Notes under the pieces: model-generated
Told to the model about the DNA's origin: nothing
The model's input: the letters and a program-made list of their open reading frames with translations, nothing else
Databases searched by the model: none
Translations under genes and position numbers: made by a program
DNA from: Candidatus Latescibacterota bacterium
Lineage (GTDB): Bacteria > Latescibacterota > UBA2968 > UBA8231
Direction: 5' to 3'
Length of the DNA stretch: 64,000 nt
NCBI GenBank assembly: GCA_965261395.1
Contig: OZ253462.1
Span: 5,824,001 to 5,888,000 of the forward strand
In this document: positions 1 through 64,000 of the stretch, piece by piece
Layout: each line of letters opens with the position of its first letter
How positions within the stretch are numbered: position 1 is the first letter of the stretch

Positions 1-313
1 CGATCCACACATCGTTCATAGGGATTGGTGTGCCGGCTCGACGCAACGCCACGAAGATTCGGGAATAGTGCCGAACGGTTTCGGAAGTGACGTCCAACAC
101 GCTGACGAAAGGCTCATCGAGGAAGTCGGCGAGGGCGTGGCGATTCTCCTGCACACGGCTCCCCAACTCGAATCCCGCTTCAATCTCTCCGAGCACTGTC
201 ACCGGCATGATGACTACCGGTGCATCCGCCACATAGTCGATCACTTGAGGATGTCCGGTACGCAGGTGCGAGTACGCGCTGGTATCGAGGACAAGTCGGT
301 CAGTCGAGTTCAC
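1..313 (-). CDS. vapC: PIN-domain (VapC-type) toxin, runs off window start
   Basis: Own translation from GTG at 313, overlapping the antitoxin TGA: MNSTDRLVLDTSAYSHL...VLGEIEAGF...GTPIPMNDVWI. Contains the PIN motifs LDTS, E and ND.WI. Confidence 0.9.
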   Translation of the reverse strand, partial: MNSTDRLVLDTSAYSHLRTGHPQVIDYVADAPVVIMPVTVLGEIEAGFELGSRVQENRHALADFLDEPFVSVLDVTSETVRHYSRIFVALRRAGTPIPMNDVWI

Positions 314-555
314 TGCCAGTACCGTTCATCGACGACTCGCTGCGCACGTAGCGCATCGGTAAACTCCGAGAGGTCGTCAGCCGTCCATGTGACGTATCGG
401 CGCAGGCGGTCGCGACGCGCATCCAACCCGACCGCGTCTTGCAGGAGGCGCAGCACGGTGCTGTTCAGGCTCTCACCGCGTTCCGCGCTGACGGCGCGAA
501 GCCGCCGCGAGAGTTCGGGATCGACATTGCGAAGGGTAATCTGAGTAGCAGGCAT
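310..555 (-). CDS. FitA/VapB-like ribbon-helix-helix antitoxin
   Basis: QITLRNVDPELSRRLRAVSAERGESLN is an RHH pattern; GTGA overlap with the PIN gene. Confidence 0.85.
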   Translation of the reverse strand: MPATQITLRNVDPELSRRLRAVSAERGESLNSTVLRLLQDAVGLDARRDRLRRYVTWTADDLSEFTDALRAQRVVDERYWQ

Positions 556-748
556 GACATCATGAATCTACTGTCATGCCTGCACCGCGTCAATCCCGAC
601 AGACGGCGTGGCGAAGACGCGGGTATCAGTTTTCTCGGCCGGAAGTCATGCTCATTCTACTAAGGAGCCTATTTTTTATTTGAAGGCTGCATGGAAGAGC
701 GAATACGGATTCATTCCACAACGTCCCGATTTGCATAGGAGATATGTG

Positions 749-1126
749 ATGATCGTTGGCGACAATCCTATAAAAAATCCCGAAGATGATGCTATCGGTA
801 GAATTTCTACCGCTCAAAATTTTGCTCAGCATGTACTCGCCCTTGATACCAAGGAGGGGGTTGTAGTCGGCGTCCTTGGCCCTTGGGGTTCTGGAAAGAC
901 GTCCTTTATCAATCTTGCCCGGAATGAGTTTGAGAAGGCCGAAGTTCCCATACTCGACTTTAATCCGTGGATGTTCAGTGGTGCGGCGCAACTCGTCGAG
1001 TCGTTTTTTATCGAACTCGCCGCCCAACTGAAGATTCGTCGTGGCCTTGCCGAAATAGGCGAAAACTTTGAGGCGTATGGAGAACTATTCTCCGGCTTAT
1101 TGACCTCTGCATTTTTAAAGGAATAG
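749..1126 (+). pseudogene. KAP-family P-loop NTPase, N-terminal fragment truncated by IS630
   Basis: AGGAG RBS before ATG 749. Sequence DNPIKNPEDDAIGR...VVGVLGPWGSGKTSFIN...FNPWMFSG. The reading frame runs into IS sequence after the TA at 1098-1099. Confidence 0.85.
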
Positions 1127-2018
1127 TTATATTCATTTATATGCGACCTAAAGGTAGTGCCGATCGGCTGGAATATCGTCGTCAATGGGCGGCTCAGTTG
1201 CTTGATGCCGGCAAAGGCGTCAACGAAGTAGCTCGTCTGGTCCAAGTCTCCCCTTCCTCGGTGTCTCGTTGGAAGGCGATGAAAGCGCAAGCCGGCGAGG
1301 AGGGGCTCAAAGCCAAACCGCATCCGGGTCGGGGCTGTCAGTTGAGTCCCCAAGACAAGGATCAGTTGAAACAGCTTCTGCTCCAAGGCCCCCAGGCGGC
1401 TGGCTTTGATAGCGCTGTGGACCTGTCGGCGTGTCGCGCAGGTGATGGCCCAAACGTTTGGGGTGTCCTATCATCCCGATCACGTGGGTCGTCTGCTGCA
1501 TGGGTTGGGTTTTTCATGCCAGTATCCCCAGCACCGGGCGCGCGAACGGGAGGAGGAGGCCATCCGCCAATGGCGCTTAGTGGAGTGGCCGCGGATTAAA
1601 AAAAAGCCCGGCACCAAGGGGCGACCATCGCCTTGATGGATCAGAGGGGCTTCATGCTGCAACCCACCCGTCGTAGGACGTGGGCTTTGTCGGGTCACAC
1701 GCCCATACACAAGGTGTGGGATCGCCATGATCGCTTGTCGGTTCAGGCCGCCGTTACCTTGCCGCCTCGGCGCCAGCGGTTGGGCGTTTATTTCCGAATG
1801 TATGAGCATAATATTGACCGGCAGGATGTGGTATCCTTTGTCGGTCCTCTGCGGCGTATGATACGGCGCAAGGTCGTGCTCATTTTGGATCGGTGGAGTG
1901 TGCATCGCGCCGCGGTGGCGGTATTGCACAAAAGGTATCCGGATCGACTCACCATCGAATGGTTACCCGCCTATGCACCCGAATTGAATCCGGCTGAACA
2001 GGTCTGGAATCATACTAA
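1100..2018 (+). mobile_element. IS630-family element, frameshifted and 3'-truncated
   Basis: HTH (VARLVQVSPSSVSRW), WTCRRVA winged helix, poly-A slippery site near 1598-1606, and DDE part LILDRWSVH...LPAYAPELNPAEQVW. Starts after a TA. An extra frameshift lies near 1410, and the element is cut by IS5 at 2019. Confidence 0.85.
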
Positions 2019-2919
2019 GAGTTCCTAACAAAACTCTTTGAGGTGGTTCCAACAGATGAGTATACATCCGATGTCGAGGAAGGCCTCATGGATTTCGGCT
2101 CGCCGCTCCCAGCGCACTCGTAACCGCCGAAACTGATGCAACCACGCCAACGTCCGTTCCACCACCCACCGATAGACGCCCAAGCCGCTGCCGTGGGCTT
2201 GTCCCCGCCGCGCCAACACCGCGCCGATGCCCCGCTTTTGCAAGGCGCGCCGATGCGCTTGCGAATCATAGGCCCGGTCGCCTTGCACCTGATCGGGGCG
2301 ACGACGCGGTCGGCCGACTCGACCGGCCACCGCAGGGATGCGATCCACCAACGGCAACAACTGCGTCACATCATGCCGATGCGCCCCCGTCACGCTGGCG
2401 GCCAACGGGACCCCCTGTGCATCGGTGATTACATGATGTTTGCTGCCCGGTTTGCCCCGATCGGTCGGATTGGGACCGGGGTGCGCCCCCCCCCAACCGC
2501 CCGCACCGAGGCACTATCGATCACCGCCCGAGACCCGTCGATCCGGTCGGCCGCCCGTAGTTGGTTCAACAGAATATGGTGGACGCGCTTCCAGACCCCG
2601 GCTTGCTGCCAAGCCCGCCGCCGACGCCAGCAGGTCATCCCCGAGCCGCACCCCAACTCTTGCGGCAAATACTCCCAAGGGATGCCCGTCTTGAGCACAA
2701 AGACCAGGCCGGTCAGCACCCGACGATTATCCAGCGGGGGCCGACCGCCTTTGGGCTTGGCTACATCGGGGGGTAAAACCGGTTCAATGAGTTCCCATAA
2801 CGCATCGTCGAGTACGGGCTGGGCCATGAACAAACCTCCATACCAAGGGAGTAGCATCAATACCGAACAAATGAATATAGATCAGCCTAAACGACATAAA
2901 AAGGGTTTGTTAGAGACTC
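2019..2919 (-). mobile_element. IS5-family element (two-ORF transposase, IS427-like)
   Basis: Imperfect TIRs GAGTTCCTAACAAA / TTTGTTAGAGACTC with TAA on both flanks. ORFA (MAQPVLDDALWELIEPVLP, start 2827) and ORFB (GDRAYDS...RWVVERTLAWLHQFRRLRVRWER) join at a G-run near 2486-2493. Confidence 0.9.
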
Positions 2920-2920
2920 T

Positions 2921-3613
2921 AAGGCTCCGAAGCCTCATATAATTCTTTCATCACTGCGCCCTCCAGGGCGTCGTGCTTTCACTTGTGCTCATGAACTCGG
3001 CCATCATAGCTATGGCGACGGTACGCGTATAGACGAGTTGGTTAAAGAAAGGGAAGACCCCCAGTTTGACCATAGCGAGTTCGCCGCCGATTGCTTTGCA
3101 GGTGCTCTCCTGATGCCCAAGATGGCTGTCGAGCGGGCCTTTGCGCTCCGTAAGTGGTCGATCAGTGAGTGTACACCGGACCAAGTCTATATGGTTTCCA
3201 ACTACTTCGGAGTCGGCTACACAACATTGATACACCACTTGAGAAACGCTCTCTTACTACTCCCAGGTCCCCAGGCTGAAAAACTCTTGAAAGTTCCGCC
3301 ACGGCGAGCACAAGCTTTAAGCCTCGGATGGGAGACTTCGGAAACAGTCTGGATTGCCGACGAGTATTGGACAGGAAGACCTATAGATGTTGAGGTCGGC
3401 GATCTCATCTTTGTACTTGGGCGGCCTCGTCTGGAAGGGTGTTGTGTCGAGCATGTAGCAGATAGGGATGGGGGCAGACTGATCTGCGCCCGGCAGCCCG
3501 GAATCGGCAGGCTTGAGGACAGTTCTGGTTGGTCAGCCTTCATTAGAATATCCAAGCGAGAATTCATCGGGCGAAGCCTCTTCCGACATCAGGAGGAGGT
3601 GGATGATGAGTAG
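2921..3613 (+). pseudogene. ImmA/IrrE-family zinc metallopeptidase, N-terminally truncated by IS5
   Basis: The frame is open from the IS end: KAPKPHIILSSLRPPGRRAFTCAHELGHH...EFAADCFAGALLMPK...YFGVGY. This gives HExxH plus E.xA..FA..LLMP. Confidence 0.85.
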
Positions 3614-4418
3614 TCCCTTGATCATCGTGGAGGACAACATCTCGGTGGCATGGGGCAAAGCCTTCCTGAAAGTCTTTCACGCTCGCGAGATTACCCCGCT
3701 GGTAGTGGAGATCAATAGCTTGGACAATCCGGAGTCTCCTGAGATCCCGTCTATCCGAAACGCTCTTGATGCCGCCTTGGCTAAGGATGGGAAAGGGCTA
3801 TGTTGCCATCAGGTGGCGAACACTATTTTCCCGATCTCCCTGTGGAACTCTAAGGCCGACAGACATAACCTGTACAAAAGGTATCTGAAGATCTTCCCTC
3901 GTATTCAGAAGTACCTCAGCAATCGAAATGGGGTATACTTCCAGCGCTTCATTTTATTTGGTCATGATGGCAACATGCAAGATGGGGTAAACCAACTGGA
4001 GCACATCATCCAGACGTGGAACGGCGGCAACCACCGCAGGTCCGCTTTACAAGCTGCTGCCTTTGACCCACACGTGGATCACACTCACCAACGTCAACGG
4101 GGATTCCCCTGTCTACAGCAGGTTGCGTTCGCGCCCCTAGGCAGTGATGGCCTGACCGTGACTGGCTTCTACGCCACGCAGTACATATTTGAACGTGCCT
4201 ACGGCAACTATTTAGGTCTTTGCCGTCTAGGGCGATTTATGGCCCATGAAATGGGACTGAGATTGGATAAAGTCACCTGTATAGCAACTCCCGCAATCCG
4301 GTCTAACCCGAAGAAGAAGAAGGCAGATTTGAAGGACCTTGCTCAACAAGTCGAAGTAGCCTTGGCAGGCTTTGCAGATGGAGCCGATTCCAGCATTGAT
4401 GAGGGATCTTATGCTTGA
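3603..4418 (+). CDS. Divergent thymidylate synthase-fold protein
   Basis: YFQR...NQLEHIIQ...RRSALQ...FDP..D...GFPCLQQV...YATQYIFERAYGNYLGL follows the TS motif order (PC nucleophile, Asn). GGAGG RBS; start overlaps the upstream stop. Confidence 0.7.
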   Translation: MMSSPLIIVEDNISVAWGKAFLKVFHAREITPLVVEINSLDNPESPEIPSIRNALDAALAKDGKGLCCHQVANTIFPISLWNSKADRHNLYKRYLKIFPRIQKYLSNRNGVYFQRFILFGHDGNMQDGVNQLEHIIQTWNGGNHRRSALQAAAFDPHVDHTHQRQRGFPCLQQVAFAPLGSDGLTVTGFYATQYIFERAYGNYLGLCRLGRFMAHEMGLRLDKVTCIATPAIRSNPKKKKADLKDLAQQVEVALAGFADGADSSIDEGSYA

Positions 4419-6108
4419 CCATTCCAGTCCTGGCCAAATAATCGTATTCGAGGGACCTGATGGTGTAGGGAAGTCCACGCTTTCTCAGGCCCTTGTCAAG
4501 AAGCTGACAGATATCGGTCTGCCCTGTGAGTACTTGACGTTTCCAGGTAAGGAAGCAGGGACCATAGGTCGCCTAGTTTATGACCTCCACCATGATCCCG
4601 AAGCGTTTGGCTTGGGGAAGGTCTCTGCCACTAGCCTCCAAACCCTACATATAGCTGCTCACTTGGATGTGATAGAGCAGCGTATCCAGCCGGCACTTAA
4701 TGAAGGACAGTGGGTGGTACTTGACCGGTTCTGGTGGTCTACGTGGGTTTACGGGCGGGCGTCCGCCGTGGACAGGACTATGTTGGATGCTATGATTCAG
4801 GTGGAGCGTCTTCAGTGGGATGGTACCAAGCCCGCTGTCGTCTTCCTGATTGATCGTTCTAGTCATCTACTCAAAGATGATGATCGAGCCAAACTACGCG
4901 AGGGATACCAGATCCTGTTCGAAAGGGAACAGGACCAGTACCCAGTCCGTTTGATCCAGAACGACACGTCAGTGGACGAATCCCTGAGCCAACTACTAGA
5001 GGTTCTTCAAGACCTCGTCCTTCAGGTGCAGGATAGAGCTTCTACAGAACAGACTGCCAACTCAAAGAAAAAGGTGGAGCAGCTACCTCTTTTCCTTCCA
5101 CACGAGAAGCCTCGCTCTGTCTTCACGAGACTATCTCCTGCCCAGCCGACTGTGGTGTATGACAGTTACTGGCGGTTCGCTGCGGAACGACAAGAGGTGT
5201 TTTTTCGTAAGCTATCGGGGCTTCCCGATCCTTGGACGGCTGATCGCATCCTCACCCGGTATAAGTTTACTAATGCGTACCGCGCATCAGATCGCGTCAG
5301 CCAGTACCTAATCAGGCATGTCATCTATGAGGGGGATGATAGCCCAGAAGAGGTGTTTTTTCGTACCATTCTTTTTAAGCTTTTCAATAAGATCGAAACG
5401 TGGAAGATGCTAAATGCCAAGCTGGGAACGGTCAGCTATGCTGATTACTCCTTCTCGAAATACGACCAAGTACTGGCTGAAGCTCTCTCATCCGGCACTC
5501 GGATCTATTCGGCAGCCTATATCATGCCGTCGGGCAAGACCTCGTTCGGCCATAGTCAGAAACATCGTAATAACTTGTTGCTTCTTGAACAGATGATGGA
5601 GGATGAGACTCCCCGTAGGATCGCCGATGCACCTAGCATGCAGCAAGCCTTTGAGGTATTACGCTCGTATTCGACAGTCGGCAGCTTTCTTGCCTATCAA
5701 TTCGTCACAGACCTCAACTACAGCGAACTCACAAACTTCTCGGAGATGGAGTTCGTCATACCAGGTCCAGGCGCAATGGATGGTATTCACAAGTGTTTCG
5801 CTGATCTAGGGGGCCTTAATGAGAGGGACATCATTCAAGTAGTCACGGAGCGACAAGAGCAGGAGTTTGAAAGACTAGAGCTACAGTTTCGCTCTCTGTG
5901 GGGAAGGCACCTCCAGCTCATTGACTGCCAAAACCTCTTCTGTGAAGTGTCCAAATACGCTCGTTTAAGGCATCCAGAGGTTAAGGGAGTCAACAAGCGC
6001 ACTCAGATCAAGCAGGTCTATCGTCCTTCCAAGGGACGGCTAGATTACTGGTACCCTCCTAAGTGGGGTATCAACCATCTTATCCCGCAGCCTAGGAAAT
6101 TAGTTTGA
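4411..6108 (+). CDS. dTMP-kinase-like P-loop domain fused to 5-hmdU DNA kinase helical (aGPT-Pplase clade 1-like) domain
   Basis: N-terminus has IIVFEGPDGVGKST...VVLDRFWWST. C-terminus has YWRFAAERQ...PWT.D.IL..YKFTNAYRASDRVSQYLI...FKLFNKIETW...GSFLAYQFVTDLNYS...GPGA..G...DCQNLFCEVSKY. Confidence 0.8.
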   Translation: MLDHSSPGQIIVFEGPDGVGKSTLSQALVKKLTDIGLPCEYLTFPGKEAGTIGRLVYDLHHDPEAFGLGKVSATSLQTLHIAAHLDVIEQRIQPALNEGQWVVLDRFWWSTWVYGRASAVDRTMLDAMIQVERLQWDGTKPAVVFLIDRSSHLLKDDDRAKLREGYQILFEREQDQYPVRLIQNDTSVDESLSQLLEVLQDLVLQVQDRASTEQTANSKKKVEQLPLFLPHEKPRSVFTRLSPAQPTVVYDSYWRFAAERQEVFFRKLSGLPDPWTADRILTRYKFTNAYRASDRVSQYLIRHVIYEGDDSPEEVFFRTILFKLFNKIETWKMLNAKLGTVSYADYSFSKYDQVLAEALSSGTRIYSAAYIMPSGKTSFGHSQKHRNNLLLLEQMMEDETPRRIADAPSMQQAFEVLRSYSTVGSFLAYQFVTDLNYSELTNFSEMEFVIPGPGAMDGIHKCFADLGGLNERDIIQVVTERQEQEFERLELQFRSLWGRHLQLIDCQNLFCEVSKYARLRHPEVKGVNKRTQIKQVYRPSKGRLDYWYPPKWGINHLIPQPRKLV

Positions 6109-7124
6109 TCCGTGTTTTTTCGGGACCAACCGCCGATCACGTGTGGCAGCAGATGGCAGATGCCTTCCGACAATCGGACGGCATCTGTAGCCAAAAGGGT
6201 AGAGGTGGCCCAACAAAGGAGATTCTCCATGCGGCCATATCAATCGAAGACCCTAGGCAACGCTGGGTGGTATCTCGGAAGCCATCTATAAATGTGGCCT
6301 TTGCACTGGCAGAGGTCGTATGGATCATAAACGGAAGGCGTGACCTGAAGTTCCTTGAGTTCTGGAACCAAGCCCTTCCCCGTTTTGTTGGGCCAGGGCC
6401 AGAGCTTCATGGAGCCTATGGGCATCGGCTCCGTGTTCACCTAGGCTTAGACCAGTTGAAACGGGCCTACGAGGCACTGCGACAGGATCCTGATACCAGA
6501 CAAGCGGTGCTACAGATTTGGGACTCTAGCATTGACCTACCTCGGTCTGACGGGTCACCAGTGGATCAGGACATTCCCTGCAATATCTTCTCATTGCTCA
6601 AGGTGCGTAATGGGAAATTGGAGTGGACGCAGATCATACGAAGCAACGACTTGTTTCTTGGAGTGCCTTACAACTTTGTCCAATTCACATGCCTTCAGGA
6701 GATAATAGCGGGGTGGCTGGGTATTGAGTGCGGCTCGTATAACCAGATCAGCGATAGCCTGCATCTCTATGACCGAAATATGGAGGAGGTACTCAACTCG
6801 ATGCGATCGTCAGACCTATCTTCCAATCCAGATTCTCTTGCTTTGCCATGGGAGGAATCAGAACAGGCATTTAGGGGGATGGAACATCGAATCGAGCGGA
6901 TGGTTAAGCCAGAGCTGTGTCCGGATGAACTTGAAGAGTTGTCTAAATGGGACACGGCACCAAAGGCTTACCAGAATATACTGGCTGTCCTTGTCGCTAG
7001 GGCACTACACCGACATGGTCACAGGGAAACAGCAAAGGCGGTCATGTCTTCCTGCACGAACCCTGTTTATCACGAACTTTGGTCACAGCGGTTTCTCAAC
7101 GAGACCAGGCGAAATAAAAAATAA
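6105..7124 (+). CDS. Thymidylate synthase / dUMP hydroxymethylase-like protein
   Basis: FALAEVVWI...GAYGHRLR...DQL..AY..L..DPDTRQAV..IWD...DIPCN...RSNDLFLGVPYN..QF...SLHLY. TTGA overlap with the upstream gene. Confidence 0.85.
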   Translation: MIRVFSGPTADHVWQQMADAFRQSDGICSQKGRGGPTKEILHAAISIEDPRQRWVVSRKPSINVAFALAEVVWIINGRRDLKFLEFWNQALPRFVGPGPELHGAYGHRLRVHLGLDQLKRAYEALRQDPDTRQAVLQIWDSSIDLPRSDGSPVDQDIPCNIFSLLKVRNGKLEWTQIIRSNDLFLGVPYNFVQFTCLQEIIAGWLGIECGSYNQISDSLHLYDRNMEEVLNSMRSSDLSSNPDSLALPWEESEQAFRGMEHRIERMVKPELCPDELEELSKWDTAPKAYQNILAVLVARALHRHGHRETAKAVMSSCTNPVYHELWSQRFLNETRRNKK

Positions 7125-7215
7125 ACTACCCCGCCGCAAGCAGCGGGGTATTAGCGGGAACTACTTGACGGCCTACGCCGCAAGCGGCGGGGTATTAGAC
7201 CCGAATGAGAATAAA
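7121..7215. repeat. Short double-hairpin element resembling paired IS200/IS605 ends (PATE/REP-like)
   Basis: Two near-identical hairpins: TACCCCGCCGCAAGCAGCGGGGTA (7127-7150) and CGCCGCAAGCGGCGGGGTA (7176-7194). No ORF between them. Confidence 0.6.
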
Positions 7216-7219
7216 AAAT

Positions 7220-7459
7220 ATGAAATCTCTGACTATCCACATGGACGATACCTTGGCCCAACTCATACGCAAGAAAGCCGCCGCCGAGGGAAAAAGTCTA
7301 AACAAGACTATAAACGGTGTGCTGAAAGAGGCCTTGGGTCTGCAGCCGACGAATCACCGAGCTGATTTTTTGGATCAGTGCGGCGTGTGGAGCACCGAGG
7401 AACGGACGGCATTCGACTCCTTGACTCGCCGCCAAGTAGATACTGAGGACTGGCAGTGA
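7220..7459 (+). CDS. VapB/FitA-like antitoxin
   Basis: MKSLTIHMDDTLAQLIRKKAAAEGKSLN...GVWS.EE..F...RQVDTEDWQ; paralogous to 310-555. Confidence 0.8.
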   Translation: MKSLTIHMDDTLAQLIRKKAAAEGKSLNKTINGVLKEALGLQPTNHRADFLDQCGVWSTEERTAFDSLTRRQVDTEDWQ

Positions 7460-7548
7460 AGGTCCTGTTGGATACCAATGCGTTCAACGCGTCAGTAATC
7501 CGCCTGTGGGAACCCCGTTCTTCCGAGTTGAGCCTCGGCCTCGTCTAA
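7456..7548 (+). pseudogene. Truncated VapC toxin remnant (30 codons)
   Basis: GTGA overlap with the antitoxin; begins MKVLLDTNA, then loses similarity and stops. Confidence 0.7.
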
Positions 7549-7550
7549 CC

Positions 7551-8312
7551 CTAAGAGGTCTCCAGCCCCATGTTCTGGTGCTGGCTTTGCAGGGACTCTT
7601 GGTATCTGCGCCGGCCTTCCTCATCCACCTTGCAACTGACGCCTTCGAAGACCATGGCAAAAGCGCGGCGGTGGCGCTGCGACGAGCGATTGGGGTCGGC
7701 TCGGTGGATGACTTCGCCGTGGTGGACCACCGCGTCGCCGGGTTGCAAATGCACCGCGACTTCATTGGCTTGGTCTTGGGGGCCGTAATCGGCAATGCCC
7801 TGCGAAAAACCCAAGACCGAGGTGCGGCTGTGCGGCCGGATGCCCTTGCGATGCGAGCCAGGGCTGTAGCGCAGGCAGCCGTTTTCCTCGTCAACTGGGT
7901 CGAGGGCCAGCCAAATGGAGGCGACGTTGGGCGGCGTGAGGTTGAAGTAGAAATTGTCCTGATGCGGCGGCGTGGGGTGTTCAGTCTGCGGCGGCTTGTT
8001 GAACCACTCGGGCTGGCTCACCTCTGCGGCTTCGCCGATGAGGGTTTGCGCTAGGGCCTTCCAGCGCGGTTGGTCGCGGTAATCGGAGAAGAAGGTGTCG
8101 TAGTCGCCCATCTTCTGTAGCTGTTTCAGGGTTTCGGGCCGGTCCTTGTCTTGGTAGAAGACGGCCTGATCGGGCAAGGTTGGCACCACGTCGCGGATAT
8201 AGCGGGCGACTTGGGCCGTTAGGTTTGCGAGTTCGTCGGGGGGCAGGAAGTTCCGCACGAGGACGAAGCCATCGCGGTCATAAGCGGCTTTATAAGAGGT
8301 ATAGTCGGGCAT
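7551..8312 (-). CDS. Phytanoyl-CoA dioxygenase (PhyH) family 2OG-Fe(II) oxygenase
   Basis: YDRDGFVLVRNFL, FNKPP...TPPHQDN, WLALDPVDEENGCL..PGSH, GDAVVHH...H...N.S...RRA. Confidence 0.9.
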   Translation of the reverse strand: MPDYTSYKAAYDRDGFVLVRNFLPPDELANLTAQVARYIRDVVPTLPDQAVFYQDKDRPETLKQLQKMGDYDTFFSDYRDQPRWKALAQTLIGEAAEVSQPEWFNKPPQTEHPTPPHQDNFYFNLTPPNVASIWLALDPVDEENGCLRYSPGSHRKGIRPHSRTSVLGFSQGIADYGPQDQANEVAVHLQPGDAVVHHGEVIHRADPNRSSQRHRRAFAMVFEGVSCKVDEEGRRRYQESLQSQHQNMGLETS

Positions 8313-8447
8313 GGTGGCGCTCCCTTCGGCTTTGTTCAGGGCAAGCTCTCAATTTTTCGGTCGCTCTGTGAAATGAACTCGTATTCGACCGTATCAGTTT
8401 AACTAACTTCATCACAAAATGACAGTCAATGCGATCTATCCGCGCCT

Positions 8448-8542
8448 TGACTTATATACCGTGCTGCCCAAGATGCGCATCTTGCGCGAGAAGGGTTTTG
8501 ATCTCTTAGCCAGCAGGCTAGGCCGATCTCTACAACTCGTGG
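8448..8542 (+). pseudogene. Degenerate blaI/mecI fragment
   Basis: ATACCGTGCTGCCCAAGATGCGCATCTTGCGCGAGAAGGGTTTTG aligns to blaI at about 12377-12420 (TVLPKMRILREKGF vs TVLTIMRILRDKGF). Confidence 0.7.
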
Positions 8543-8597
8543 AATATTCTAGAAGCCGTATCCTCTAGATACCTATGCCGCTTCTGAAGTTTTCTCA

Positions 8598-9529
8598 GAA
8601 GCCGTCTGAAAACTATATTTTTTCTATTTGATCCGTTTGAGCAGCAAGTGGATCATAGCAATCTGGATCAAGGCTTCGCTATGGTGGGTCAACACCTCAT
8701 AATCTCGGGCATGTCGGCGAAAATTCATCAACCACGCAAACGTGCGCTCGACGACCCAACGGCGTGGTAACACCTCAAAGCCGGGGCCTTGTTTGGCGAC
8801 GACTTCCAAGTCTATTTTGTGCGTCTTTTTTACGTTAGCCACCCACGTTCGGATCGGATCGCCTCGATAGCCGCCATCGCCCCACAGTTTGCGTAACCGG
8901 GCTACGCCGGAGGCCCCCAAGCGGGTCAACACCTGCTTGAGGCCGTCCCGATCCTCTACATCGGCGGCGGTGACCACCACCTGTCTAAGCAAGCCCGAGG
9001 TGTCGACCAACAGATGACGCTTGCGCCCCTTGACCTTTTTTCCGGCGTCATAACCGGTTGTTTTACCATGGGTTGCCGTCTTGATCGTCTGACTATCGAC
9101 TACGCCAGCCGACGGCGTTGGAGCCCGTCCGTTGAGGCGGCGTTCCCGCTGGGTGAGTCGATCCAATACCTGCGGCCAGACCCCTTGTAGACTCCAGCGA
9201 CGAAAGTAATCATACACCGTTTTCCACGGTCCAAAACAAGAAGGCAACAAAGCCCAAGGACAACCGGTCTTGGTCAGATACAAAAGGCCGTTGACGATCT
9301 GGCGTCGATCCCGCGGTGGCCGACCCGGACCGTTCGGCTGCCATGTCGAAGCCGGCAGCAACGGTTCGATCCGACGCCATTGCACATCGGTTACATCGGT
9401 GGCATATTGCCTACTAGGCGTACTCATCATACGAGCCTTTCTGTTCAGATTTTGTCGCGAAACCTGAATATGGCTCGATGAGTACGCCGATTCAAATACC
9501 GGCTACAGCAAGGGTTTTCAGACGGCTTC
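8598..9529 (-). mobile_element. IS5-family (IS1031-like) element with intact 268-aa transposase (8624-9430)
   Basis: Perfect 16-bp TIRs GAAGCCGTCTGAAAAC with a 3-bp TCA target duplication. Motifs DSQTIK, GYDAGKKVKGRKRHLLVDT and RWVVERTFAWL. Confidence 0.95.
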
Positions 9530-9822
9530 TCAAGAGGAACGAAATGGAGTTCGATGCGCTGGTTCAATGCAAGGGCAATGCGCTGGAGCATGGACAGCGA
9601 ATGTCCTTCGTAATCGGCATCTTCCAAGCGTGTGATCACTGGTTGCTTGGTGCCGATTCGCTCGGCCAATTCGGCTTGAGTTAGCCCCGCCACCGTCCGC
9701 GCTTCGTAGATCAAACGGGCCACTTCTGCGTTAAGAGTTTCCTCGGCAATCAGTTGCTGCATTTCCCGATCGTCGCCCGTCATCTGGTCGAGAATCTGGG
9801 TTGCATCTCGCGTCTTAGGCAT
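9445..9822 (-). CDS. higA: HigA-like XRE/HTH antitoxin, C-terminus replaced by IS-derived residues
   Basis: IYEARTVAGLTQAELAERIGTKQPVITRLEDADYEGHSLSMLQRIA; overlaps the upstream toxin. Confidence 0.85.
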   Translation of the reverse strand: MPKTRDATQILDQMTGDDREMQQLIAEETLNAEVARLIYEARTVAGLTQAELAERIGTKQPVITRLEDADYEGHSLSMLQRIALALNQRIELHFVPLEKPSENPCCSRYLNRRTHRAIFRFRDKI

Positions 9823-10201
9823 GAGAAATATTCTCCTCGTAGGTGTGCTTCTCCGGGTCTTTCAGAAAAGCTTTTTTCCGTTTGATCGCCCGCATCAGGT
9901 CCGCTTGGGAAATCGCGTCTTCTTTGACCAGCCCATGAGTCAAGATCGCTATGTTCTGACCATGAAAGAAATAGAGAATGCGATAGTTGATCCGACCGCG
10001 GCGGATGCGCAGTTCGTAGATGTCTTCTTCCAGATAGTCAGCCAGTGGACGACGAAGTTCGTGGCCGAGTTGGGCCAGCAGGCGGATGCGTGCGATGCAC
10101 TTGGCATAAACCCGTTTGTCTGTTCGCCGCAATTCCTGTAACCAACTTCGCACTGGAATATCTCGTTCATCCTGGAAGAAGAATACCTGGGTAGCGGGCA
10201 T
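9815..10201 (-). CDS. higB: RelE/ParE (HigB, Gp49-like) toxin
   Basis: GHELRRPLADYLEEDIYELRIRRGRINYRILYFFHG...LTHGLVK; toxin-first order. Confidence 0.85.
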   Translation of the reverse strand: MPATQVFFFQDERDIPVRSWLQELRRTDKRVYAKCIARIRLLAQLGHELRRPLADYLEEDIYELRIRRGRINYRILYFFHGQNIAILTHGLVKEDAISQADLMRAIKRKKAFLKDPEKHTYEENISHA

Positions 10202-10308
10202 AGAAACCCTTTACAAAATCGTTCCCTGAATAAGACAAAAATAACAATATTATTATAAATACAAGAGGATATATTGTAAAATGATCGCCAATGTGATCTA
10301 TCATCGAC

Positions 10309-10377
10309 CTTGTCAACTAAAATTTTAGTTGACAAGCCGAGTGCTGTCGAGTATGTTCAACTAAATTCTTAGTTGAA
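10309..10377 (+). promoter_or_regulatory. Sigma70 promoter overlapped by two TCAACTAA-N4-TTAGTTGA operators
   Basis: Perfect 28-bp palindrome at 10309-10336 and a second palindrome at 10356-10377. TTGACA (10329-10334), 17-bp spacer, TATGTT (10352-10357). Confidence 0.8.
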
Positions 10378-10387
10378 AGGGCTCGCC

Positions 10388-10945
10388 ATGGCGAACAGAG
10401 ACAAACCCGATAAAAATTTGACGCTGAGAACCCGCAGGACGCTTGGCGGCAGTGCACGCCGGATGGGCATGCGAGCACGCGTGTTGACGGCGATACTGCT
10501 ATGCCCCCTGGCCGCCGTGACGCTGCCCTCTTGTGGCGCTACCTCGGAAGAGTCCAACGGCTCGGCTGAGTCGAGTCGGGATGAGCATCGCGTTGTCGTC
10601 GAGGATCAAGATTCCAATACAAGTGGCGATACAGCCATACAAACAGAAAAACTAGACCTCAGAGTAGAAAGTGCGCCACAAGATTCACTGGTGAAAATTG
10701 TGTACTGGATTCCAGAAACGGTTAATCGAGACTCCGTCTTTATAGAACTCGGTTGCTTCAATATGGAGGGGATGCGGGTGGCCCAGCCTGTTAATAAAAC
10801 ACACGCGCCGGGTTCTTATACGGTGTCCTTATCTAAACGGGGATTACCTGATGGGATATACCATGTGAGATTAAGCGCAAATCGATTACCACAACCACAA
10901 AGAGAGATACGCCCATTTAATCTGATCTGGACCAATAGAAAGTGA
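10388..10945 (+). CDS. Chimeric protein: BlaI N-terminus + BlaR1 last TM + FlgD/T9SS-CTD-like domain (possible lipoprotein)
   Basis: MANRDKPDKNLT matches BlaI MATRDKPDKKLT. RRMGMRARVLTAILLCPLAAVTLPS matches the BlaR1 copy. C-terminus ...FNMEG..V...PGSYTV......LPDGIYHVRL. Confidence 0.7.
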   Translation: MANRDKPDKNLTLRTRRTLGGSARRMGMRARVLTAILLCPLAAVTLPSCGATSEESNGSAESSRDEHRVVVEDQDSNTSGDTAIQTEKLDLRVESAPQDSLVKIVYWIPETVNRDSVFIELGCFNMEGMRVAQPVNKTHAPGSYTVSLSKRGLPDGIYHVRLSANRLPQPQREIRPFNLIWTNRK

Positions 10946-12228
10946 GGTTTAGGATGTATTTCGACAAGTGCAGACTGGTAGCGAGTCTGGTGATGTGCCT
11001 AATTGTATGTTCTCTGTGTTTTGCACAACAGCTAACCCATTCAGAAGAAGAGATGAAGCGGTTTCGCCAATTTGAGCAGGGATACTACTCTCTCGAGACC
11101 ACAGAGCAGTATTGGGAAGGCATTTTGGGACTTGAGCAATTGCTGGCAGATTATCCCAATACCTTTCTGAAAGGCGATATCGCCATTACACTGTTGAATT
11201 ATTACCAACAGGTCACCGATGATCCACACCTGTTGATTGAGCTGTCTGAAAAAATGCTCGCATTGCGAATGTATTCCCATGGTGCTTATGAAGCTGCTCG
11301 GGTACTTGTGGACAAGCAGGTTAAGTCTGATAAAACGCTTCTATATGCACAGAACGCATTAAAAGAAGAACTGCAGAACCAAGAAAAATGGACGATTAAC
11401 GGCAAAGAAGAATTACACCGTCGCGATCTATTGGCGCGTGCTTACCAACTCATTGGGCAATACGATCAAGCTGTCGCAGAAATAAAGACCGTGATTCGCG
11501 GATGGCAAACTCGAAAGGATTTAGGCGACATAGACCTAGCATATCAACAGTACAAAATAGATCGGGCAAAGGTCAATTTGCTGCGGATTTATATTGATCA
11601 AAAAGCCTGGACCTAGGCTTACGAACTGGCATCAGAATTATTGCTAACTTCGGTCGTGCGTCGAGATGTTGCGGAATTGTGGAGTCAAGCTTATGTAGGG
11701 AAATTTGGCTCAGGCGTAGGGATGAGCAAAGCCTATGCTTCCTCAAAGGCCAAGTGGGATGAGAAAATTATCCAACGCGTTGAAAATGAGCGGATTTCAC
11801 GACCTGCACCGACCCTTGCGGTACAAAAGCTGGATGGTGAGAAGATCGCTTCAGCCGATTTGCAGGGCAGGGCTGTGGTGGTGACGTTTTGGGCGGGATG
11901 GTGTAGCCCGTGTATTGAAGAGTTGCCCTATCTGCAAAAACTCAAGGAGCAATTTTACGAGCAAAATGTTGAATTTTTAGCAGTGAATATTGACCAGGAT
12001 TCTTCAGGGCGCAGAGATATGGTGGCGAACTTTCGCTACCAGAGCGCACCAAGTTTAACATTTGTATTGGGTGATTTGGAAATGCGAGAAGCGTTTGGTT
12101 CCAATGAGATTCCCTATACGTGTATTATTGATCAGGACGGACAGATTCGCTATGAACGCAAGGGATTAGGCACTGATTTTAGCACGGCAATGGCGCATCA
12201 GTTGCAGTGGGTATTGGCAGAAAATTGA
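10942..12228 (+). pseudogene. Exported TPR-like + TlpA thioredoxin protein with in-frame TAG at 11614-11616
   Basis: The two ORFs are in the same frame with one stop between them. Signal peptide, helical repeats, and VVVTFWAGWCSPCIEELP...IPYTCIIDQDGQIR. Confidence 0.75.
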
Positions 12229-12239
12229 AAGGACTTACC

Positions 12240-12647
12240 ATGGCGACCAGAGACAAACCCGACAAAAAGTTGACCCCGCTCGAAACGCTCATTATGAACG
12301 TCCTGTGGGATGAGTCGCCCGCAGCCGTCAAGCAGGTGCAGGAGCGGCTAACGTCCGTCAAGCCGATGGCCTACAATACCGTGCTGACCATAATGCGCAT
12401 CCTGCGCGATAAGGGCTTTGTGGTCTCGGAGCGAGCAGGCCGCTCCGATCTCTATCGCCCGGTGGTCACGCGCGAGGATATGGGGCGGCGATCGCTGGGC
12501 GAAGTCATCGACTCGTTCTTTTCCGGCTCGGCCGAAGCGCTGGTCAGCCAACTGCTAGATGGCCAGTCGCTCACTGACGAGGAGTTGACGGCGATCCGGG
12601 CGGAGTTGGACCGAACTCTTGAGAGCAGAAAAGGAGACCAGCGATGA
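12240..12647 (+). CDS. blaI: BlaI/MecI/CopY family repressor
   Basis: LTPLETLIMNVLWD...AYNTVLTIMRILRDKGFV...FFSGSAEALVSQLL; ATGA overlap with the M56 gene. Confidence 0.9.
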   Translation: MATRDKPDKKLTPLETLIMNVLWDESPAAVKQVQERLTSVKPMAYNTVLTIMRILRDKGFVVSERAGRSDLYRPVVTREDMGRRSLGEVIDSFFSGSAEALVSQLLDGQSLTDEELTAIRAELDRTLESRKGDQR

Positions 12648-14560
12648 ATGCGGCTTTGAACGAGTTAGGCAGTCAGCTCTTCGGCTGGTTTGGTCAGTTG
12701 AGTATCGAACTAGCGGCGCTGGCGGTCTTAGTCCTAGTGGCCGGTCACCTGTTGCCGATCAAGTCGCCGGCCTTGCGCCACCTGTTATGGGCTGTCGTGC
12801 TGCTCAAGCCACTCGTCGCCGTCGCGGTCAACTCGCCCTATTCTCTATTCACGCCGTTGGTGTCGGCCGTGGATACCGATTGGAATGCCCTTGCATTCTC
12901 GCCTGTCGAGCACCCAACGGTGCAAGTAGCAGCTTCGCCGACAATTGCCGTAAGTAGTGTGCGACTTACTACCGCCGGCTGGGGAGCGATACTGTGGCTC
13001 GTAGGCGCGGCGCTACTCATCGGGCGGATTCTGATCGGCTACGGCATCGTCTGGTGCTTGCGGAGCCAAGCGCAAGTGCAGCACGACGGCCCGCTTTGCG
13101 ACGCCCTGCAGCAGGCACGTCGGACCCTCGACTGCTATCCCAAGGTCGAGGTGGCGATCTCCCCTTCTATTGGCTCGCCGATGGCGCTAGGCATCCTGAG
13201 ACCGCTCATTGTCTTTCCCGCCGATCTCGTCGAGAAACTGAGCGCCGATAAACTCGCCTTGATCCTCATGCACGAGCTGGCACACGTGCGCCGCTGGGAC
13301 AACCTCACGCTACTGCTGCACCGACTAGTCGCCGCCGTGTTGTTCTTCCATCCCGCCGTGTGGCTGTGCGGTCGCATGTTGCGGCGGGAAGCCGAACAGG
13401 CCTGCGACGATCTCGTCGTATGCGCCACCGGCCACTCAGAAGCCTATGCGCGCGGCCTAGCTCACATCGCCGAACGGACAGCTCACTTAGACCCTTTAAT
13501 ACGGAGAATCCCCACGATGAACGCCTTCGCAGCAGCAGAATCGGATTTGGCGCTGAGAATCCGCAGGGCGCTTGGCGGCGGTGCGCGCCGGATGGGCATG
13601 CAGGCGCGTGTATTGACGGCGGTACTGCTATGCCCTCTAGCCGCCGTGACGCTGCCCTCTGTGTCCAAAATCTCGGCTGAGTCGAGTCAGGATGAGCATC
13701 CCTTTATCGCCGTGGATCAAGACGGCAACATGAAGCTGAACGACAAATCAGTGACGTTTGCGACGCTTAAAGAAGAATTGCGGGCGAAGAGACGACTGCT
13801 GGACAATACTACGATGATTATCATCCAAGGAGACGAGCGTGCTCCGCACGGGATGATCGCCCGGACCATGGATTTCGCCCGCCAAGTAGGGCTTGTCGAT
13901 CAGGTAGTGGCTACGGAACTGCAACCGGAAGTGGCCAATGTCGCGGTTGAACCGAGTCAGAATGACGGGATCTGGCGAGAGGCGATGGCCACTGATCCAG
14001 ATGAATGGTCCGACGAACTCAAAACCCAGCTTCTCGCGCTCAAACCCAACAGAACCATCAAGGAAATCGCCTACGCGGTACGTCAGAGCAGGGATAAAAT
14101 CCGGCAAGAGGCGATGGCCACTGATCCAGATGAATGGTCCGACGAACTCAAAACCCAGCTTCTCGCGCTCAAAACCCAGCTTCTCGGGCTTGAACCTGAC
14201 AGTACCATCGAGGAAATCGCCTACGCGGTACATCAGAGCAGACTTTGGCGGCAGGCGGAAGAGACCGATCCAGACGAGTGGTCCGACGAACTCAAAACCC
14301 AGCTTCTCGCGCTCAAACCCGGCAGTCTCTCGTATGAAATAGCCACCGCTGCATCGGATGAATTATTTATTTTTAACGTAGTCGGAGATCTCGTTCGAAC
14401 CTTTTTTTTAGATCATCAGAGTCCCGGCAAATATAGCATCGTCTGGGACGGGCGGGACGATGCCGGCCGCGAGCGCAGCAACGGCGTGTACTTCTATACG
14501 TTGAAATCCGACAGAGAGGCGAACAAGCATGTAGCGTACAGAACAATATTAGTTAGATAA
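12644..14560 (+). CDS. BlaR1-type M56 metallopeptidase with ExbD-like domain, three helical repeats and FlgD-Ig C-terminus
   Basis: SPMALGILRPLIVFP...ILMHELAHVRRWDN...FFHPAVW...EAEQACDD. IIIQGDERAPHG is ExbD-like. TDPDEWSDELKTQLLALK occurs three times. Ends PGKYSIVWDGRDDAG...NGVYFY. Confidence 0.85.
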   Translation: MNAALNELGSQLFGWFGQLSIELAALAVLVLVAGHLLPIKSPALRHLLWAVVLLKPLVAVAVNSPYSLFTPLVSAVDTDWNALAFSPVEHPTVQVAASPTIAVSSVRLTTAGWGAILWLVGAALLIGRILIGYGIVWCLRSQAQVQHDGPLCDALQQARRTLDCYPKVEVAISPSIGSPMALGILRPLIVFPADLVEKLSADKLALILMHELAHVRRWDNLTLLLHRLVAAVLFFHPAVWLCGRMLRREAEQACDDLVVCATGHSEAYARGLAHIAERTAHLDPLIRRIPTMNAFAAAESDLALRIRRALGGGARRMGMQARVLTAVLLCPLAAVTLPSVSKISAESSQDEHPFIAVDQDGNMKLNDKSVTFATLKEELRAKRRLLDNTTMIIIQGDERAPHGMIARTMDFARQVGLVDQVVATELQPEVANVAVEPSQNDGIWREAMATDPDEWSDELKTQLLALKPNRTIKEIAYAVRQSRDKIRQEAMATDPDEWSDELKTQLLALKTQLLGLEPDSTIEEIAYAVHQSRLWRQAEETDPDEWSDELKTQLLALKPGSLSYEIATAASDELFIFNVVGDLVRTFFLDHQSPGKYSIVWDGRDDAGRERSNGVYFYTLKSDREANKHVAYRTILVR

Positions 14561-14566
14561 CCATCA

Positions 14567-15412
14567 AACTGCTGGATGGCCAGTCGCTCACTGACGAAGA
14601 ATTGACGGCGACCCGGGCGGAGTTGGACCGAACTCTTGAGAGCAGCAAAGGAGGCCAGCGATGAATGCAGCTTTGAACGGGCTGGGTAATCAGCTATTCG
14701 GCTGGTTTGGTCAGTTGAGTATCGAACTAGCGGCGCTGGCAGTCTTAGTCCTAGTGGCCAGTCGCCTGTTGCCGATAAAGTCACCGGCCTTGCGCCACCT
14801 GTTGTGGGCGGTCGTGCTAATCAAGCCGCTCGTCGCTGTCGCAATCAGCTCACCCTATTCGCTATTTACGCCGTTGGTACCATCCGTGGATACCGATTGG
14901 AATGCCCTTGCATTCTCGCCCGTCGATCACCCAACGGTACAAGTAGCGGCTCCTCCGGCAATTGCCACAAGCAGTGTGCCACTTACTACAGCCGGCTGGG
15001 GAGCAATACTGTGGCTCGTAGGCGCAGCGCTGCTCCTCGGACGGATTCTGATCGGCTACGGCATCGTCTGGTGCTTGCGGCAGCAGGCGCAAGTGCAGCG
15101 CGACGGCCCCCTTTGCGACGCCCTGCGGCAAGCACGTAGGACCCTCGACTGCTACCCCAAGGTCGAGGTGGCGATCTCCCCTTCTATTGGCTCGCCGATG
15201 GTGCTGGGCATCCTAAGACCGATCATTGTCTTTCCCGACCATCTCGTATGAAATAGCCACCGCCACATCGGCTGAATTAGCTATTTATGATGTAGCCGGA
15301 CAGCACGTTCGAACCTTTGTTTTGGGCTATCAGAGTCCCGGCAACTATAGCATCATCTGGGATGGGCAGGACGATGCTGGCCGCGAGCTCAACAATGGTA
15401 TGTACTTCTATA
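14567..15412 (+). pseudogene. Second blaI(3')-blaR1 copy with internal deletion and IS-truncated FlgD fragment
   Basis: Close duplicate of about 12550-13230 that jumps at TCTCGT (about 15242-15247) to the FlgD segment, then is cut at 15413. Confidence 0.85.
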
Positions 15413-16522
15413 AGTGATGTTACGCAGCTCATAGGCATTGGTTTATCTTTTCTGACATGGATAAAAAACTGTTAGCCCTCTATAGTGATTATCTGTTGAG
15501 TTCTTTTGGCGCTACGACCGCCACCGGCCTTTCGTCTTTGTTGGATGGCCAAATCAGCCACGACCCCGTGACGCGCTTTTTGTCTCAGGCCGACGACCCG
15601 TCGAAAGAGCTCTGGCATCAAGTCAAATCCGTGGTGCGCACCATCGAGCGCGAAGACGGGGTGCTCATTTTCGATGATACGATTCAGCAAAAGCCGTACA
15701 CGGATGAAAATGAGTTGATCTGTTGGCCCTTCGATCCTAGTAAAAACCGCTCCGTCAAAGGCTTGAATCTGCTCAATTGCATCTATCAGGCCGGCGAGGT
15801 CCGTGTGCCGGTGGCCTATGCGTTAGTGCGTAAACCGATTCCGTTTTGCGATCGCCAAACGCGGCGGGTCAAACGCAAAAGCGAGGTGACTAAAAACCAA
15901 TGGCGGCGGCAGATGCTACAGACCTGCCAGCAGAATCGCCTGCGCTACCGCTAGGTCTGGGCCGATAGTTGGTTTTCGGCCCAGGAAAACCGGTCATTTA
16001 TCCGCCCAGACCTGAAGAAACACTGTATCGTCGCCCTCCAATCCAACCGGACGGTCGCCTTGAGCCCACAAGACAAAGCCCACAGCCGCTTCGTGCGCAT
16101 CGATACGCTGGACGGGTCAGACCCCACGCCGGTAACCGCCGGGATCAAAGGACTCCCTTTTCCGATCCTGCTGCATCGGCGAGTCTTTACAAACAAAGAC
16201 GATTCCACCGGTATTTTGTATCTGGCCTGTAGTGATCTCGACCCACATGGAGACGCCCTTGAGACGATCTATCAAAAACGATGGAAAGTCGAAGTCTTTC
16301 ACCAAACGCTCAAGTCCCATGCCGCGCTGGCCAAGGCGCCGACCAAACGGGTCCGTACCCAAAGCAACCACGTCTTTATGGCCATCTATGCAGCCTTCTC
16401 CTTAGAGTGGCTGCGCATCAAGCAGCGGATGAATCCGTTTGCCCTCCGATCAAAACTCTATCCCAAGGCCATTCGACACGCCTTTGAAGAATGGCAGCAC
16501 CTAAAGACTGCGTAACATCACT
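15413..16522 (+). mobile_element. IS701-family element; transposase (15457-16515) has an in-frame TAG at 15952-15954
   Basis: Perfect 15-bp TIR AGTGATGTTACGCAG. Motifs YSDYLLSS..ISHD.VTRFL, LIFDDT..KPYT, ADSWF and YQKRWKVEVFH..LK. No target duplication seen. Confidence 0.85.
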
Positions 16523-16559
16523 GAATAACTCAACAGCTTCTAAAGTGGAGGCACAGCAC

Positions 16560-17384
16560 ATGACGAGTAAATACGGCTATTCAGAAGAGGGTTTGAAGCA
16601 CTATACCAGCTACCGGGCAAAGGGTCCGATTGCGGTGGACGGACACCTCGACGAAGAATCGTGGCAACTGGTGCCCAAATCGCCGCGTTTCGAGGACCTG
16701 GAGGAACCGGGCCGGCCAGCCCTTTTCGACACCCGAGCTGCGGTGCTGTGGGACGACGAGTACCTCTACGTGGGCTTCTGGCTGGAAGAACCGGATGTGC
16801 GGGCGACCTATACCACGCGCGATTCCATGATCTGCGAGGAAAACGATGTAGAGGTCTTCATCGCCGGTGAGAACAGCTATTACGAATTCGAGCTGAATGC
16901 CTTGGGCACCATTATGGAGCGGTTTTACGTGTGGCAGGACGCCTACATCGAGGCCGGGTACGCCAAGCTGCCCGAATTCGATCTGCTGGGTACCCGGCTG
17001 GTGGATACCCTCGGCGGACCGCAGTCGGGACACCGACATCCGCGCGGGCGGCGCTGGGCTTTCCGCGAATGGGACATGCCGGGTTTGCAATGGGCGGTGC
17101 AGGTGGACGGCACCATCAATGATTCCAGGGACACCGACCGGGGCTGGACCGCGGAAATCGCCTTCCCTTGGCAGAGCTTGAAGCACTTGGCGGACGGGCG
17201 CTCGCTGCCGGCTCGGGAAGGGGATATATGGCGCATGGACTTTTCGCGTTTCCAGTGGATTGAGGAGGGCGGTGCGCGGGTGTGTCCGGGGTGGGCTTGG
17301 ACCAGCCACGGGACCTATGATTCGCACATCCCGGATCGCTTCAGTGTGATACACTTTTCCGAAAGGGTGGTGGGTGAGGAATGA
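16560..17384 (+). CDS. Carbohydrate-binding family 9-like (DOMON-like) protein
   Basis: IAVDGHLDEESW...T.AAVLWDDEYLYVGF...NDVEVFI...YYEFELNALG...GWTAEIAFPW...GDIWRMDFSR. Confidence 0.8.
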   Translation: MTSKYGYSEEGLKHYTSYRAKGPIAVDGHLDEESWQLVPKSPRFEDLEEPGRPALFDTRAAVLWDDEYLYVGFWLEEPDVRATYTTRDSMICEENDVEVFIAGENSYYEFELNALGTIMERFYVWQDAYIEAGYAKLPEFDLLGTRLVDTLGGPQSGHRHPRGRRWAFREWDMPGLQWAVQVDGTINDSRDTDRGWTAEIAFPWQSLKHLADGRSLPAREGDIWRMDFSRFQWIEEGGARVCPGWAWTSHGTYDSHIPDRFSVIHFSERVVGEE

Positions 17385-18205
17385 GTGATAAGACCGCGTT
17401 ATCGACGGCGGAGACCGTGCGCTACATCTGCCATAGGACTGAAGACGCCATTGATGTGGACGGTCATCTGCAGGAGGAAGTTTGGACTCGGGCGCAGCGC
17501 TCCCCGCGCTTTGGGGATCACACCGGACAGCGATCGCTTTTCGATACCCGGGCGGCCATGCTGTGGGACGACCAGAATCTATACGTGGGCTTCTGGCTGG
17601 AAGATCGCGATATGTGGGGTACGCAGAAAGAGGCTTCGCCATTAGTCCGGCAGGACAATAACGCGGGGGTGCTCCTCGTCGGTCGGGGAGCGTATTACGA
17701 ACTAGCCGTCAATCCGCTAGGCGCGACCTCGGAGATGTTCTACATCTGGAAGGAGGCCTATCAGCGCGGCGACCGCTACGACGTGCCGGAGTTCGATCTG
17801 GCAGTACAGCGGCCCGAAGTCTTAGGCGGGGGATCGAATTCCGACTATCACGCCATGCGCTGGGCTTTTTCGCACTGGCGCTTTCCCGGACTGCAGGTCG
17901 GCGTGCAGGTCGAGGGTACCCTGAACAAACGGGATGATATCGACCAAGGCTGGAGCGTGGAACTGGCCTTTCCTTGGGAGGGGTTGAGAAAGCTGGCGGA
18001 CGCGCAAAGCCTGCCCCCGGCCGCTGGCGATATATGGCGGATTGGGCTGGTGCGACGCCAGATCATCGATCAGCGCGCCAGTCGGCGGCAGGTCTCGTGG
18101 ACTTGGCAGCCCCTAAGCGAAAGCAATATGCACGTGCCCAAGACTCATCTTGAGATGGAATTTTCCCGCGTGCCACCGAGCGAATCCTCCGCGAATTCGG
18201 CGTAA
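17381..18205 (+). CDS. Carbohydrate-binding family 9-like protein (tandem paralogue)
   Basis: Same motif series as the upstream gene; ATGA overlap. Confidence 0.8.
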   Translation: MSDKTALSTAETVRYICHRTEDAIDVDGHLQEEVWTRAQRSPRFGDHTGQRSLFDTRAAMLWDDQNLYVGFWLEDRDMWGTQKEASPLVRQDNNAGVLLVGRGAYYELAVNPLGATSEMFYIWKEAYQRGDRYDVPEFDLAVQRPEVLGGGSNSDYHAMRWAFSHWRFPGLQVGVQVEGTLNKRDDIDQGWSVELAFPWEGLRKLADAQSLPPAAGDIWRIGLVRRQIIDQRASRRQVSWTWQPLSESNMHVPKTHLEMEFSRVPPSESSANSA

Positions 18206-18209
18206 GTTT

Positions 18210-19112
18210 TCATTCAGGCGCAGGATAGGGGTGCCCCTTTTCTGTTGCAGCGATCATTTGCTGCAACTTGTCGGCGATGAATTGGGTGTGGATGGAGATG
18301 AGTGCTTCCCCTTTTTCTACACTGGCAAGCAAGGCGTTTTCTTGGCGGGCGCGGTCGCGTGGGTTTTCCGGGTTTGGTCCGCCCTGCGGCCAACCTTCCT
18401 TGGAAAAGGGTTCGAGATACGCCTCGACTTCAGGCGATAGATTGTGGGCGTAGTCCAAGCCAGCGGCGTCATACGCTTCCATGGTGAAAGCGCGGACCCG
18501 TTGCGGACAAGCCGCCAGCATCACGGACGTCTCATCCTCTGAGGCATGGTTCAGCGCCGTTTGTCGCGCCACCGTGTCCAGCTTGCCCGCTTTCAGATCT
18601 CGATAGCCCTGGAGGATGGTTTCCCGGTCCTCGTCCGTCAGCCCCATCCAGTACGAATCCTCATCCAGCGTGATACCCAGGTCTTGTCGCCACGCCGGCA
18701 GCACGTCCCGCAGCAGGCCATGATTGCCGCCGTGACCGTTGACGACCAGAATCGTGCGAATGCCGTGGGTTTTTAGGCTCTCTGCTACGTCGAAGATGTA
18801 TGCTCGCAGCGTTTCCTTGCGCAACGTCAGCGTGCCCTTGCGCGCCATGTGGTACGGAGAGTAGCCCACCGGACAAGGTGGAGCGACTGTGACCTGTGGG
18901 TAGAGTTGCAAGGCGGCCTGCTGGGAGATAAACGTGGACAGGACAATATCCAGATCCAAGCTCAGGTGTTCGTTGTGCTGCTCGGTTGCGCCGATGGGAA
19001 TGATGGCGGCTTTTAGTTTGCCGCTGTGCAGCGCTTCGCGAATTTCCTTGCGGGTGCATTCCCCTAGCATGACTCTGTAGGGGTTGACGTATTGGCTTTT
19101 TGCGTTTGCCAT
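18210..19112 (-). CDS. Creatininase/amidohydrolase family protein
   Basis: AIIPIGATEQH..HL...D, GYSPYH...GTL, VNGHGGN, HASEDETS. Confidence 0.9.
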   Translation of the reverse strand: MANAKSQYVNPYRVMLGECTRKEIREALHSGKLKAAIIPIGATEQHNEHLSLDLDIVLSTFISQQAALQLYPQVTVAPPCPVGYSPYHMARKGTLTLRKETLRAYIFDVAESLKTHGIRTILVVNGHGGNHGLLRDVLPAWRQDLGITLDEDSYWMGLTDEDRETILQGYRDLKAGKLDTVARQTALNHASEDETSVMLAACPQRVRAFTMEAYDAAGLDYAHNLSPEVEAYLEPFSKEGWPQGGPNPENPRDRARQENALLASVEKGEALISIHTQFIADKLQQMIAATEKGHPYPAPE

Positions 19113-19178
19113 ACTATTTCCTTTGACGTGATGAAGACGTTGACAGATGTGCTGTCGCGATGTTGAGCGATTCAATAT

Positions 19179-19817
19179 TCAAGAGCAAATACAGCTCGGC
19201 CACCCCTTCTTGCGCGCCAGCCGCGCCAGTCGTCCGTCTGGATTGACAACGACGGGATGAGCGACCGCTGCCAGCAAAAAGCGGTCGTCGAAGGCGTTTC
19301 CGTAGGCTGCGGATTCGCGCAGATCGAATCCGTGTGCGCGTGCCACTTCGTCTGACAAACGTACCTTCTCAGGCCCGGATACGCGCAGGCCGTCCAAGTC
19401 GCCCGTTAAGCGTCCCTGCTTGCAGACTAGCTTGGTCCCAACGACGAAATCCAAATCGAGGAGATCCTTCAGGGGTGCGATCAGGGGTTGCGGTGCTCCC
19501 GACACGATGCCGAGACAATCTCCAGCGGCGCGATGTGTTTCTATTAGACGCTTGGCCTGATCTGAGATTTGGCGAGTTAGTTGCTGGCGACAGAAGGACT
19601 CAGCCGTTTCCGCGAGCAGACCCATCTCAACGCCGCCGAAGTGGGTTTTGTTGGACTGGACGCCGCGGGTGGGGATGCGGACGGCCCAAGACAGGAACGC
19701 GCGAACTGCCTTTGGAGGGGTCTGCTTGCCGGTCTGCAACGCGAAGCGGATGAACTCCCTTTCGGCGCTAGTACCAGGCAGCAGCGTCCCGTCTAGGTCG
19801 AATATCGCGGCTTTCAC
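19179..19817 (-). CDS. HAD-IB family phosphatase (SerB-like)
   Basis: AAIFDLDGTL, IVSG, K, AYGNAFDD, VVVNPD.RL. Confidence 0.9.
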   Translation of the reverse strand: MKAAIFDLDGTLLPGTSAEREFIRFALQTGKQTPPKAVRAFLSWAVRIPTRGVQSNKTHFGGVEMGLLAETAESFCRQQLTRQISDQAKRLIETHRAAGDCLGIVSGAPQPLIAPLKDLLDLDFVVGTKLVCKQGRLTGDLDGLRVSGPEKVRLSDEVARAHGFDLRESAAYGNAFDDRFLLAAVAHPVVVNPDGRLARLARKKGWPSCICS

Positions 19818-19825
19818 GGTACTGG

Positions 19826-20479
19826 CTAATCCCGCAGCAGGCCGGGAAACATTTTGCGAAACAGAACGTCTTGACTATCCCATATTACCGGGATGCCCCT
19901 TACTATGCACATCACCACCGTCAACCAGACGATTGCCTCTCCGACCAGCATTAGCAACTCCGTGGACACCCCGATTGACCAACCATACTCGGCTTGGCCG
20001 GACTGAATCAGCAGCACCGCGCCCAGATAGACAAACACGACCGCCTTGGTAAAGCCGTAGAGCGCCCGACTGAAGCGAGAGCTCACGAGTGCCTTCGCCC
20101 ACCGGCTGCGCATCATCGTCTTACTGCCGAATGGGGTCTTGCCCGCGTCCACAAAGGCGAGCATCCGCAGCCAGTCGATGAGGAAACTCCGGGCGACGAC
20201 GATGGCCGCCGCCCAGAAGCTGGCCATGCCGATTGAGGCAAAATAAACCCAGAAGACGTTCTCTACAATGCGATCCCCGGCGATGTCGAACATCGCGCCC
20301 AGATCGGATTCGATGCCGAGGCGACGGGCAATGATACCGTCGAGCGCGTCCATGTAAAGGGTGGCGATCGTCAGTAAAACCGCCACCCCGCAGGCGATGG
20401 TGTTGACTTTGTACAGCCCAATTACCAGGAACACTAGGAATATTCGGATCAACGTCACGAGATTTGCTTGCATGTTCAC
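19826..20479 (-). CDS. CDP-alcohol phosphatidyltransferase (PgsA-like)
   Basis: ANLVTLIR...DALDGIIARR...SDLGAMFDIAGDR signature. Confidence 0.9.
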   Translation of the reverse strand: MNMQANLVTLIRIFLVFLVIGLYKVNTIACGVAVLLTIATLYMDALDGIIARRLGIESDLGAMFDIAGDRIVENVFWVYFASIGMASFWAAAIVVARSFLIDWLRMLAFVDAGKTPFGSKTMMRSRWAKALVSSRFSRALYGFTKAVVFVYLGAVLLIQSGQAEYGWSIGVSTELLMLVGEAIVWLTVVMCIVRGIPVIWDSQDVLFRKMFPGLLRD

Positions 20480-20535
20480 CTCCCTCGCAATGGAAAAATA
20501 TCGACTGGCGATAGGGTCTTATTATAAAGTAGGAG

Positions 20536-21096
20536 GTGCCGATGGAAAACTACAGTGTCAGAATGATCCGCGAGGACATGGAAAATATTCCGCAATTCCC
20601 GATCCCCAAAGGGTTCGCCATGCGGAATTACCGTCCGCATGAAGGGGCTATCTGGACGCGGATTCAGCGAGCGGCAGAACTGCACTTCGACGTTGACGAC
20701 CAGCTTTTTGAGCGCGAATTCAACCGCGATTTTGGGGCGCTGGAGGACCGGAGTTTTTACCTGACCACCGACGCCGGCGAAGAGATCGGGACCATCACGG
20801 CGTGGTGGCAGCCCGATTTGAACGGCCAGGAGTGGGGACAGATTCACTGGGTTGCGATTCACCCGGACTATCAGGGACGCGGGCTTGCCAAGCCGATGAT
20901 GTCTGTGGCGATGGCATGCCTCAAGCGATTCCACCAGCGCAGTTTTCTCGGCACCTCAAGCGGGCGGGTTCCCGCGATCAAAGTGTATCTCGATTGCGGA
21001 TTTTACCCAGACCTTGAGCAAGAGAATAGCCAACGGGCTTGGGCGGAAGTCGCGTCCGTTTTGGAACACCCGGTTTTAAGGGCCTGCGGTTTTTAG
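20536..21096 (+). CDS. GNAT family N-acetyltransferase
   Basis: VAIHPDYQGRGLAK...AIKVYLDCGF. Confidence 0.9.
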   Translation: MPMENYSVRMIREDMENIPQFPIPKGFAMRNYRPHEGAIWTRIQRAAELHFDVDDQLFEREFNRDFGALEDRSFYLTTDAGEEIGTITAWWQPDLNGQEWGQIHWVAIHPDYQGRGLAKPMMSVAMACLKRFHQRSFLGTSSGRVPAIKVYLDCGFYPDLEQENSQRAWAEVASVLEHPVLRACGF

Positions 21097-21115
21097 CAAG
21101 GCTAGTGTCCGCCGG

Positions 21116-22696
21116 TCAAGCCAACCCCAAGTCCGCGGCGATCACCTGCCACGCGTTGTAACCCGGCAGCCCGGTGATGTTCCCCGACGGGTGGCAGCAC
21201 GAACCGCACAGGTATAGCCTCGCCAGATAGCCCCGGTAGTGGCCAGCGCCCGGGAAGGGCCGGTTGTAGCCGACCTGACCGTGGCCGAGTGAACCTACTA
21301 GTAGGTCGCCGTCGCGCATGTTCGGCAGCAGCTTGGGGATGTGGTGGACCGGGCGGATCAGGCGCTGGCGCACGACATCCCGCAGGTTCGGTGCGCAATC
21401 GGCCCAGGCGTCGAACATGCGGCGACCGTGGGCTGTGGCCTCTGCGTCCCAGTGATCGGCGTGGCCACGCAGGCGGAAGGGCACCTTCTCCCACATGAAG
21501 GCGGTATGGGCATTGTCGGGTGCCTGAGTGGCGTCAAAGCGGCTGGGACAGGATCCCCACATCACCGTCGGCGGCAACTGGCCCAGCTCGTGCGCCCGTA
21601 CTATGTCGTCGAAGTCGGTCACCGACTGTAGGCCGAGGAGGACCATGAAGGCGTCGTCCAGCTCGGGATCGACCTCGGCCGCCGAGTAGGCCGGGGCCTC
21701 GTCGAGGTTGAGATAGAGGCCGAATAGGGGAGCCAGCAGGTTGTAGCGGAACGCGGCGGCTAGGTCGCGCCAAGAAGCTGGCAAGTGCGCGGGATCAATC
21801 AGGTCGAGGAAGGTCTGCTGCGGGTTGAGGCCCGAGGCGATGAAGTGGCGGGCGTCAATCCGCTCTCCCCCGGCCGTGACGACCCCGGCGGCCCGCCCCG
21901 GCTCGCTGGCAACAGGCTGCACCGCGATCTGCGTCAGCTCGACGTCGGTGCGGACCTCGCCACCGGCCTCAGCGATGGCGGCGATGAGGGCTTCGGCTAG
22001 CCGGGCCGAGCCACCGATGCACATCTGCGCCTTGCCGCGGGCGGCCAACAGAGCCGGGATGTGGTGGCCGAAGCCGGGCGCGCGCGGATCGACTTCGCGC
22101 AGGCCGTTGAAGAACAGGAGGCCGGCCTGCACTGCTGGGCTCTCGAACTCGCGCAGCACGAACTCGCGTGGCGAGTAGGCGCTCGTTTTTAGTAGCAGGT
22201 GGCCCTCGGCCGTGGCTTCCAAGCGGCGCTGGCGCTCTAGGGCCGACAGCGGGGGAGCCTGCGCCTCGGGTTCCAGAATTTGCGTCACGATCGGCAGGAA
22301 TGACTCGCGCCAGCGGCGCAGGCTGGCGGCGTCCCGGCGGCTGAACTGGGCAAAGGAGTCGGCGGTGCGTTCGAAGTCCGTCCACCAGGTCAGGGAGCGC
22401 CCGTCCGGGAGCAGCATGGCCACGTTTAGCTCGGGCTCGAGGTAGCGAGCACCGTGCCGCTCGAGTTCGAGTTCGGCGTACCACGGCATCCGGGTTACAC
22501 CTCGGTGGTAGAACGAGTGGGTGTTGTGCAGGAATCTGGAGCCGACCGGCCACTCTTCGGTGCGCAGTCCGCCGCCGGCTACGACGTTTCGCTCTAGGCT
22601 GACGACGTGTAGGCCGGCCCGGCACAGGTAGGCCTGTAGGATCAGGCTGTTGTGGCCGGTTCCAAGGATGATGCCGTCGTACGTGGAGTCCGCCAT
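21116..22696 (-). CDS. Phytoene desaturase-family FAD-dependent oxidoreductase
   Basis: YDGIILGTGHNSL...LER....GGG, GGSARLAEAL, LYLCGS..HP.G.ITGLPGYNA. Confidence 0.85.
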   Translation of the reverse strand: MADSTYDGIILGTGHNSLILQAYLCRAGLHVVSLERNVVAGGGLRTEEWPVGSRFLHNTHSFYHRGVTRMPWYAELELERHGARYLEPELNVAMLLPDGRSLTWWTDFERTADSFAQFSRRDAASLRRWRESFLPIVTQILEPEAQAPPLSALERQRRLEATAEGHLLLKTSAYSPREFVLREFESPAVQAGLLFFNGLREVDPRAPGFGHHIPALLAARGKAQMCIGGSARLAEALIAAIAEAGGEVRTDVELTQIAVQPVASEPGRAAGVVTAGGERIDARHFIASGLNPQQTFLDLIDPAHLPASWRDLAAAFRYNLLAPLFGLYLNLDEAPAYSAAEVDPELDDAFMVLLGLQSVTDFDDIVRAHELGQLPPTVMWGSCPSRFDATQAPDNAHTAFMWEKVPFRLRGHADHWDAEATAHGRRMFDAWADCAPNLRDVVRQRLIRPVHHIPKLLPNMRDGDLLVGSLGHGQVGYNRPFPGAGHYRGYLARLYLCGSCCHPSGNITGLPGYNAWQVIAADLGLA

Positions 22697-22876
22697 GACC
22701 AGCAATCTAACGTCCGGTAATTTAAAAGGGCAATTGCCATATTGTATGTATATGGCCGCCTTGGCGATTGAGTCAGGCAGCGAATGGATCACTACCCAAG
22801 GGGTGAGCCTGAACCGGCTTGTGAGTACGCGGCTTGCAAGCACCTCCTAATTGGTTGCGGTGCCCTCGTCCGCTAG

Positions 22877-22904
22877 CTCCTCAGTCGTCCGTCTTCGGCG
22901 GCCA
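22877..22904 (+). repeat. 28-bp direct repeat, copy 1
   Basis: CTCCTCAGTCGTCCGTCTTCGGCGGCCA; 26 of 28 identical to 25465-25492. Confidence 0.75.
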
Positions 22905-22909
22905 ACTCC

Positions 22910-24523
22910 TCAGTCAATCCCTTCGGCGCTCGTGTTCCCACCGCGGCGGTAGCTGACGTGGAGCTCCACGTTCCGCACCACGACCGGCGGTCGCAGACGA
23001 GGGTCGCGTTCGCGCAGGTCGATGCCGACGAGGTGGACGCCCTTGCCGACCTGTGCCGGCACCAGCGGCCAGACGAGCCACGTGTTCTCGGACACGTCCG
23101 CCGGATTCGCCGCCTCCTCGGCCGCCGGGCTGCGACGCACCGGGTCCTCCAGCCGCTGCCCGTCGAGCTCCACGGCGACCCGGTCCCGGGGCGACAGGTG
23201 GTCGAGATCGACCTGCAGCTCCAGCGCCGCGTCCTCCGACACCTCCTCGTACACGCCGATGTGGAACCGCGGACCGCCCTCCACCAGGGTGCGCAGCAGA
23301 TCGACGGGCACCTCGCCGCGCAGCCGGTCGTCCCGCTCGGCGCCGTAGCGCAGCTCGCTCCGGTCGCGGATGTGGCGCTTGACGGCGGCGTACACCTTGG
23401 CTGTGCGCCGCAGGCTGTCGGGTGCGCCGAGGCTCTGCAGCAGCGGCCGGACCGCATGCACGTGGTTGTGCCAGTTGAACAGATGCACGCCCGTGGCACC
23501 GCGCTCGTAGAAGCCGGTGGCTAGGCCGCGGAACCAAGCCTCTCGCCACCGCTCGGCGGGCAGCAGGTGCCCGCGCCCCCACTCGCCGTGGCTGTCGAAC
23601 CCGGGATACAGCCGCACCTCGCTGCCTCGCATCATCTCCACGTAGGCCTCCACCTCCACGTCCGGATCGGTCCCCGAGTTCGCCCCCGTGACGACGATGT
23701 CGCACAGGCCCTCCTCGATCCAGGCCTTCAGGTCGTAGCCGACGCGCCGGTTCGTCTCCTGGGAGGCACCGACGCGCACGATCACGTGAAAGGGCCGTCC
23801 GCGCCGCTGGGCGATCGCGTCGCCGAGGCGGCGCACGGCGCGCTGCAGATCGGTGAGGGTGTAGCGCAGACGGTAGGCGTCCTCTTCGGGCAGGTGGAAG
23901 GCATGGCGCTGCCAGTCGAGCTCGACGCCGTCCCAGTCCGCCAACTCGCAGGCCTCGGTGATGCGTTGCAGGGTGTACTCACGGACCTCCGGCACCGCCA
24001 TGTTCCACGACGTAGCTGCCCAAGCCGGCGCTTTGGCTGCGCCGAGCACCCACTCCGGGTGGCTCTTGCGGAACGCCGTGAGATGGGGTCGTTCCGTCGC
24101 TGCCATCTCCTCCGGCCGCAGCGGCTTGGCCCGGCGCTCGGCATCGGACCAGAAGTGGTTGTCGTTCATGCGCACCGAGGCGTACACGCCGAGTCCCATC
24201 TGGTGGCCGCGGCGTACGAGTTGGCCGTATAGGTCGACGCTGCCATCGAACATCGCCCGCAGGCTCTCCGCCCGGCGCATGTCGCTGAGGGAGAAGTACC
24301 GGCGGCCCTCTGCCTCACCGATCATCGGCAGCCGGTCCGAGGGCCAGTGTGCCTCCTCGACCCCCACACACCACGACAGGGCACCGACCTGGGTCCCCGT
24401 TAGGGGCCCGTAGATCCGCTCTATCAGATCCTCGACGGACATCGGAACCTCGGCGTGCTTCAGGTAGCCGCCGTCGTTGTTCAGGATGATCCCGTAGTCG
24501 GGCGCGGGCGGGCGCGGGCTCAC
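22910..24523 (-). CDS. Glycoside hydrolase-like (GHL10-type TIM barrel) protein
   Basis: IILNNDG, GHQMGLGVYASVRMND.H, F...HPEW, N.AVPEVR...L..I.E....DWDGVELDWQR, GVHLFN. Confidence 0.7.
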   Translation of the reverse strand: MSPRPPAPDYGIILNNDGGYLKHAEVPMSVEDLIERIYGPLTGTQVGALSWCVGVEEAHWPSDRLPMIGEAEGRRYFSLSDMRRAESLRAMFDGSVDLYGQLVRRGHQMGLGVYASVRMNDNHFWSDAERRAKPLRPEEMAATERPHLTAFRKSHPEWVLGAAKAPAWAATSWNMAVPEVREYTLQRITEACELADWDGVELDWQRHAFHLPEEDAYRLRYTLTDLQRAVRRLGDAIAQRRGRPFHVIVRVGASQETNRRVGYDLKAWIEEGLCDIVVTGANSGTDPDVEVEAYVEMMRGSEVRLYPGFDSHGEWGRGHLLPAERWREAWFRGLATGFYERGATGVHLFNWHNHVHAVRPLLQSLGAPDSLRRTAKVYAAVKRHIRDRSELRYGAERDDRLRGEVPVDLLRTLVEGGPRFHIGVYEEVSEDAALELQVDLDHLSPRDRVAVELDGQRLEDPVRRSPAAEEAANPADVSENTWLVWPLVPAQVGKGVHLVGIDLRERDPRLRPPVVVRNVELHVSYRRGGNTSAEGID

Positions 24524-24572
24524 GCTGAGGTCCCAGCCGCTCGGGGTGTATAGCGACCCGCGCTCTCGGTGC

Positions 24573-25460
24573 TCATCGCACCGGCTCCGGGTCGATGGTC
24601 CCGAGGGGCACCTCGAGCAGGTCCTGCCCGAGGATCACCTGCCCGTCGAACACCTCTCCCACCTCGTGCAGCACGCGCTCCCGCACGCCGGGCGTCTCCA
24701 ACTGCTCTGTCAGATGAACGAGGACCAACGTCTTCACGCCGGCGTCCCGCGCCGTGGTCGCTGCATCGAGGTGGCCGGAGCAGCAATTGGTCAGACGTTC
24801 GTCGGTGACTACGCCGTTGATGAAGTGGCACATGTGCAGCAGCACGTCCGCGCCTCTCGCCAACTCGGTGAGACGGTCCACTGGTGCCGTGTCGCCGCCG
24901 AACACGATGGTGCCGCCGGGTGTGGCCAGGCGGTAGGCCAGGCAGGTGAGCTGCGGCTGTACGTGCACCACCTCGGCCACATCGACCTGCCAGTCGCGGG
25001 TCTCGATCCGGTCTCCGTGCTCGACCTCGCGCACCTCGGGGTTGGGTCGCTCCCGTGGCATCACGCCGCCGCGCGCCTCGTACACGAAGTGACTGCCCGG
25101 GTGCTCGGTACGGGCCGCGAGGTCCGGGCCGAAGGCACCGTTGGCAGAGAACAACTGGTGCGACATGTGCGCCGTGGGTGCCGGGCCGTACACCCGCAGT
25201 TCCGGGATCTGGCCGACGCTTTGATCCCAACGCGTTAGTACCAAGTAGGCGTAGTCAACGCAGTGGTCGTAGTGCAGGTGGGTCAGGAACAGGTGGTCGA
25301 TTGAGGGCAGAGCGAGGCCGGCTTCAATCATGCGTCGCACCGATCCTGGGCCGCAGTCGAAGATTAGGGTCTCGTCCCCCGTCTGGACGAGATAGCTGGA
25401 GCCGCCGCGGTGGGCTAGCGGGGCGGGCGTGCCGGTGCAGAGGAGTTGGAGTCGCATCAT
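24573..25460 (-). CDS. MBL-fold hydrolase, RNase Z/arylsulfatase (AtsA/ElaC)-like
   Basis: LLCTGTP, FDCGPG, FLTHLHYDH, H, GDTAP, A...DVLLH, H, LVLVH. Confidence 0.85.
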   Translation of the reverse strand: MMRLQLLCTGTPAPLAHRGGSSYLVQTGDETLIFDCGPGSVRRMIEAGLALPSIDHLFLTHLHYDHCVDYAYLVLTRWDQSVGQIPELRVYGPAPTAHMSHQLFSANGAFGPDLAARTEHPGSHFVYEARGGVMPRERPNPEVREVEHGDRIETRDWQVDVAEVVHVQPQLTCLAYRLATPGGTIVFGGDTAPVDRLTELARGADVLLHMCHFINGVVTDERLTNCCSGHLDAATTARDAGVKTLVLVHLTEQLETPGVRERVLHEVGEVFDGQVILGQDLLEVPLGTIDPEPVR

Positions 25461-25464
25461 CACT

Positions 25465-25492
25465 CTCCTCAGTCGCCCGTCCTCGGCGGCCA
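25465..25492 (+). repeat. 28-bp direct repeat, copy 2 (3' end of upstream gene)
   Basis: CTCCTCAGTCGCCCGTCCTCGGCGGCCA. Confidence 0.75.
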
Positions 25493-26212
25493 GGTGGCGA
25501 AGTACTCGGGTGCCCAGCATCTGGCGAGGTGGTAGTTGCGTTTCTGATAGGACCCGGCGGGCGGTGCCGTCTCGGCTTCGATCCAAGCCTCGGCACCAGC
25601 TAGCTGGGGGAATTCTATGATCCAGAGGAACTCGCCTTCGGTGTTGGTCCCGAGTAGTCGGAAGACTTCCCCGTGGATGAGGTCGTGCTCTCGGGCCACC
25701 TCTTGCAGTCGCCGCTGGCGCTCCTCGTCGCCGCGCGTTCGGGGGTCAACTTGGTCGGGGCCGCGACGCCAGCCGCCGAAGGCGAGTACGACGATTGAGG
25801 AGGGATCGACGGTCAGGGGTGGGATCACGTGCGGATCGGCGTCGGGGGCCACGGGGGGTTCGGGTTTGCGGGGTAGCCAAGCTAGGCTCTCTGGTTGCCA
25901 GCGGCGGGCGAGGGAGTAGTCGTAGAAGCCGTAGCGTCCGTATGGAGGCTCCACCTCAGCCGACATCCAAGTCTCGGCACCGGCTAGGTCTGGGAATTCG
26001 ATGGTCCAGAACCGCTCCCAACTGTTTTGGGGTGCCAGCAGGCGGTACCCGTGTATGCCGATCAGACCGTGGCGTTCGGAGACGGACAGCATCAGGTCCA
26101 CGTGTTGGCGCTCGTAGTCGTGCCGCTGCGCGTCGTCGAGTTGATGCCACTGAGGCAAGCGTCCACCCCGGAACAGAATGACGACGCTGTCGCCTTGGGC
26201 TGAATTAGTCAT
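25469..26212 (-). CDS. Hypothetical protein with internal two-domain duplication
   Basis: WTIEFPDLAGAETW..AE..PP.G.Y...Y.LARRW recurs as WIIEFPQLAGAEAW..AE..PP.G.Y...Y.LARCW. Confidence 0.7.
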   Translation of the reverse strand: MTNSAQGDSVVILFRGGRLPQWHQLDDAQRHDYERQHVDLMLSVSERHGLIGIHGYRLLAPQNSWERFWTIEFPDLAGAETWMSAEVEPPYGRYGFYDYSLARRWQPESLAWLPRKPEPPVAPDADPHVIPPLTVDPSSIVVLAFGGWRRGPDQVDPRTRGDEERQRRLQEVAREHDLIHGEVFRLLGTNTEGEFLWIIEFPQLAGAEAWIEAETAPPAGSYQKRNYHLARCWAPEYFATWPPRTGD

Positions 26213-26431
26213 ATAGCAGTCCTATATCATTCGCGAGATGATCCGCAGATGGACGCAGATAGACGCAGAATCCCTATGAAGGGGCGGTCATGGCGCGTCG
26301 ATCCAAGCGGATAGGGAAGAGGAGGGTATTTATCCGCAGCCTTGTCGGGCGCGATTCGTCCCCTCTGCGCGTGCAGACGATGAACCGCGCCCGATGAGTA
26401 TAGCCACCAACTCCACAGTTTATTCTTCATC

Positions 26432-27962
26432 CTACGGGGCTTTAGCCGGGTTCCTGCTGTCGACCGCCGAACATCCATAGCTGTTACAAGCAACAACCCA
26501 GTAGTAGTTGCCGTGTACGCCTGTGTGTGGGGTGGTATGGACGTAGAGTGTCTCGCTGTGTCCCGAAACCAGTAAACTACACCACGGCTCTTCGGATTCG
26601 CTACAGGCCGTCCGATGGAGATGCTCCCAGTAAATGTTGTAGTGGGTAGCCCCTTCCACAGGATCCCAACGGACGATTATTTTTTGTCCATCCCAAGCAG
26701 CTCGTACGTTTTTTGGGGAACCAGGGATAGAAGTAGGCTCTTGTTCACTTGGTTCACCTTGGGGTTCCTCAGATCCTTGTTGGCCTTGAGGTCCTTGAGG
26801 TCCTTGGGGTCCTGGCGGTCCGGGTTCACCTTGGGAACCTGATGGTCCGGGTTCACCTTGGGAACCTGATGGTCCGGGTTCACCTTGGGAACCTGATGGT
26901 CCGGGTTCACCTTGGGAACCTGGCGGTCCGGGTTCACCTTGGGGTCCTGGCGGTCCGGGTTCACCTTGGGAACCTGGAGGTCCGGGTTCACCTTGGGAAC
27001 CTGGAGGTCCTGGTTCGCCTTGAGGTCCTGGAGGTCCGGGCGGTCCTGGTTCGCCACCTTGTCCCTCGCCTTGTCCGCCTTGAGGTCCTTGAGGTCCTGG
27101 AGGTCCGGGTTCGCCTTGGGGTCCTGGAGGTCCTGGTTCGCCTTGAGGTCCTGGAGGTCCTTGTTCCCCTTGTTCCCCTTGTTCGCCCTGGGGTCCTTGG
27201 GGTCCGGGCGGTCCTGGAGGTCCTTGGGTTCCTTGTTCGCCCGTATCACCCTTTTCCCCTTGGGTTCCTTGTTCGCCTTGGATTCCTTGTTCCCCTTGTT
27301 CGCCCTGGGGTCCTTGGGGTCCGGGCGGTCCTGGAGGTCCTTGTTCGCCCGTATCGCCCTTTTCCCCTTGGATTCCTTGTTCGCCTTGGGTTCCTTGGGT
27401 TCCTTGTTCGCCCTGTTCGCCTTGAGGCCCTTGAATTGCTTCGCCTTGGGTTCCTTGTTCGCCCTGTTCGCCCGTATCGCCCGTATCACCCTTTTCCCCT
27501 TGGATTCCTTGTTCGCCTTGGGTTCCTTGGGTTCCTTGTTCGCCCTGTTCGCCTTGAGGCCCTTGAATTGCTTCGCCTTGGGTTCCTTGTTCGCCCTGTT
27601 CGCCTTGAGGCCCTTGAATTGCTTCGCCTTGGGTTCCTTGTTCGCCCTGTTCGCCTTGAGGCCCTTGAATTGCTTCGCCTTGGGTTCCTTGTTCGCCCTG
27701 TTCGCCCGTATCGCCCGTATCACCCTTTTCCCCTTGGATTCCTTGTTCGCCTTGGGTTCCTTGGGTTCCTGGTTCGCCCTGTTCGCCTTGAGGCCCTTGA
27801 ATTGCTTCGCCTTGGGTTCCTTGTTCACCCTGTTCACCCTGTTCACCCTGTTCCCCTTGGGTTCCTTGGGGCCCCATCGGCCCCGTCTGCCCCAGCCCCG
27901 TGCGGCCCTGAGCAGGTGGCGAGGCCGAACGCTAATAACGATAAAAACGCAAAGTACTTCAT
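26432..27962 (-). pseudogene. Collagen-stalk lipoprotein with FN3-like head; frameshift just after the signal peptide
   Basis: ATG 27962 [17 protein letters not shown] is out of frame with the long Gly-X-Y ORF (2 nt shorter than the paralogue near 27893-27900). Head [14 protein letters not shown]...[13 protein letters not shown]. Confidence 0.8.
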
Positions 27963-28045
27963 GGCCGGTCTCCTTTCGGATAGCTGTGCATAAGAAGTTT
28001 TGAAGAAATCGTTAGTCATTCAACGCCATTGTCCGCTACGCGGGG

Positions 28046-28825
28046 CTAAAAGTGAAGCGTCAGTCTGGCTCCTGATACATCCGGCCAGACCACAGGATCG
28101 ACACCGAGCGTGGCGCGGTCGCCATCAAACTCCAACAGATGCCCATAAGCAGGATTAGATTGCCGACTTTGCTCATTGATGCGGATGGCAGAGCGAGGGG
28201 CGTCAATCACGGACCACACATGGGCGCAGGCCCAAAGAATACCCCCGGGAAGGGCGCGCGTTTTATTATTTCCTTCAGGATCGGTCCAATGATAATAAGG
28301 AATACCATCCGCATCTTGCCCATAAGCCTTATAATTATCCTGCACCCCAATAAACACGAGCCCGGCCCCTGCTGCTGCGGCACCGAGTTGGACCATTCCC
28401 TTGGTGTATTGATCGTTATAGAATTGGCCGGTTCCAGGCATCACAAGCGATAGGGCGAAAGCCAGCCAAGGCTCTTTCTTCTTGACCCTAACTTGCCCTT
28501 TCATCTCCAGCATAGATTCCTTGGCCATTTTGGCCGCCTCGTCCGTGGTGTCATCCGGTTTGGGGTCTGGCTCGGCTTCAACCTCAGGCTCCAGCACCGG
28601 TTCCTTGACGATTTTGGCGATCTCCTCCAGCGTATAGAGGAACACGCTGCCGCCTTGTGTTTGGATCTTCAGCGATTCGCCCGGAATCTGTTCGATGATG
28701 GTGCCGCGAACGATGGTGCCATCCTTCAAGTAAACGACATCTTCCAGCGGCTGGGCGAAAAGCGGCGCGGTCGCTACAAAAGCCGTCAGGCACGCGACTA
28801 GCGCGACTAGGATAAAACGTAGCAT
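28046..28825 (-). CDS. Exported protein with TM2/DUF5683-like segment and terminal Phe
   Basis: Signal peptide; DVVYLKDGTIVRGTIIEQ; KKKEPWLAFALSLVMPGTGQFYN; WSVIDAP; ends GARLTLHF. Confidence 0.75.
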   Translation of the reverse strand: MLRFILVALVACLTAFVATAPLFAQPLEDVVYLKDGTIVRGTIIEQIPGESLKIQTQGGSVFLYTLEEIAKIVKEPVLEPEVEAEPDPKPDDTTDEAAKMAKESMLEMKGQVRVKKKEPWLAFALSLVMPGTGQFYNDQYTKGMVQLGAAAAGAGLVFIGVQDNYKAYGQDADGIPYYHWTDPEGNNKTRALPGGILWACAHVWSVIDAPRSAIRINEQSRQSNPAYGHLLEFDGDRATLGVDPVVWPDVSGARLTLHF

Positions 28826-29063
28826 ATTTTACTCCATTCTTTTTGTGCGTCAGAGCAGGGTTTTCGGCGCGATTTTTCCAACCGCGTTGAACTCCTTTTG
28901 CATAGCTGTTCATACGGAGTTTTGCAAAGATCGTCCGTCATTATTGGTTTGCCTAAGCGAAGCGGGCCATTCGTCCTCAAGGTCCCACCTTTGTGGCTCG
29001 TCCTCTGCCGAAGGGGAAACGGAACCGTTTGCATGGAAGTGTATTTCATCCCCGACGACGGCG

Positions 29064-30561
29064 CTATTCAATATATATGACATAGATAGCCCCGCCGCTG
29101 GCGAATGCGATGCGTTGGCCGTCGGGCGACCAAGACGGATACCAGCCGTTTGTGAGTCGGGTCCGGTTTTTTCCGTCGGCATCTATGACATAGATAGCCG
29201 AGCCGCTGGCGAATGCGATGCGTTGGCCGTCGTCGGGCGACCAAGACGGATACCAGCCGTTTGTGAGTCGGGTCTGGTTTTTTCCGTCGGCATCCATGAC
29301 ATAGATAGCCCCAGTCACGTTATGTCCCGTCGTGGTTTTCGTTCTGTGGAGGCGGACGAATGCGATGCGTTGGCCGTCGGGCGACCAAGACGGACCCTCG
29401 TCCGACCAATTCGGATCCTCGTCATGGACAGTGTGGTCTGTGAGTCGGGTCTGGTTTTTTCCGTCGGCATCCATGACATAGATAGCCCCGTCGGAGGCGA
29501 ATGCGATGCGTTGGCCGTCGGGCGACCAAGACGGATACCAGCCGTTTGTGAGTCGGGTCTGGTTTTTTCCGTCGGCATCCATGACATAGATAGCCCCGTC
29601 GCGGTAGGAGTCGACTGCGATGCGTTGGCCGTCGGGCGACCAAGACGGATGCCGGTCACCGGTAGGGTCGTCTGTGAGTTGGGTCCGGTTTTTTCCGTCG
29701 GCATCCATGACATAGATAGCCATATCCCAGTCTCTGTTTAGGTGGCCGAGGACGGTGAATGCGATGCGTTGGCCGTCGGGCGACCAAGACGGATGCCGTT
29801 CATCGTCAGAGTTGTCTGTGACTTGGGTTATGGAGCCACTGGTGATAGGAGAGGATTCTTGCGGCTCTTCGGCTTGTTCGTTTTGGGGTCCTTGGGCTCC
29901 TGGAGGTCCTGGAGGTCCTTGTTGACCCTGTTCGCCTTGGGGTCCTTGGGGTCTTCAGGCCCTGGCGGTCTTCAGGCCCTGGCGGCCCTGGCGGTCCTTG
30001 TTCGCCCTGTTGGCCCTGTTCGCCTTGAGGACCTAGAGGTCCTTGTCCGCCCTGGGGTCCTTGGGGTCCTTCAGGCCCTGGAGGCCCTTCAGGCCCTGGC
30101 GGTCCTTCAGGCCCTGGAGGCCCTAGCGGTCCTTGTTGGCCCTGTTGGCCCTGTTCGCCTTGTTGGCCCTGTTGGCCCTGGGGTCCTTGAATTGCTTCGC
30201 CTTGTTCGCCTTGTTCGCCTTGTTCGCCTTGTTCGCCTTGTTCGCCTTGTTCGCCTTGTTCGCCCTGGGGTCCTTGAATTGCTTCACCTTGGGGTCCTTG
30301 TTCGCCCGTATCGCCCTGGGGTCCCTGGGGTCCTTGTTCGCCCTGTTGGCCCTGTTCGCCTTGGGGTCCTTGAATTGCTTCACCTTGGGGTCCCTGAATT
30401 GCTTCGCCTTGGATTCCTTGTTCGCCCTGTTGGCCCTGTTGGCCCTTTTCCCCTTGGGTTCCTTGCGGCCCCATCGGCCCCGTCTGCCCCGGCGGCCCCT
30501 GCGGCCCTGAGCAGGTGGCGAGGCCGAACGCTAATAACGATAAAAACGCAAAGTACTTCAT
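29064..30561 (-). pseudogene. Collagen-stalk lipoprotein with TolB/PD40 beta-propeller head; frameshifted at a 2x17-bp repeat
   Basis: MKYFAF...ATC, then Gly-X-Y, then repeats IYVMDADGKNQTRLT...PSWSPDGQRIAF. The frame is broken at 29950-29983. Confidence 0.8.
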
Positions 30562-30644
30562 GGCCGGTCTCCTTTCGGATAGCTGAGCATACAGAGTTTT
30601 GAAGAGGTCGTTAGTCATTCAACGCCATTGTCCGCTACGCGGGG

Positions 30645-31403
30645 CTAAAAGTGAAGCGTCAGTCTGGCTCCTGATACATCGGGCCAGACCACAGGATCGA
30701 CACCGAGCGTGCCTCGGTCGCCATCAAACTCCAACAGATGCCCATAAGCAGGATTAGATTGCTGACTTTGCTTATTGATTCGCATGGCAGAGAGGGGGGC
30801 GTCAATCACAGACCACACATGGGCGCAGGCCCAAAGAATACCCCCGGGCAGGGCGCGCGTTTTATTATTTCCTTCAGGATCGGTCCAATGATAATAAGGA
30901 TTACCATCCGCATCTTGCCCATAAGCCTTATAATTATCCTGCACCCCAATAAACACGAGCCCGGCCCCTGCGGCTACGGCCCCGAGTTGGACCATTCCCT
31001 TGGTGTATTGATCATTATAGAATTGGCCGGTTCCAGGCATCACAATCGATAGGGCGAAAGCCAGCCAAGGCTCTTTCTTTTTGACCCTAACCTGCCCTTG
31101 CATCTCCAGCATAGACTCCTTGGCCTCGTCGGTGGGGTCCTCCGGTTTGGGGTCTGGCTTGGCCTTAACCTCCGGCTCCAGCACCGGTTCCTTGACGATT
31201 TTGGCAATCTCGTCCAGCGTATAGAGGAACACGCTGCCGCCTTGGGTTTGGATCTTCAGCGATTCACCCGGAATCTGCTCGATGATGGTGCCGCGGACGA
31301 TGGTGCCATCCTTCAAGTAAACGACATCTTCCAGCGACTGGGCGAAAAGCGGCGCGGTCGCGACAAAAGCGGTCAGGCACGTGACTAGGATAAAACGTAG
31401 CAT
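30645..31403 (-). CDS. Near-identical paralogue of 28046-28825
   Basis: Direct sequence duplication, including the downstream intergenic region and the collagen-gene start. Confidence 0.8.
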   Translation of the reverse strand: MLRFILVTCLTAFVATAPLFAQSLEDVVYLKDGTIVRGTIIEQIPGESLKIQTQGGSVFLYTLDEIAKIVKEPVLEPEVKAKPDPKPEDPTDEAKESMLEMQGQVRVKKKEPWLAFALSIVMPGTGQFYNDQYTKGMVQLGAVAAGAGLVFIGVQDNYKAYGQDADGNPYYHWTDPEGNNKTRALPGGILWACAHVWSVIDAPLSAMRINKQSQQSNPAYGHLLEFDGDRGTLGVDPVVWPDVSGARLTLHF

Positions 31404-31553
31404 GTCTTCTTCCTTTCTAAGCCCATGAACAAAAGAGCGATCTGATAAATAGAATAGCTCTTTATAGGGCATGTTCCCATCCTCCAAGGGATAAAGATAA
31501 GCTCCAAGCGGACAGGGAATGTCCGTTGATTATAAAAAATTAAAAAAATCAGC

Positions 31554-33362
31554 TTATTCTTTTTCACCATGACGACTCAACAAACGTTTCATGCTTTCTT
31601 TTTCCGCCCAGTGTAGCGGCGTCTCGCCATTCTTGTTCTTCGCGTTGACATTAGCCCCGTTTCTCAGCAACACCTCGACTGTATTATAATTACTGTTACG
31701 TGCCGCATGGTGCAGCGGCGTATCGCCATCCTTGTTTTTTGCGTTGACATCGGCCCCATTTTTCAGCAACACCTCGGCTGTATTAGTAGCATTGTTCAAT
31801 GCCCCCCAGTGCAGCGGCGTCCAGCCATTCTTGTTTGTGGCGTGGATGTCGGCTCCCTGCTTGAGCAACACCTCGGCCGTTGCAGCCGCATTATTCCACG
31901 CCGCATGGTGCAGCGGCGTCCAGCCATGTTTGTCTTGGGCATTGATATCAGCCCCCTGCTTGAGCAAGACCTCAACTGCTTCATAGGCATTCTTAGACGC
32001 CGCATCGTGCAGACTGTACGCCCCCGCTTTTTCTAGTACTGCCTGTTCCTCCTGCTGCTTTTTTTCTGATGCGGCTTGCTCCTCCTGCCGTTGCTTTTCT
32101 AACGCTGTCTGCTCTCGACGCTCCTTTTCCAACGCGGCCTGCTGTTCCTGCCGCTTTTTTCCCAACGCCGCTTGTTCCTGCCGTTGCTTTTCCAGCGCGG
32201 CCTGCTGTTCCTGCCGCTTTTTTTCTAACGCCGCTTGTTCCTGCCGTTGCTTTTCTAACGCCGCTTGTTCCTGCCGTTGCTTTTCCAACGCGGCCTGCTG
32301 TTCCTGCTGCTTTTTTCCCAACGCGGCTTGTTCCTGAATTGCGATAGCGCCCATAATCAGGAGAGCGACTACCCCCAAAATCACGGCAAACCACTTTGCT
32401 CTTGCTGATTTAGGCTTGCCTTTTGCCTTTTCCTTTTTATTTAATGGAGCATTTCCCGTCTCCCGCCCTAGCCCTTCCTTGGCGTCCGCCGCTATCGCAG
32501 CCTGCCAAGCCTCAACACTCTGCGGACGATCCCCCTCATGCACCGCCAACGCCGCATCGATCGCCGCCAAAAACGCACCACTCACCCGACCTGCACACCG
32601 CTGAGACACCGGAATCAGCGGGTCATCCCGCATCCGGTCGGTCGCATCGTCGGGTGTCTCTCCCGTCAACGCCCGATAGCACACCCCACCCAACGCATAA
32701 ATGTCGGTCCACGCTCCTTGGTGCCCCCGGCTCGAATACTGCTCGATCGGCGCATACCCCGGCGTTACGATCGACGTAACCGAACGACTCTTGGCCCCCA
32801 TCGCCTGACGCGCCGCACCAAAGTCCAACAACACCGGCGAACCATCCTCAGCGCGCAGGATGATATTGCCCGGCTTGATGTCCCGATGCAAAAAGTCTGC
32901 TTGATGCACCACTTCTAAGGCACTCAGCAACGGATATAGAATATTTTTGAGCTCGTCTTCGCTCAGCGTCTCCTTGCGCGTCAGATGCGCCGACAAGTCT
33001 TCTCCCTCCACATAGTCCATTGCGATATAGGCCGTACTATGCGCTTCAAAGAAGTGGTGGACGCGGACGATGTTGGGGTGCTGAAGGCGCGCCAAAATTC
33101 GGGCTTCGTCCAAGAAGCGTTCCAAGCCCCATTGGAAATCCGACGCCGCACGCGGTGCCTGCGGCACGACGGACAGGTCCTGTTCGCGGGTAGCCAAGCC
33201 CGAGGGTAGATACTCCTTGATCGCCACGGGAATATCCAGCGCCACGTTCCAGCCGAGGTAGGTCATACCGAATCCGCCGTGGCCGAGGACGCGGCGAAAC
33301 TCAAAGTCCCGTATGCGCGTTCCCTGCGGCAACGCCAAGCGATGCTGTTGTTCCTCACTCAT
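31554..33362 (-). CDS. Hanks-type Ser/Thr kinase - TM - coiled-coil repeats - ankyrin repeats
   Basis: LGHGGFG, VAIKE, HRDIKPGN, DFG, GYAPIEQ. Then a TM helix, QQAALEK(Q/K)RQE repeats and G.TPLH.AA...LLK.GAD.NA repeats. Confidence 0.95.
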   Translation of the reverse strand: MSEEQQHRLALPQGTRIRDFEFRRVLGHGGFGMTYLGWNVALDIPVAIKEYLPSGLATREQDLSVVPQAPRAASDFQWGLERFLDEARILARLQHPNIVRVHHFFEAHSTAYIAMDYVEGEDLSAHLTRKETLSEDELKNILYPLLSALEVVHQADFLHRDIKPGNIILRAEDGSPVLLDFGAARQAMGAKSRSVTSIVTPGYAPIEQYSSRGHQGAWTDIYALGGVCYRALTGETPDDATDRMRDDPLIPVSQRCAGRVSGAFLAAIDAALAVHEGDRPQSVEAWQAAIAADAKEGLGRETGNAPLNKKEKAKGKPKSARAKWFAVILGVVALLIMGAIAIQEQAALGKKQQEQQAALEKQRQEQAALEKQRQEQAALEKKRQEQQAALEKQRQEQAALGKKRQEQQAALEKERREQTALEKQRQEEQAASEKKQQEEQAVLEKAGAYSLHDAASKNAYEAVEVLLKQGADINAQDKHGWTPLHHAAWNNAAATAEVLLKQGADIHATNKNGWTPLHWGALNNATNTAEVLLKNGADVNAKNKDGDTPLHHAARNSNYNTVEVLLRNGANVNAKNKNGETPLHWAEKESMKRLLSRHGEKE

Positions 33363-33374
33363 ACTCGGCTCTCT

Positions 33375-34328
33375 CTACCCCCGCACGGGTAATATTGTCT
33401 CAACAGCCGCATCTTCGCCCCACCCAAGCCAATAAAGCACCCCCAATAAGACGATAACGCCTAGCAATATCCCGCCCCAGCGTTTTAATCGCGGCCTACT
33501 CTGAGCAGCTTCCCCCTCGCCAATAGCAGCCGCAGCCAATTCCGTGCCCTCGGCCGGCGCGTACAACAAGACGGTCGTGTTGTCCTGCTGGGGATGTGCT
33601 GCCGCTTCCACGGCTTGGATGAGGGCCGCAGCACTATCCTCCAATGGCGCGTCTTGCGTTTTCTGGAGGATCTCCGCAATCTCTTGATCGCTGAGGGTCA
33701 ACAAACCGTCGCTCGCCAAGAGCAGCCGGTCGCCCTGCTCGACCGCTACCGGCTGCGACGACACGTCAATCAGATGGATGTCATCGCCCATGACCGCCGA
33801 CCGCAGTGCATGCCGCCTTGGATCCCGCGCGGCTTCTTCTGCGGTCATATCCCCCTTTGCTACGAGATCCGCAAGAATCGGAGCCATAGAGTGGTCTGCA
33901 TTCAAACGCTCCAATGTGCCTTGGCGGAACAACCACAACGGGGAATCGCCCACGCTGATCCAGTGCAGCCCTTCGCTTGAAACAACAGCCGCGACCAAGG
34001 TCGAACCCATGCTGTCGAGTTTGGGATTTTCGGCGATGGCATCGGCAATGGCTTTATTAGCCGCTTCGAGGCAGTCCCGGAGCCGATCGATGATGGGCCC
34101 AGAAGCCTGGGGATAGACCTCGACAAAGGTCTTGCTCAAAAGGCCACTGGCCGTCGCGCCGGCCACGTGGCCTCCCATGCCATCGGCGACCACCAACATG
34201 GAGTGCTCGCTGCCGTCTAGGCCGAGGTCGCGTCCATCCAGCAGGCCGTAATCATCTTCTTGGTACTCCCGTTTGCCGGGGATTTGCCGCGCGGCAAAGC
34301 GCCCGTCTAATTCGTTCATTTTTGTCAT
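33375..34328 (-). CDS. PP2C-family Ser/Thr phosphatase with C-terminal TM
   Basis: GKREYQED, VADGMGGH, MGSTL, VGDS, LASDGL, QDNTT. Confidence 0.95.
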   Translation of the reverse strand: MTKMNELDGRFAARQIPGKREYQEDDYGLLDGRDLGLDGSEHSMLVVADGMGGHVAGATASGLLSKTFVEVYPQASGPIIDRLRDCLEAANKAIADAIAENPKLDSMGSTLVAAVVSSEGLHWISVGDSPLWLFRQGTLERLNADHSMAPILADLVAKGDMTAEEAARDPRRHALRSAVMGDDIHLIDVSSQPVAVEQGDRLLLASDGLLTLSDQEIAEILQKTQDAPLEDSAAALIQAVEAAAHPQQDNTTVLLYAPAEGTELAAAAIGEGEAAQSRPRLKRWGGILLGVIVLLGVLYWLGWGEDAAVETILPVRG

Positions 34329-34915
34329 TGCGCCTTACTTCCCTCTGTATCCTGCCAATCAAACTCGGCACCGCACAGGGGCACGAAGCGGAGAACTGTA
34401 TTGCCGATACTGATGTGGCTCTGCGCCGACAACTCAGCCGGTGCGAGCACGGGCTGATCGCCGAGATACGTCAGATTGGTGCCGCCACCGTGCTGCACGT
34501 AAAACTTCCGGCCGCGCGGATCGTACGTAACAACGGCATGGCCATTGCGCGAAATCTGGTCGTCGCCAAAATCCAGCTTGACGCGGTCGGTCGCCCCGCG
34601 CCCAAGTGGATTGGAACCATAACCCAGTTGCATGGCCTGCCCTTTTCCCGGCCCCTCGACAACCACTAGCCACCCCACAACCGGATCATCCATGGCGCGG
34701 TCCGCTTCGGTGTGCTCCTCGTCTGTTCGCCGCCCGCCCACCAAACGCGTCTTCTCCTCCTCGCCGCCCTGCTGCTCGGCAGCGGCAGATTCTTCGCCGC
34801 CCTGTGGTGCCGGCGGCAATGGCCTATTGACCACCTCCGTTGGTTTGTCCTCCTCTTTCCGCCTAACGGTTTTTTCTTCTATGATTTTGCCATCGGGTCC
34901 GCGATAAACAGGCAT
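34325..34915 (-). CDS. FHA-domain protein
   Basis: PVVGWLVVVEGPGKG...LGRG......FGDDQISR..HA...TN; low-complexity Thr-containing N-terminus. Confidence 0.85.
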   Translation of the reverse strand: MPVYRGPDGKIIEEKTVRRKEEDKPTEVVNRPLPPAPQGGEESAAAEQQGGEEEKTRLVGGRRTDEEHTEADRAMDDPVVGWLVVVEGPGKGQAMQLGYGSNPLGRGATDRVKLDFGDDQISRNGHAVVTYDPRGRKFYVQHGGGTNLTYLGDQPVLAPAELSAQSHISIGNTVLRFVPLCGAEFDWQDTEGSKAQ

Positions 34916-34968
34916 GGTACCCTCCTATCTTTGGGTTATTCCGGTAGGGCAGGCGTCTCACCCGCAAC

Positions 34969-35760
34969 TTATTTTTCGTAAAGCCGGTTAATTAAGTGGT
35001 CCAAACAGTATTGGCCGGATAGGTTCAGGGCCATTTCTTCCCGGCTTTCCGCAATGTGCAATGTAAATACCAGCAGTACCGACTGGAGCAACGCGAGTAA
35101 GGTCGTGTAAAACGCGACGCTCAGCCGACCCGTGATCTCGGCCAGCAAGGTCGGGTCTCGTGGGTCTTGGATATTGGCCGCATAATCCAAGGCAAACGCA
35201 ATGCCCACCACCGTGCCGATAAACCCCAACGTTGGTATTAGCCATACGAGATAGCGCAACATCGCATATTTGAGTTCGAGCTCGTGCTGAAACAATTCGA
35301 GGGAAGAATTTAATAGCGAGTTAGCTTGGTCCACGGAGCGGCTCCCCTGAAATTGTAGAATGCAGCGCATGATCAGACGCTGTAAAAAGAAAACGCGCTT
35401 CTCGGCCACAGGCCGCACCTTTTGATAAAGGTCACCCAAATCCTGCGCCCGCAACACAACCTCATCTTCTTCCGGCAGGTAGCGTTTGGCTATTTGTTGC
35501 AGTTCCAGCCTCGCTTGGTTGAATCGCACCCAGAGTTCACCGCAGCCGACCCAAAACATGAGCCACATGACGTTTTGGATCGTAAACGGGTACAGGAAAC
35601 TGGCCGTGTGGCGATCTAGCAAGAAAGCACCTACCGCAGAATCGGGATGTCTAAAAATAAAGCTCATAATCGCTATAAAGATGACGCCTCCTAGCAAACT
35701 GACGCCGTTTACTTTTAGGCGTTGCTCTAGCTCTATCCCTGGCCTTGGTCTTTTTGCCAT
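34969..35760 (-). CDS. MotA/TolQ/ExbB proton-channel family protein
   Basis: LIPTLGFIGTVVGIA...LSVAFYTTLLAL. Confidence 0.9.
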   Translation of the reverse strand: MAKRPRPGIELEQRLKVNGVSLLGGVIFIAIMSFIFRHPDSAVGAFLLDRHTASFLYPFTIQNVMWLMFWVGCGELWVRFNQARLELQQIAKRYLPEEDEVVLRAQDLGDLYQKVRPVAEKRVFFLQRLIMRCILQFQGSRSVDQANSLLNSSLELFQHELELKYAMLRYLVWLIPTLGFIGTVVGIAFALDYAANIQDPRDPTLLAEITGRLSVAFYTTLLALLQSVLLVFTLHIAESREEMALNLSGQYCLDHLINRLYEK

Positions 35761-35761
35761 G

Positions 35762-36139
35762 TCAATCCTCCTCGCCGATGATCTCACCTGTATCTACGTC
35801 ACGCCGTACCGGTCCCTCGGGTAGGGGCGTCGTACCTCCCGAACGGCGCTTCCGTTGCACGGCCATCGCGATAAGTGCGGGTGCGGTCGTCTGATAACGA
35901 CCGAGTAGAATCGCATCCGTCGGGTCTATAAATTCCTGCCGGATGCGTTTCCACTCGCCGTTGTGCGCAACATAACTACCCCCGCTGCTGGCGCAATCGG
36001 TGAGATAGTAAGCGCCGCTTGGCGTCGCAATTAGCTCGGCGTGGACGCGCGAGACCGACTCATCGTCAATCTGGATGTCCACGCCTGCGCCGCGACCGAT
36101 TCGGTACACATAAAAGCTCGATTCGCTCATAGTTATCAA
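35762..36139 (-). CDS. FHA-domain protein
   Basis: IGRG...DI.IDDESVSRVHA...LTDCAS..G. Confidence 0.9.
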   Translation of the reverse strand: MITMSESSFYVYRIGRGAGVDIQIDDESVSRVHAELIATPSGAYYLTDCASSGGSYVAHNGEWKRIRQEFIDPTDAILLGRYQTTAPALIAMAVQRKRRSGGTTPLPEGPVRRDVDTGEIIGEED

Positions 36140-37035
36140 CCTGGTTTGGCTCCTACAACATACCCATTATTCTGCTCGGTCAACTGCACTAGAAAATCAA
36201 TAAAGTTCCGGTCCGCGGTGTAATTGCCAACGGCTACGGCGTGGATGGGTGTTTTCTGCTTATTTTTAGCCGTTACAGCCTGCACAACCACTTGCCAATC
36301 TTCGGTGGGTGCTCCATCGCTCAAGAGGATGATTTCTTCGGGGTGTAGGGCAAGCGCCGCCAGCAAAGCGACGCGGGTGGGTGAGCCACCGCCAATGCTC
36401 TTCATCCAGTTTTTTACTAGTGATACAACGCGATCTTGCGTATTCTTTTTGACCTGAAAGTATTCTCCATCTTGAGGCCAATAGTGCAGCAGATCCGCGC
36501 CTTGGAAACCAATGAGACAGACCTCTATTTCCGACTTAAAAGCAGCGAGCATGTCTTGTACAGACAATGCTATAAACTGGCGATAGTCGTGCTGTTCAGG
36601 CTGATAAATGCTGCTCGACATATCTATGACGAACACAAACTTCTTTGCTTTCGTCCTAATGCCCAATAAAACGCTTGTGTCATCTATCTCCTGTTGCAAA
36701 GCCGCGACCTGTCTTTCAAGCGGACTTTTTGTTCTCGGTGCTTTGGCCATTGCCCGCTCTAGCTCGGTTTTTTCTTGTTCCAGCTTGGCTGTCTGCTGCT
36801 CCAGCATAGCCTTCTCGCGCTCCAACTCGGTCCTAGCCTGCTCCAACTCGGCCTTAGCCTGCTCCAGCGTAGCCTTCTCGCGCTCCAATTCGGCCTCTTC
36901 TAGTCCCGATATGTTCAGATTCGGAAAAAAGGGCAGCAGCACTATGGTAATGAGCATGAAAGCGCCGAGAGCCGATGCAAACAGATCGAGCATGGACATG
37001 CTAAATATGTTGAGCTCTCGGCGGCGCTTTTTCAT
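36136..37035 (-). CDS. ExbD/MotB-like N-terminal TM (Asp) + coiled coil + vWA domain
   Basis: MKKRRRELNIFSMSMLDLFASALGAF TM; heptad repeats; MIDAS FVIDMSSS...T...LSDG. Confidence 0.85.
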   Translation of the reverse strand: MKKRRRELNIFSMSMLDLFASALGAFMLITIVLLPFFPNLNISGLEEAELEREKATLEQAKAELEQARTELEREKAMLEQQTAKLEQEKTELERAMAKAPRTKSPLERQVAALQQEIDDTSVLLGIRTKAKKFVFVIDMSSSIYQPEQHDYRQFIALSVQDMLAAFKSEIEVCLIGFQGADLLHYWPQDGEYFQVKKNTQDRVVSLVKNWMKSIGGGSPTRVALLAALALHPEEIILLSDGAPTEDWQVVVQAVTAKNKQKTPIHAVAVGNYTADRNFIDFLVQLTEQNNGYVVGAKPG

Positions 37036-37049
37036 GCCTAATATCCGAT

Positions 37050-38660
37050 CTAAAGTTTGGACGCCACAAGCACCAAATCGCCCAGCGCGACTTTGGCCCC
37101 ATAATCCAAGCGCGCCGGCTTAAAGGGCGACAGACGCTGCTCGTTGAGAAACGTCCCATTGCTGGAGTTCAAGTCTTCAACATAAAATTGATCGCCCTCG
37201 GCTGCAATGCGCAGATGCCGTCGGGATACGTTTTCATCCGCGACGACTTCATCCACCAAATCGGGATGCCTGCCGAGCGATATCCCCAAGCGTTGACTGG
37301 CAAATAGGGCTGGTGACAACTCGATGCGGACGCGGTCGCCGCGACTGTCAAAACCGGCTAGCACGAGGCCGTGTTTTGGGCCTTGTGCAATGGCCTTTAC
37401 CGCTTCCTTTTTGGTTACGCGCCGACTCATCTGTTGGACTAGCTGGCGCGGGTTCTTTAAGGCCGCTATCAATTTTCGCCGCGAGGAAAGCAACCAACCG
37501 AGCAGGGCAAGCAGCACCAGTCCCGCTCCCGCAACAATGCCCCACTGCAACCGCTGCGCAGCTTTCTCTTTGGCCGCTTTGAGGCTGTCGGCTTTGGCTT
37601 GGGCCTGCACTTCCGCTGCTCTGAGGCTGTCGGCTTTGGCTTGGGCGGCTTCGAGACTATCGGCTTTGGCTTGGGCGGTCTTGAGGCTGTCGGCCACTGC
37701 TTTCTTTGCGGCATCGGCCCGTGCTTTTTCCGTCTCCAGACGATTGGCTTTGGCTTGGGCGGCCCTGAGGCTATCGGCGACTGCCTTACTCGCGGCATCG
37801 GCCTGCGCTTTCACCCGTTCTGCCGCCTGCCGAGCGGCCTCTTCTTTGGCTTGGGCCTTTTTTGCGACTGCGCTTGCCGAGTCGGCCTGCGCCTTGGCCA
37901 CTTGGAGGCTATCGGCGGCCGCTTTTCTAGCGCGTTCAGCGCGCTCAACAGCACTCAGGCATTTTGATTTAACCACGGTATGGGCGATTTCTCGGCCTTG
38001 GAGTGCAGCTATTATGTCGCCGCTGCGCAAGGCAAAAATAGCTCCTCTTGGTTGCGCTTTCCGAAACGGCCACGAGCTGTTGCCCGGACCGGGCAGGTTG
38101 ATGGCGACGACATCTCCGCATTCATTGAACAAGGGCATGCCGAAGGATTGGGCCGTTATCAAGGCATTGTGTTGTAGCAGGTGTGCGACAGGACGGCTTG
38201 ATTTCTTGCCGAAGATGTCCTGGTACGCGCCGATCGTCCCGTGAGCAAGCTGAACATCCCCTGTCGCGCCGAACCGCAGCGTCTGCACGGCGCGGCCTAC
38301 ATCGGCCCCTTGCTCGGACAAGTGGAGGGGCGGCAAGTTCAAGCCCTGGACGTGCAGTAGGGCCAAGTTCATGTCGCGGTTGGCAAACACCCGTTGCAAC
38401 ACGACCTCGGCCCCAGTCTTCAGGGACAATGCGGTCAATTCCTCTGCCTTCTCTATAAGATGGGCATTGGTCAGCACGTATCCCTTTTCGTTGACGACAA
38501 ACCCGCTCCCTTCAGCCACGATTTTGTTATTGTCATAAGCGCGAACACGCACGATGCTTGCAGAAACAACATCGACATCTATTTGCGCCGAGACGGGGCT
38601 TGCACAAAGGAACCAAGCTACTGCGAAATGCACGATGAAAGATGGGAATTTTTTGTTCAT
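37050..38660 (-). CDS. Trypsin-like (probably inactive) domain - Ala-rich coiled coil - TM - FHA
   Basis: Signal peptide; GSGFVV...LTNAH; AKADSL repeats; TM; LGRH...VSRRH...EDLNSSNGTFLN. Confidence 0.85.
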   Translation of the reverse strand: MNKKFPSFIVHFAVAWFLCASPVSAQIDVDVVSASIVRVRAYDNNKIVAEGSGFVVNEKGYVLTNAHLIEKAEELTALSLKTGAEVVLQRVFANRDMNLALLHVQGLNLPPLHLSEQGADVGRAVQTLRFGATGDVQLAHGTIGAYQDIFGKKSSRPVAHLLQHNALITAQSFGMPLFNECGDVVAINLPGPGNSSWPFRKAQPRGAIFALRSGDIIAALQGREIAHTVVKSKCLSAVERAERARKAAADSLQVAKAQADSASAVAKKAQAKEEAARQAAERVKAQADAASKAVADSLRAAQAKANRLETEKARADAAKKAVADSLKTAQAKADSLEAAQAKADSLRAAEVQAQAKADSLKAAKEKAAQRLQWGIVAGAGLVLLALLGWLLSSRRKLIAALKNPRQLVQQMSRRVTKKEAVKAIAQGPKHGLVLAGFDSRGDRVRIELSPALFASQRLGISLGRHPDLVDEVVADENVSRRHLRIAAEGDQFYVEDLNSSNGTFLNEQRLSPFKPARLDYGAKVALGDLVLVASKL

Positions 38661-38681
38661 AACCTCTCCGGCACCTTGGCG

Positions 38682-38725
38682 GGCGCGGTTCGTCGTCTGC
38701 ACGCGCAGAGACGACGAACCGCGCC
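38682..38725. repeat. 17-bp-stem hairpin downstream of a collagen-lipoprotein gene (related copy at about 26346-26393)
   Basis: GGCGCGGTTCGTCGTCT-N10-AGACGACGAACCGCGCC. Confidence 0.7.
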
Positions 38726-38752
38726 TAATGAATACGCGCTTATTATTAGGTT

Positions 38753-39784
38753 TTAGGGACTCAAGGCGATATCACTTGGACTATCCAATCCGGCGACGAT
38801 GGTTTCGAGTTCGGAGCCGTCGAGGTTGGCTCGCTGAATCTTACCCCAAATCCATTCTGTCCAGTATATCTTGCCCCCGCCCACGTCGAGGGCAACGCCC
38901 TTACTACTTTCGGTGAAGAGGGTTTGGGCTTGGGAGCCGTCGAGGTTGGCCTGCAGAACCCCATCCCACCCCGCCCAGTATAGCTTACCCCCCTCCTCGT
39001 CGACGGCGAGGTCGTATACGCGATCCAATCCGGCGACGATGGTTTCGACTTGGGATCCATCGAGGTTGGCTCGTTTAATCACATCCCCCCTCCAGCCTGC
39101 CCAGTACATCTTGTCCCCGCTCAAGTCTAAGGCGATGACCTCTGACGCCCCCGCATTGGAGACGAGGGTTTCGACGGGGGAACCGCCGAGGCCCGTACGG
39201 TAGATTATACCACGCCAGTTCGCTAAGTACATCTTGCCTTGGCCTACATCTAAGGCAAGGTCACTTCCCGTTTCGGTGCCGAGGGTTTGGACTTGGGACC
39301 CGTCGAGGTTGGCCCGTCCAACCTTCTCCGATTCTGTCCAGTATATCTTGCCCCCGTCCACGTCGAGGGCAATGCCCTCTGGAGAATCTAGGCCGGTGCC
39401 GAGGGTTTGGACTTGGGAGCCGTCGAGGTTGGCCCGCTGAATCGTACCCGCTTCGGAATCCGTCCAATACAGCATCGCGTCCGTCGACCCTTGATTGACC
39501 GTAATTGGTTCGTCTTGTTCGCCTCCTTGGGGTCCTTCAGATCCTGGAGGTCCTTCAGATCCTGGAGGTCCTGGAGGTCCTTGGGGTCCTTCAGGCCCTT
39601 GTTCGCCTTCACCTGGAGGTCCTTGGGGTCCTTCAGGCCCTTGTTCGCCTTCACCTGGAGGTCCTTGGGGCCCTTCAGACCCTTGTTCGCCTTGGGGTCC
39701 TGGAGGCCCCGCCGGGCCCGGAGGCCCTATGCATGATGCGGCGAGGCCGATAGCTAATAACGATAAAAATGCAAAGTACTTCAT
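38753..39784 (-). CDS. Collagen-stalk lipoprotein with YWTD (LDL-receptor class B) beta-propeller head
   Basis: [18 protein letters not shown], Gly-X-Y, and repeats [11 protein letters not shown]...I.RANLDGS. Confidence 0.9.
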
Positions 39785-39969
39785 TGCCTGCCTCCTTCTA
39801 TGTGTAAGAAGTAGATCTTCCGCACGGTTGGTTCCGGCTCTTATTCAATTGTTGGCCTAGCTCCACTACCAGTTCCATCTCGGTTCCCTTGTCGCCGTCT
39901 CCACCAACAGTCCAGCCCAACATCAGCCCAAGCAGGGTGATTCGCCTCCATCCGAGCAGGGGGTTCCAT
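39785..39969. repeat. Intergenic segment duplicated at 41155-41339
   Basis: Apparently identical 185-bp leader; homology extends into the signal-peptide codons. Confidence 0.9.
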
Positions 39970-41154
39970 TTACTGCGCCAATCTAGCTGGGTTCTCGGTG
40001 TCGATGGGCGAGCACCCATCGCTGGTACAGGCAGTAATCCAGTAGTAGTTTGAGGACAAGGAACCGGAAGAAGGGTTGGTGTGGACGTAGGTCGTCTCGG
40101 AGACCCTCGTAGCCAGTTCCTCACACCAACTCGGCGTGCCACTTTGCTCTAAATGGCAGCTACTACCGAAGAAACTATCCCAGTAAATATTGTAGTGGGT
40201 AGCCCGTTCCACAGGATCCCAACTGACGATTACCTCGTCCCCATCCCAGGCAAATCGTTGGTTACTTGGGCTTGTGCAGTACGGCACCGACGACCCCTCG
40301 GGTAGGCATCCATTCAGTTGGGAGTTTCCGCTGAGTTTCAGCGTTTCCAGGTTGTCGAGGTTGCCCAGTTCGGGTGGAATCTCTCCCTGTAATTTGTTAT
40401 TTATCAGGTCCATCACTTCTAGGTTGTCGAGGTTGCCCAGTTCGGATGGAATCTCTCCCCGCAACTCGTTTCCACCGAGGACCAGAAATTCTAGGTTGTC
40501 GAGGTTGCCCAGTTCGGATGGGATCTCCCCCCGCAACTCGTTTCCACCGAGGTTCAGAAATTCTAGGTTGTCGAGGTTGCCCAGTTCGGGTGGAATCTCC
40601 TCCCGCAAATTGTTCACCGGCAGGTTCAGCACTTCTAGGAAGGCGAGGTTGCCCAGTTCGGGTGGAATCGTCCCCCATAGCCCATTATCCGAGAGGTCCA
40701 GCCGAGTGACGTAGCGGCCGCTGGGGTTGGTGGTGACGCCGTACCATTCGCTGATGGGAGCCGCGCTCAACCAGTTGGTGTTGTTCTTCCAGTCCTCTCC
40801 GCCCGTGGCATAGTAGAGCAAGACCAGAACGGTACTATCTGATGTGGCAGAGGAGATGGTAGGTTCTCGAGGTTCCTGGGGACCTTGTTCGCCCTGTCCG
40901 CTACCTGACGGTCCTGGAGGCCCTTGAGGCCCTTGTTCGCCTTGAGGTCCTTGAGGTCCTGGCGATCCTGGTTCGCCTTCACCTGGAGGTCCTTGGGGTC
41001 CTTCAGGCCCTTGTTCGCCTTCACCTGGAGGTCCTTGGGGTCCTTGAGGCCCTTGTTCGCCTTGGGGTCCTTCAGGCCCCGTCGGGCCCGGAGGCCCTAT
41101 GCATGATGTGGCGAGGCCGATAGCTAATAACGATAAAAATGCAAAGTACTTCAT
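39970..41154 (-). CDS. Collagen-stalk lipoprotein with plant-type LRRs and FN3-like head
   Basis: Lipobox ATSC; Gly-X-Y; LYYATGG..W....NW...EWYGVT cap; L.GEIP.ELGNL repeats; [14 protein letters not shown]. Confidence 0.9.
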
Positions 41155-41444
41155 TGCCTGCCTCCTTCTATGTGTAAGAAGTAGATCTTCCGCACGGTTG
41201 GTTCCGGCTCTTATTCAATTGTTGGCCTAGCTCCACTACCAGTTCCATCTCGGTTCCCTTGTCGCCGTCTCCACCAACAGTCCAGCCCAACATCAGCCCA
41301 AGCAGGGTGATTCGCCTCCATCCGAGCAGGGGGTTCCATCTCCCTATGAAGGGGCGGTCATGGCGCGTTGATCCAAGCGGTCGGGTAGGGAGGAATAGAG
41401 CCTATCCATCCGCGCCCGATGAATAGGCCTCTTCCAAGTCTTTT

Positions 41445-42827
41445 CTACTCCGGCGCAATTCCGTCCTCTCTTATGATGGCTGAGCACCCATCGCTGTTAC
41501 AGGCAGTGACGTAGTAGAAGTAGGGGGTTAGGCCACCAGTTTCGACAGGGCCATAGATTGTCTCGAAGACCTGCCAAGCCAGCAAATCACAAAAGATGCC
41601 GCCGGGGCAACCGGGTCCTGCCCAACTTTCGTAGATTTGGTAGTGGGTAGCCCCCTCCACAGGGTCCCAAGCGAGGGCGGTCCGCTCATTCTCCTCATCC
41701 CAAACAAACCGTACGTTCTTTGGGGAGGCGCAAAACGGCACCGGCGACCCCTCGGGTAGGCATCCCTCCAGTTGTCTGTTTCGTTCGAGTTTCAGCGTTT
41801 TTAGGATTTTGAGGTTGCTCAGTTCCACTGGAACCCTCCCCCGTAGCTTGTTATCTATCAGGTCCAGCACTTCTAGGCTGGCGAGGTTGCCCAGTTCGGA
41901 TGGGATTTCCCCCTCCAACTCGTTTCCACCGAGGATCAGATATTCCAAGTAGGCGAGATTTCCCAGTTCGGATGGGATTTCCCCCCGTAGATCGTTTCCA
42001 CCGAGGTTCAGAAATTCCAGGTTGTCGAGGTTGCCCAGTTCGGGTGGGATTTCCCCCCGTAGCTCGTTAACCGGCAGGTTCAGCACTTCTAGGAAGGTGA
42101 GGTTGCCCAGTTCGGGTGGGATTTCCCCCCACAGCCCATTATCCGAGAGGTCCAGCCGAGTGACGTAGCGGCCGCTGGGGTTGGTGGTGACGCCGTACCA
42201 TTCGCTGATGGGAGCCGCGCTCAACCAGTTGGTGTTGTTCTTCCAGTCCTCTCCGCCCGTGGCATAGTAGAATGCGACCAGCACGGTACTATCTGACGTG
42301 GCAGAGGAGATGGTAGGTTCTTGAGGTTCCTGGGGACCTTGTTCGCCTTCGCCTGGAGGTCCTTGGGGTCCTGGAGGTCCTTGGGGTCCTGGAGGCCCTT
42401 GTTCGCCTTGAGGTCCTTGGGGTCCTGGAGGTCCTTGGGGTCCTGGAGACCCTTGTCCCCCGCCTTCCCCGTCTTGTCCCCCGCCTTGGGGTCCTGGAGG
42501 TCCTTGTTCACCTTGGGGACCTTCAGGTCCTTGTTCTCCTTCACCTTGGGGCCCTTGCGGTCCCATCGGCCCTTGTGGTCCTTGTTGGCCTTGTTGGCCT
42601 TGTTCACCTTGGGGACCTTCAGGCCCTCGGGGTCCTTGTTCTCCTTCACCTTGTTCACCTTGTTGGCCTTGTTCACCTTGCGGTCCTTGGGGTCCTTGTT
42701 CGCCCTGTTCGCCCTGGGGTCCTTGTTCTCCTTCGCCTTGCGGTCCCATCGGCCCTGGCGGCCCCTGAGGACCTGAGCAGGTGGCGAGGCCGAAAGCTAA
42801 TAACGATAAAAATGCAAAGTACTTCAT
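41445..42827 (-). CDS. Collagen-stalk lipoprotein with plant-type LRRs and FN3-like head
   Basis: Same architecture as 39970-41154, with a longer stalk and a divergent head. Confidence 0.9.
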
Positions 42828-42977
42828 CGCTTGTCTCCTTCTAAGTGACTGAAAATAATGGATCTTGAAGAGATTGTTAGTCCTTGTTCGGTTGCCTCCT
42901 GACGCTCGTTTGCCCAAGCGAAGGGCCATTGCCAAGATAGAAAGGGTTTGCCGTCCCTAGGCACCGTAGGGAACTAC

Positions 42978-45900
42978 CTATTTCAGCAGCAACAGCCGAC
43001 GGACCTGTACTCCTTGAGTGCTAACGAGCCGGGACAGATACACCCCGCTGGCCAGCGATGAACCGCTGTCGCTGCGACCGTCCCAGGCGATCTGGTAGCG
43101 ACCCGCCGCCTGCATGCCTTGGACTAGGGTGCGAACCCGCTGCCCCATGACATTGTAGATAGCCAACTCTACTGGGCTGGCTACCGGCAGCGTATAGACA
43201 AGCTGCGTCTGGGCATTAAACGGGTTGGGATAGTTGGCGTCCAAACCAAAGGTCCGGGGTGCGACTACCGGCTTGGCCGCCGGGCCGGGCACAATCGCCG
43301 TCAGTTCGTTCGACAGGGGCCGTCCGTCTTCGGTGCATATCGCGCCTGCCGCCTCGCAATCAGTCGGCGGCGGCAGGACGATGAGCACCTCTGCGTTGGA
43401 CTCTGGTTCGATGGTGATTTTCCAGCCTAGGTTACTGCCCGCCTGCAAGCGTTGCGCTTTTTTCGCCACGCCGCCGGTCACGTCGAGTGTGGTATCTCGC
43501 AGGGTCTTGAAGCTGATCTCGATTTTCTCGCTGAAGTGCAACTCGAAGGTGAACTCGCTGCCGTCGTGCGCCGCGGGCATCGCCTCAAAGCGCGCCGTCA
43601 GCAGGCCGGGCACAATTGCCGTCAACTCGTTTGACAGGGGCCGTCCGTCTTCGGTGCATACGGCACCGGCTGCCTCGCAATCGTCCGTCGGCGGCAGGAC
43701 GATGAGCACCTCCGCGTCGGAGTCTGGTTCGATGGTGATATTCCAGCCTAGGTTGCTGCCCGCCTGTAAGCGTCGCGCCCCTTTCACCACGCCGCCGGTC
43801 ACGTCGAGCACATCGTCCCGCATGTTCACGAAGCTGATCTCGATTTCTTCACTGAAGTGGATCTCGAAGGTGAACTCGCTGCCGTCGTGCGCCGCGGGTA
43901 GCGCCGCAAAACGCGCCGTCAGCAGGCCGGACCCGGGCACACTCGCCGTGAGCTCGTTCGCCAAGGGCCGTCCGTCTTCGGTGCATACTGCGCCTACTGC
44001 GTCGCAATCGGTTGTCGGCGGCAGGACGATGGATACCGCTGCGTTGGTGGTGTCTGGTTCGATGGTGATCCTCCAGCCTAGGTTGCTGGGCGGCTGCAAA
44101 CGGCGTGCCCTTGTCGCCGTGCCACCGGTCACCTCGAGTACGGTATCGCTCACCGCTAGGGCTCTGCTGATCTTGATTTCCTCGCTGAAGTGCAGCTCGA
44201 AGGTGAACTCGCTGCCGTCGTGCACCGCTGGCATGTCCTCGAAGCGCGCCGTCAAGGATTGTTCGGATGAGTCAGGCTGCTGATCACCGTCGTCTTCAGT
44301 CGCCTCGGATTCTGTACTAGCGGCGACAGCTATTTGTGCCGTGAGTGGGGAGCCGTCGTATTCTGCGATGGCATCTGCGCCGATGATGAAGGTGAGGGTG
44401 GCATCGGTGTCGAAGTTGGTGCCGTCGAATGTAAGTTCGACGGTCACCACCGTATCGCTTACACGATCCACATCAAGACGTCGAACCGTGACCCCGGCGA
44501 TACCCGCTACGGTCACCGCCCCTCTGATTGTGGAACGGGATGACTCGTAAGCCCCGCTGCTGAGCGTCAGGGTGACAACGCTCTCGTGCAGTGTCGCCTC
44601 GGTTAACGGGGAGGCCGTGGAGGCGGTTATAGTTGGGCCCTCACTAGGTTCGTCCGATTGTTCAGCGCCGGGCACAATCGCCACCAGACTGTTCGACAGG
44701 GGTTGTCCGTCTTCGGTGCATACTGCGCCGTCTGCCTCGCAATCGTCCGTCGGCGACAGGATGATGAGCACCTCTGCGTTGGTGGAGTCTGGCTCGATGG
44801 TGATTTTCCAGCCTAGGTTACTGCCCGCCTGCAAGCGCCGTGCACCTGTCACCGTGCCGCCGGTCACGTCGAATACGTCATTCCGCACGGTCGCGAAGCT
44901 GATGTTGATTTCCTCGCTGAAGTGCAGCTCGAACTGGAACTCGCTGCCGTCATGCGACGCCGGCATGCCCTCGAAGCGCGCTGTCAAGCCAAGCGCTTCG
45001 GATTGTTCCGGCTCTTCGGGTTGTTCGGGCTGCTGCACAATGCTCTCTCCAGGGATTTCTATTTGTCCCGTAGCCGCATTGTAAACAGCCTCCTTGATAT
45101 TGGGGGTGCTACTCTCGTCAAAAAAGCGCAGATGGGTTATCCGAGACCCAGCCCAAGAAGAGGAGTAGCTGGAGGTCGTTGTCCCGCACATGGTCTCTGA
45201 GACATAGTTGCTTTGACTCCCCAAGTCCTGTGTCTTGATATACACTTTGCTTGGTCGGGCTGCCTCTGCATTGGCGAAGCTACATCCCTTCAGCGTGCCC
45301 AACACCATAAAGGCCAACGTGCCAACTGCCGAATCATCGGTGAACTGGGTTGGAACGCCCCAAACCGTACCGGTCTTACTCAGCGTCACTTGGGTGTAGC
45401 CCGCTGGGGTAGAGGATTCAAACGCCATCCGGTCAGTTGCCGCGTCCGGCTGCTCCGGCGGTTGGCCGCCGTCCGGCTGCTCTGATTCGATAGTGGCGGT
45501 GACGACTATTTGTGCCGTGAACGGAGATCCGTCGTAGTCTTCTATGGCCCCTGCGCCGACGATGACAGTGAGGGTAGCATCGGTGTCAAAGTCAGTGCCA
45601 TCAAATGTAAGTTCAACAGTCACTACTGTGTCGCTCACACGATCCACATCAATCCTTCTAACCGTGACGCCGTCAATACCCGATACCGTCACCGCATCTC
45701 TGATTCTGGAACGGGATGACTCGTAAGCTCCGCCGCTGAGGGTGAGGGTAACGACGCTCTCGTCCAGCGTCTCCTCAGTCAACGGAGAGGCCGTGGAAAT
45801 ACTGAGCGTCACGTTGACAGGCTCTTCGGATTGTTCGGGCTGCTGCACAATGCTCTCTCCAGGAATTTCTATTTGCCCCGTAGCCGCATTGTACACAGCC

Positions 45901-48900
45901 TCTTTGACATTGGAGGTACTGCTCTCGTCAAAAAAGCGCAGATGGGTTATTCGAGCCCCATCAAAAGAAGAGGAAGCGTTGGAGGTCGTTGTTCCGCACG
46001 CCGTTGCCGAGCCAAAGCTGTTTAGCTGTCCCAAGTCCTGGGTCTTGATATACACTTTGCTTGGTCGATCGGCCTCGGCATTGGCGAAGCTACATCCCTT
46101 CAGTGTTCCCAACACTATGAATGCCAGCGTGCCAACGTCAGAACCACTGGCGTACTGGGTTGGAACGCCCCAAACCGTACCGGTCTTACTCAGCGTCACT
46201 TGGGTGTAGCCTGCTGGGGTAGAGGATTCAAATGCCGTCCGGTCAACCGCCGCGGGTTGTTCTGCTATGTCGGTGACGTTGATGGTGACGTTGATGGTGT
46301 CCGTGAGGTTACCATCGGAGACAGTGATGGCCACCGAATAGGAAGACTTCGTCTCGTAGTCGAGGGCCGCACTGGTTTTCAACTGCCCGGTCGCGCGCTC
46401 AATGTCAAACGAAACCGCATCGGTACCACCGAGAGTGTAGGTGAGCACGTCGTTGTCAGCGTCTGTGGCGGCTATGGCCGTGCCGATGAGTACGCCGTTT
46501 GCGGTATTCTCCGCCACCGTGCGGGTGGTGCTCGTGCCGTCGGTGAACGCGGGTGCCGTATTCGCGGGAGAGCTGATGACTTCCAGCGGCAGGTCGGCGG
46601 ACTTGACGAGAGCATAGCCGAGATGGTTTGCAGGTAGCCCCGGCAATATGCCAATATTCACGGTGACAATAGAGGTCGTGCCGGGCGTGCGGGTTACGGT
46701 GACAACATCGCTTTCCACGCGACCGGCGCGAATCGTGACACTGTTTGCCCCACCGGTGATGGTCCCGTCCGCAACGGTGAGCGGCAAGACGATGTCAAAG
46801 GGTGCACCTGCAGGCACGGTAGCTTTGAACTGTCCCTCTCCAACCTTCTCTAAGGACACGGTAAGAGGCAGGGGGTTAACCGAGTTAATACCTAAGTCGA
46901 GCCCTGTCAGCGTGTTGAGTTTGTCAAAGATCCCGGCTGGCAGCGAACTCAACTGGTTGGCGGCTAGGTAGAGCCTTGTAAGTGCGTTGAGATTATCAAA
47001 GATCCCGGCTGGCAACGAACTCAACTGGTTGGCGCTCAAGTTGAGCGTCGTCAGGGCGTTGAGTTTGTCAAAGATCCCGGCTGGCAGCGAACTCAACTGG
47101 TTGCGGCCTAGGTGGAGTTCTTTCAGGGCGTTGAGTTTGTCAAAGATCCCGGCTGGCAATGAACTCAACTGGTTGCGGGTCAAGTTGAGTGTCGTCAGCG
47201 CCGACAAGCCGTCAAAATCGCCGACTTTGAGCGAGCTGATTGATTTATCAGTGACATTGAGAGATGTAATCACCGCGAGCTGAGCTTGGGTCACCTCGTC
47301 GCAAGTGCTTACGCTCGGCACCGCGGCCACGATCGCGGTTTGCACTTGCGCGGTGCGGTCGCAAATCCCTCCCGTCAAAAGACTGAACATTTCCAGCGGC
47401 AGATCGGCGGATTTGCCAAGGGCATAGCCGCTGTGGTTTGCGGGCAGCCCCGGCAAGGTGCCCATGTCCACGGTGACGGCAGCCGCCGTGCCGGGGGTGC
47501 GGGTCACGGTGAGCGGCTGGCTTTCGAAGCTGCCGGCGGGAATGGTGATCGTGGTTGCGCCGCCGCTGATGCTGCCGTTGGCAACGCTGAGCGGCAGCAC
47601 CATCTCAAACGGCGCACCGGACGGGGCCACCGCCTTGACCTGATCCGCGCCAACTTTCTCTAACGATACGGTAAGCGGCAGAGGATCCACTGAGTTGCCA
47701 TACAAGTAGAGGGTTGTCAGCGCCGACAGCCCGTTAAATAGGCCGTCCGGTAGCGCCGATAACTGGTTGCCGTTCAAGTAGAGCGTGGTCAGCGCCGACA
47801 ACCCGTCAAACAGGCCATCTGGTAGCGTCGATAACTGGTTGCCATACAGGCGGAGTTCCGTCAGGCTAGTCAGGCCCGCGAAATCACCGGCTTGCAGGGC
47901 AGTAATGCCTTGGTCGTTCAGGAACAGACTCGTGACCCCGGAGGACACCTGCGCCTCGGTCACCTCGCCGCAGGTGCTGGGACTCGGGGTCTGTAGCTGT
48001 AATATACCCACGATAGCGTCGCGCACCTGCGGGGTGCGATCGCAGACCGTAGTCTCTGCAGAGACTACGGTGTCGTTGTCGGTGATGGTGACGGTCAGCG
48101 ACGATGGCGAGAGCGTGAGGCCCGACGTCGTCGTGGCCGTGAAGATGACCGTCTCGTCGTCCTCATCCACCGAGTCGTCCACTAGGCTCAGCGTCAACGT
48201 GGCCGTGCCCGACACCGAGCCGGCTGGAATCGTCAACGGAAGCACTGTTACCGAGTAGTCTGCATCGCGCGTGGCCGTGCCCGAGATCGTCAGCCTCACG
48301 TCCGTCGCCGTCGTCAGCGCCGCGCCGTTGAGCGTCCCGGTCACCGTTATCGTCGTCGCGCCCGCGTCTTCTGCCACCTCGGTCGGCGACAACTCAAGCG
48401 TGACCGCCGTACTTTCGTCAACAGCGGTGTTGGTCGTTGTTGCCTCGGCAGTAAAGGTCTCCGACTGGGCAATACCTTGGACACTTACTTGAACCGTGTT
48501 GGTGCCGGCGCTGTTGCCAAGCGTCAGCGTACTCGCCGCTTGGCCGTTGGCATCGGTCGCGGTACTCGTGGCACTCAGCGTGCCGCCGCCTGCGGTGATA
48601 GCAAACGTCACTGGCACCCCCGCAAACGCAGCACTTTCCCCATCCTGCACTTCAACCACAAACGGCTGCGCCAGGGCGGTACTGGGCGTGCCCTGCTGGC
48701 TATCACCCGATATTTTCACCAGCGTCGTCGGTGTGCGGTTGTCAAAGTCTATGTAAACACTTCGCGCTTGTAGAGCTGGAATGTGGGTGTAGATAGACGG
48801 GTAGTCCAACGGATTGCCCTGCACATCAATCTCGGTGTCCGCTCCCAACCCCGTATTAGCAACCAACGGCGAGAGGTCGGATACGGCGTTTTCAGCAAGA

Positions 48901-51900
48901 ATCAACTCTAGCAGATTGGTTAAGCCGGTCACCGCCGATAGATCCGCGATGCTATTGCCACTAAGATCAAGCGATGTCAGGCTGGTTAGGTTCGTCACCG
49001 CGGCGATATCTGAAATGCTGTTGTTGGGGGCATCCAACCATTCCAGCTTGGTTAGGTTCGCTACAGCGGCGATACTGGAGATGGTGTTATCGCCGATTCG
49101 CAGTTCGGTCAGGTTGGCCAATGTTGCTACGGCTGATATATCGGATACTGAATTCTCGCGGAGACCGAGATGGGTCAGTTGGGTCAATCCTGCCACGGCC
49201 GATACATTTGCTATCGAATTTTCACCAAGACGTAAATCGGTCAGGTTGGTCAACCCTGCCACGTGCGATATATCCGTGATGGCGTTGCCCCACAGATACA
49301 GTTTGGTCAGGTTGGTTAATCCCGCCACGACGGCCATATCCGCGATGTTGTTATCCCAAAGCTGTAGTTCGGTCAGATTGGTCGCGGTTTCCAGTCCGGT
49401 CAGATCGCTAATGGCGGCGTCTTGTGCGGACAGGGCTGTCAGTGTTGCCATCTCGGCTGCGGAGATGGGGTCTCCAGATGTTTTGCCGAGGGCGGTTTCA
49501 ATCTTAGCGCGGAGATTGGCGTCGGGGATGGTCAGCGTCACTGCCACCTCACCGATGACTTCTAGCGGCAGGTCGGTAGATTTGACGAGGGCATAGCCGG
49601 AATGGTTTGCAGGCAGCCCCGGCAAGGTGCCAATGTCCACGGTGACCGCCGCGGTTGTGCCGGGGGTGCGCACCACGGTGAGGAGTTGGCTTTCCACACC
49701 GCCGGCGGGTATCGTGATAGTCGTCGCGCCACCGCTGATGTCTCCATTCGCAACGGTGAGCGGTAGCACAAGGTCAAACGGCGCACCGGACGGGGCCACC
49801 GCCTTGACCTGATCCGCGCCAACCTTCTCTAACGACACGGTAAGCGACAGCGGATCCACCGAGTTACCATACAAGTACAGCGTCGCCAGCGACGACAGCC
49901 CGTCAAACAGACCATCGGGCAGCGTCGTCAACTGGTTGCCGTTTAAGTAGAGCATGGTCAGCGCGCCCAACCCGTCAAACAGGCCGGCCGGTAGCGTCGT
50001 CAACTGGTTGTCATACAGGCGCAGTTCCGTCAAGCTGGTGAGATCCTCGAAATCGCCGGCTTGCAGGGTGGTAATGCCCTGACCGTTCAGGAACAGACTC
50101 GTAATATCGGAGGTCAGATGCGCCTTGGTTACCTCGCCGCAGGTGCTTACGCCCGGCACCACGGCCACAATCGCGTCGCGCACTTGCGGGGTGCGGTCGC
50201 AGACCGGGATTAGGCTTTCGTCTAGGTCGGTGACATTGATGGTGACGTTGATGGTGTCGGTGAGGCTGCCATCGGAGACGGTGACGACCACCGAATAGGA
50301 AGACGTTGTCTCGTAGTCGAGTGCCGCACTGGTTTGTACCTGCCCGGTCGTACTATCAATGGCAAACGCAGCCGCATCGGTGCCGCCGAGGGTGTAGGTC
50401 AGCACCTCGTTGTCCGCGTCTGTGGCGGCTATGGCCGCGCCGAGGTTGACACCGGCCACTGTATTCTCCGCAACAGAAAGCGTCGTGCTAACTCCATCGG
50501 TGAACTCTGGGGCGTTGTTTGATGCAACCGCACTCGTTGTGACTTCAATCGTGCCTTGAGAGACTGCGCCGTTTGCAATGATACAATCTACTGCTGCGAC
50601 GCAGGTGTATGTTCCATTATCTGCAGTTACTGCTCTTCCACTTCCGATTGTAAGGCGTGCGGTCTGGAATCCCGTGGGGAGTAGAATGGTATCACCGACA
50701 TTGTATGTGGTAACCTCAGTACCTTCGCCAACAGCGGTGTCGGTCGTGGTCGCCTCGGCGGTAAAGGTCTCCGACTGGGCAATGCCTTGGGCACTCGCGC
50801 GAACCGTGTTAGTGCCGGCGCTGTTGCCAAGCGTTAGCGTACTCTCTGCTTGGCCGTTGGCATCGGTCGCGGTGCTCGTGGCACTAAGAGTGCCGCCAGC
50901 GGTGACGGCAAACGTCACCGGCACGCCCGCAAACGCGGCACTTTCCCCATCCTGCACCTCAATGACAAACGGATCCGGCAAGGCGGTACCGGACGTACCC
51001 TGCTGGCTATCGCCCGATACTTTCGCAAGGGTCGTCGGTGTGCGGTTGTCGAAGTCTATGAAAACACTTCTCGCCTGTAGAGCTGGGATGTGGGTATAGA
51101 TGGACGGGTAGTCCAACAGATTGCCCTGCACATCAATCTCGTTGTCTGCTCCCAACCCCGTATTGGCCACCAACGGCGAGAGGTCGGATACGGCGTTTTC
51201 AGCAAGATACAACTCTAGCAGCTTGGTTAAGCCGGCCACCGCCGATAGATCCGCGATGCTATTGCCACTAAGATCAAGCGAGGTCAGGTTGGTGAGGTTC
51301 GCCACCACGGCGATATCGGAGATGCTGTTGTTGGGCGCATCCAGCCATTCCAGCTTGGTTAGGCTCGCCACCGCGGCGATACTGGAGATGGTGTTATCGC
51401 CGATTCGCAGTTCTGTTAGGTTGGTCAAGCCCGCTACAGCGGCCATATCGGATACCGAATTCTCGCGGAGATCTAAATGGGTCAGGTTGGTCAATCCTGC
51501 CACATGAGATGCATTTGCTATGGAGTTTTCGCCCAGCCGCAGATCGGTCAGGTTGGTCAACCCTGCTACGTGCGATAGATCCGCGATGGCGTTGCCCCAC
51601 AGATACAGTTTGGTCAGGTTGGTTAATTCCGCCACGGCAGCAATATCCGAGATTTCGTTATCCCAAAGCTGTAGTTCGGTCAGATTGGTCGCGGTCTCAA
51701 GGCCGGTCAGATCGCTAATGGAGGCATCTTGTGCGGCAAGGGATGTCAAGGTTGCCATCTCGGCTGGGGAGATGGGGTCTCCGGACGTTTTGCCGAGGGC
51801 GGTTTCAATGTTGGCGCGGAGATTGGCGTCGGGGATGTTTACGGCCGCGGTATTGGGAGTCGTTGCACTGATGATTTCTAATGGCAGGTCGGTGGATTTG

Positions 51901-54900
51901 CCGAGGGCATAGCCGGAATGGTTTGCAGGCAGCCCCGGCAAGGTGCCCATGTCCATGGTGACCGCAGCCGTCGTACTGGGGGTGCGGGTCACGGTGATCG
52001 GTAGGCTTTCCAGGCTGCCGGCGGGTATCGTGATGCTGGTTGCGCCGCTGATGCTGCCGTTCGTAACGGTGAGCGGTAGGACGATCTCAAAGGGTGCACC
52101 GGTGGGTGCTATTGCCTTGACCTGATCCGTTCCCACCTTCTCTAAGGACACCGTAAGGAGTAGGGGGTCCACCGAGTTGCCGTACAAGCGGAGCTGTGTC
52201 AGCGTGGTTAGTCCGTCAAACAGACCCTCGGGCAGCGTCGATAACTGGTTGCCGTTCAGGAAGAGTTCTTCCAGTGCGGTCAGTCCGTCAAACAAGCCCT
52301 CGGGTAGCCCCGTCAACTGGTTGCCTTGCAGCCAGAGCGTTGTCAGTGCGTCGAGGTGGTCAAAGAGGCCTGTAGGTAAGGAACTCAACTGGTTGCCTTG
52401 CAGCCAGAGCGTTGTCAGTGCGTCGAGGTGGTCAAAGAGGCCTGCAGGTAAGGAACTCAACTGGTTGCCTTGTAGCCAGAGCGTTGTCAGCGAGATCAGT
52501 CCATCAAAATCACCGGCTTTCAGTGCTGTGATGTTCCTGTTTTGCAAGTTAAGTCCTAAAATCGCCACGAGGTGAGTCTCGGTCACCTGCGCGCAGTCTG
52601 AGATGCCACTAATGTTATCGAGTATGGCATCTCGTACCTGCGGCGTGCGATCGCAGACCGGAGTGATCGCTGTGCCTGGAGGAAGTTGTGGTGGAGGTTC
52701 TGACTCAAGGATAAAAGGCACTTGCTTACTATTCCCATTCGTATCGACTGCCACGACATAAATGGAGTGCTGATTAACTGCGGCGTCAAATCTCCAAGCA
52801 AAATTGAATTCAACGACGGTATCTGTTTCACCGGCCAATCCACGACACTCTCTTACTGCGGGGGTGGGGGGGTGCGAGGGATCTCGGGGTTGAGAGAGTA
52901 GAATTACCTGATGAAGTCCATCATCATCGCGGACCCTCAGTTGGACGGACACGCTCACTGACCCGAATGGATATGTTGCAGATGAAATCAGTTCAACCGT
53001 GGGCGGTGATTCGTTTTCAAGTGGGATATCCGAATCGAAGTAGGGATTCACGGCTAAAAAATCGGCAGCGCACACAGATAATTGGCCAGATTCCCGATCT
53101 GCCCATCCATACGACATGATGTACGCATTAGATCTGAAATCGTGTCGCAAGTCGAAGGCGTGTCCGAGTTCATGAGCCGCAGTAGACCAATCCCATTCTT
53201 CATAAAGTGTCACCTTTCCGCTCTCTTTGCTTGGGGGGTATGAGTGTCCCAGAATAGTAGAAGATCTACTCGCGTCCATGACTATTAGTATGACGTTTGC
53301 AGAGTTATCGTACGCTCGGTTAATCTCACCCTGCGTAAAATAATGTCTGCTGATGTAATAGCTTTCGGGGTAGTCTCCATCCACGCGATGAACGATCAGA
53401 TCGCCTTGGTCATCGGTTTCAATCTGAAAAGTTTTGTTCCCGTATCCATGCGTCTCCATCTGCTCAGCATAGAAGGACTGGACCTCGAGAATCCCCGTTT
53501 TCATCGCCTCAACCACCTCGGCGCGATACGTCCGGTCATTGGGCAAGAAGTAGAAGAGGCGCACGGTGCGCGGTTCGCCGACCTCTTCGGGTTGTTCGGG
53601 TGAGTCAGGCTCCTGAACAATGCTCTCTTCGACCTCCCCTATGTCGGAAACGTTGAACACTAGCGGCAGGTCGCTGGATTTGACGAGGGCATAGCCGTTG
53701 TGATTTGTGGGTAGCTCCGGCAACGTGCCAATGTCCACGGTGACCGCAGCCGTCGTGCCGGAGGTGTGCACCACGGTGAGAGATTCGCTTTCTAGGCTGC
53801 CGGCGGGTATCGTGATGGTGGTTGCGCCGCCGCTGATGCTGCCGTTGGTAACGGTGAGCGGCAGGACGATCTCAAAGGGTGCGCCAGTGGGTGCTACGGC
53901 TTTGACCTGATCCGTTCCCACCTTCTCTAAGGACACCGTAAGCGGCAGCGGGTCCACGGCGTTGCCATACAAGTAGAGCGTGGTCAGCGACGATAGCCCG
54001 TCAAACAGGCCCTCGGGCAGCGTCGATAACTGGTTGTCGTTCAAGTAGAGCCTCGTCAGCCCGGTCAGCCCGTCAAAGATACCCGCCGGTAGCGTCGTCA
54101 ACTGGTTGTCGTACAGGCGGAGTTCTGTCAAGCTGGTGAGATCCTCGAAATCGCCGGCTTGCAGGGTGGTAATGCCCTGACCGTCCAGGAACAGACTCGT
54201 AATATCGGAGGTCAGATGCGCCTTGGTTACCTCGCCGCAGGTGCTTACGCTCGGCACCGCGGCCACAATCGCGTCGCGCACCTGCGGGGTGCGGTCGCAG
54301 ACCGGGATCAGGCTTTCGTCTAGGTCGGTGACGTTGATGGTGACGTTGATGGTGTCGGTGAGGCTGTCATCGGAGACGGTGACGACTACCGAATAGGAAG
54401 ACTTTGTCTCGTAGTCGAGTGCGGCGTTGGTTTTCAACTGCCCTGTTGCGCTATCAATGGCAAATGCAGCCGCATCGGTGCCACCGAGGGTGTAGGTGAG
54501 CACGTCATTGTCCGCGTCCGTGGCGGCTATGGCCGTGCTGATGTTGACGCCGGCTGACGTGTTCTCCGCTATGGTGCGGGTGATGTTGGCCCCGTCGGTG
54601 AACACCGGGGCGTTATTCGTTGTTGTCGGCGGTTCTTCGCTTCCCGCACCTATCACTCGAACTATACCTTTAGTGACGCGCGTGTCTTCAATCGTACACC
54701 CTTCAGTACTTGCGCAGGTGTATGTGATCCCATCCTTTACTATTTCCCCCGCATTATTGAACTCAATAGTGACCTTGCCTCCACTAAAAGAAAAGGCCGC
54801 TTGTCTGGTCTCATCTGGCGTCCAAAATCCGGTCGGCAGCGTTGGGACCTCTTCACCGGACGCGTATGTAGTCTCACTGAGCGGTTCATCGTCTGCTATA

Positions 54901-57900
54901 TCGGTGTCGGTCGTTGTCGCCTCGGCGGTAAAGGTCTCCGTCTGAGAAATGCCTTGGACACTCACTTGAACCGTGTTGGTGCCAGCGCTGTTTCCAAGCG
55001 TCAGCGTACTCGCCGCTCTGCCGTTGGCATCGGTCGCGGTGCTCGTGGCACTCAGCGTGCCTCCACCTGCGGTGATGGCAAAAGCCACCGGCACTCCTAC
55101 AAACGCGCCGCTATTGGCATCCTGCACTTCAACCACAAACGGCTGTGCTAGTGCGGTACCGGACGTGCCCTGCTGGCTATCTCCCGATACTTTCGCAAGT
55201 GTCGTAGGCGTTCGGTTGTCAAATTCTATGAAAATGCTTCTCGCCTGTAGGGCCGGAATGTGGGTGTAGATGGACGGGTAGCTCAACGGATTGCCCTGCA
55301 CATCAATCTCAGTGTTTTCTCCCAACCCCGTATTTGATACTAACGGCGAGAGGTCGGATACCGCGTTTTCAGCAAGAAACAACTCTAACAGGTCGGTTAA
55401 GCCCGCTACAGCCGATAGATCCGAGATGCTATTTCCACTCATAGTGAGTGAGGTTAGGCTGGTGAGGTTCGCCACCGCGGCTAGGTCTGAGATGCTGTTG
55501 TTGGGCGCATCCAGCCAGACTAGGTTGGTCAGGTTCGCCACCGCGGCGATACTGGAGATGGTGTTATCGCCGATTCGCAGTTCGGTCAGGTTGGTCAAGC
55601 CCACCACAGCAGCAATATCGGATACCGAATTCTCGCGGAGATATAGATGGGTCAGGTTGGTCAATGCGGCCACGGCCGATACATTTGCTATCGAGTTTTC
55701 GCCAAGACGTAGATCGGTCAGGTTAGTCAATGCGGCTACGTGCGATATATCCGTGATGGCGTTGCCCCACAGATACAGTTTGGTCAGGTTGGTTAATCCC
55801 GCCACAGCGGATATGTTCGAGATTTCGTTATCCCAAAGCTGTAGTTCGGTCAGATTGGTCGCGGTTTCCAGTCCGGTCAGATCGCTAATGGAGGCGTCTT
55901 GTGCGGCAAGGGAGGTTAGCGTTGCCATCTCGGCTGCGGAGATGGGGTCTCCAGACGTTTTGCCGAGGGCGGTTTCGATGTTGGCGCGGAGATTGGCGTC
56001 GGGGATGTTTACGGCCGCGGTATTGGGAGTCGTTGCACTGATGACTTCTAGCGGCAGGTCGGCGGATTTGACGAGTTCGTAGCCGGAGTGGTTTGTCGGC
56101 GGCCTCGGCAAGGTGCCAATGTCCATGGTGACCGCTGCCGTCGTACTGGGGGTGCGGGTCACGGTGAGCGGTTGGCTTTCCAAGCTGCCGGCGGGTATCG
56201 TGATGGTGGTTGCGCCGCTGCTGAGGCCGCCATTCGCAACGGTGAGCGGCAGGACGATCTCAAACGGCGCACCGGCAGGGGCCACGGCCTTGACCTGATC
56301 CGCGCCAACCTTCTGTAAAGACACGGTAAGCGGCAGGGGATCCACCGAGTTGCCATACAAGTAGAGCGTCGTCAGCGCCGACAATCCGTCAAACAGGCCG
56401 TCCGGTAGCGTCGATAACTGGTTGCCGTTCAAGTAAAGCGTCGTCAGCGCGGTCAGCCCGTCAAACAGGCCATCTGGCAGCGTCGTCAACTGGTTGTCAT
56501 ACAGGCGGAGTTCCTGCAAGCTGGTCAGGCCCTCGAAGTCGTCGGCTTGCAGGGCGGTAAGGCTCTGACCGTTCAGGAACAGACTCGTAATCCCGGTGGC
56601 CACCTGCGCCGCCGTCACCTCCGCGCAGGTGCTGGGACTGGGGTTTTGTGCCTGTAGCCCAGCCAAAATAGCGGTTTGCACCTGCGAGGTGCGGTCACAA
56701 ATCCCTCCTGCCAAAAGACTGAATATTTCTAGCGGCAAGTCGTCGGATTTGACGAGGGCATAGCCGGAATGGTTTGTGGGCAGCCCCGGCAAGGTGCCAA
56801 TGTCCACGGTGACGGCAGCAGTTGTACCGGGAGTGCGCGTCACCGTGAGCGGTTGGCTTTCCAGACTGCCGGCGGGTATCGTGAGAGTGGTTGCACCGCC
56901 GCTAATGCTGCCGTTGGTAACGGTGAGTGGCAGGACCATATCAAAGGGTGCGCCGGACGGTGCCACGGCTTTGACCTGATCCGCTCCAACCTTCTCTAAG
57001 GACACGGTAAGCGGCAGCGGGTTCACTGCGTTGCCATCCAAGTAGAGCGATGTCAGCGACGACAGTCCCGAAAATACACCCGCTGGTAGCGTGCTCAACT
57101 GGTTGCCGGCCAGGTGGAGCCCTCCCAGCGCGTTGAGGTTGTCAAAGATGCCCTCGGGCAGCGTGGTCAACCTGTTGGAAGCCAAGCCATGTCAGTGCGG
57201 AGAGGTTGTCAAAGATACCTTCTGGCAGCGTGGTCAACCTGTTGAGAGCCAAGCCAAGCGTTGTCAGTGAGTTGAGTCCGTCAAAGATGCCCTCGGGCAG
57301 CTTGGTCAATTGGTTGTTTTCCAAGCCAAGCCATGTCAGTGCGGAGAGGTTGTCAAAGATGCCCTCGGGCAACGAACTCAACTGGTTGTCCTGCAGGTTG
57401 AGCACTCTCAGCGCGTTGAGTCCGTCAAAATCGCCGGCTTGCAGGGCGGTAATGCTCTGACCTTTCAGGAACAGACTCGTAATATCGGAGGTCAGATGCG
57501 CCTTGGTTACCTCGCCGCAGGTGCTTACGCCCGGCACCACGGCCACAATTGCGTCGCGCACCTGCGGGGTGCGGTCGCAGACCGGGATTAGGCTTTCGTC
57601 TAGGTCGGTGACGTTGATGGTGACGTTGATGGTGTCGGTGAGGCTGCCATCGGAGACGGTGACGACCACCGAATAGGAAGACGTTGTCTCGTAGTCGAGT
57701 GCCGCACTGGTTTGTACCTGCCCGGTCGTACTATCAATGGCAAACGCAGCCGCATCGGTGCCGCCGAGGGTGTAGGTGAGCACCTCGTTGTCGGCGTCTG
57801 TGGCGGCTATGGCCGCGCCGAGGTTGACGCCGGCCACTGTATTCTCCGCAACAGAAAGCGTCGTGCTCGCTCCATCGGTGAACTCTGGGGCGTTGTTTGA

Positions 57901-60900
57901 TGCAACCTCACCCGTTGTGACTTCAATCGTGCCTTGAGAGACTGCGCCGTTTGCAATGATACAATTTACTGCTGCGACGCAGGTGTATGTTCCATTAGCG
58001 GCAGATATTGTTCTTCCATTTCCGATTGTAAGGCGTGCGGTCTGAAATCCCGTGGGAAGTGGAATGGTATCACCGACATTGTATGTGGTAACCTCAGTAC
58101 CTTCGCCAACAGCGGTGTCGGTCGTGGTCGCCTCGGCGGTAAAGGTCTCCGACTGGGCAATGCCTTGGACACTTACTTGAACCGTGTTGGTGCCGGCGCT
58201 GTTGCCAAGCGTCAGCGTGCTCTGTGCTTGGCCGTTGGCATCGGTCGCGGTACTTGTCTCACTCAGCGTGCCGCCGCCGGCAGTGACGGCGAATACCACC
58301 GGCACTCCTGCAAACGCAGCACTTTCCCCATCCTGCACTTCAACCACAAACGGCTGCGCCAGGGCGGTACCGGACGTACCCTGCTGGCTATCGCCCGATA
58401 CTTTCACCAGTGTCGTCGGCGTGCGGTTGTCAAAGTCTATGAAAACACTTCTCGCTTGTAGGGCTGGGATGTGGGTATAGATGGATGGGTAGTCCAACGG
58501 ATTGCCCAGCACATCAATCTCCGTGTCCGCTCCCAACCCCGTATTGGCCACCAACGGCGAGAGATCGGATACGGCGTTTTCTGCAAGATACAAATCTAGC
58601 AGCTTGGTTAAGCCGGCCACCGCCGATAGATCCGAGATGCTGTTGCCACTCATAGTGAGGGATGTCAGGTTGGTGAGGTTTGTCACCGCGGCGATATCGG
58701 AGATGCGGTTGTTGGGCGCATCCAGCCATTCCAGGTTAGTCAGGTTCGCCACCGCGGCGATACTGGAGATGGTGTTATCGCCGATTCGTAGTTCGGTCAG
58801 CTTGGTTAATCCCGCCACAGCAGCAATATCGGATACCGCATTCTCGCGGAGGCCTAGATGGGTCAGGTTAGTCAGGTTCGCCACCGCCGAGATGTTTGCT
58901 ATCGAGTTTTCGCCAAGACGTAGATCGGTCAGGTTGGTCAATGCGGCCACGTGCGATATATCCGTGATGGCGTTGCCCCACAGATACAGTTTGGTCAGCT
59001 TGGTTAATCCCGCCACGGCAGCAATATCCGAGATTTCGTTATCCCAAAGCTGTAGTTCGGTCAGATTGGTCGCGGTCTCAAGGCCGGTCAGATCGCTAAT
59101 GGAGGCATCTTGTGCGGCAAGGGATGTCAAGGTTGCCATCTCGGCTGGGGAGATGGGGTCTCCGGACGTTTTGCCGAGGGCGGTTTCAATGTTGGCGCGG
59201 AGATTGGCGTCGGGGATGTTTACGGCCGCGGTATTGGGAGTCGTTGCACTGATGATTTCTAATGGCAGGTCGTCGGATTTGCCGAGGGCATAGCCGGAAT
59301 GGTTTGCAGGCAGCCCCGGCAAGGTGCCAATGTCCACGGTGACCGCCGCGGTTGTGCCGGGGGTGCGCACCACGGTGAGGGGTTGGCTTTCCAAGCTGCC
59401 TGCGGGAACCGTGATCGTGGTTGCGCCACCGCTGAGGCTGCCATTCGCAACGGTGAGCGGCAGGACGATCTCAAACGGCGCACCGGACGGTGCCACGGCT
59501 TTGACCTGATCCGTGCCAACTTTCTCTAAGGACACGGTAAGTGGTAGTGGATCCACCGAGTTGCCATACAAGTAGAGCGTCGCCAACGACGCCAGTCCGT
59601 CAAACAGACCATCGGGCAACGAACTCAACTGGTTGCCGTTCAAGTAGAGCATCGTCAGTGCGGTCAGCCCGTCGAAGAGGTCTGCTGGTAGCGTCGTCAA
59701 CTGGTTGTCATACAGGCGGAGTTCCGCTAAGCTGGTGAGATCCTCGAAATCGCCAGCTTGCAGGGTGGTAATGCCCTGACCGTTCAGGAACAGACTCGTA
59801 ATATCGGAGGTCAGATGCGCCTTGGTTACCTCGCCGCAGGTGCTGGGACTCGGGGTCTGTGACTGTAGCGCCCTCAAAATCGTGGTTTGCACCTGTGGGG
59901 TGCGCCCGCAGATGCCGGCGGTGGAGGCGGTCGCCGTCACGGTGGCGATGTCGGGGGCGGGGGCGGTGCCGGTGGCACCCGACGGCACGGCGGTCACGGT
60001 GAGAGTGAAGGTAAGTTCGGTGCCCTCCGTCAGCGCCGGGATCGTCACCACCGGCGTGGCGCTCGTGTCATCGTCAAACGTCACCGTCACCCCGCTCGCC
60101 GGGCTGGTCAGCGCCCAGCCATAGGTCACATTCGTGCCCCACGGCCCGCCGCTGCCGCTGCCATCGAGCGTCACCGTGCCCCCGGCGACGGGAATCGTTC
60201 CGTCATCGGGCAGGGCCACTGCCTTGGGCGCGAACGGTGCCCCGGGATTGTCCGACAGATCCAGCCCCGTCAGCGCGGTCAGCCCGGCGAACACCCCGGC
60301 GGGAAGCGTGGTCAGATCGTTGCCGCCCAGAAGCAGGAGCTCCAGCGCGGTCAGCCCGTCGAACACCCCGGCGGGAAGCGTGGTCAGATCGTTGCCGGGT
60401 AGCCACAACTCCGTCAGCGCGGTCAGCCCGTCGAACACCCCGACGGGAAGCGTGGTCAGCGCGTTGCCCTGCAGATCCAGCCCCGTCAGCGCGGTCAGCC
60501 CGGCGAACACCCCGGCGGGAAGTGTGGTCAGCGCGTTGTCGGCCAGAATCAGGAGCTCCAGCGCGGTCAGGTCCTCGAACACCCCGGCGGGAAGCGTGGT
60601 CAGCGGGTTGACTCTCAGATTCAGATTCTCCAGCGCGGTCAGCCCGGCGAAATCCCCCGCGGCGAGAGCGGTGATGCTCTCGCCGATCAGCGACAGCGTG
60701 CCGGTGATGGCGGCGAGATGGGCCTCGGTTACATCATTGCAATCGCTTACGCTTGGCACGGCGGCTACAATGGCGTCGCGCACCTGCGGGGTGCGGTCGC
60801 AGACGGGGGGCAACGTAGAGACTACAGGGGTCTCGTCTGTGTTTGATGCAACCGCACTCGTTGTGACTTCAATCGTGCCTTGAGAGATTGCGCCGTTTGC

Positions 60901-63900
60901 AATGATACAATCTACTGCTGCGACGCAGGTGTATGTTCCATTATCTGCAGTTACTGCTCTTCCACTTCCGATTGTAAGGCGAGGGGTCTGGAATCCCGTG
61001 GGGAGTGGAATGGTATCACCAACATTGTATGTGGTAACATCAGTGCCTTCGCCAACAGCGGTGTCGGTCGTTGTTGCCTCGGCGGTAAAGGTTGCCGTCT
61101 GAGAGATGCCTTGGACACTTACTTGAACCGTGTTGGTACCGGCGTTAGTCCCGAGCGTCAGCGTACTCGCCGCTTGGCCGTTGGCATCGGTCGTGGTGTT
61201 TGTCGCACTCAGCGTACCGCCGCCTGCGGTGATAGCAAACGCCACCGGCACGCCCGTAAAAGCGACGTTGTTGGCATCCTGCACTTCAACGACAAACGGC
61301 TGCGCGAGTGCTGTCTCGGGAGTGCCCTGCTGGCTATCACCCGATATTTTCACCAGTGTCGTCGGCGTGCGGTTGTCAAAGTCTATGAAAACACTTCTCG
61401 CTTGTAGGGCTGGGATGTGGGTATAGATGGATGGGTAGTCCAACGGATTGCCCTGCACATCAATCTCGTTGTCTGCTCCCAACCCCGTATTGGCCACCAA
61501 CGGCGAGAGATCGGATACGGCGTTTTCAGCAAGATACAACTCTAACAGGTTGGTTAAGCCGGCCACCGCCGATAGATCCGAGATGCTATTGCCACTAAGA
61601 TCAAGCGAGTTCAGGTTGGTGAGGTTCGCCACCACGGCGATATCGGAGATGCTGTTGTTGGGCGCATCTAGCCATACCAGGTTAGTCAGGTTCGCCACGG
61701 CAGCGATACTTGAGATGGTGTTATCGCCGATTCGCAGTTCTGTTAGATTGGTCAATGCGGCCACGGCCGATATATCCGATACCGAGTTCTCGTTGAGATG
61801 CAGATGGGTCAGTTGGGTCAATGCGGCTACGGCCGATACATTTGCTATCGAGTTTTCACCCAGCCGCAGATCGGTCAGGTTGGTCAATGCGGCCACGTGC
61901 GATAGATCCGTGATGGTGTTGCCCCACAGATACAGTTTGGTCAGCTTGGTTAATCCCGCCACCGCGGCAATGTCCGCGATGTTGTTGTCCCAAAGCTGTA
62001 GTTCGGTCAGATTGGTCGCGGTCTCCAGTCCGGTCAGATCGCTAATGGAGGCATCTTGTGCGGACAGGGAGGTTAGCGTCGCGATCTCGGCTGGGGAGAT
62101 GGGGTCTCCGGACGTTTTGCCGAGGGCGGTTTCGATTTTAGCGCGGAGATTGGCGTCGGGGATGTTTACGGCCGCGGTATTGGGAGTCGTTGCACTGATG
62201 ATTTCCAGCGGCAGGTCGGCGGATTTGACGAGGGTGTAGCCGGAATGATTGGTGGGCGGCCTCGGCAAGGTGCCGATGTCCATGGTGACGGCAGCGGTTG
62301 TGCCGGACGTGCGTACCACGGTGAGCGGTTGGCTTTCCAGGCTGCCGGCGGGTATCGTGATGCTGGTTGCACCGCCGCTGATGCTGCCATTGGTGACGGT
62401 GAGCGGTAGCACAAGGTCAAACGGCGCGCCGGCAGGTGCCACGGCTTTGACTTGATCCGCGCCAACTTTCTCTAAGGACACGGTAAGTGGCAGCGGATCC
62501 ACCGCGTTGCCATACAAGTAGAGCGTGGTCAGCGACGACAGCCCGTCAAACAGGCCCTCGGGCAGCGTCGATAGCTGGTTGCCGTTTAAGTAGAGCATGG
62601 TCAGCGCGGTCAGCCCGTCGAAGAGATCTGCCGGTAGCGCCGTCAACTGGTTGTCATACAGGCGGAGTTCTGTCAAGCTGGTCAGGCCCGCGAAATCGCC
62701 GGCTTGCAGGGCGGTAATGCTCTGACCGTTCAGGAACAGACTTGTAATTCCGGTGGCTAAGTGTGTCTCGGTTACTTCGCCGCAGGTGCTGGGACTCGGA
62801 TTCTGTTGTTGTAGCCCAGCCAAGATCGCGGTTTGCACTTGCAGGGTGCGGTCGCAGATCCCCCCTGCCAAAAGACTGAATATTTCCAGCGGCAGGTCGC
62901 TGGATTTGACGAGCGCGTACCCTTGATGGCGTCCAGATAGAACCGGTAATGGGTCTCCGATATTCACAGTAACTGCAAATGTTGTGCCGGGAGTGCGAGT
63001 AACTGTGAGGGTCTCACTTTCCACACTACCTACGGGAATCGTAAGGGTTGATGCACCGCCAGTGATGCTCCCGTTGGTAAGGGTAAGCGGCAGCACAATA
63101 TCAAACGGCACACCGCTGGGTGCGACTGCCTTGAACTGGTTTGCCCCGACCTTCTCAAGGGAAACGGTGAGGGGCAGCGGATTAACTGCATTGTCAGACA
63201 GAACGAGTTCTATCAGTGGTTCTGTGAGCCCGTCAAATACACCTGCCGGGAGCGACGTCAACGCGTTGCCACTCAGCCAGATCAATCTCAGTTCTGCGAG
63301 CCCGTCAAATATACCTGCCGGGAGCGACGTCAACGCATTGTCAGACAGATGGAGATCTCTCAGTTCTGTGAGTCCGTCAAAAATACCCTCCGGGAGCGAC
63401 GTCAACGCGTTGCCATTCAGGTAGAGCGATGTCAGCGACGAAAGTCCCGAAAATACACCCGCTGGTAGCGTGCTCAACTGGTTGTTGAACAGATTGAGGA
63501 ATGTCAGCGCGGTGAGGTTGTCAAAGACGCCCGCCGGCAACGAACTCAATTGGTTCTGGTCGAGTTCGATCCTCGTCAGCGCGGTGAGATTATCAAAGAC
63601 GCCCGCCGGCAACGAACTCAACTGGGTTTCGCCTAGGTCGAGTGTTGTCAGCGCGTTGAGGTTATCAAAGATGCCCGCCGGCAACGAACTCAAATCGTTC
63701 TCGGACAGATAGAGTGTTGTCAGCGCGTTGAGGTTATCAAATATGTCCGCCGGCAGCGAACTCAAATCGTTCTGGGACAGGTTGAGCGATGTCAAAGCAG
63801 TGAGGTTGTCAAAGATGCCCGCTGGCAACGAACTCAACGGGGTGTTGGACAGGATGAGCGTTGTCAGCGCGGTGAGTCCATCAAAATCGCCGGCTTTCAG

Positions 63901-64000
63901 TGCTGTAAAGCGCTGTCCATCCAGACTAAGGCGTGTAATTGTCGCGAGGTGCGCTTCGGTCACCAACGCGCAGTCTGAGATGTTACTAATCTCGCCGAGG
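42978..64000 (-). CDS. Giant LRR/cadherin/Ig-like surface protein with metzincin domain and FlgD/T9SS-type C-terminus; frameshift at 57180-57189; open at window end
   Basis: ORFs of 2274 and 4735 aa share the same modules: CDRTPQV caps, LTTLP.GLFDGL LRRs, five internalin-like LRR + Big blocks, cadherin repeats (ATDADN..LTY...LDYETK) and a Calx-beta-like repeat. Also AHELGH..DL.H and a terminal NYPNPFN...WDGR...SGVY...LLLLK. Confidence 0.85.

Follow-up and report, generated by a model that had tools for sequence, protein, structure and literature searches.

The analysed stretch of DNA (64,000 nucleotides, hereafter the window) carried four co-oriented genes on the plus strand, with start and stop codons overlapping at each junction (ATGATGAGTAG, ATGCTTGA and TTGA). 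They encoded a truncated ImmA/IrrE (M78) peptidase (2921..3613), a divergent protein of the thymidylate synthase (TS) fold, TS2 (3603..4418), a Tmk-like dNMP kinase fused to PF18723 (4372..6108) and a hydroxymethylase-type TS of the uracil type, TS4 (6105..7124). A terminator-like site, a GC-rich hairpin with a 10-bp stem, followed three bases past the TS4 stop codon (7127..7150) and probably marks the operon end; it is a consensus match only, called on the minus strand because that strand has the T run. Upstream of the cassette, a KAP_NTPase fragment (608-1126) was followed by two nested insertion sequences (IS), IS630-like (1141-2028) and IS5-like (2016-2923), while a PhyH gene, a further IS4/5 transposase and a Gp49/HigB-like plus HTH pair were located downstream. 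The arrangement of four stop-overlapping genes behind a KAP NTPase fragment, described in the initial annotation, was confirmed, and no phage structural genes were seen in the annotated part of the window (1-12.2 kb).

The IS5-family element (2016..2923, minus strand; two overlapping transposase ORFs, with IS5-family ORFs at 2025-2405 and 2429-2860, minus strand) interrupted the M78 peptidase gene after codon 56. The 3' remnant (2924..3613) had no start codon of its own, its reading frame opening at the IS boundary, and corresponded to residues 56-285 of intact homologues; in tblastn, these residues of the M78 protein from intact locus L004 aligned to window positions 2921-3610 with 67% identity. 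The remnant retained the HELGHH motif and matched Peptidase_M78 (PF06114, E 6e-12) and the PADLOC capP model (E 1.5e-12). TAAG was present at both flanks of the element. Of the four full-length, 100% identical IS copies in the genome, three covered positions 1-908 and the fourth 3-905. The window contained neither the HTH nor the carrier nor the N-terminal part of M78. The carrier, the repressor and the M78 N-terminus were located at G000:C1:5631866-5632724 on the minus strand, adjoining a 100% identical IS copy, so that the missing 5' operon part lay 194,888 bp away on the opposite strand. The remaining flanks of both IS copies were the two halves of the IS630-disrupted KAP NTPase gene, which is the reciprocal arrangement that an inversion should leave behind. 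The IS5-like element would thus have inserted in the protease gene, and recombination with a second copy would then have inverted about 195 kb, so that TS2, kinase-PF18723 and TS4 ended up apart from the promoter, the carrier and repressor genes and the N-terminal part of the protease. Alternatively, the assembly may have been joined at the repeated IS in a way that only mimics an inversion; even so, the protease gene would be interrupted by the IS. The system is broken in the source genome, and the break is recent because the IS copies are still identical and none of the three enzyme ORFs is disrupted. The cassette is not complete: the window contains the last two-thirds, with the enzyme genes, of a six-gene operon acquired horizontally, and lacks the promoter-proximal third because of an IS. 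Both operon halves had a GC content of 51.4-51.6% in comparison with 59.3% for the genome, a value as low being reached by only 2.8% of 4.2-kb windows.

The intact operon was present in loci L004 and L013, with the conserved order of ACP-like carrier, XRE repressor, M78 peptidase, TS2, kinase-PF18723 and TS4. Relatives numbered 136 among species genomes, and 80 loci, some ending at contig ends, were examined; they were picked because they resemble kinase-PF18723, which makes all counts conditional on that protein. This neighbourhood survey, a check proposed with the initial annotation, showed that the order HTH-M78-TS2-kinase/PF18723-TS4 recurs (27/80 loci, 25 of them with the ACP-like gene). 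Since the same order was found in other phyla, the arrangement in the window is not due to chance. TS2 was detected in 57 loci, TS4 and the ACP-like gene in 49 each, and HTH and M78 in 54 each; TS2 or TS4 was present in 77. The family is widespread but sporadic and modular: TS4 alternates with MazG/MazG_C (TS4 only in 45 loci, MazG only in 27, both in 4 and neither in 4), and a module of a ThsB-type TIR protein and Nmad2 (24 loci) comes and goes, TS2 being absent from 17 of these 24. Other accessory modules were a DCD-like enzyme (17 loci) and an AcpS-type PPTase (11 loci), and in locus L014 TS2, the kinase and PF18723 formed a single 846-aa ORF.

The ACP-like protein at the operon start possessed an invariant FDS serine, and its gene was never found without M78 (49 loci with it and 0 without among the 80). 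PADLOC recognized the two regulators (best models capH, E 2.7e-11, and capP, E 4.4e-18) and had no model for TS2, TS4, PF18723 or the ACP-like protein; on the kinase-PF18723 gene its sole match was PDC-M51B, over the kinase domain. The proteolytic switch of the ImmA/IrrE type suggested by the initial annotation is plausible, as the intact loci carry an XRE partner.

The TS2 ATG at 3603 was preceded by AGGAGGAGG and overlapped the M78 stop. TS2 had no Pfam match, and its score for TIGR03283 (E 1.3e-9) was below the cut-off. In alignment A3, the FPC(L/Q) cysteine and the YGN asparagine were conserved, and the RSxD nucleotide- and folate-binding motif was missing. Comparison with the TS4 family by hhalign gave a probability of 49.7% (E 1.7e-4), and the AlphaFold (AF2) model of TS2 (pLDDT 90.6) had the CMP hydroxymethylase MilA as its best Foldseek match (E 7.6e-10, TMq 0.59). 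TS4 matched PF00303 (E 5e-23) and phrog_5131 (E 4e-61), which together with the TS2 model supports the TS fold of both proteins, as originally proposed.

TS4 starts with a TTG that overlaps the preceding stop (TTGA) and is extended at its C-terminus by about 100 aa. Alignment A2 revealed DIPCN, RSND, LGVPYN and H..Y among the motifs with invariant residues, in agreement with the PCN and the dUMP-selecting asparagine pointed out earlier; at this base-reading position, Asn is invariant in TS4 and Asp is found in MilA. In a PDB profile search, MilA scored E 8.5e-42 versus 1.4e-23 for the best classical TS, and the best phage match was an SPO1-like 'deoxyuridylate hydroxymethyltransferase' (coverage 93%, E 6e-36). 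These matches support the assignment of TS4 as a hydroxymethylase-like, uracil-type enzyme of the TS family.

The kinase-PF18723 gene probably starts at the ATG at 4411, which overlaps the TS2 stop, as homologues align from residue ~14-21. Pfam matches covered Thymidylate_kin (residues 26-189, E 2e-17) and HMUDK_hel, PF18723 (residues 261-539, E 1e-111). The Walker A sequence was GPDGVGKST, and in alignment A4, with 65% identity by column, the IDCQNLFCE motif was invariant. Judging from its sequence, the protein has one P-loop/kinase domain, which is Tmk-like, and the fusion of a dTMP kinase with a 5-hmdU DNA kinase had to be abandoned: no similarity to the gp54-type kinase (phage 5-HMUDK) of Yuavirus (M6-like) was detected (BLASTP E 0.64), and a gp54-type kinase was found in 0/80 loci. 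HMUDK_hel, or "5-hmdU DNA kinase", is only the current Pfam name for the former aGPT-Pplase clade 1 domain, for which the accessible parts of the literature contained no demonstrated activity. A Yuavirus relative labels the protein at the gp55 position as aGPT-Pplase1. According to the available part of the report on phage M6, the in vitro reaction proceeded without gp55 (PMC8989533).

The cassette is accessory and not housekeeping. It was present in 0/40 close relatives (24 of the same genus), which gave a Tmk match at most, and PF18723 occurred in 3/168 genomes of the phylum, the source genome included. A scan of 2.9 million IMG/VR contigs, pattern-based and thus a lower bound, detected TS2 relatives in 1 locus. 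The cellular, non-prophage setting proposed initially was borne out by these counts. Because this copy is IS-broken, lies among IS and TA genes and encodes ordinary metabolic folds, one might suspect the remains of a prophage, or redundant housekeeping paralogues of thyA/tmk, that do not function as a system. Such an origin is very improbable and is largely refuted by the synteny survey, in which the gene order with overlapping stops was kept across many phyla; the rarity of TS2 in viral contigs, the canonical ThyA (E 1.6e-120) and Tmk encoded elsewhere in the genome, and the TS4 score under every NCBIfam thymidylate-synthase cut-off also argue against it.

The interval is somewhat more probably than not the 3' part of an inducible anti-phage operon, horizontally acquired and IS-broken here. 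The cassettes would parallel the phage thymidine-hypermodification pathway in its pre-replicative branch, with dUMP supplied by dCTP deaminase-like or MazG enzymes, a C5 one-carbon group added by a TS-fold enzyme (5-hydroxymethyl-dUMP being the predicted TS4 product) and the modified nucleotide taken onward by the dedicated dNMP kinase. A signal may lead the protease to cleave the repressor and so turn the system on; the enzymes would then divert dUMP from dTMP, and C5-modified dU would fill the pool, hence replicating DNA, poisoning or marking phage replication. PF18723, TS2 and the carrier protein may carry out a further step. The modification of 5-hmdU in DNA claimed initially was not upheld: the amino-acid:DNA transferase (ADDT/aGPT-Pplase2) was absent from the source genome and from 80/80 loci, and, the gp54-type kinase being absent as well, a DNA-level step is speculative. 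Nmad2 was also not found in the source genome.

The same enzymes could instead release a free modified pyrimidine nucleotide or base, an antimetabolite or signal, through the TS-fold proteins, the kinase and a phosphopantetheinylated carrier. MilA, the nearest solved structure for both TS-fold proteins, belongs to mildiomycin biosynthesis, and the opening of the operon with a carrier bearing the FDS serine, like the dedicated AcpS-type transferase of 11/80 loci, is a hallmark of secondary metabolism. We consider this quite unlikely, because no recurring adenylation, ketosynthase, condensation, glycosidase or export genes were found among annotated clusters from the 80 loci, the operon is under a CapH/CapP-like switch, and TS4 is best placed with the dUMP hydroxymethylases of phages, which feed DNA synthesis.

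CapP-like switches respond to DNA damage or ssDNA and would also fire on conjugative entry, which would suit a module of mobile elements that converts their own T into C5-modified dU and escapes restriction on host entry or induction. Among relatives, 23 plasmid records were found, 7 typed as conjugative and 3 as mobilizable. Homologous phage pathways serve escape from restriction, and in the part of the source available the only characterised TS4/PF18723 relatives sit in DNA-protecting phage clusters (PMC8989533). This explanation is nevertheless unlikely: lacking ADDT and the gp54-type kinase, the cassette could get no further than 5-hmdU or a simple derivative of it, the majority of the 80 loci lie on chromosomes, the ThsB-type TIR + Nmad2 module accompanies 24 of them, and E. 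coli was protected from phage by a unit whose described domains are the same (PMC13092281, as far as available).

The anti-phage operon favoured here shares features with several known systems. MilA (CMP 5-hydroxymethylase; PDB 5b6d, 5jnh) and the SPO1-type dUMP hydroxymethylase resemble the cassette enzymes in the TS fold, the catalytic Cys and the nucleotide-phosphate motif. Among PDB entries, MilA matches TS4 best, TS4 reading the base with Asn in place of the Asp of MilA; it is also the top fold match for TS2, in which RSxD is wholly missing. CapH/CapP regulate CBASS, with ImmR/ImmA and DdrO/IrrE as comparable pairs. As in CapH/CapP, the XRE repressor gene of the cassette lies directly 5' of the HExxH M78 protease gene, but the pair controls nucleotide-modifying enzymes, has the ACP-like gene ahead of it in 49/54 loci and, in the source genome, has its protease gene split.

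The phage thymidine-hypermodification clusters of M6/Yuavirus, ViI/Kuttervirus, PaMx11 and SP10, as far as covered by the accessible text (Lee et al. 2018 PMC5889632; Lee et al. 2021 PMC8989533; PMC13458397), share with the cassette a dUMP-hydroxymethylase-type TS (the Yuavirus TS matched 50/80 loci at <=40% identity) and a PF18723/aGPT-Pplase clade 1 protein (80/80 loci; hhalign 97.7%). In both, the kinase adjoins Pplase1, and dCTP/dCMP deaminase and dUTPase-like helpers are present. Unlike the phage clusters, the cassettes have neither an amino-acid:DNA transferase nor PLP or radical-SAM tailoring enzymes, and their kinase is Tmk-like instead of the gp54-type 5-HMUDK. They are cellular and repressor-controlled, whereas the phage clusters lie in lytic phage genomes.

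The initial statement that the cassette matched no named defence system is outdated. In the available text, DefensePredictor (DeWeirdt, Mahoney, Laub; Science 2026; PMC13092281; bioRxiv 10.1101/2025.01.08.631726) experimentally validated as anti-phage an E. coli unit with TS, dNMP-kinase, 5hmdU-kinase and NMAD domains; no mechanism for it was found there. Blastn searches of E. coli genomes gave no match, and the likeness is by domain names only, the domain vocabulary being that of kinase-PF18723 and TS4. Compared with the unit as described there, the window type has a second TS-fold protein, an ACP-like carrier and, as separate proteins, CapH/CapP-like regulators in addition, and it is without Nmad2, whereas that unit has an NMAD domain. 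Of the related loci, 24/80 do have Nmad2, together with TIR, and in this they are like the E. coli unit. Both are cellular, the E. coli unit having been tested as defence, and by this analogy the cassette appears to belong to a kind of system already known.

Four co-oriented genes with overlapping stops had been described in the initial annotation, and all four were found on the plus strand, each start overlapping the stop of the gene before it, with domains detected by Pfam and HMM searches. The first is a fragment of an ImmA/IrrE-type peptidase gene (M78; 2921–3613), which lacks its own start codon and matches PF06114 (E 6e-12) with the motif HELGHH. It is followed by TS2, one of two thymidylate-synthase-fold proteins, read from ATG 3603 behind AGGAGGAGG to 4418. 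A Pfam search with TS2 gave no match, and its match to the archaeal thymidylate synthase model TIGR03283 (E 1.3e-9) lies below the cut-off. The third gene (4372–6108, probable start ATG 4411) encodes the kinase-PF18723 protein, in which a Thymidylate_kin domain (residues 26–189, E 2e-17) is joined to HMUDK_hel, PF18723 (residues 261–539, E 1e-111). The fourth, TS4 (TTG 6105 to 7124), matches Thymidylat_synt (E 5e-23) and phrog_5131 (E 4e-61) and carries the DIPCN and LGVPYN motifs.

Upstream of this cassette lie, in order, an N-terminal fragment of a KAP_NTPase gene (608–1126), an IS630-like transposase (HTH 1141–1599, DDE_3 1633–2028) and an IS5-like element (2016–2923), which directly precedes the M78 remnant. 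The region 608–2028 has the form of a nested insertion, the IS5-like element cutting at 2016 the IS630-like transposase, which itself lies 3' of the KAP_NTPase fragment. Downstream, on the minus strand, a PhyH dioxygenase (7551–8312), an IS4/5 transposase (8624–9430) and a pair of Gp49/HigB-like (PF05973) and HTH_37 genes (9445–10201), probably a toxin–antitoxin module, were located.

Intact homologues (L004 and L013) consist of six genes encoding a ~100-aa protein, an XRE HTH protein (HTH_31, E 6e-16), a 285-aa M78 peptidase and the three enzymes. The M78 part left in the window aligns to residues 56–285 of the intact peptidase alone, and no trace of the first two operon genes, coding for the acyl-carrier-protein-like (ACP-like) and HTH proteins, was found in the window. 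Both genes, together with M78 residues 1–56, are located on the minus strand of contig 1 of the same genome (C1:5631866–5632724), so that the two operon halves lie 194,888 bp apart on opposite strands. The 5' half adjoins another IS5-like copy (G000:C1:5630962–5631869, or 4963–5870 of locus L090). The genome has four full copies; the two at the operon halves share 100% identity along 908 bp. Their flanks are reciprocal, M78 N-part/KAP C-part for one copy and KAP N-part/M78 C-part for the other, and the outer flanks are the two halves of the IS630-like element within the KAP NTPase gene. Such an arrangement matches recombination between two inverted IS copies and suggests that the IS5-like element would have inserted into the M78 gene first, followed by an inversion of about 195 kb. 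Alternatively, the contigs might have been joined by the assembler at the repeated IS; the insertion in M78 stands regardless. The GC content of both halves (51.4–51.6% compared with 59.3% for the genome) fits their origin as a single acquired unit.

TS2, kinase-PF18723 and TS4 are as long as their homologues, and the break is therefore recent. As the enzymes were severed from their promoter and regulators, the system in this genome is probably silent or unregulated. An intact HExxH protease adjoining an XRE repressor, the feature of CapH/CapP-type switches, is not retained by this operon, the protease being split after residue 56 and the repressor lying with the distant 5' half.

To place the cassette in a family, one genome per species was scanned with the kinase-PF18723 protein as the query, and the best 80 loci of 136 relatives were analysed, with all counts being conditional on this protein and including loci truncated at contig ends. 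Components were counted by tblastn and clustering of crude ORFs (longest ORF, greedy non-overlap rule), and accessory genes were identified from Pfam. The loci span Chloroflexota, Thermodesulfobacteriota, Acidobacteriota, Cyanobacteriota, Planctomycetota, Verrucomicrobiota, Latescibacterota and others. The kinase domain was detected in 60 of the 80 loci, TS2 in 57, HTH and M78 in 54 each, and TS4 and the ACP-like gene in 49 each. Further components were MazG with MazG_C (31 loci), Nmad2 (PF18753, E 6e-74) and a ThsB-type TIR (24 each), a dCTP-deaminase-like gene (DCD, 17), an AcpS-type PPTase (11) and DUF1643 (nine).

Three arrangements were distinguished. Type A, to which the window belongs, comprises ACP, HTH, M78, TS2, an optional DCD, kinase-PF18723 and TS4, and was complete in 25 loci. 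Type B opens with an RmrA-like HTH-M78 fusion gene (PADLOC E 2e-54) that is transcribed divergently; kinase-PF18723, TS4, TIR and Nmad2 come after it. Type C, which comes chiefly from cyanobacteria and rhizobial plasmids, contains an optional PPTase, ACP, HTH, M78, TS2 and PF18723, the last in some cases lacking the kinase domain, followed by MazG/MazG_C. TS4 and MazG were nearly exclusive across the 80 loci (TS4 only in 45, MazG only in 27, both in four and neither in four). The ACP-like gene always occurred with M78 (49 loci with and none without), and TS2 was accompanied by HTH and M78 in 53 loci. The survey gives the anatomy of the family: in 77/80 loci kinase-PF18723 is accompanied by one or more TS-fold enzymes, TS4, MazG/MazG_C and DCD are interchangeable feeder and kinase modules, and TIR-Nmad2 is optional.

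Several loci showed peculiarities of their own. Cultured, harmless carriers of intact operons include Acidobacteriaceae ZG23-2, on its chromosome (L035), and Allocoleopsis PCC 7113, with the MazG type on a plasmid (L082). In L014 (7137–9677), TS2, the kinase and PF18723 form a single 846-aa ORF as called, either a true fusion or the product of a sequencing frameshift. The kinase and PF18723 were called as separate ORFs in L028, L038, L041, L052–L057 and L061, where frameshifts are possible. Type B loci of Dehalococcoidia MAGs (L007–L012, L015, L018 and L051) also carry a PIN-like gene beside the RmrA-like HTH-M78, a 167-aa protein and one or two ThsB-type TIR genes. Two related loci were present in one genome in the pairs L009/L015, L011/L021, L005/L056 and L006/L068. 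On the conjugative Sinorhizobium fredii plasmid pSfreNXT3a (L083), the neighbours of a Type C locus are acpS, a separate TS, a dCTP deaminase, VapBC and an ABC-three-component system, surroundings that resemble a defence island. An IMG/VR viral contig (L092, 2952–6723) encodes DUF1643, HTH, M78, TS2 and MazG/MazG_C and no PF18723 gene, indicating that the TS2 block can exist without the domain through which the family was searched.

The cassette is accessory. Among 40 relatives (24 of them congeneric), nothing beyond a match to the housekeeping Tmk was detected, and PF18723 was present in three of 168 genomes of the phylum, the window's own included. The domain was also found in 23 plasmid records, and TS2 in at least one IMG/VR contig. 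Mobile elements could use such cassettes to modify their own DNA, a reading considered unlikely.

The kinase domain of the fusion protein is Tmk-like, with the Walker A sequence GPDGVGKST (Lys34) and a DRF motif. Its phage matches (30 of 50 records listed) were annotated as thymidylate kinase or hypothetical protein, or were unannotated, and BLASTP against the Yuavirus gp54-type 5-HMUDK revealed no similarity (E 0.64). On the Pfam, phage-match and BLASTP results, the presence of two kinase domains in this gene was rejected. The gene had been described in the initial annotation as a fusion of a dTMP kinase with a 5-hmdU DNA kinase; this description did not hold, since the only kinase domain is the Tmk-like one and PF18723 corresponds to aGPT-Pplase clade 1. 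The PF18723 model is matched with E 4e-83 by a protein of a Kuttervirus that bears the annotation 'aGPT-Pplase clade 1', and an hhalign comparison of the domain with the Yuavirus Pplase1 gave 97.7% (E 2e-12, 261 columns). The domain belongs to the family that ViI-like and M6-like phages encode as separate 'aGPT-Pplase clade 1' proteins. The names in use differ: phage records have 'aGPT-Pplase clade 1', whereas the current Pfam entry reads 'HMUDK_hel, 5-hmdU DNA kinase helical domain', and stand-alone members, which lack a P-loop, nevertheless appear in RefSeq as 'nucleotide kinase domain-containing protein'. Such names can mislead annotation, the '5-hmdU DNA kinase' part being the old aGPT-Pplase clade 1 domain.

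In an alignment of 17 of the 80 PF18723 proteins (domain-only or split forms), the domain showed 65% mean column identity and the invariant motifs KFTNAYRASDR, PGPG, KCF and IDCQNLFCE. Such conservation is more like that of an enzyme than of a passive helical appendage. A profile search of the PDB detected no solved relative (best E 0.54), and the AlphaFold2 model built on the 17-row alignment had a pLDDT of 45.0, too low to use. The ESM Atlas feature search placed clusters of ADDT (amino-acid:DNA transferase, aGPT-Pplase clade 2, PF18724) at the top (0.91, 0.90 and 0.90), and hhalign of the PF18723 alignment with one Yuavirus ADDT gave a probability of 0.1%. Kinship between PF18723 and ADDT is taken as a lead only, the putative shared Cys-Glu (Cys281/Glu282 of PF18723) having been read by eye from the alignment.

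In the 22 of 49 TS4 sequences aligned, invariant positions include the base-reading Asn, RSND, the H..Y pair and the catalytic Cys of PCN (Cys159). The TS4 profile searched against the PDB matched MilA, a CMP hydroxymethylase, with E 8.5e-42 and the best classical TS with 1.4e-23, homology being unable to tell hydroxymethylation from methylation. The base-reading position is Asn in TS4 and Asp in MilA. Among phage proteins, an SPO1-like 'deoxyuridylate hydroxymethyltransferase' came first (E 6e-36, 93% coverage), with ViI-like and Pseudomonas phage enzymes next. By homology, TS4 is most likely a dUMP C5-hydroxymethylase. The possibility that it is the housekeeping ThyA was rejected, since its scores (52–79 bits) are below all curated ThyA equivalog cut-offs (108–576) and a canonical ThyA is encoded elsewhere in the genome (C1:5766027–5766812, E 1.6e-120); the presence of the latter also led to the rejection of thyA complementation by TS4.

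In TS2 (24 of 57 sequences aligned), Cys171 of FPC(L/Q) and Asn203 of YGN are kept, and YATQ replaces RSxD. The relation of TS2 to TS4 is detectable at the profile level only (hhalign 49.7%, E 1.7e-4). The confidently predicted model of TS2 (pLDDT 90.6) has the TS fold: its structural matches include MilA (E 7.6e-10, TMq 0.59) and many TS structures, as well as a phage dCMP hydroxylase.

The first gene of the intact operons was analysed in 24 ACP-like sequences, 23 of the 49 from the loci and the own genome's copy, and the FDS motif was invariant in all 24. PF00550 (PP-binding) matched 13 of them at E ≤ 0.1, ACPs led the PDB profile search (E 1.8e-4), their DSL being aligned with the Ser, and one member is named 'acyl carrier protein' in RefSeq. 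The product is, by these matches, acyl-carrier-protein-like, a predicted four-helix carrier that keeps the (G)xDS serine as putative attachment site of phosphopantetheine. For the HTH and M78 proteins, the best PADLOC models were capH and capP; such a pair, an XRE protein adjoining an HExxH protease, is present in 54/80 loci, and HExxH is invariant in the 22 of 54 M78 sequences aligned. A complex prediction for M78, TS2 and the ACP-like partner scored 0.84, 0.81 and 0.83, with 0.00 and 0.00 when the partner was replaced and 0.77 when M78 was replaced, values that give no evidence either way on binding. In the literature searched, no description was found of a block of ACP-like protein, CapH-like repressor, CapP-like protease and TS2, the DefensePredictor and phage papers being the only related ones.

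The components, gene order, conservation and break were established at the level of sequence, and for an intact operon the following course of events is proposed as the most likely. The repressor–protease pair would hold the operon off until a signal is received; the signal for CapP is DNA damage or ssDNA. TS4 would convert dUMP to 5-hydroxymethyl-dUMP and the fused Tmk-like kinase would phosphorylate the product, after which dTTP would drop and the modified nucleotide would enter replicating DNA. A pathway making a free metabolite instead was judged improbable, and a meaningless remnant hardly credible. PF18723, TS2 and the carrier may act in a further step of the proposed course. It is doubtful, if conceivable, that TS2, which lacks RSxD, and perhaps also the Cys-Glu-bearing PF18723, has the ACP-like protein in phosphopantetheinylated form as its catalytic partner. 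The product would be a C5-modified pyrimidine, carrier-linked or derived from a thiol; at its extreme, this reading would have the carrier covalently tethered to hydroxymethyl-uracil-type bases in replicating DNA. We know of no carrier-protein-dependent nucleobase chemistry serving immunity in any phage pathway or defence system, and a catalytic carrier would, if true, represent new nucleobase chemistry.

The M6-like Yuavirus cluster has the order ADDT, PLP enzyme, radical-SAM enzyme, kinase, Pplase1, Nmad5, further genes and TS. As queries against the bacterial loci, Pplase1 matched 80/80 and TS 50/80, and ADDT, the gp54-type kinase and Nmad5 matched 0/80. The gp54-type kinase also had no match in the window's genome, and PF18724 (ADDT) was absent from it at E ≤ 0.1. 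The cassette shares with the phage pathway (Lee 2018/2021) the aGPT-Pplase clade 1 protein (PF18723), whereas the gp54/gp67-type 5-hmdU DNA kinase of M6 and ViI and ADDT are absent. According to Lee et al. 2021 (PMC8989533), M6 gp54 (kinase) and gp51 (clade 2) were enough in lysates without gp52, gp53 and gp55; no demonstrated activity of aGPT-Pplase clade 1 was found in the portions of the phage-pathway literature examined. The pre-replicative route, as outlined in a 2026 paper, includes a dCMP deaminase, a dUMP hydroxymethylase and host kinases, with a dTTPase/dUTPase channelling the pool. The counterparts in the bacterial cassettes are DCD-like or MazG proteins, TS4 or TS2 and their own kinase, with Pplase1 added. 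Of the phage hypermodification pathway, bacteria have adopted the half that feeds it and left out the DNA kinase and the transferase.

Among defence systems, the closest relation was found in the DefensePredictor study (PMC13092281), in which predicted units were cloned from E. coli and 42 are reported as validated. Among the domains newly validated there are 'a thymidylate synthase' and 'a 5-hydroxymethyluracil kinase', and the legend of Fig. 3 lists TS, dNMPk, 5hmdUk and NMAD, a cassette which protects E. coli from phages and is absent from the mechanisms section. Systems with aGPT-Pplase, MazG, MazG-C, dUTPase and NMAD are given there as predicted and unvalidated, with reference to Burroughs et al. 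2015. The window cassette matches the TS/dNMPk/5hmdUk/NMAD system by domain name only (PF00303, PF02223 and PF18723 on adjacent genes), and, unlike that system, its genome has no Nmad2: six such proteins, taken from related loci, had no tblastn match in it. A blastn search of E. coli genomes in 'distant' mode with window 4372–7124 and the gammaproteobacterial homologue L034 gave no match. TS2, TS4, the PF18723 domain, the ACP-like protein, Nmad2, DCD, MazG and DUF1643 are not represented by any model of PADLOC, and its PDC-M51B model matches the kinase domain only of kinase-PF18723 (E 1.7e-13). The remark that the operon was not recognised as a named defence system has to be revised, since, on the domain names given for DefensePredictor, its kind is known and partly validated. 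The overall interpretation as a thymidine-modification and anti-phage operon is retained in part: the window copy is a broken member of this recently validated family, in a variant with a carrier-protein/TS2 module, and its value is that of a pointer to the family rather than a working example.
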